Shown: positions 1-32,000 of the stretch, piece by piece
Layout of the letters: each line of letters begins with the position of its first letter
How positions within the stretch are numbered: position 1 is the stretch's first letter
Assembly (NCBI GenBank): GCA_963675515.1
Contig: OY776328.1
Coordinates: 2,100,001 to 2,132,000, forward strand
Length of the DNA stretch: 32,000 nucleotides
Source: Coprobacillaceae bacterium
GTDB taxonomy: Bacteria; Bacillota_I; Bacilli_A; Erysipelotrichales; Coprobacillaceae
Reading direction: 5' to 3'
Translations under genes and position numbers: made by a program
Notes under the pieces: model-generated
Seen by the model: only the letters and a program-made list of their open reading frames with translations
Database searches by the model: none
What the model was told of the DNA's origin: nothing

Positions 1-1542
1 CAAAATGTTGCTCCTGTCAACAGTTTCAAGTTCGTCAAAATGGATATTCGGTGCCAGTCTTGACAGCGCCATATTCTTGTTTGTTTCATTTTTATGTTCG
101 ATCACCCTGACGATATAGTCGCTTATATTCTGGTTATCTTTCGAGTCGATGAAAGGTGTGACAAAAACGTAGTCAATCCCATACGATTCAACCTTTGATT
201 TGAGTTTTTCATTCGTCGCGATCACCAGTTCAAAATCAATCCGGTCATTATTCATCAGATAATCGACTTCGTACTGGCTATGCAAAAACAGCTCGACGCT
301 ACGGTATTGAGCCATGTTCTCGACTTTCCTCTTGATATTGTTCAATACGATATCGCCAAATTCACTGATGATCGCAATTTTTACCGGATCATCGTTAAGA
401 TGCAGGGCGCTGTCGATTATCAGGGCTATTGAGGCCATATCATCGATGGGAACGTATTTATTGTTGCTGTGGATCAACCCCCGCAGGTTAAGGGCGACTT
501 CAAAGGCAAATGGATGCTTTTGGATGATTGCCTGGGTGTAGCTGTTGCGCTCCATGATATTCTTACTGGCCTTGGAAATGATTTTGGTTGTCTCACCTAG
601 GAGCATGTCCTTTATCCCATCACTGTAGCGCAAAAAATATTCGTTCCAGGAAATCTCGTAAAAATCTTCAAGAACGCTTCGAGCTTCAAGCACATCCACT
701 TCACTTATGCTTTCAAGGGTGCGGTTGACAAATTCGTACTCAAGCTCTTTCCACTGGGAAAGTGGCAAAGTAAATTCGGGTGCGCTTTGTTCAATCATGT
801 AATTGATGAATTCATTCTCGATAACCCCCGAACTGTCGACAAGGTGCTCATTTCTTGTTCTAACCAGGGCAATCAGACAGGTGATGATAAACAAGGAGAT
901 TGAAATATCTTTGGTTTTCAACCCAAACCTGAACATTCCCTCGGTAATCAGACGAAGCATCTTTTCATAAATCGACATAAGGTCTTCATCGATGAATTTG
1001 ACAAGGATCACACATATCATCCGCGGTTCCTCGATGTAATACATCAGGAAATAACTAGCGAGCAGCCTTCTCCTTTTCTCGGGAATTAAAACATAGGTGC
1101 CTTTTTGAGAGTGCTCAATGGCAACGTGCATGTCTTTCAATGTGGCCAAAGCTTTGTCCATATCCAATTTGGCAGTGCTTTTCGCCACATAAAGATCTTT
1201 GGCGATGGTATCCAGACTAACCGGTTTCTCTCCAAACAGGAGCACAAGTGCTATATATGCCTGTCTTTGAGCAGGCATGGTTGGAAAATAATTCTCCAGA
1301 TCATAGAAATGGCGATCCATGTAGGCGAGTATTTTTGCTTTGTGAGCGGGGGTGATCCGGTAACCATTATGGGTATCGCTTTCAATATAACCGCCAGAAT
1401 CCTTTAGCTGTTTGTTGAGATCATGGATATCATAGCGGATTGTCCGAGCGGTAACTCCATACTTTTTAGCCATATCACCCGATTTGACAAAGCCGATTGC
1501 GTTAATCAATTCATTTAGGATATTGTTTCTTCTTTCCTGCAT
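1..1542 (-). CDS. PRD/PTS-regulatory-domain transcriptional regulator (LicR/MtlR/BglG-type), 3' end runs off the window
   Basis: It is absent from the ORF track because no stop codon falls in the window. My own reverse-strand translation is open from the ATG at 1542 to base 1 (514 codons), with GGAG at 1550-1553 and a 7-nt spacer. The product begins MQERRNNILNELINAIGFVKSGDMAKKYGVTARTIRYDIHDLNKQL, a DeoR/HTH_11-like helix-turn-helix. This is followed by a second winged-helix-like segment, long helical PRD-like regions, and an EIIB-like segment (PVKIAIISEFGDIVLNNIKRK...ELVIATNEK). Confidence 0.6.
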   Translation of the reverse strand, partial: MQERRNNILNELINAIGFVKSGDMAKKYGVTARTIRYDIHDLNKQLKDSGGYIESDTHNGYRITPAHKAKILAYMDRHFYDLENYFPTMPAQRQAYIALVLLFGEKPVSLDTIAKDLYVAKSTAKLDMDKALATLKDMHVAIEHSQKGTYVLIPEKRRRLLASYFLMYYIEEPRMICVILVKFIDEDLMSIYEKMLRLITEGMFRFGLKTKDISISLFIITCLIALVRTRNEHLVDSSGVIENEFINYMIEQSAPEFTLPLSQWKELEYEFVNRTLESISEVDVLEARSVLEDFYEISWNEYFLRYSDGIKDMLLGETTKIISKASKNIMERNSYTQAIIQKHPFAFEVALNLRGLIHSNNKYVPIDDMASIALIIDSALHLNDDPVKIAIISEFGDIVLNNIKRKVENMAQYRSVELFLHSQYEVDYLMNNDRIDFELVIATNEKLKSKVESYGIDYVFVTPFIDSKDNQNISDYIVRVIEHKNETNKNMALSRLAPNIHFDELETVDRSNIL

Positions 1543-2422
1543 GTTATATCTCCAATTTGGTTCTTATGCTATTATATCATCATCGATAACAAATCGATGG
1601 AACCATTTTATGATAACAAACAAATCCCGTAGAGTCACGATAATTGTCAGTATAGTGGACAATCACCGGTTTCGAATGACTTAAAAAAAAGAAATATATT
1701 AGCTGAGTTTTTGTTTAAACATAAACATTTAGATCAATTAACTATACACATGATTCAAATATGGAGTTAATGCGAACTTATTCTATGTATCTCATATTTT
1801 TGACAGTGTTAATATGCCTATTCTTGGACGTTATCATATGTGTAAGACTATCATATTCGTAAATTCCCAAGAACATAGGCTACTTTATATAATCATAGAA
1901 TGCAATATCGCCACAGAAATATGTATAGACACACGCCGCCAATCAATTCATAAAATTAATTAGCTTCGTAGAAATTCGATTTCATCACCAATATCGGTTG
2001 CTTATACTCCTAAAAGCCACTGGAACCAAGTAATGCCTCATCTTCAATATCATCCGCACCGATATCATTGGACTGACTGATCAAAGCCTTGATGGCCTTG
2101 CCGTACTAATAGTGTTCGGTAATTAATTCACTTGGTACCTCTAGTTGAACGGATTCATCGCTTTGTAAAAATCATCCTCAATATATGCTGCCTCCGCGCC
2201 TGGGGACCGGTCGATTTCGACTCAGTCCGGTTGAAGTTTTGTGTCTTGTGCTGGACGGCATTGCTTTTGGTGCCGCTGCGGTGCCGACCGATCCTTTGGT
2301 ACGCAAGGAAGATCTTGCTCACCATCAAATCCAGATGATAACAGCTAATCACGACATCATCGATATCAATCTTCAAATAGTTGAGAAACCGGATACCAGA
2401 ATTTACCAACCCGATAGTCGAT

Positions 2423-4525
2423 TTAACTTCTTTTATATCCTATGACCGTGAATGAAAGCGGCATAATCATTCCGTCTTCAAATTCATCGCCAACGATGAA
2501 CTCGGCTCCTTTTTCGGTTTCCACCGCAAAGGAAACATCCGAAGGATTGATATAAATGACAAATCGGCCATATTCTCCTTCATCCTGTTCAAGCCTGTAT
2601 ATCAACATCTTGAAATCAACACACTCGACATCGATATTGGCCTCGGTTTCCTCTCGCGAATTATACATGAAGCATTTGTTTTTCTTGCGTAGTTCGATCA
2701 TTTTTTTAATAATTTTCAGATCTTCCTCGCAATCATCAATCAGGTTCCAGTCAATCGCATTTATCGCATCTGACTCATTGTAGCTGTTATTGCAACCGTT
2801 TTTCTGACGATAAAACTCCTGACCCGCATGAATGAACGGAACGCCCTGAGCAACCAGCACGAATTCGGTCATCATCAGCTGGCGTTTTCTTCTGACAGCT
2901 TCGCCTTCATCGCCATTGCTGAGGAGCAACTTGTCATATGTTGTCGCATTGTCATGGCATTCAACGTAATTGATTGATTGATTAGTTGTAGTATAACGAT
3001 TGGTATTTAGCAGGTAATTTATCGAATTTTCCGTATAGTGCATGTTTCCAGCGATCCAGCCTTTGTTGCCTAATTCCTCATCCGACGAACCGCCTTTGAT
3101 GCAGTCGCGGAAATCATCGTTGAAAAACGAGATATTGGGCATCAGGGCATGGTTGAACTGATAGCCCTTCATTTCTTCGGGCAAAGCGGTATTCATATCC
3201 CAGCCTTCTCCATACATGATGAAGTCGGGGTCATAATTGCTGCAAACCTCGTAGATACTATTGAGCGTCACGACATCGACAATCCCCATCAGATCGAACC
3301 GGTAGCCGTCGACTCCGTAAAGCTGTTGCCACCGTTTGGACATGTCGACGATGTACTTTCGGGCCATTGAGGCATCACTGTTGAAGTCATTGCCGCACAA
3401 GGAACCGTTGCAAAGATAGCCGTTGGTGTCTTTTCTGAAATAATAACCCGGAACCGTCCGTTCAAATGCCGAGGCGTTGATGTCGTAGACGTGATTGTAG
3501 ACCACATCCATGACAACCCGCAATCCGGCTTGGTGCAGTTTGGCAATCATGGTCTGACATTCGATAATCCGGTTGTATCCATCTTCGGGATCGGTGCAAT
3601 AGCTTCCTTCGGGAACCCCGTATTGGGCTGGGTCATAACCCCAGTTGTATAGGGTGTCGACATTATTTTCTTCTACTGTCGCAAAATCGAAGATCGGCAA
3701 TAGTTGGACATGGGTGATACCCAGTCCCATCAGATAGTCCAGTCCCGCCGGACTTCCGTTTTCAGTGACCAGGCCGCGTTCGACCATGCCCAGGAATTTA
3801 CCGCGCAGCTTGGCATTGATGCTTTCACTCTTGGTGAAGTCCCGGACGCTGATTTCATAAAGAATGGCATCCTGTTTCTTGATATTGGGAATCAGAAAAT
3901 CCCGATTCGATTCTTTGAGCAGTTTCTCAGGATTGATCACCACCGAAGCTTTGGAATTCGAACGTGACCCCAGAGCATATGGATCGATGGTTTCAATATA
4001 CGCATCATGATGTTTGACCAGGTAAGTGTAGCTCACTTTGTCGAGATCACCACTGACTTCCACACTGAAAACTCCTTTGTCACCCCGGGTCATCATATGG
4101 GTTTCAAAACTTTCTTGCCGTTCGATCTTGACCATGACATGAAGCGCTGTGGGCGCCCACAATTTGAAAACGGTCTGCTCCTTGGCATATGTCGCCCCCA
4201 GGTCATCATTGGGGTAATAGAATTCATCATCGAAGTCTTTCATGTGAATCAGGTTGCCATAGGTCAGGGTTTCGGCCAAGCCATGGGTATCGACAACTTG
4301 ATAATCATGTGTCAAATCAATTCCTTCAATGTCTCTTAAGATATAGTAATTGTAGCTTTCATCTTCACTATGCGCATCGATATTTAGTTCTTCAAATGTG
4401 TTTTTGGAAAGATCGTGCAGATAAAATTTATCCGATTGACCTGAGTAATAATTGTTTGAAAGCTTGACAATAATACTCTTAAGATCAATCAATTGCGCAA
4501 CCATTCTGATGGCTGAGCGTTCCAT
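2423..4525 (-). CDS. pulA: Type I pullulanase (GH13 debranching enzyme)
   Basis: The 700-aa ORF carries the pullulanase signature YNWGYDP. It also has the four GH13 conserved regions: DVVYNH, GYRFDLMG, YGEGWD and YVECHDN. The SD GGGGG lies at 4532-4536. No signal peptide is obvious. Confidence 0.9.
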   Translation of the reverse strand: MERSAIRMVAQLIDLKSIIVKLSNNYYSGQSDKFYLHDLSKNTFEELNIDAHSEDESYNYYILRDIEGIDLTHDYQVVDTHGLAETLTYGNLIHMKDFDDEFYYPNDDLGATYAKEQTVFKLWAPTALHVMVKIERQESFETHMMTRGDKGVFSVEVSGDLDKVSYTYLVKHHDAYIETIDPYALGSRSNSKASVVINPEKLLKESNRDFLIPNIKKQDAILYEISVRDFTKSESINAKLRGKFLGMVERGLVTENGSPAGLDYLMGLGITHVQLLPIFDFATVEENNVDTLYNWGYDPAQYGVPEGSYCTDPEDGYNRIIECQTMIAKLHQAGLRVVMDVVYNHVYDINASAFERTVPGYYFRKDTNGYLCNGSLCGNDFNSDASMARKYIVDMSKRWQQLYGVDGYRFDLMGIVDVVTLNSIYEVCSNYDPDFIMYGEGWDMNTALPEEMKGYQFNHALMPNISFFNDDFRDCIKGGSSDEELGNKGWIAGNMHYTENSINYLLNTNRYTTTNQSINYVECHDNATTYDKLLLSNGDEGEAVRRKRQLMMTEFVLVAQGVPFIHAGQEFYRQKNGCNNSYNESDAINAIDWNLIDDCEEDLKIIKKMIELRKKNKCFMYNSREETEANIDVECVDFKMLIYRLEQDEGEYGRFVIYINPSDVSFAVETEKGAEFIVGDEFEDGMIMPLSFTVIGYKRS

Positions 4526-4540
4526 AATTCACCCCCTATA

Positions 4541-4548
4541 AGTTTTTG
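4541..4548. repeat. Target-site duplication AGTTTTTG (left copy)
   Basis: An identical 8-mer abuts the outer edge of each terminal inverted repeat. The second copy is at 6227-6234. Confidence 0.85.
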
Positions 4549-6226
4549 GGTAGTGTCAAAACCAGTTAGTTATTTACAACCATAATTAACTGGAAAACCG
4601 CATTCTACCTTGGTTTTTTATATATTTAGGTGAATTCCCCCGGATTTCACCCTATAATTTGACCATTTTGTTTACAAAAAAAGGTAACAGCCTCATAATT
4701 GTAAGTGTCTAAACCACAATAAGGAGGACTGTTACCATGGTCAAAATTATATCATTAATAATCAATTTTTTAAATATCATTCGTAGATTTTTGTACAAAT
4801 TTGAGTGTTTCCTGCTAAAGCATCTTCCCAGTGATGGTACGGATTCAAGTAAGAGTGAACCATATCGTCGTTTCAAAATGCATCCGCTTCCTGTTATTGA
4901 ACCGCAATTAATCCCCATCCCATTTCAACAGGCCAGGGATGAGTATGAATCCAAACATAAACGACCTTTGAAACCGGTGTTTAGACATGAAGGCAAAGAC
5001 TATCCATCTGAAGATACTGTTTGCCCACATTGCGGCGCCACTCATGAATACCTGACTTTCAACAACGGAATCAAGAAATCCCAAGTTAAGTGCAAAGTTT
5101 GTGATACGACTTTCTCACTTAATAAGAGTTATTCGCAACAATTGATCCGCAAGTGTCCTCACTGCGGCCGCAAGTTGACGTTGATCAAATCACGTGATGG
5201 TTTTGATGTCTATAAATGTCAAAACTCTAGATGTTCTCACTATAAGAGTGAGTTGAAGAAACTAACAAAAGAAGATAAAAAGAAATACAAGGTAAATCCT
5301 TCTAAATTCTCGCTTCACTACATAACCCGCGTCTTCGATGCTTCAATCGAAAAACTTGAAAGCATCCAGCTGAAAATAGCACCATCAAAAGTTGATCTCT
5401 CCAGAATCCACAATTCTAAGCATGTTTTAGGCCTAGCGTTGACGTATTACGTTAATTATGGCCTGTCTCTTAGAAAAACCGCTTTGGTTTTATACGAGAT
5501 TCACGATATCAAAATATCCCATCAAACAATAGCTAACTACGCTCAGGCAGCCAGCCATCTCCTATTTCCGTGGATGGATAACTACAAGCACGATTTGAAC
5601 TCGTATCATTGCGGAGACGAAACATACGTCAAAGTTTTAGGAAAAAAAGCCTATGTATTTTTCATGTGCGATGTTAGGAAAAAAATAATAACTTCGTATC
5701 GAATTTTCATGAAAAGAGATACCTTTGCGGCTATAAATGCCTTTTATTCAGTCATGAGAAAATTCAAAAAGTTACCGACTGACTTTGAGATCGTTGTTGA
5801 CGGAAATCCGATATATAAAGCCGCTCAACAGTATTTTCAAATCAAAAGAGTATTTTTTAAAGTGACTCAAGTAATTGGACTTACGAATGATGATCCTGTA
5901 TCAAAAGAACATCGCCCTGCCAAACAAATAATAGAGCGTTTGAATAGAACATTTGGAGAAACCTACGCGATCAAAAATGGCTTCAACTCATTGGATGGCG
6001 CAAATGATTTCATGTGTCTGTTCACAACATATTTCAATTTCCTAAGAAATCACACCTCCCTGGGATACAAGCCACCAGTTGAATTGGATTGTTTGAAGAA
6101 AACTCATAACATGCCAAACAAGTGGAACATCCTCATGGAAGAAGCGCTTAGGTATTACCGACAAAACGAACACGAAACTCTATTATGAAAAAATCACTGT
6201 TTTTCCATAACGAATTTGACACTACC
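4549..6226 (+). mobile_element. Complete IS6-family insertion sequence (1678 bp)
   Basis: The terminal inverted repeats are perfect over 12 bp: GGTAGTGTCAAA at 4549-4560 and its reverse complement TTTGACACTACC at 6215-6226. Similarity continues imperfectly further inward. A single DDE transposase ORF lies inside. The element is flanked by an 8-bp direct repeat, and both the 8-bp duplication and the GG-initiated ends are typical of IS6/IS26-type elements. Confidence 0.85.
4737..6188 (+). CDS. IS6-family DDE transposase with a long N-terminal zinc-ribbon extension
   Basis: The ORF is 483 aa, with GGAGG 9 nt upstream of the ATG. The DDE core is GDETYVKV (identical to the IS26-type DETYVKV motif), VVDGNPIY and IIERLNRTF. 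The N-terminal 200 aa carries CxxC pairs: CPHCG...CKVCD and CPHCG...CQNSRCSH. Confidence 0.85.
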   Translation: MVKIISLIINFLNIIRRFLYKFECFLLKHLPSDGTDSSKSEPYRRFKMHPLPVIEPQLIPIPFQQARDEYESKHKRPLKPVFRHEGKDYPSEDTVCPHCGATHEYLTFNNGIKKSQVKCKVCDTTFSLNKSYSQQLIRKCPHCGRKLTLIKSRDGFDVYKCQNSRCSHYKSELKKLTKEDKKKYKVNPSKFSLHYITRVFDASIEKLESIQLKIAPSKVDLSRIHNSKHVLGLALTYYVNYGLSLRKTALVLYEIHDIKISHQTIANYAQAASHLLFPWMDNYKHDLNSYHCGDETYVKVLGKKAYVFFMCDVRKKIITSYRIFMKRDTFAAINAFYSVMRKFKKLPTDFEIVVDGNPIYKAAQQYFQIKRVFFKVTQVIGLTNDDPVSKEHRPAKQIIERLNRTFGETYAIKNGFNSLDGANDFMCLFTTYFNFLRNHTSLGYKPPVELDCLKKTHNMPNKWNILMEEALRYYRQNEHETLL

Positions 6227-6234
6227 AGTTTTTG
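6227..6234. repeat. Target-site duplication AGTTTTTG (right copy)
   Basis: It is identical to 4541-4548 and lies immediately outside the right inverted repeat. Confidence 0.85.
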
Positions 6235-6525
6235 ATTTCATACGAATTTATTCCGTAAAATCGACTGTTATTAAATACAAATTGCTCCAGTCAAGAAAAA
6301 TTGCCTCTATTATTCTAACAATATTTAGATAAATATTCTTATTTCCATGGTAATTAATTCATCTTCTTACTGGCTGAATGTTTGATAGGCTACAAGTTTG
6401 CCACAAGCAATTTTATTGAGCCGTTGGAAGTGGTATGCTTTTGTGGAAAAAGGTTAAAATAAATCTATTGGAGGTCGTATTTCAATTATGCGACGGCAGT
6501 TTGTGTTTTCATGCAAATATACAGT

Positions 6526-8163
6526 TTAGTCTAACTGATTTTCGACATAATCAATTATGTCCTGGCCGCCATTTTCAAGATATGTTTGGACAAATTCATC
6601 GAAATAGTCAATATCTTTGTATCCGGATATTATTTGAATGAACGCATCTTGCTCATATTGATCCAGATCAGCCTTTATAGTTTCACATGGTCCATAATTG
6701 CCTGAATAAACAGAACTGATTTGGACAAGCTTGTCTTGGTCGAACAGTTCGATTGCACTTATTCTTGAAGTGTATACCGCCCAATCTAGTGGGGATGTTG
6801 AACCATTTAGATATCGGGTGATTGATGTCATATATGATTGTTCGAGTGTTGTAAGCTCAAAAATGTCATTAGAATTTATCGCCCGGATAATATTGCTTGT
6901 AGTTTTCACAAGTGCATCCTGATAATCTATGTTGATTGCAATTGGACGGGCAGTCGGATCGACATTCAATGAAAAGTAATCATTGATTTCAGTCGCATCG
7001 TCAGTTTCATAACGGGTGTAGTCAAAAATAACCGATGCCATTTTGAAAATGATTTCCGGATGATCAAAATCTTTTGAGACTACAATATATTTGTCAACCG
7101 GATTTGTCGAGTGGTATGTCGTGACATTATTATCCGTAGAAATAAGATAAGGGGTCCAAGTGGCATCCGGGTCGATTGTGACTGCATCGACCAGGGGGTT
7201 GTTTGGCGACCACCAAGGGCCGAAGAAACAACCACATTGGCCGTTGACAATTAAATTGTAAATATTCGAATCATCCCTGAGCATGAAATCCTGATCTATT
7301 ATATTTCTCTGGTAGAGATCAGCCAAATATGCAAGAGCTTCTTTAGTGCTCTGAGTCAATGATCCATAGGTTAAATTACTGTCATCGTCAATAAGCCACT
7401 GTTTCGGAAAAGAATTGAATGCTGCAAAATAAATATCCATAAGATACTTGGCGCTTGCTCCATTTTCACCCGCAATATCTTTTGAAAGTACAAGTCCTAC
7501 AGTATCATCTACACCATTATTGTCAGGATCGTTTGATATGAACTCGGATACGATATCTTCGATATCATATATAGAACTTGGTTCATCAAGTCCGAGTTCT
7601 TCAAGCCAGTCGCTTCTAAGCCAAAGCAAATTTGGTCCATCATCGATATTGAGTCCGGGGAGTGCCCAAATTTTATCGTCAATGGTCACACTTCCAATCA
7701 CATCGCTATTGTAAGAACTGTAAATTTCTTTTATTGTAGAAGTAGTGCAATCTTGATAACAATCAGTCAGGTCGGCAATCATATCATGCTCGACGAGGTA
7801 CTGCAATTGTTCCTGAGAGGATATCATGAATACATCTGGTAGATTGTTTTGGCTTATCATCAAGTTGATACCGTTGTCATAGTTAGTACCGCTGTTTTCA
7901 AAAACATCAATATTCTGAATGTTCAGATATTCCTTCAAATAGCGTGTATAGGCATTGTTTTCGTAAGTGTCACCGTCAGGCATGTTTGAATTATTTACCG
8001 ATGACTCATTAGCCAAAGTATAGGTTACTGTTTCATCATACTTGCCATATGGAGTTGAACTTGCCAAACTGTCTCCAGCCTGGTCAGTGGAATCGGCTGG
8101 AGACTTAGAAACACACCCAGATATTAGTATCAATGATAAGAAAATCAATCCGAATTTTTTCAT
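6526..8163 (-). CDS. Large extracellular solute-binding lipoprotein (LplA/YtcQ-like family-1 SBP), second SBP of the operon
   Basis: The 545-aa ORF has a lipoprotein signal MKKFGLIFLSLILISGC (lipobox LISGC). Its size and N-terminal pattern (YGKYDETVTYT...YENNAYTRYLKEYLNI...NLPDVFM) are typical of the roughly 500-550 aa LplA-type sugar-binding proteins. It starts 2 nt after the MalG-like stop. Confidence 0.7.
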   Translation of the reverse strand: MKKFGLIFLSLILISGCVSKSPADSTDQAGDSLASSTPYGKYDETVTYTLANESSVNNSNMPDGDTYENNAYTRYLKEYLNIQNIDVFENSGTNYDNGINLMISQNNLPDVFMISSQEQLQYLVEHDMIADLTDCYQDCTTSTIKEIYSSYNSDVIGSVTIDDKIWALPGLNIDDGPNLLWLRSDWLEELGLDEPSSIYDIEDIVSEFISNDPDNNGVDDTVGLVLSKDIAGENGASAKYLMDIYFAAFNSFPKQWLIDDDSNLTYGSLTQSTKEALAYLADLYQRNIIDQDFMLRDDSNIYNLIVNGQCGCFFGPWWSPNNPLVDAVTIDPDATWTPYLISTDNNVTTYHSTNPVDKYIVVSKDFDHPEIIFKMASVIFDYTRYETDDATEINDYFSLNVDPTARPIAINIDYQDALVKTTSNIIRAINSNDIFELTTLEQSYMTSITRYLNGSTSPLDWAVYTSRISAIELFDQDKLVQISSVYSGNYGPCETIKADLDQYEQDAFIQIISGYKDIDYFDEFVQTYLENGGQDIIDYVENQLD

Positions 8164-8165
8164 AG

Positions 8166-9044
8166 TTATCCTTTCACGGCGCCTGACATACCCTCAGCGA
8201 AAAATCTTTGCATGAATATGAATAAGATTGCAATCGGGATGGAAACACAAACGGCCCCTGCAGCAAAACTGGTGTACCAGCTGTCGATGTATTCCTTTTC
8301 CAACATTTTCCACAAACCTAAAGCTACAGTATAATACTGCGAATTAGCTCTGACAATAACTTTGGCAAAAATAAAATCGAGCCAAGGGGCTAAAAATGCG
8401 GTAATTGCAGTATAAACAATGATTGGTTTGGATAGTGGAATTGTAATTCTGGTGAATACTTGCCATTTGGTTGCACCATCTATATAGGCGGCTTCATCGA
8501 GTGCTTTTGGAATCGTATCAAAGAACCCTTTCGCGATAAAGAATCCCAGCCCGGACCCGCCCGAATATACAAGAACAAGTGCCACCCGGATCATCACTCC
8601 TTCTGAAAGTCCAAGCGTCTTTAGTATATAATATACCGCAACCATGGACATAAATCCAGGGAATAGTCCCATTATAATCGCAAGATTCATAAGAGGTTTA
8701 CGCATTTTGAAACGCAACCTGCTCATAACATATGCAACTGACAGTACGAAGAATATTGATATGATGCATGAAAACACGGCAATAATCAGTGTGTTTCCAA
8801 ACATTCTTGGAAAGTTAAGAATATTTGTGTTGGTGAAAAGATTGACATAGTTGTCAAACGTTAAATTTTTTGGAAAGAAGGTTGTCACATATGATCCAGG
8901 TTCTTGCCTCAATGAAGTCATTATTACCCAAAAGATAGGGAGTACCCATATTATGGAAAGAACAGCCAGAATAGTGTGCACCACGATATTGTTGACAAGT
9001 CGTTTGCGTTTGTACGATTTTGGAAGTTTTTCTATTTTCATCAC
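8166..9044 (-). CDS. malG: Maltodextrin/sugar ABC transporter permease (MalG/MdxG-like)
   Basis: The 292-aa multi-TM protein has the EAA loop LDEAAYIDGATKWQVFTRITIPLSKP. The track start at 9044 is a GTG. An ATG at 9041 overlaps the upstream TGA (ATGTGATGA), which suggests translational coupling. Confidence 0.8.
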   Translation of the reverse strand: MMKIEKLPKSYKRKRLVNNIVVHTILAVLSIIWVLPIFWVIMTSLRQEPGSYVTTFFPKNLTFDNYVNLFTNTNILNFPRMFGNTLIIAVFSCIISIFFVLSVAYVMSRLRFKMRKPLMNLAIIMGLFPGFMSMVAVYYILKTLGLSEGVMIRVALVLVYSGGSGLGFFIAKGFFDTIPKALDEAAYIDGATKWQVFTRITIPLSKPIIVYTAITAFLAPWLDFIFAKVIVRANSQYYTVALGLWKMLEKEYIDSWYTSFAAGAVCVSIPIAILFIFMQRFFAEGMSGAVKG

Positions 9045-10411
9045 ATGAATCCCTCCTCATTTTTGTAGGAACCGGTATTGCGGTAAGTAACCAATGATAT
9101 GATTGACAGGATTACAAATGTCAAAATACCGATTACAGCTCCCAAATTGAAATATTGCAAGTCGATGGTAAGTTTATACAGCCAGGTCACAAGCAAATCT
9201 GTTTTCCCGGCCGTCGATCCCACCGGAGTAGGTGCGCCACCTGAAAGCAGATATATCACATTGAAGTTGTTTATATTGCCTGTGAACTGGGTTATCAGGT
9301 AAGGCGTGGTCACAAACAACATGTAAGGTAAAGTGATTTTTGTGAAGATGGTGAAGTTGTTCGCACCGTCCACTTTGGCTGACTCATAAAGTTCCGAAGG
9401 TATGTTTTGCAGAATGCCGGTTACCTGAATCAATGTGAAGGGTATACCAACCCATAGATTGATTATGATAACAGTTGCGCGTGCCCACAGGGCATCAGTG
9501 AAAAATGGCATCGGAGTACTTATAAGTCCGGCATTCATAAGCAAGGTATTTATTGCGCCATTTGGCTGGAGCATTGTTCTCATTATAAGCAATGAGACAA
9601 ATTGTGGTACTGCGATTGAAAGGATGAAAGTAAAACGCCAGAATGATTTGAAATGGGTGTCTTTACGGTTGATGACAATCGCCAGAAGCATTCCGAAAAC
9701 ATAGTTCAGACTTGTAGCCAGAACTGCCCATACTATAGTCCAACCTGCAACAGACCAGAAAGTCTGACCAAGTGATGAATTGAGATTCAATACATCGATG
9801 AAATTTTTCAGTCCGACCCAGTCGAACAATATCAGTTTTGAGTCAATTTTCGAATAATTGGTAAAGGCCATTGATATCATGAATATCAGCGGCAATACTG
9901 TAAACAACAAAATCCCGGTCAAAGGCCCAAACAACAACAAACTATGAAGGTTGGTGTTGAACAGTTCCTTGATGTCTTCTTTGAAAGTTTTTGGTGTCTT
10001 GTTTTGAGAAAGCAATAATTGCGTTGTATATGCGGATTTCATATTGATACGCCATAATTGGAGGAATAAGACGGTGATGAATATTGTAGCTATTCCAAAC
10101 AAGAGAATTGTGAGTGAGTTATCTCCTTGGACATATTCGTAAATACCTTTGGCTTCATTGTAAACCTCTCCTTGTTCCTGGCTTCCAAGTGTGAATAGTT
10201 CGAAGAACAAATTTGCACCTTTTGCAACAATGAATGTCAGATAGCCAACCTGGGCAATCAAAAAAATCAAACCCTTGATAATCTGGCCTCTGGCAAAATT
10301 CCCTGTTCCCATGATTACCATCGACAAGCGTGTTTTAAGATCCCCGTTTCTAATGGCACTTGTTACTGTACAAGCGCTCTTCATTGTGGGATTTTTTTTG
10401 AAAATGTTCAT
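9041..10411 (-). CDS. malF: Maltodextrin/sugar ABC transporter permease (MalF/MdxF-like)
   Basis: The 456-aa multi-TM protein has a long N-terminal extension typical of MalF-type permeases. Its EAA loop is YESAKVDGANNFTIFTKITLPYM. GGAG lies 8 nt upstream of the ATG. Confidence 0.8.
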   Translation of the reverse strand: MNIFKKNPTMKSACTVTSAIRNGDLKTRLSMVIMGTGNFARGQIIKGLIFLIAQVGYLTFIVAKGANLFFELFTLGSQEQGEVYNEAKGIYEYVQGDNSLTILLFGIATIFITVLFLQLWRINMKSAYTTQLLLSQNKTPKTFKEDIKELFNTNLHSLLLFGPLTGILLFTVLPLIFMISMAFTNYSKIDSKLILFDWVGLKNFIDVLNLNSSLGQTFWSVAGWTIVWAVLATSLNYVFGMLLAIVINRKDTHFKSFWRFTFILSIAVPQFVSLLIMRTMLQPNGAINTLLMNAGLISTPMPFFTDALWARATVIIINLWVGIPFTLIQVTGILQNIPSELYESAKVDGANNFTIFTKITLPYMLFVTTPYLITQFTGNINNFNVIYLLSGGAPTPVGSTAGKTDLLVTWLYKLTIDLQYFNLGAVIGILTFVILSIISLVTYRNTGSYKNEEGFM

Positions 10412-10440
10412 AAATGTATCTCCCCGTAATTTTTGAAAAC

Positions 10441-10463
10441 AAACCCCAGTTTCCCGGGGCTTT
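10441..10463 (-). terminator. Intra-operon hairpin (candidate partial terminator or mRNA stabiliser) after the SBP gene
   Basis: On the minus strand the sequence reads AAGCCCC-gggaaact-GGGGTTT, followed by GTTTT. It lies between the SBP stop (10480) and the MalF-like start (10411). Confidence 0.4.
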
Positions 10464-10479
10464 ACACAATGCTATGTGT

Positions 10480-11727
10480 TTATTGTGTGATTGTGTCAGA
10501 GTTCATACTTGCTACAAAAGCCGTCAGTTTTTCGCTGGCATTTGCATGAGTGATTTCCTTGTTTACAAGAGATTGACCGAACACTCCTGCAGCTTCCCAG
10601 AATTTTGCCATTCCAGCAACTGTAGGCTGAATGAATGCAGTATTGGCCATAGTATCATTTTGCGCTTTAACGACCGGATCAGCTGCGACAGTTTCATTGT
10701 CAAGAAGATTCAAACTGCAAGGAATGATGTTTCTTGACAAGTAATGAGCCAGTTGAGCTTCATCAGATCCCAGGTATGATGCCAATGCCACGGCAACTTC
10801 TTGATATTCGCAGTTAGGATTTACGGCAATAGCTTTTGACCCCGCAAATGATTCCAATTGTTTTTCTTCACCATCGATTGTGATCGTTGGAAGTTGGGCC
10901 GCACCGAAGTTGTCACCTAATATTTCTTTTACTGCAGACGCATCCCATGCTCCTGAGAACAATGCGGAATAAGTACCGTTGCGAAGTCCGGCGATACCTG
11001 AACCGTCAGCATCATTTGCGAAATTGCTGTTGGCAACCAAGTCTACTAGATAGTTTATTGCCGCTAGTCCCTCGTCAGTACCGAATTGGATTCCCGCATC
11101 ATTATCAGTACCGTCAGCACCGAACATTTCGCACCCGTTAGCCAAGAAGAATGAAGCATTATACCATGCGTTTGATAATGGGAATGATACCTTTGCAGTT
11201 TCAAGCATCGTATCAAGGTTGGTTATGTCACTTTCGCTGAATACTGAAGTGTCATAATACATGAACCAAGTATTGGTTGTAAAAGGAACACCATAAACAT
11301 ATCCATCTACCGATACCGAATCAACTACTGTTTGAGAGTTGTTTGTTTCAACCTTTTCCAATGCATCGCCACCCAGTTTTGAGATAGCTTGAGCATCAAT
11401 CAATGTTTGCAACTGATCGTTTGCAAACATATAAACGTCTGCTGCCGCACTTGGATCTTGGGTGATGGTAGTACCGGCATCCCCTTCTGAACATACGCCA
11501 TATTCAAATTCAAGATCCCAGTTTTCATGAGCTTCATTAAATGCTTCACATTGGGTCTGCAACCACTCTCCGCTGTCTGGTGATTGGTCCTCAGCAGGCG
11601 ACCATACTGTGATTGTAGCGGTAATGCTTTCTTCATCACTGCTGTCATTCGCACCGGAACTGCATCCGACCGCACCTAACAACATTGCTGCCGTAATAGA
11701 ACTGGCAATTATTTTTTTGAAATTCAT
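10480..11727 (-). CDS. malE: Maltose/maltodextrin-binding lipoprotein (MalE/MdxE/MalX/CycB-like)
   Basis: The 415-aa ORF has the lipobox LLGAVGC. Its family-1 SBP pattern is typical of maltodextrin binders (TITVWSP...DPSAAADVYMFANDQL...DGYVYGVPFTTNTWFMYYD). A GGAGG SD is present. Confidence 0.8.
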   Translation of the reverse strand: MNFKKIIASSITAAMLLGAVGCSSGANDSSDEESITATITVWSPAEDQSPDSGEWLQTQCEAFNEAHENWDLEFEYGVCSEGDAGTTITQDPSAAADVYMFANDQLQTLIDAQAISKLGGDALEKVETNNSQTVVDSVSVDGYVYGVPFTTNTWFMYYDTSVFSESDITNLDTMLETAKVSFPLSNAWYNASFFLANGCEMFGADGTDNDAGIQFGTDEGLAAINYLVDLVANSNFANDADGSGIAGLRNGTYSALFSGAWDASAVKEILGDNFGAAQLPTITIDGEEKQLESFAGSKAIAVNPNCEYQEVAVALASYLGSDEAQLAHYLSRNIIPCSLNLLDNETVAADPVVKAQNDTMANTAFIQPTVAGMAKFWEAAGVFGQSLVNKEITHANASEKLTAFVASMNSDTITQ

Positions 11728-11757
11728 ATTAATTTCCTCCCTTTGGTTTATATCATT

Positions 11758-11778
11758 ATTATAAGCAAGCGCTTCCGT
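11758..11778 (-). promoter_or_regulatory. Candidate -10 box (TATAAT, 11758-11763) abutting a cre-like CcpA site (11764-11778)
   Basis: The minus strand reads ACGGAAGCGCTTGCT TATAAT. The 15-mer fits the cre consensus WTGNAANCGNWNNCW at all but one position, with a perfect AAGCGCTT core. The -35 region is poor, which fits an activator-dependent promoter. Confidence 0.5.
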
Positions 11779-11830
11779 AGGCGGAATATCACCTTTTTGT
11801 GATAAATATTAAATTTCTTAACACATTGAA

Positions 11831-11868
11831 AATAAAAAAAGATAATGATTGAAAAGCAAATCATTACC
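11831..11868 (-). terminator. Rho-independent terminator after the histidine kinase gene
   Basis: On the minus strand a 10-bp stem (one G-U pair) GGTAATGATT-loop-AATCATTATC is followed by TTTTTTTATTTT. Confidence 0.8.
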
Positions 11869-11876
11869 TTAATACG

Positions 11877-13568
11877 CTACTGTTCTTTTAGTTGGAATTT
11901 TCTGGCCGGGAAGATGACAGTTATAAAAGTACCTTGATTCACAATGCTTTCCATATGGACACCATAATCATTTCCATAAAAAAGCTTGATTCGTTCATGG
12001 ACATTGAATACCCCGTATCCTTTTGAATTGGTTGTCAGAATAGTATCAATGGTATCCTGGGTCATTCCCACTCCGTTGTCTTCGATAATAAGATAAACAA
12101 TGCCATCTGCCATTGTGCCAAGAACCCTGATCAGACCTCTTTTATCTTCCAGCAAATCGATTCCATGATTGATCGCATTTTCTATCAAGGGTTGCAAAAT
12201 AAGATTCAGGGTTTCGTAATCGTTGAGATTGTCATCTACTTCGATGACGACATCGAAACTGTGATCATGCATCATCAATTCAAGATCAATATATGCCCTG
12301 ATATTTGCCAGTTCACTGGCAATTGTACAAATATTGTTGCCCCGATTTAGAGCTGTACGGTAGAATGCCGCCAATGAAAGTGTGATTCTTGAAATATCGG
12401 GATTATTAGCCTGAATCGCTTTGAAGTTGATCATTGAAAGAGTATTGTATAGAAAATGGGGGTTGATTTGTTGTTGCAGTGCGCGAAGTTCATATTCTTT
12501 TTGATTGATCTTCGAAATATACAGATCATCGATCAATCGTTTGATACGGCCGGTCATTTGCGAGAAGCCTCGGATCAGTTCGCCGATTTCATCTTTCGAG
12601 TCCGATGACAATGAAATGTTGAAGTTCCCTTTCTCCACTTTTTGCATATAATCTGCAAGTACATTGATTCGGTTGACAATGTATCTTGATATCAAGAACA
12701 GTGCAAGCATTGTTGCAATAGCAACAATGGCGACAGTGGACCCTATTGAAGCGAAAATCGGATTCAAGTTGTTCACAGCTAGACTTTTCGGTCTATAGAC
12801 ATTAAGCGAAATATTCGAGTTGCTGACCTCGCTGCTTTGATAGATATAGTCGGAGCTGTTTTGGATGTTGTCAACTGTACTGATCATATCCGGATTGGAA
12901 AATGAATCAAAACCGTAAACTTGTTCACCGTTTTTGGAAATGTTCACACCGTAATTATCGGGCAGTGATGAAGTCAAGGTAGCCATCAGATCATTGAAGT
13001 TAGGTTGGATATATAATATTGCAGTCATATCGGACTGGATATATACTTTCCTTATTGAAAAAATGGTCTGGTCCTGAATAAACCAGTGAATGTTCGAATC
13101 ACTCATGACTTCATCATACCAGAATTGATCTGTAGCAGTTTGAAAGCTCACAAGAGTGTTGGCGTAATCGACTTTCAGATTTGGTACATAGTAGGTGATT
13201 GCTTCAAGATCATCATGGAAATACAATATGGACGAGATTGTGGGGTCAAGGATATCACGATACTGAGTATAAATCTGATACTTATCATCATTTGTTTGGC
13301 TTATCTCAATTACATTCTTTATTTCATTGTTGTAGGACAGGTAGTTTGACAGATTATCATATACGTTTATCTCGTTTTCCAGAGTCAGTTTTGCCTGAAT
13401 CAGATAGCTTTCCATATTCTCACTTTCTTGCACTATAAGCATATTGGAAATCTGCTGATATGCAAGAAATCCCATTACGAGCAACGGGGCTATTCCAATG
13501 ATAATATAGCTGGCCACCAGTTTTCCTCGCAAAGAAAGGTCGTTGAAAATATGTTTAATCATTTTCAT
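11877..13568 (-). CDS. Sensor histidine kinase, YesM/LytS-type (His_kinase + HATPase_c) with extracytoplasmic sensor domain and HAMP
   Basis: The 563-aa ORF has an N-terminal TM, a roughly 250-aa external region, a second TM and a HAMP-like linker. The phospho-acceptor motif QINPHFLYNTLSMI is typical of the YesM family. A C-terminal ATPase region follows (ENAINHG...DNGVGM). Confidence 0.85.
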   Translation of the reverse strand: MKMIKHIFNDLSLRGKLVASYIIIGIAPLLVMGFLAYQQISNMLIVQESENMESYLIQAKLTLENEINVYDNLSNYLSYNNEIKNVIEISQTNDDKYQIYTQYRDILDPTISSILYFHDDLEAITYYVPNLKVDYANTLVSFQTATDQFWYDEVMSDSNIHWFIQDQTIFSIRKVYIQSDMTAILYIQPNFNDLMATLTSSLPDNYGVNISKNGEQVYGFDSFSNPDMISTVDNIQNSSDYIYQSSEVSNSNISLNVYRPKSLAVNNLNPIFASIGSTVAIVAIATMLALFLISRYIVNRINVLADYMQKVEKGNFNISLSSDSKDEIGELIRGFSQMTGRIKRLIDDLYISKINQKEYELRALQQQINPHFLYNTLSMINFKAIQANNPDISRITLSLAAFYRTALNRGNNICTIASELANIRAYIDLELMMHDHSFDVVIEVDDNLNDYETLNLILQPLIENAINHGIDLLEDKRGLIRVLGTMADGIVYLIIEDNGVGMTQDTIDTILTTNSKGYGVFNVHERIKLFYGNDYGVHMESIVNQGTFITVIFPARKFQLKEQ

Positions 13569-15069
13569 TTATCAAACCTGAGTTTCTGAATTTTTGAGGA
13601 GATACGCCATAATAGTCTCTGAAGGACTGGCAAAAATAAGATACGTTCGGGTATCCTACACTGGTTGAGATGGATATGATTTTCTCGTGTGAATTTTCAA
13701 GCAGGTCACGTGCCCGTTCCATTCTATACGACTTTATGAACTTTGAGAGATTGACTCCGGTCTCTTTTTTGAAAATATGAGACAGATAGCTTGGTGCCAG
13801 ACAGACAAGATCTGCCAGCATGTCGACTGAGATATCTTGAGAGTAATGAGCATAGATATACCTTTGAACCGTTTCGATTTCTTTATGAATCAGATTGAGT
13901 TTGTTATCAATTGTTTTTTCCAAGTCATCTACGAATAATCCTACAACTCTTTCAATACTTTTGATGTTCCGGGCATGATAATATTCGACTATCCTTCGGT
14001 TTAATTCCTGCTGGGTGAGCTCTGGCAGTGACTGTGCAATTTCCCTTATGACACTCGCAAACGTGAATTTGAAATATTCGGTCGAAAAATTCTTGCATTC
14101 AAGATAGTCTTTAAAGTATTTATGGATGTCTGATCTTATTTTATCTATATTTTGAGTTCTGATGTTATTCTTCACATTTTCTAGTATTTTATCTAGTTCG
14201 AGTTCTTTGAATTCCCTATCTATGTCGTCACCATGGTAAAGAATTCGGGTATGTGGGAGATAATAACGGGATTCCATCAAATCCTCCAGTTCTTCGATGC
14301 TTGAAGAAAAATCGTTGTCTTTGACTATAGAAACTGCGATGAAGCATTTTTTTGCGAAGTTGACATCGATATAGGTTATGATTGATTTTCCAAGAGCGAT
14401 CAGTTTGTCTTTGTTGTCATCTTCAAGAAAAAGCAGAGATTCGCTTGGATTCATATTCAAATATCTGAATCCTATTTCGGTAAGGTCCAGGAAATCAAGT
14501 TTTGCATTGGAAGCGAAAAAGACATCTTCGAAAAATATCAAGATAAGACTTTTGTACTTGCCAAGATATCCAATGACATCCATGTCCGGATACTGCTTGG
14601 CAAGAGAGGCGACATTTCGTCCGTTTGTCACACTTACAAGAAGATGCTCATTGATCAGGTTTTCATTGAAGTCGGCCATGGCCTGATTTTCAAGTCGTTG
14701 TTTTTTCTCATCAATCAGTTTGTTTAGGGAATTGTAGAATTCGTTTGGATCAACCGGTTTTAAGATGTATTCCTGTACTCCAAGTGTTATCGCCTTTTTT
14801 GCGTAATCAAACAAGCTGTAACCGGAAAAAATCACCGTTCCCAGTTCAGGGCATATTTTATACGCTTCCTTGATCAGTTCGAGCCCGTCCATGAAAGGCA
14901 TTTGTATATCTGTAAGCAAATAGTCAATCTCGGTGTTTTTAAGACACTCCAATGCCTTTTGCCCATTGGCAGCTTCGTGTATTTCGAATTCATAATTCAT
15001 CGAATTCAATAAAAATATTATTCCCTGACGTGATATCCTGTCATCATCAACTACTAAAACTTTATCCAT
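13555..15069 (-). CDS. Response regulator with AraC-type HTH output (YesN-like)
   Basis: The 504-aa ORF has a receiver domain (MDKVLVVDDD...DIQMPFMDGL...KP). Its C-terminal AraC/XylS HTH is YSQDISVDMLADLVCLAPSYLSHIFKKETG...GYPNVSYFCQSFRDYYGVSP. It overlaps the kinase start by 14 nt. Confidence 0.9.
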   Translation of the reverse strand: MDKVLVVDDDRISRQGIIFLLNSMNYEFEIHEAANGQKALECLKNTEIDYLLTDIQMPFMDGLELIKEAYKICPELGTVIFSGYSLFDYAKKAITLGVQEYILKPVDPNEFYNSLNKLIDEKKQRLENQAMADFNENLINEHLLVSVTNGRNVASLAKQYPDMDVIGYLGKYKSLILIFFEDVFFASNAKLDFLDLTEIGFRYLNMNPSESLLFLEDDNKDKLIALGKSIITYIDVNFAKKCFIAVSIVKDNDFSSSIEELEDLMESRYYLPHTRILYHGDDIDREFKELELDKILENVKNNIRTQNIDKIRSDIHKYFKDYLECKNFSTEYFKFTFASVIREIAQSLPELTQQELNRRIVEYYHARNIKSIERVVGLFVDDLEKTIDNKLNLIHKEIETVQRYIYAHYSQDISVDMLADLVCLAPSYLSHIFKKETGVNLSKFIKSYRMERARDLLENSHEKIISISTSVGYPNVSYFCQSFRDYYGVSPQKFRNSGLINEND

Positions 15070-15072
15070 AAC

Positions 15073-15573
15073 CTACTCCTTAACATCCACCAGATAATTG
15101 GCACGCATCTTGATTGCCTTGATAAGCCTGTCATCAAGAACCGTCAGAACACATGCGTAGTTCAAACCGCTTTTAAATACAAGGGCAATTTGCCGCTTGG
15201 TCATATCCGGTGATAAGAAATTATAAATTCTAACTTTTTTGAGACGGTACCTGTTAACTAGCTCTTTGTTATTTTTTGCAACAAGTTCCAGGTCATTGAA
15301 ATTCCCTTTGAACACAACTTTGCGTTTGTTGAAATTCATGATGCGGGCGACCTCAAATTCATCGTTGACAATTATATAGTCGTATTGGGTTTTGTTCGCA
15401 TTGTTGACGCAATATGCCAGGTATAAGAATAAAGGACCAAGAGGCAGTAAAAATATCATAACCGTGCTTGTCATGATGAAGAAAATACCGATGGCAGTCA
15501 ATAGATTTCTTATTATAATCAGTTTGAGCTGTCTGCGTCCGGTAACAGTTTGTTCAATCGAAATATCATCCAT
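15073..15573 (-). CDS. Small membrane protein of unknown function, first gene of the two-component operon
   Basis: The track ORF starts at a TTG (15579). An ATG at 15573 lies 9 nt from GGAGG (15583-15587), so I prefer it. The product has a two-TM hairpin (LLTAIGIFFIMTSTVMIFLLPLGPLFLYLAYCV) followed by a roughly 100-aa soluble tail. The stop lies 3 nt before the response-regulator ATG. I recognise no family. Confidence 0.6.
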   Translation of the reverse strand: MDDISIEQTVTGRRQLKLIIIRNLLTAIGIFFIMTSTVMIFLLPLGPLFLYLAYCVNNANKTQYDYIIVNDEFEVARIMNFNKRKVVFKGNFNDLELVAKNNKELVNRYRLKKVRIYNFLSPDMTKRQIALVFKSGLNYACVLTVLDDRLIKAIKMRANYLVDVKE

Positions 15574-15740
15574 ATTCAAAATCCTCCTCTCTCACATTGT
15601 AACATAGTGCAAAGAAAGGGATATGACAAATTTATTAGATAATTGTTGAAAATTTAATAAAATTGGCACTTTTACAAAAAATCTTATATACCCTTTCAAA
15701 AAGATGTTGAATATAATTCAGGTATGGAGGAAATTTAGAT

Positions 15741-16853
15741 ATGGCTAATTTATCACTAGAAAATATTTGTAAAACATACCCTAATGGGTTTGAAGCAGTC
15801 AAGAATTTCAATATTGAAATTGAAGAACAGGAATTTATCATATTTGTCGGTCCTTCGGGATGCGGTAAATCGACAACATTGAGAATGATTGCAGGTCTTG
15901 AAGACATATCCGATGGACTGTTAAAGATTGACGATCAGATTGTAAATGATGTGGAATCAAAAGACCGTGACATTGCCATGGTTTTTCAAAACTATGCATT
16001 ATATCCGCATATGAGTGTTTATGACAACATTGCTTTTGGTCTCAAGGTCCGTCATGTTCCCAAAGATGAAATAGATAAGGCTATAAAAGAAGTCGCCAAA
16101 GTTCTTGATCTTGAAAACTTGCTCAAACGCAAGCCCAAAGCACTTTCCGGTGGCCAACGTCAACGTGTGGCCATGGGTAGAGCGATGGTAAGAAATCCCA
16201 AGATTTTTTTGATGGACGAACCATTATCAAATCTTGATGCAAAATTAAGGGTTCAAATGAGAACTGAAATTGCCAAGCTGCACAAAAAGCTTGGGGCCAC
16301 AATCATATACGTCACTCACGACCAGACAGAAGCGATGACTCTTGGTACAAGAATTGTTGTCATGCAAAAAGGCGTTGTTCAGCAGATAGATTCACCGACA
16401 AATCTCTATAACAAACCAAAGAACCTTTTTGTAGCCGGGTTTATCGGTTCACCGCAAATGAACTTTCTCAAAACTGACGTCATCGAAAAAAATGGCGAAA
16501 TCTTTTTAGCGGTGAAAAACAACATATTTGTCAAGCCGTCAGTCGCCAAAGCAAATCGTCTGAAAAGTTTGAATTATGTCGGTAAACAGGTAATCATGGG
16601 AATTCGTCCTGAAGACATCCATGAGGAAGAACTCTTCATAGCGGCTTCATCTGATACACAATTTGAGTGTGAGATAGATGTTATCGAAACGCTTGGGTCG
16701 GATACTTACTTGCATTTCTCAATTGCAGACACAAAGTTTGTCGCACGTGTTGATCCAAGATGCAATACTGGAGTTAATGAAACAATGACTTTTGCTATCG
16801 ATGCCAATCAAATGCACTTTTTCGATGTTGACAGTGAGCTGGCGATTTATTAA
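15741..16853 (+). CDS. msmX: Multi-sugar ABC transporter ATP-binding protein (MsmX/MsmK/MalK-type)
   Basis: The 370-aa ORF has Walker A GPSGCGKST, the signature LSGGQRQR and Walker B IFLMDEPLSNLD. It also has a C-terminal MalK-like regulatory/TOBE region. A GGAGG SD is present. Confidence 0.9.
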   Translation: MANLSLENICKTYPNGFEAVKNFNIEIEEQEFIIFVGPSGCGKSTTLRMIAGLEDISDGLLKIDDQIVNDVESKDRDIAMVFQNYALYPHMSVYDNIAFGLKVRHVPKDEIDKAIKEVAKVLDLENLLKRKPKALSGGQRQRVAMGRAMVRNPKIFLMDEPLSNLDAKLRVQMRTEIAKLHKKLGATIIYVTHDQTEAMTLGTRIVVMQKGVVQQIDSPTNLYNKPKNLFVAGFIGSPQMNFLKTDVIEKNGEIFLAVKNNIFVKPSVAKANRLKSLNYVGKQVIMGIRPEDIHEEELFIAASSDTQFECEIDVIETLGSDTYLHFSIADTKFVARVDPRCNTGVNETMTFAIDANQMHFFDVDSELAIY

Positions 16854-16861
16854 GTTACTTT

Positions 16862-16890
16862 AAGGTTGCCTTTTTGGAGGCGACCTTTTA
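16862..16890 (+). terminator. Rho-independent terminator of the ATPase gene
   Basis: A 10-bp stem AAGGTTGCCT-ttttgg-AGGCGACCTT runs into TTTTAATT, 9 nt after the TAA. Confidence 0.75.
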
Positions 16891-16954
16891 ATTACAATGC
16901 ACACAGTTCTTATCAAGATGCAACCTAAAATCCCGCGTAAATTTATAACAACAC

Positions 16955-18550
16955 CTAAGGCAGCGGGATGTTGAATGCTTCATAGATATTTCGCTGTTCC
17001 TTCGTTACTGGGGCGATGATACTTTGGCCGTTGATATCCTGGATGCGCAACTTTGCAAGGATTTGGAGAAGCTCCTTCATCGTGTGTTTCTTGTACAGTC
17101 CTTTGTCATTCATCACTTTGTTGATTTCTGACATGATTACTGATGCAATGAATCCGACGAATAGTTTCCCTTGCATCGCATTGTCGCTATGTACTCGCAA
17201 CCTTCCGAGGTCGATGTTATTTTTTAGACGGAGGAAGCCTTTTTCCACGACATCCTTATCCCGATATATCGTAATTGCTTTTTGAGCATCGCTGATGTCA
17301 TTGCTTATCAAGACAACCCAACCTGCGGTTTTAAGACTTTTTTCAACAACGTCTGTCCTGATGTTGACAGTGTATCCACTGTCCTGTTTTTCTGATTTGC
17401 GGATAATCAGATACTTACTGCATTCTGTGTCATGTAGCCATTTTTCAGGATTTTCAGTAGCCTTTTGCCGCAGCACGGCTATTGATGAATAAAGGTCTTC
17501 ACGGATTCCCGCAGCCTTCTTAGCGCTGTAGTAAATGTGGGTGTACAATTTGTGTTTAGGATCCCAAGAACGTTCCTTGGTTACTGCTCGCATTGAATTT
17601 CCGTTGATGACAATTGTGTTCTCCACACAATCGATGTCTTTCCGTTCGCCTTCTACCTGGTTCTTGGCAAAGGCAGACGAGAATGGTACTGAGATCAAGA
17701 ATTTTACCGGTCCGCCACCTCTTTCATCAAGCATTTTATTGATGTTTGAAGCACTGTAAAAACCTTTATCCATAACTACGGTGATGGCCCGGCTTCCAGT
17801 TGTAGCTTCAAATTGATCTAGTGTGTTTTTGAGAGTACGGACATCCTTCTGGCTGCCACTGAATATGGTTTGGAACAAAGGTAGCCTTTTGGATTCTCCC
17901 ATGAGCATGCAGATATTGATCTGCGGCAGGTTATCATGATCACGATTATAGCCCCATTCCACATCGTCAATCAATTCCGAATAAGATGACGTTGAAGTTA
18001 TATCCAAAGCCAGGTATTCATCATCTTTGTTTGCAGTATACCAATGGCGATAAAAATCACTCCGTTGATTTGCGGTAAGAGAAATCAAAAGCTCACTTAT
18101 GCGTTGCGATGTCAATGAACCGACAGGGTATGATTGTGTTCCTGAAATCCATTCATTACAGTACATCATCGGGTCGCTAGTGGAAATCATGTAACAAGCA
18201 AGCATGAATATCTCTTGCCAGTGGTTTGGCATAGATCGCTCCAAAGCATCGATCAAACCTGAGTTTTCAGCAATGGTGCGATACAAATGGAAAAGCCCAT
18301 ATGAACGCACTGATGACTTTTTGATATCGTCGATAGAGAACACTTTCTCGGTTGAAGGGATCTCTATCACTTGACCCGCTAGACGAAGCTCTTCCAAATA
18401 TTCGGGTTTATAGATCTTTTGTCCAGTCTTAGGATCGATTTTCCCAATCGAACGACGCTTTTGTCTTACCTGCCCATCTTTCGTGCGAAATCCCTCAGCA
18501 AGATAAATATATTGATACTGACCAACCTTCTGAATAACCTCATAACTCAT
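16955..18550 (-). CDS. IS1634-family DDE transposase
   Basis: The N-terminus MSYEVIQKVGQYQYIYLAEGFRTKDGQVRQKRRSIGKID is typical of the family. The product also has VVMDKGFYS and the C-terminal YRDKDVVEKGFLRLKN motif (YREK-type). The track start at 18559 is a GTG inside the SD, so I prefer the ATG at 18550, 5 nt after GGGGTGA. Confidence 0.8.
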   Translation of the reverse strand: MSYEVIQKVGQYQYIYLAEGFRTKDGQVRQKRRSIGKIDPKTGQKIYKPEYLEELRLAGQVIEIPSTEKVFSIDDIKKSSVRSYGLFHLYRTIAENSGLIDALERSMPNHWQEIFMLACYMISTSDPMMYCNEWISGTQSYPVGSLTSQRISELLISLTANQRSDFYRHWYTANKDDEYLALDITSTSSYSELIDDVEWGYNRDHDNLPQINICMLMGESKRLPLFQTIFSGSQKDVRTLKNTLDQFEATTGSRAITVVMDKGFYSASNINKMLDERGGGPVKFLISVPFSSAFAKNQVEGERKDIDCVENTIVINGNSMRAVTKERSWDPKHKLYTHIYYSAKKAAGIREDLYSSIAVLRQKATENPEKWLHDTECSKYLIIRKSEKQDSGYTVNIRTDVVEKSLKTAGWVVLISNDISDAQKAITIYRDKDVVEKGFLRLKNNIDLGRLRVHSDNAMQGKLFVGFIASVIMSEINKVMNDKGLYKKHTMKELLQILAKLRIQDINGQSIIAPVTKEQRNIYEAFNIPLP

Positions 18551-18564
18551 CCAAATCACCCCTC

Positions 18565-18589
18565 TGTTGTTATAATAATTATAACAACA
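18565..18589. repeat. Perfect 12+1+12 palindrome TGTTGTTATAAT-A-ATTATAACAACA just upstream of the transposase start
   Basis: It was read directly from the sequence. Each arm contains the TTATAACAAC motif that also occurs in both terminal inverted repeats (16943-16953 and 18680-18690). Confidence 0.8.
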
Positions 18590-18828
18590 TTTCAGGTAAA
18601 ATGCAAGGTTTTATGAGCGTTAACCGATGAAAAAATGGCAATATATCAAGGCTTCGGGGGTTTGAAACACTAAAATATAGTTGTTGTTATAAAAATTTGC
18701 GGGAGCTTAGGATGCAATTGATCATTGAAGACATTTTATATCAAAATTTTTATATTGATATCGTATTTTTTGTATCCGGTTGCTTATTGAAAATGTAAGT
18801 GCTAGCTTATATCTAGGGAGGATATTTT

Positions 18829-21096
18829 ATGGAAATCAAAAAACAAATCAACAGTATTTTAAAAGAAAATTTCAAAGTCAGTATTGAAGAGGCGACCGAC
18901 GAACAGGTATATTTTGCCTTGTTGAATATGACTAAATTGCTTCTGGATGACAAAAAGGTGATTTCAGGAACAAAAAAGGTTTATTATTTTTCGGCGGAGT
19001 TTCTAATTGGTAAATTGCTGTCAAACAATCTGATCAATTTGGATATATACGACCAGGTTGCAAAGATTCTAAAAGAGTCAGGGAAAGAGCTGAGCGCAAT
19101 CGAAGAAATCGAGCTTGAACCATCGCTTGGAAACGGTGGACTTGGAAGACTTGCTGCATGTTTCCTTGATTCAATTGCGACGCTTGATCTGCCTGGAGAT
19201 GGAATCGGACTTAACTATCACTTGGGACTGTTCCGTCAAAAATTCATCAACAACAAGCAAAAAGAAGTCTCTGATCCGTGGATTGAAGATAACAGTTGGC
19301 TAAATAGAACTAACTGTAAATTTGATGTTGAATTCGGAGATTTCACAGTTCAGTCAACAATGTATGACGTCGATATTGTAGGTTACAAAGGGAACAAAAA
19401 CACGCTTCACTTATTTGATCTTGATAGCGTGGATGATTCACTTGTGACCAGGGGAATTGATTTCGATAAGAGTGATGTGACTGGATGTCTTACGTTGTTC
19501 TTGTATCCTGATGATTCCACAATTGAAGGTCAGTTGTTAAGGATTTATCAGCAATATTTCATGGTATCCTGTGGAGCGCAGTATATTCTGTCTTCATGCA
19601 AGGAAAACGGCTATGATATCAGCCGGCTTGATGAACATGTTGTAATACAAATAAACGATACTCATCCATCTATGGTAATTCCTGAACTGATTAGATTGTT
19701 AATGAAAGAAGGTCTGACTTTCCATCAATCAGTAAAAATCGTAGAAAAAACATGTGCATATACAAATCATACTATATTGAAAGAAGCACTTGAAAAGTGG
19801 CCTTTGGATTATCTGAAAAAAGTTGTCCCGCAGCTTGTACCTATTATCGAGGCTCTTGATGCGATTATCAAAGAAAGAAGTGATAATGAGAGAGTGTGGA
19901 TTATCGACAATGATAACCTGGTCCATATGGCCCATATGGACATCCATTTTGGCTATAGTGTCAACGGAGTTGCAAAATTGCATACCGACATCTTAAAAGA
20001 TGAGGAACTGGTCGATTTTTACAGAATGTATCCGGAAAAATTCAACAACAAGACAAACGGCATCACATTTAGAAGATGGTTGCTTGAGTGTAATCATGAT
20101 TTGTCAAGGTATCTTGAATCTGTAATCGGATCTGAATTTAAAAAAGACGCCACACTTCTTGAAGGTTTGTTGGAATACCAGAATGATAAAATGACACTAG
20201 GCAGACTTAGAGATATAAAAACAGATAAGAAGAGAGATCTTGCTTGCTATTTGAAAGAAAATCAGGCAATCGATATAGATCCAGATTCGATTTTTGATAT
20301 CCAGATCAAGAGAATGCACGAATACAAAAGACAACAGCTTAATGTGCTTTATATAATTTCAAAATATCTGGAAATCAAAGCCGGAAACAAGGTTGAGACC
20401 CCTCTTACTTGCATATTTGCAGCTAAGGCTGCACCTTCATATCAACTGGCCAAAGACATTATTCATCTTATTTTGGTTTTGAGCGAAATTATCAATAATG
20501 ATAAGGATGTATCGCCTTATCTCAAAGTGGTCATGATTGAAAATTACAATGTTACCATCGCTCAAAAATTATTCCCGGCAGCTGATATCTCAGAACAGAT
20601 TTCTCTGGCATCAAAGGAAGCTTCCGGAACAGGCAATATGAAATTCATGCTTAATGGTGCAGTCACTATTGGCACCGATGATGGTGCGAATGTTGAAATT
20701 CACGATCTTGTAGGAGATGATAATATCTATATTTTCGGGGAGTCTTCGGATAATATAATCGAACATTATAAAAAAGAAGATTATAACCCTAAGAAAATTC
20801 TGGAAACAAACCCTGAATTTAAGAACATTGTCGACTTCATTGTCGGTGATGAACTGGCCGCAATCGGTGACATGGAAAGTCTTTACAGAGTATATCGGGA
20901 ACTTAGTACAAGAGACTACTTTATGACGTTGCTAGACTTGAAAGAATACATCGCAACCAAGGATCGGATGCTTCGTGATTATACGGACACCGACTCATGG
21001 TCTAAAAAAATGCTTGCAAATATTGCGAAAGCCGGATATTTCTCTTCGGATCGCACGATAGGACAATACAATGATGAAATATGGAAACTTAAATAA
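18829..21096 (+). CDS. glgP: Alpha-glucan (maltodextrin/glycogen) phosphorylase, GT35
   Basis: The 755-aa ORF has the PLP-site motif [15 protein letters not shown]. The N-terminal [16 protein letters not shown] and the NDTHP motif are also present. A GGGAGG SD is present. Confidence 0.92.
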
Positions 21097-22552
21097 CAGA
21101 CAAGCAGGAGTACTTATGCCGATATTTTCACTTCCGGGGCGTCATGGCATAGGTGATCTGGGTGAATCGTCATATGAATTCGTGGAATTTTTGAAGGCAT
21201 CCGGATTCAAAATTTGGCAGATTCTGCCATTGAATCCTTCCTCAGATGCCAACTCCCCATACACTCCATACTCGTCATATGCGGGTGATGAAATATACAT
21301 TTCACTTGAGCAACTGGTCAAAGACGGGTTGCTCGACGATGTTGTTGAATTTAACGAAGAAGCGTGCAGTGTTGATTATGAAAAGGTTCGTTCCTTCAAA
21401 GATGCATATTTGAGATTGGCGTTCTCTAGATTCAAATTATTGGATGATGCTAAAATCAAACATGACTTCCACCAGTTCCAAAATGAGGCTTTCTGGTTAG
21501 GTGAATATGCAAGCTTCATGGCAATAAATAGGTTTATGGGACGGGTTCCATGGACAGAGTGGCCTAAAGATGTAAATTCAAACTTGAACATGATAAATTT
21601 ACAGGATGAGAGAACTTATCAGAGATTCATTCAATTTCTATTTTATCGTCAGTTTGATAGGCTTAAAGAGTGGGCACATAGACATGAAGTGTCGATAATG
21701 GGAGATATCCCATTCTATGTGGGTCTTGATTCGGCTGATGTATTTTTCAATCGCGATGAATTCTTGATAAATGAAAGTGATGAAGCTTTATATGTTTCGG
21801 GTGCATCGCCTGATTACTTCACCGATGAAGGCCAGCTTTGGGGACATCCTATATATAATTGGAATCATCTTAGAAAAACCAACTACAGATTTTGGATGGA
21901 CCGGATAAAATGGAACAGCAGAGTGTTTGACATTCTTAGAATCGATCACTTCCGGGCTTTTGACACCTATTGGCAAATTCCTGCAAAAGATAAAACGGCT
22001 CGAAATGGCAAGTGGGTTGAAGGACCGGGTAGCGATTTTTTCAAAGTTGCATATTCGCAAATTCCCAAATTGAATCTTGTAGTCGAGGACTTAGGTGAAT
22101 TGAGACCACAGGTTCATGACTTGCGTGATGAATTCAATATGATGGGGATGCGAATAATCCAGTATGGATTCGGACCAAATGAAGAAAAGGAAAATTATCA
22201 GATTCCTGAGTGGTCTGTCGCTTATACTGGCACTCATGACAATAACCCTCTTGAAGCATGGAAGGATGAACTATCGTTGGATGAGCGATTTTCTATAGAA
22301 GACATCCTCGACAAATTCGGATACCCTGGTGAAAATATGTGTGAAAGAGTCTACTACCGCACTTTTGCATGTGAGGCGATGGTCGCCATTGTCCAAGTTC
22401 AGGATATACTTAAACTATCAAGTGGGACTAGAATCAACTTGCCTGGGACAGTGGGAGAACATAATTGGTCCTGGAAGCTAAAAGACTTTGAAAGTCTGAT
22501 TGGCAAAACTAAATTGACAAGATCTATCTTACAAAAGACAAACAGATTGTAG
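21071..22552 (+). CDS. malQ: 4-alpha-glucanotransferase (amylomaltase, GH77)
   Basis: The 493-aa ORF has [19 protein letters not shown] at the N-terminus and also RIDHFRAF and TGTHDN. It overlaps the glgP end by 26 nt. The start is either 21071 or 21074. Confidence 0.9.
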
Positions 22553-22583
22553 TTCCAGTTTAATTACAATTCGTATAATAAAG

Positions 22584-22636
22584 AATCTCCAATCCGACAA
22601 GCACGAAACACGCTTCTCTGACTGGAGATTTTTTAT
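22584..22636 (+). terminator. Candidate terminator of glgP-malQ
   Basis: The arm AATCTCCA (22584-22591) pairs with TGGAGATT (22623-22630) and is followed by TTTTAT. The loop is long and may fold internally (AAGC/GCTT). Confidence 0.45.
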
Positions 22637-22662
22637 GGTCTTGCTTCCAACAGAAATAGTTA

Positions 22663-23020
22663 TTCATCGATGAATTTGGCAATGATCACTCATACCATCA
22701 ATGGTTTCTCGATGTAATACATCAAGAACATGCGAGCAGCCTTCCTCTTTTCTCGGGGATTACAACATATGTAAGCTTTTGAGAATTTTCGAAGGCAACG
22801 TGCATCTCCTTCAACTTGGCCAGAGCTTTGTCCATATCCAATTTGGCAGTGCTTTTCGCCACGAAAAGATCTTTGGCGATGGTATCCAGACTAACCGGTG
22901 TCTCTCCAAACAAAAGCACTAGCATCATCCTGTCTTTGAGCAGGGATGGTTGGAAAATAGTTCTCCAGATCATAGAAATGGCGATCCATATAGCCGAGTA
23001 TTTTTGCTTTATGAGCGGGA
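22663..23020 (-). pseudogene. Truncated, frameshifted fragment of a paralogue of the PRD/HTH regulator at 1-1542
   Basis: The nucleotide sequence aligns with 984-1347 of the intact gene in the same orientation. Identical runs reach about 38 nt, for example GCTTTGTCCATATCCAATTTGGCAGTGCTTTTCGCCAC. The encoded piece LLFGETPVSLDTIAKDLFVAKSTAKLDMDKALAKLKEMHVA compares with LLFGEKPVSLDTIAKDLYVAKSTAKLDMDKALATLKDMHVA in the intact gene. The fragment lacks the N-terminal HTH and everything C-terminal. A 5-nt and a 1-nt indel break the frame. Confidence 0.85.
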
Positions 23021-23067
23021 AAATTCCATCACCGCATTTTGATTCCCGGACATTCCGGGCGCAAATG

Positions 23068-23107
23068 AAAATTGCACCGGACTCTGATAAGAGTCCGGTG
23101 CAATTTT
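23068..23107 (-). terminator. Strong hairpin, probable terminator of the pot/pat operon (structurally bidirectional)
   Basis: A perfect 17-bp stem AAAATTGCACCGGACTC-tgataa-GAGTCCGGTGCAATTTT has its T-run partly inside the stem. It lies about 105 nt downstream of the aminotransferase stop. Confidence 0.7.
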
Positions 23108-23211
23108 CATCAATAATAACCACATGAATATATGGGTTGCTGTCAAGACAGCCTGACTGGAAACCAATCTCCCGTTTTGTTCAGTCGTCTTAAATCAGGT
23201 TTCCAGGACTA

Positions 23212-24561
23212 TCAGCTATAGATTTTCGAAGTCTCTTCCAAAGCCAGGTCCATTCTTTCAATAACCTGCTCCATTTGTTCTTCCGTGATTACGGCCGCCG
23301 GTTCGAACCGGATACATTTGCTGTTGACAAGCGTCCCGGCAGTCAGTACACCTCGGGCAAACATGCCTTTGGCAACCTCATAGCCGATGTCACTTTCTTT
23401 GAATTCGACAGCAAGCATCAGTCCGGTCCCACGGACTTCGTCAATAAGGCCAGGGTATTTTCCCGCCAGACGTTCCAATCCCGCTTTCAGGATTTCACCT
23501 TTGCTCTTGCATTGGCCAGGAATGTCATGGTCAAGCATGTATTTGATTGTCGCCAAAGCTGCCGAACAAGCCAAAGGATTTCCTCCGAATGTCGGTGAAC
23601 CGAGCAACCATGGGTTGTCGATAAGCTCCTGGGTCCACATGTTGGGACGACAGATAATACCGGTGATCGGCATGATTCCACCGCCGAATGCTTTTCCATA
23701 ACACATGATATCAGGAACAACATCCTCGGCTCCGCAACGCCACATTGAACCTGTACGTCCCATCCCTGTCTGGATCTCGTCAAAAATCAAGGCAACTCCG
23801 TATTCGTCGCAGATGGCTCTCAATTCCTTGAGATAACCTTTTGGCGGTATTTTGATTCCCGCCTCACCTTGGATCGGTTCGACGATCATGGCAGCCACTT
23901 TTTCTCCTACCGATATCAAGTTCTCGATGGCTTTTCGGGCATCTCGGGCATTTCCGTATTCAACATGCTGAACCTGTTGGACCATCGGTGTATATGGGAT
24001 CCGATAGGTGTTTTTCCCACCAACCGAGATCGCACCCATGCTTTTTCCATGGAATGCTCCGACCGTTGATATGTAGTAACGGCCTCCGGTTGCTATTCTT
24101 GCAAGTTTCAAGGCCATCTCGACTGCTTCGGCACCCCCGTTTGTAAAGAAACAGTATTCCAGGTCACCAGGCGTGATGTCCGCCATGGCTTTGGCAAGAT
24201 AACCCCTCAAAGGATCAAGCAACTCTTGGGAATGCAATGCCTGATGATCGAGTTGGGCTTTGACGATATCGACAATGAAATCATTGCGATGTCCGCATGT
24301 GTAGATTCCAAATCCCCCAAGACAGTCGATAAACTCTTCGCCGTTCAATCCGGTACAGATTGCATCTTTGTCTTTCCACTCAAGTACTGCCGAATTAGTC
24401 GATACCGATTTTCTATATTTCAACCATCCAGGAGACACGTAATTATCAAAGTGGTAAATTGTCTCCCTGGTCATCTCGTCTTTTTGTTCCTGGGTAAGTT
24501 CATCACTTTTGATGTACCCGAGAACTTTTTCCAAATCTTTGCTTACTTCTGTATAATTCAT
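23212..24561 (-). CDS. patA: Putrescine--2-oxoglutarate aminotransferase (class III PLP aminotransferase, PatA/YgjG-like)
   Basis: Long blocks match my memory of E. coli YgjG: GEEFIDCLGGFGI, GHRN, LHSQELLDPLR, ILEPIQGE-type VEPIQGEAG, FDEIQTGMGRTG, FGGNPLACSAALATI. The PLP-Lys context is YGKAFGGG. I prefer the ATG at 24561 (GGAG 6 nt upstream) over the track start at 24591, which would overlap the upstream gene. Confidence 0.85.
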   Translation of the reverse strand: MNYTEVSKDLEKVLGYIKSDELTQEQKDEMTRETIYHFDNYVSPGWLKYRKSVSTNSAVLEWKDKDAICTGLNGEEFIDCLGGFGIYTCGHRNDFIVDIVKAQLDHQALHSQELLDPLRGYLAKAMADITPGDLEYCFFTNGGAEAVEMALKLARIATGGRYYISTVGAFHGKSMGAISVGGKNTYRIPYTPMVQQVQHVEYGNARDARKAIENLISVGEKVAAMIVEPIQGEAGIKIPPKGYLKELRAICDEYGVALIFDEIQTGMGRTGSMWRCGAEDVVPDIMCYGKAFGGGIMPITGIICRPNMWTQELIDNPWLLGSPTFGGNPLACSAALATIKYMLDHDIPGQCKSKGEILKAGLERLAGKYPGLIDEVRGTGLMLAVEFKESDIGYEVAKGMFARGVLTAGTLVNSKCIRFEPAAVITEEQMEQVIERMDLALEETSKIYS

Positions 24562-24571
24562 TTTATTCTCC

Positions 24572-26044
24572 TTAATTCTCATACCAACCAAGATTTTCCT
24601 CGGTAAGGTTTATGTTTATTTGCTTGATTTCCTGATATTCTTCAAGACCCTGGATTCCAAGTTCCCGGCCAATTCCTGACATCTTGTAACCGCCCCAAGG
24701 CGCTTCATTGAATGTCGGATTGTAACAATTGACCCAGGTGATTCCGGCACGGATTTCCCTGACAACCCGCATCGCCTTGGAAATGTTCTTGCAAAAAACC
24801 GCGCCCGCCAGTCCATATGGCGTATCGTTGGCAAGCTCGATGGCTTCTTGTTCCGACTTGAAAGTCTGCACTGTCACAACAGGGCCGAATATTTCTTCCT
24901 TCACGATGGTCATATCGCTGTGGCAATCAGCGAAGACAGTAGGCTCGACGACCAAACCGTTTTCACAGCCATCTTCAAGATGCCGTCTTCCGCCACATAC
25001 AAGCGTAGCTCCTTCGTTTTTCCCTGTTTCGATGTATTTCATGACTTTTTCGAAATCAGGGCGGGATATCAGGCTTCCGATATCCGGGTTGTCAAGAGGA
25101 TTGCCATATTTCATGTTCGAAACCTTGGCTTTCAATTTTTCCAGGAAACTGTCCTTGATTGATTCATGAATTATGATCCGCGAACCAGCTGAGCATACTT
25201 CGCCCTGATTGAAGAATATTCCGATCATAGCCCATTCCACCGCGAAATCCAGATCAACATCATCAAAGATGACATTCGGTGATTTTCCACCAAGTTCCAA
25301 ACCGATTTTTTTGATGTTGGTGGCGGCATTTGCCATAAGCAGTTGCCCCACTTTGGTGCTTCCGGTGAAGGCGATCATGTCGACATCCTTTGATTTGGAC
25401 ATGATCGTACCGACCAGAGCATCCCCTTGAAGCAGATTGCAGCATCCCTTGGGCAGGCCGACTTCGTCGAAAATCTCAAACAATCTGATTGTCGAAAGCG
25501 GCGCCTTGGGAGACGGCTTGAATACCACACTGTTTCCTGCCGCCAAAGCCGGCGCCAGTTTCCATACCGACATGAGCAACGGATAATTCCATGGAGTTAT
25601 CTGGGCCACCACCCCGACCGGTTCATGGATCGTGTAAGTGTGCATCTCCCCAAATCCTTTGTTGACCTGGTAGCTCCCACCACTTGGGACTTTGATGGCC
25701 CCGGCATAATATCTGAAGCAGTTTATCGCATCGGATATGTCACCTTCCGCCTCCCGAAGCGGCTTTCCCGAATCGACACAGTCCAAGTATGCCAGTTCGT
25801 CGGCCAGCTCTTCCATCCTGTCGGCAATCTTCAAAATCAGATTCGAACGATCCTGGTTGTCGAAATCACGCCAGGTCCGGTCGACGTAAAATGATTTTTT
25901 TGCCGCCTGAATTGCGGCCTCCGTCTGGGCCTCAAGTGCCTCGTAACATTTGCCGATCACATTGCCGTCGAAAGGGTTTGTGACCTCGAAAATCTTTGGT
26001 GATTCGGTCCATTCACCGTCGATATACAGTTTTTTTATCTCCAT
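24572..26044 (-). CDS. NAD(P)-dependent aldehyde dehydrogenase, aminobutyraldehyde/betaine-aldehyde dehydrogenase-like (PatD/YdcW-type role inferred)
   Basis: ALDH motifs are present: ELGGKSP, GEVCSAGSR (catalytic Cys) and EEIFGPV. The track ORF begins at 26170, but that stretch overlaps the potD 3' end. MEIKKLYIDGEW begins at the ATG at 26044, with GGAG 7 nt upstream and 4 nt after the potD stop. The specific substrate is inferred from the flanking patA and pot genes. Confidence 0.8.
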   Translation of the reverse strand: MEIKKLYIDGEWTESPKIFEVTNPFDGNVIGKCYEALEAQTEAAIQAAKKSFYVDRTWRDFDNQDRSNLILKIADRMEELADELAYLDCVDSGKPLREAEGDISDAINCFRYYAGAIKVPSGGSYQVNKGFGEMHTYTIHEPVGVVAQITPWNYPLLMSVWKLAPALAAGNSVVFKPSPKAPLSTIRLFEIFDEVGLPKGCCNLLQGDALVGTIMSKSKDVDMIAFTGSTKVGQLLMANAATNIKKIGLELGGKSPNVIFDDVDLDFAVEWAMIGIFFNQGEVCSAGSRIIIHESIKDSFLEKLKAKVSNMKYGNPLDNPDIGSLISRPDFEKVMKYIETGKNEGATLVCGGRRHLEDGCENGLVVEPTVFADCHSDMTIVKEEIFGPVVTVQTFKSEQEAIELANDTPYGLAGAVFCKNISKAMRVVREIRAGITWVNCYNPTFNEAPWGGYKMSGIGRELGIQGLEEYQEIKQININLTEENLGWYEN

Positions 26045-26048
26045 GATG

Positions 26049-27095
26049 CTACTCCTTGAGTGCAGTCCACATTGAGTCATAGGTAGCAAGTGTATCAACG
26101 TCAAGATTTGCCACCGAATGACTGATTGCAACAGCTTCGGCAGGAATGTTTGTTGCCGGATTGTTGGCATAATCTTCGCCCATCAATTCGACAGCTGCAC
26201 CGTTGGGACACATGTATGGGAATTCTTCAAGTACCATTTCCATGTTTTCAGGTTCGCAGATGAAATTCAAGAATTCCATGGCATTGTCATAGTTCTTCGC
26301 CCCTGTAGGAACCGCCCAGTTATCAAGGAAGGCAAATGCCCCTTCTTCAGGATAGACGATTTCAATATTTGGATTTTCGTTCATTGCCAAGGCGATTTCA
26401 GCGTTCCAAACCGCACCAACGGTACAGTCACCGGAAATAAGCGCCGATTTCGGTGAATCGGAATCATAAAGTTTCACATTTTCCTTCAGTTTGAGCAACT
26501 GTTCTTCAATCAACTGCAATTTGTCCGGGTCCGTTTCATTGAAATCATAACCTAACGAAACCGCGGCCATACCGATGATTGCCCGGTAGTCATCAAGAAC
26601 AACCAGGGAACCACCTAAATCGCTGGCAAACAAATCGGCATAAGATGTGATCGTCTTGTCGACTTTCGCAGTATTCACTGCGATGGCCATCAAACCCCCA
26701 AGGTAAGGAATCGTATATTCTCCAGTCGGATCATAGCTAGGATTTAGATATGCCTCATCAATATTTGAGGCATTGGCCACCTTGTCGAAATCGATGGTTT
26801 GGACCAGTCCCTGTTCAATCATCATTTCCGCCATGTAATCTGTCGGTTGGACCAGATCGTAGGTCCCTTCTGTTTCCGATTTTACTTTGGCAAGCATATC
26901 TTCGTTTGACGAATATGTTGTCAGGTTAACTTTAATCCCTGTTTCATCTTCGAACTTGTCCAATACCGATTGGGGAATATATTCCGTCCATGCGTAAATG
27001 TTCACTTCCTCCCCGCTCGAAGTAGAACTTGAACATCCTGTCAATAATCCTGCAACCATAGTGCAACTCAATAATAATTTCAGACTCTTCTTCAT
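26049..27095 (-). CDS. potD: Spermidine/putrescine ABC transporter substrate-binding lipoprotein (PotD-like)
   Basis: The 348-aa ORF has the lipobox LLTGC. It shows the PotD/PotF family pattern (VNIYAWTEYIPQSVLDKFEDETGIKVN...YDLVQPTDY...). Confidence 0.85.
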   Translation of the reverse strand: MKKSLKLLLSCTMVAGLLTGCSSSTSSGEEVNIYAWTEYIPQSVLDKFEDETGIKVNLTTYSSNEDMLAKVKSETEGTYDLVQPTDYMAEMMIEQGLVQTIDFDKVANASNIDEAYLNPSYDPTGEYTIPYLGGLMAIAVNTAKVDKTITSYADLFASDLGGSLVVLDDYRAIIGMAAVSLGYDFNETDPDKLQLIEEQLLKLKENVKLYDSDSPKSALISGDCTVGAVWNAEIALAMNENPNIEIVYPEEGAFAFLDNWAVPTGAKNYDNAMEFLNFICEPENMEMVLEEFPYMCPNGAAVELMGEDYANNPATNIPAEAVAISHSVANLDVDTLATYDSMWTALKE

Positions 27096-27107
27096 GATTT
27101 TTCCCTC

Positions 27108-27911
27108 TTAAAATTTCTTCTTCTTAGATTTTAAAATACCTGACTGACTTACTATCACTACTAAAATTGTTCCCATCAGAATCAATGTCGACAAGGCATT
27201 GATATCCGGAGAAACCCCCGATTTGATCGACTCCATGATTTTCAATGGGAATGTCTTTATCTGACCATTGACAAAGTAGGAGATAATCACATCATCAATT
27301 GATAAGGTGAAGGCCAGAAGGCCCCCCGAATAGATTCCCGGTGCCAGCATCGGCAACGTGATTTCGAAAAATGTTCTAAGACGCCCGGCTCCAAGATCCA
27401 TGCTTGCTTCCTCGACTGAATAGTCATAATTGGCAAGCCGGGTTCTTACATTGAAAATGACAAATGGAACGCAGAATGTCACGTGCGACAGGATCAAGGT
27501 GATCAGTCCACGCGGTATCGATGTATTGGCATAAAGTGTCAACAATGAGATACCCAGAACAATTTCCGGAATCACAACCGGAATGTAAAGCAAGGCCTCG
27601 ATGATATTTTTGCCCTTGAACTTGTAGCGATACATCCCCACAGCACCAAGTGTCCCGATCACCACGGATAGGATTGTGGAAACCAGGGCAATGATCATGG
27701 TGTATTTGAAGGATTCGATTATCTGACTGTTGTCGAACAAATTCAGATACCAATCGAAGGTGAACCCTTTCCATGAAAAGTACGGTTTGGTGGTGTTTGC
27801 GTTAAATGAATTGGTAATGATGACGATGATCGGACAGAAAAGGAACAAATATACCAGGGTACAATTGATGACTTTCAAAAATCCGACAAACTTCCTTTTA
27901 GTATTCTTCAT
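27108..27911 (-). CDS. potC: Spermidine/putrescine ABC transporter permease (PotC-like)
   Basis: The 267-aa product has six TM segments. Its EAA loop is EEASMDLGAGRLRTFFEITLPMLAPG. A GGGAGG SD is present. Confidence 0.85.
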   Translation of the reverse strand: MKNTKRKFVGFLKVINCTLVYLFLFCPIIVIITNSFNANTTKPYFSWKGFTFDWYLNLFDNSQIIESFKYTMIIALVSTILSVVIGTLGAVGMYRYKFKGKNIIEALLYIPVVIPEIVLGISLLTLYANTSIPRGLITLILSHVTFCVPFVIFNVRTRLANYDYSVEEASMDLGAGRLRTFFEITLPMLAPGIYSGGLLAFTLSIDDVIISYFVNGQIKTFPLKIMESIKSGVSPDINALSTLILMGTILVVIVSQSGILKSKKKKF

Positions 27912-27913
27912 CC

Positions 27914-28780
27914 CTAACCTCCCAAATCTTCCATATTGCCACCAAACTTGCGATACAGCTGTACCAAAAGCAATGTGATGATAATCAAGATGATTGACAA
28001 TGCCGCCCCAAGTGGCCAGTTGTTTCCTGATTGGAACTGTCTTTCAATTAAGTTACCGATCATATCGGTATTACCACCCCCCAAAATATCAGACACAAAG
28101 AAATAACCCAAAGTCGGTATGAACACCATGATCGAGCCGGAAAAGATACCCGACATCGAAAGCGGAATGATAATTTCCTTGAGGGTGTTATACCACTTGC
28201 CACCCAGATCACTGCTTGCTTCCAGCAGGGAATTATCGATTTTCCCCAAAGAAGTGTACAATGGCAATATCATGAAAGGGATAAGGCAATACACCATCCC
28301 AAGAATGGTAGTCGCCTGATTGAACAGCAGGTCCAGAGGTTCTTTTATCAATCCAAGGGCGATCAGCCCGTTGTTGATCCATCCGGTAGTTCCCAGCAGC
28401 ATTCGCCATCCATAGATCCTGATCAATGAATTTGTCCAGAAAGGGACAATCACCAACATGTACAAAACGTTCTTGTATTTCGATTTCGTCCGGGAAATTA
28501 TGAAAGAGAACGGAAATGAAATAAGCAGACAGACGACAGTTGTCATCAACGCGATGAACAATGAACGCAGGTATATCTGCAGATAGTTCATATCGAACAA
28601 TCTCTGGTAATTCTTCAGACTGAAATCAAGTACTACATTGTAATACTGATCGATCGAACAAAAACTCATCACCATGATCCCGACCAGCGGAATCGCAATG
28701 AAGAATATCATCCACAAGCTGACTGGGCCAACAGTGGCCATCATCGGCATTATGAACTGTTTGAATTTCAACCTAGACAT
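27914..28780 (-). CDS. potB: Spermidine/putrescine ABC transporter permease (PotB-like)
   Basis: The EAA loop is LEASSDLGGKWYNTLKEIIIPLSMSG. The track start at 28816 is a TTG inside potA. I prefer the ATG at 28780 (MSRLKFKQ), preceded by GGGGTGA and lying just after the potA TGA. Confidence 0.85.
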   Translation of the reverse strand: MSRLKFKQFIMPMMATVGPVSLWMIFFIAIPLVGIMVMSFCSIDQYYNVVLDFSLKNYQRLFDMNYLQIYLRSLFIALMTTVVCLLISFPFSFIISRTKSKYKNVLYMLVIVPFWTNSLIRIYGWRMLLGTTGWINNGLIALGLIKEPLDLLFNQATTILGMVYCLIPFMILPLYTSLGKIDNSLLEASSDLGGKWYNTLKEIIIPLSMSGIFSGSIMVFIPTLGYFFVSDILGGGNTDMIGNLIERQFQSGNNWPLGAALSIILIIITLLLVQLYRKFGGNMEDLGG

Positions 28781-28784
28781 AAGC

Positions 28785-29903
28785 TCACCCCTTTTCAACC
28801 AGAGGCGTGTTTTCAATCATCTGGTAGATTGCATTGTCCAGTGAATGAAACAGGACGGCATCTTCGTGATGCCAGTGCAGATACAAGGGAGTGCCGATCA
28901 ACGGCATTTCCTGACCGGCAAGACGTTCAATGGTAACCCGGTTGCCATTGCTCAAGGTAACGATCCCCTTGATTATCGAACCAACGTAAACGTAGGTTGA
29001 CATCTCACCCAACAGTTCGAATCCGCCAACTGGCTCCATTGAATATCTGAGCTTTTCCGGCCGGATTGAAATATTGACAAGATCCCCTTTTTCGAAGTCA
29101 TCATCAATCGAATCGAAATAACCCTCCTCGGTCCTCACTTTGATTCCACTTGAATTCTTGTCCTCCACATACCCGTCAAAAACATTGGTCTCACCAATGA
29201 ATGTGGCGACAAACTTCGTTTTTGGTTTCTCGTATATCTCTTCCGGGGTCCCGATCTGGTCGATGACACCCTGGTGCATGACCGCAATCCGATCACTCAT
29301 AGTCAGCGCCTCCTCTTGGTCATGGGTGACATAGACGAAAGTGATATTCAGTTTCCGCTGCAGTTGCTTCAATTCCAGCTGCATCTGTTTTCTGAGTTTC
29401 AGATCCAATGCGCCCAACGGTTCATCAAGCAAGAGGACTTTCGGTTCATTGATCAAAGCCCGGGCAATCGCAACCCTTTGCTTCTGTCCTCCAGAGAGCT
29501 GGTCGGGGTACCTGTCCCCGAATCCATCAAGTTGGACCAGACTGAGCATTTCATTTACTTTCTCGTTTATGATCTCTTTGGAAACCTTCTTGATTTTCAA
29601 ACCATATGCGATGTTTTGAAAAATGGTTTTGTGAGGAAAAAGCGCATAAGACTGGAATACCGTATTCACATTTCTTTCAAACGGTTCTTTGCCCTCAACT
29701 TCCTCGTTTTCAATCTTGATTTTACCGCTCGACACCTGTTCAAATCCGGCAATCATCCGCAAAGTTGTGGTCTTACCACATCCTGAACTGCCAAGCAGTG
29801 TCAGGAATTCCCCTTCGTAGATATCAAGATTCAAATCCTTTACTACATGATTCGCACCATATAATTTATTCACGCTCTTTATTTCGATGATGTTTTTCTT
29901 CAA
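28785..29903 (-). CDS. potA: Spermidine/putrescine ABC transporter ATP-binding protein (PotA-like)
   Basis: The 372-aa ORF has Walker A GSSGCGKTT, the signature LSGGQKQR and Walker B LLLDEPLGALD. It also has a C-terminal regulatory/TOBE-like domain. The start codon is a TTG 6 nt after GGGGGA, and no nearby ATG exists. Confidence 0.88.
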   Translation of the reverse strand: MKKNIIEIKSVNKLYGANHVVKDLNLDIYEGEFLTLLGSSGCGKTTTLRMIAGFEQVSSGKIKIENEEVEGKEPFERNVNTVFQSYALFPHKTIFQNIAYGLKIKKVSKEIINEKVNEMLSLVQLDGFGDRYPDQLSGGQKQRVAIARALINEPKVLLLDEPLGALDLKLRKQMQLELKQLQRKLNITFVYVTHDQEEALTMSDRIAVMHQGVIDQIGTPEEIYEKPKTKFVATFIGETNVFDGYVEDKNSSGIKVRTEEGYFDSIDDDFEKGDLVNISIRPEKLRYSMEPVGGFELLGEMSTYVYVGSIIKGIVTLSNGNRVTIERLAGQEMPLIGTPLYLHWHHEDAVLFHSLDNAIYQMIENTPLVEKG

Positions 29904-29918
29904 GACAATTCCCCCTAT

Positions 29919-30266
29919 CTATAAAGCCTTAGCCCCTCTTTCACCTGTTCGAATTCTGATTGCATTATCAATAGGTTTAATAAATATCTTACCGTCACCG
30001 ACATGTCCAGTAGCGACTTTTTCTTGAACGTTCATAATTAGTGCCTCAACATCGTCGTCTTCAACAACAACACTAACCTGGATTTTTGGTAATAAATTTA
30101 TTGAAACTTTCAGTCCCCGTAATTCATTAAAATGAGATAAGTCCCCTTTTTGACTACCACATCCCATCACGGTTGTAATTGTCATTCCGCCGTAGTTCAT
30201 TTCATCGACGATTTGTTTGACTACCTCTAATTTCTCAGGTCTAATGATCATCACTAATTCTTTCAT
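29919..30266 (-). CDS. glnB: PII nitrogen-regulatory signal-transduction protein (GlnB/GlnK family)
   Basis: The 115-aa ORF starts MKELVMIIRPEKLEVVKQ. It has GMT.T.V.G.G.QKG, the B-loop TGHVGDGKIF and the C-terminal RIRTGERGAKAL. An AGGAGG SD is present. The stop lies 15 nt before the potA start. Confidence 0.88.
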   Translation of the reverse strand: MKELVMIIRPEKLEVVKQIVDEMNYGGMTITTVMGCGSQKGDLSHFNELRGLKVSINLLPKIQVSVVVEDDDVEALIMNVQEKVATGHVGDGKIFIKPIDNAIRIRTGERGAKAL

Positions 30267-30284
30267 ACGTTTTCCTCCTGTGAC

Positions 30285-30311
30285 AAGAAGTTATCGCGAT
30301 AATAACTTCTT
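30285..30311. promoter_or_regulatory. Inverted repeat AAGAAGTTAT-N7-ATAACTTCTT at about +1 to +26 of the operon (candidate operator or 5' UTR hairpin)
   Basis: The 10-bp arms are perfect (30285-30294 and 30302-30311). They begin about 6 nt downstream of the -10 box and end just upstream of the SD. Confidence 0.5.
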
Positions 30312-30316
30312 ATTAC

Positions 30317-30344
30317 ATTATAACATGTCATTCTCTACTGTCAA
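30317..30344 (-). promoter_or_regulatory. Near-consensus sigma-A promoter of the PII-pot-pat operon
   Basis: The minus strand reads TTGACA (30344-30339), a 16-nt spacer, then TATAAT (30322-30317), about 50 nt upstream of the PII ATG. Confidence 0.7.
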
Positions 30345-30889
30345 TGTCACTTAAGTACAAGTGCAGAATTGTTTTTTAGGCTGACATCACAAATTTTTAC
30401 GGAATATATTGTGCAATCAACATCTACCAGACAACAAAGGCGGGTAATTTTCGTACCCTAATTTTGTCTTATCCGATTTTATATGGATCCAATATATGGG
30501 CCGAACAGTGCAAACATACGATGCCAATATGAAAATAAACGGTTACCACCTGATATCCGGACAATATTCTCTCAGCCGCCAAATGAAGTGTCATTTGTCT
30601 AACCACCATCCATTTTTCGACCCGAAAAAGGTCTGAACACAGGAGTTTGGAGTGCACCTGCCACATTGTACACCAGGCAATACCACATTGTACATCGAAA
30701 GGCCTGCCTTCAATTTCAAGACTGCAAGATAGACTCGCCACCAGCACAACTCATACCAGTCATTTTATCCGTATCCGACGATTTCCTGCCAACGTTCAAA
30801 CGTGGCTTCAAATCATGCGGTTCCACCTGAAATTAAAAGTAGTGCAGATTCATATCAAAAGCTGTGACTGCATATTCCAATTGGAGGGA

Positions 30890-31178
30890 TTAAATGTAGG
30901 CGTCAAATATGCAAAAAAAGTTACCCGGAATTCCAGATAACTTGACAATCATATATCACTTCATTTAACTTGATAGTTCAATTTCAATTATCCGACCATT
31001 TCTCGACTACGTCCTTCATCAAGTAGAGATGGAGCGCTTTAAAGGTGTCCATTTTCCTGTTGGGGATTAGTGCAAAATATCCCAGATACCGTTTGGCTTT
31101 ACGGATTGCTCCTTCTTTGTAGATCACGGTTATGCCACCTTTAGGCGACTTCTTAACTTTGAAGAATTCAGCGTATGA
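30890..31178 (-). pseudogene. Decayed 3' remnant of an IS1634-like transposase gene
   Basis: The open segment 30984-31178 encodes FFKVKKSPKGGITVIYKEGAIRKAKRYLGYFALIPNRKMDTFKALHLYLMKDVVEKWSDN*. This parallels KTAGWVVLISNDISDAQKAITIYRDKDVVEKGF of the intact transposase at 16955-18550. Downstream, a shifted frame gives GNFFCIFDAYI (compare GKLFVGFIASVI), followed by stops. There is no N-terminal part. Confidence 0.55.
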
Positions 31179-31186
31179 TTATTCGT

Positions 31187-32000
<814 letters not shown>

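Follow-up and report, generated by a model that had tools for sequence, protein, structure and literature searches.

The open reading frame at positions 29919–30266 on the minus strand of the 32-kb stretch of DNA analysed here (the window) is, as judged from the sequence of its product, the gene of a PotN-type member of the PII superfamily. It stands first in a predicted operon that also specifies a polyamine ABC transporter and enzymes of putrescine catabolism. By analogy with PotN, the PII protein most likely targets PotA, the ATPase subunit of this transporter; it would form a trimer, sense ATP/ADP, and adjust the activity of the ATPase. A PII gene linked to pot genes was already described in 2022; the gene in the window is a divergent new example of that arrangement, and not a new idea.

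A predicted transcription unit headed by a PII gene

The open reading frame starts with an ATG codon, codes for 115 amino acids, and is preceded by a Shine–Dalgarno sequence (AGGAGG, 30279–30274) 8 nt before the start codon. The initial annotation had recognized a PII protein by its B-loop, TGHVGDGKIF, and its C-terminal RIRTGERG. Both motifs are read directly in the translated sequence, and membership in the PII superfamily was borne out by sequence score as well as by predicted fold. The Pfam P-II profile (PF00543) matched residues 1–109 with 87.3 bits, against a cut-off of 25. An AlphaFold2 model, for which 48 homologues were used as input, reached a mean pLDDT of 87 (ca. 54 in the T-loop), and its strands and helices followed each other in the order E-H-E-E-H-E, which is that of the ferredoxin-like β-α-β-β-α-β fold. 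When the model was compared with the PDB using Foldseek, every top match was a PII protein. PotN of Lentilactobacillus hilgardii (7O4X) ranked second, with an rmsd of 1.3 Å, in a search that has no power to split PotN from GlnK-type structures, since all PII proteins score alike in it.

The elements of the unit, from the promoter to the terminator, are as follows:

30317–30344, minus strand: σ70 promoter (TTGACA, a 16-nt spacer with extended TG, TATAAT; 12/12 consensus)
30285–30311, minus strand: leader stem-loop AAGAAGTTAT-tatcgcg-ATAACTTCTT, between the promoter and the Shine–Dalgarno sequence
29919–30266, minus strand: predicted PotN-type PII, first gene of the operon (Pfam P-II, match to 7O4X, neighbour-joining tree, structural model)
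28785–29903, minus strand: potA, ATPase of a polyamine ABC transporter (Pfam ABC_tran and C-terminal TOBE_2)
27914–28816, minus strand: potB, permease (Pfam BPD_transp_1); start uncertain, the listed TTG overlapping potA by 32 nt
27108–27911, minus strand: potC, permease (Pfam BPD_transp_1)
26049–27095, minus strand: potD-like gene, spermidine/putrescine-binding lipoprotein (Pfam SBP_bac_8)
24572–26044, minus strand: aldehyde dehydrogenase (Pfam Aldedh, 570 bits)
23212–24591, minus strand: putrescine aminotransferase, PatA-like, class-III (Pfam Aminotran_3); exact start uncertain
23064–23111, minus strand: operon terminator, a long G+C-rich hairpin (ATTGCACCGGACTCT/AGAGTCCGGTGCAAT) followed by the T-tract TTTCATTT

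The potA gene, whose start codon is a TTG at 29903, scored above the cut-off of NCBIfam TIGR01187 (383.6 vs 355.6 bits), and its product was 54% identical to the PotA encoded beside L. hilgardii potN in an alignment that covered both the ATPase and the C-terminal domain. The best NCBIfam match of the potD-like protein was PotD, with a score (252.6 bits) under the equivalog cut-off. At the distal end of the unit, the putrescine aminotransferase reached 681 bits with NCBIfam NF008570 (cut-off, 612); the amino acceptor of this enzyme class is 2-oxoglutarate. The substrate of the aldehyde dehydrogenase is probably aminobutyraldehyde, its matches to the NCBIfam BADH and aminobutyraldehyde dehydrogenase models being under their cut-offs. 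Analysis of start codons and Shine–Dalgarno sequences placed the true start of the aldehyde dehydrogenase gene at the ATG at 26044, 4 nt past the potD stop codon, and led us to reject the upstream ATG of the long open reading frame.

The PII gene lies 15 nt before potA on the same strand, as had been stated, and no terminator-like site was found when this gap of exactly 15 nt was searched. The gaps between all successive genes are 15, −32, 2, 12, 4, and about −20 nt. The earlier description of the promoter as the only good one of the block also holds: it was the sole 12/12 match on either strand in 22500–31300, and it aligned with the conserved −35/−10 pair of related loci. At the other end, the terminator region (23050–23125) folded with −37 kcal/mol in RNAfold. 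With one promoter before the genes, one terminator after them, and gaps of 15 nt or less, PII, potA, potB, potC, potD, aldehyde dehydrogenase, and putrescine aminotransferase are thus predicted to be co-transcribed as one seven-gene unit. A 133-aa open reading frame at 22722–23123 (minus strand), just past the aminotransferase gene, was considered as an eighth gene and rejected, because Pfam gave no match and the operon terminator lies across its 5′ end. In the listed form it is probably no gene, or else a fragment.

None of the genes amtB, glnA, and nif is present in the 32-kb window, in line with the earlier remark that no amtB was in sight. The rest of the window is made up of a maltodextrin/glycogen cluster, a two-component system, and two transposases. 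The cluster for maltodextrin/glycogen utilisation comprises a pullulanase, a sugar ABC transporter, the two-component system, a MalK-like ATPase, a glucan phosphorylase, and a 4-alpha-glucanotransferase. It is interrupted by the transposase genes at 4737–6188 (plus strand) and 16955–18559 (minus strand), one of whose products carries DDE_Tnp_IS240 and rve_3 domains and zinc ribbons, while the other is of the DDE_Tnp_1 type.

Relationship to PotN and to GlnB/GlnK proteins

PotN, a PII-like regulator whose gene lies in the L. hilgardii pot operon, was reportedly described by Iskhakova et al. in FEBS J in 2022. Its structure, 7O4X, was the top phmmer match of the window PII in the PDB. The two sequences are 48% identical, are aligned with one single-residue gap, and share a long T-loop ending in INLLPK. 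The overall phmmer score was not clear-cut, Aquifex GlnB (100.6 bits) being nearly tied with PotN (100.7 bits), and the placement was therefore based on three independent tests, namely derived characters, phylogeny, and synteny.

The near-tie, for a protein that is a bona fide PII, would also fit a nitrogen regulator of the common GlnB/GlnK type whose gene lies beside the pot operon by accident. The NCBIfam equivalogs speak against such an assignment, since the window PII fell far short of the cut-offs for GlnB and GlnK: its scores were 91 bits against a required 181 (NF007946) and 81.7 bits against 202 (NF008111). The T-loop speaks against it as well. Counted from Gly35 to Lys58 in canonical numbering, the T-loop of the window PII (GCGSQKGDLSHFNELRGLKVSINLLPK) has 27 residues, compared to 24 in E. 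coli GlnB/GlnK and in Aquifex GlnB. Position 38 is occupied by Ser in place of the canonical Arg38, and the counterpart of Tyr51, which in the canonical Tyr51-Arg-Gly motif is uridylylated or adenylylated, is the leucine of Leu48-Arg-Gly, the loop being devoid of tyrosines. The alignment agrees in all three respects with the initial annotation, in which the T-loop was called unusual because of its three extra residues, Ser38, and the lack of a Tyr at the uridylylation position. Of the conclusions drawn there, the suggestion of a different set of partners may well stand, as it fits the published picture of PotN, while the extra length does not hold as a marker: T-loops within the pot-linked clade span 21–32 residues, the canonical 24 included, and length was dropped as a family character.

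The derived characters that are common to the window PII, its close relatives, and PotN of lactic acid bacteria are Met34, which replaces the Lys or Arg of GlnB/GlnK, a residue other than Arg at position 38, the loss of Tyr-Arg-Gly, and the NLLPK ending. An insertion in the T-loop is also common to the window PII and PotN. The PotN loop is elongated to 26 residues and, with Asn38 and a Leu at the position of Tyr51, has neither of the two canonical residues. The central parts of the two loops differ (DLSHFNELRGLKVS in the window PII, EKTTTILKGGEFH in PotN), and so may the contact surfaces. Within the clostridial branch, to which the window PII belongs with Lachnospiraceae metagenome-assembled genomes (MAGs) as the closest relatives of its locus, the T-loop is strongly conserved (consensus, vNEIKGxKTtINLLPK), which argues for a conserved protein partner.

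The phylogenetic test relied on a neighbour-joining tree of 102 PII sequences with 100 bootstraps. The references included were E. coli GlnB and GlnK, Aquifex GlnB, Synechococcus PII, B. subtilis GlnK, archaeal GlnK, and a Tyr-bearing clostridial PII. The proteins with verified pot linkage, the window PII and PotN among them, shared an ancestor from which 50 tips descended, and in 92 of the 100 bootstraps all the canonical references fell outside the group defined by the ancestor of the pot-linked set. The outer limits of the clade are soft, the exact set of 50 tips recurring in 20 of the 100 bootstraps only. By its sequence, the window PII is a member of the PotN clade, set apart from GlnB/GlnK.

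The residues of the nucleotide site are conserved in PotN and in the window PII. The latter has the TGxxGDGKIF motif, the C-terminal RxR, Gly35, Gly37, and Gln39, and K61 as the counterpart of Lys58; its adenine-nucleotide site is, from these residues, intact. In an alignment of 48 clade members, G27, G35, G37, Q39, K61, G90-D91-G92-K93, R104, and R106 were invariant.

Gene neighbourhoods and leader regions of related loci

The initial annotation had proposed a survey of gene neighbourhoods, and this was carried out with one genome per species. It covered 33 relatives with 61–70% identity to the window PII, mostly Lachnospiraceae MAGs. The pot genes were found directly downstream of the PII gene, on the same strand, in 32 of the 33, and the contig of the remaining one ends 99 nt past PII. 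The order of the genes was potABCD in 26 complete loci and potDABC in 4, and in 2 further loci the contig ends within potA. Among more distant members of the clade, a PotA-type ATPase gene came next after PII in all 7 loci looked up, including that of L. hilgardii; the rest of the transporter was visible in 5 of these, while 2 contigs end just past the ATPase gene. Pot linkage was also sought for the Tyr-bearing clostridial PII and for a canonical gammaproteobacterial PII, and was absent in both.

The adjacency of PII and pot genes, seen in 32 of the 33 loci sampled from other species-level genomes, is far beyond chance. Together with the separation in the tree, the linkage in close and distant relatives alike leaves very little room for an ordinary GlnB/GlnK protein placed beside pot by accident; that reading is largely refuted, and the synteny survey effectively excludes it. 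Strict PII-potA adjacency is not universal, potD being located before or after PII in 4 of the relatives and in L. hilgardii. Individual homologues were found on at least 1000 public contigs, the annotations of which read Lachnospirales, Eubacterium, or Butyrivibrio sp. CAG:318.

In L. hilgardii, the genes are arranged as potD-potN-potABC-amidohydrolase-aminotransferase-CN hydrolase, so that potN, like the window PII gene, lies within the pot operon just before potA, and a class-III aminotransferase gene is again found downstream. The window differs in having potD at the end of the transporter genes (PII-potABCD) and in having aldehyde dehydrogenase and PatA genes as the catabolic part. Among the 7 distant loci, that of Clostridium vincentii and two from metagenomes also have the gene set of the window. 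The order PII-potABCD-Aldedh-Aminotran_3 was identical in two of these three loci, while in the third the Aldedh gene is upstream of PII.

Two further arrangements were observed in the course of the survey. In a metagenomic locus (L041:1–5741), a second ABC operon lies directly upstream of the PII-potABCD-Aldedh-aminotransferase operon. It consists of genes for an NMT1-type binding protein, two tandem PII proteins (108 and 118 aa), a permease, an ATPase, an Fe-alcohol dehydrogenase, and a class-III aminotransferase, and is another instance of PII genes inside an importer-plus-catabolism operon. In two other relatives (L022 and L023, about 13600–16350), a second pot operon, potD-potA-potB, is located ca. 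1.3 kb past the PII-linked one and has no PII gene of its own. Such an operon could be a natural within-genome control for PII-dependent regulation.

The leader regions of the related loci share additional elements. In 20 of them, a 13-bp hairpin (for example, L022:7942–7989) is located between the conserved promoter and the Shine–Dalgarno sequence of PII; its base is formed by GC(A/G)AAGGAGC...GCTCCTT and is followed by a T-run. The stem-loop in the leader of the window, which folds with about −15 kcal/mol in RNAfold, is in register with this hairpin. In the resulting alignment of 21 sequences, 13 pairs were predicted, 10 of them with compensatory changes. Paired positions made up 86% of the cells of the alignment, compared to 42–63% when the partner was slid, and the observed score was reached by none of 500 shuffles. 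The hairpin of the relatives looks, by sequence, like a terminator or attenuator. The stem of the window is probably not a terminator, because GTCACAGGAGG follows it in place of the T-run. No Rfam family matched the covarying hairpin: the window had no match at the gathering threshold, nor did 30200–31250 at E ≤ 1. A match to sraA in the leader of L022 was discarded as being at chance level (E = 0.24; 22 bits vs a cut-off of 56).

In at least 24 of the 33 relatives, the gene immediately upstream of PII codes for a regulator of ca. 250 aa whose DNA-binding domain is of the GerE (LuxR) type (for example, L022:7095–7844 and, on the minus strand, L038:3929–4690). The homologue in L. hilgardii, which has a GAF match, adjoins potN and is divergent to it. 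In contrast, no homologue of this GAF-GerE regulator was found in the window by tblastn. The site of the regulator gene corresponds in the window to 30267–31186, a stretch of 920 nt that lies between the promoter of the operon and the terminator of the YczE-like gene upstream. It has no open reading frame of 100 aa or more and normal G+C content, and no similarity was detected to any of the retrieved loci or to other parts of the window. A conserved inverted repeat, TACTT-AAA-AAGTA, was noticed upstream of the −35 element in the regulator-bearing loci and may be an operator of the regulator. In the relatives, the operon may be under additional control by the covarying terminator in the leader and by the GAF-GerE regulator encoded beside PII.

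The regulator and the catabolic genes raise the question of whether the PII protein acts on polyamine use instead of uptake, the target being PatA, the aldehyde dehydrogenase, or a transcription factor of the GlnR or GAF-GerE type. Binding of PII proteins to enzymes and to transcription factors is well established, with NAGK, PipX, and TnrA as examples, and PotN has reportedly been found to bind GlnR as well. The operon in the window carries both catabolic genes, and the regulator gene is adjacent to PII in most relatives and in L. hilgardii. However, PII was retained in the window while the GAF-GerE gene is absent, and catabolic genes accompany PII in a minority of loci and are of differing kinds, either Aldedh and Aminotran_3 or amidohydrolase, aminotransferase, and CN-hydrolase. 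PotABCD is the only gene set that was found with PII in every complete locus, across dozens of Clostridia and lactic acid bacteria. We thus regard a catabolic enzyme or a regulator as an unlikely target, and PotA as the likely one.

Predicted mode of action and known parallels

According to the model in which the PotN-type protein tunes PotA, the PII trimer would bind ATP or ADP in the clefts between its subunits, and its T-loops would dock on the PotA ATPase according to the nucleotide bound. The docking site would probably be the C-terminal TOBE-type regulatory domain of PotA. Polyamine import would be throttled at low energy charge; our best guess on the direction of control is that the ADP state is inhibitory. 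PatA and the aldehyde dehydrogenase would then turn the imported putrescine into 4-aminobutyrate. Since the catabolic genes are downstream in the same operon, the PII protein would also govern, in an indirect manner, how much putrescine enters this route, which yields nitrogen. The initial annotation had likewise proposed that PII may gate the uptake of polyamines and had named the C-terminal domain of PotA as a possible means; the homology to PotN and the synteny lend support to this proposal.

A PII protein that is co-transcribed with its transporter and contacts it through the T-loop is well established in the case of GlnK-AmtB of E. coli and B. subtilis. The structure of this complex, 2NS1, was among both the sequence and the fold matches of the window PII. 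The target is, however, a channel and not an ABC ATPase, the T-loop of GlnK plugs the pore, and GlnK has Arg38 and the uridylylation site Tyr51, both of which are missing in the window PII. A parallel in terms of the target is offered by cyanobacteria, where PII controls ABC importers of nitrogen substrates via their ATPase subunits (PII-NrtBCD, PMC10945777, and PII-UrtE). The cyanobacterial protein differs in being a canonical, 2-oxoglutarate-responsive GlnB-type PII with Arg38 and a standard T-loop. Its gene lies outside the transporter operon, and it acts on the C-terminal NrtA-like domain of NrtC and not on a TOBE domain. The same source lists PotN as a regulator of PotABCD, as a parallel to PII-NrtBCD (PMC10945777). 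In another study, PotN and the C-terminal domain of PotA were prepared “as described earlier”, in the 2022 PotN paper (PMC9692440).

The signal sensed by the protein has to be considered separately, because the initial annotation had PII respond to 2-oxoglutarate in addition to ATP and ADP. All the canonical ligands of 2-oxoglutarate and Mg-ATP, namely Q39, K58 (K61 here), and G87 (G90 here), are kept, and they are kept across the clade. The operon ends with a gene for an aminotransferase of the class that uses 2-oxoglutarate, and several relatives share the tail of aldehyde dehydrogenase and aminotransferase. The PII protein might therefore be thought of as a true 2-oxoglutarate sensor that matches putrescine import to the acceptor of PatA and reports on the balance of nitrogen and carbon, not on the energy state. 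We consider this quite improbable. Arg38 is lost, the base of the T-loop is altered, and most PII-potABCD loci are without an aminotransferase. In addition, PotN of L. hilgardii reportedly responds to ATP/ADP and not to 2-oxoglutarate, in spite of having the same 2-oxoglutarate ligand residues. The retained Q39 and K61 are compatible with a response of the window PII to 2-oxoglutarate as well as with the lack of one. Of the earlier proposal, the part on ATP and ADP fits PotN, while the part on 2-oxoglutarate is doubtful in the light of the response reported for PotN.

A narrower version of the idea, restricted to those members of the clostridial branch that have the catabolic tail, is speculative: here, PII would sense 2-oxoglutarate and open the importer only when the amino acceptor is plentiful. 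If true, a single operon would form a self-contained circuit in which the need for nitrogen is sensed and putrescine is taken up and transaminated; such a circuit would be widespread in gut Lachnospiraceae.

Under the preferred reading, an ATP/ADP-sensing PotN-type PII acting on PotA, the locus adds little as a discovery to what was published in 2022. What it does is add to the PotN subfamily, which was defined by experiment in lactic acid bacteria, a clostridial branch that is both large and abundant. The locus also shows that the PII-Pot module is often joined to a putrescine-to-GABA catabolic pair. Since the polyamine traffic of gut Firmicutes affects the polyamine and GABA pools of the host, a conserved post-translational brake on the importer would be a useful experimental target.
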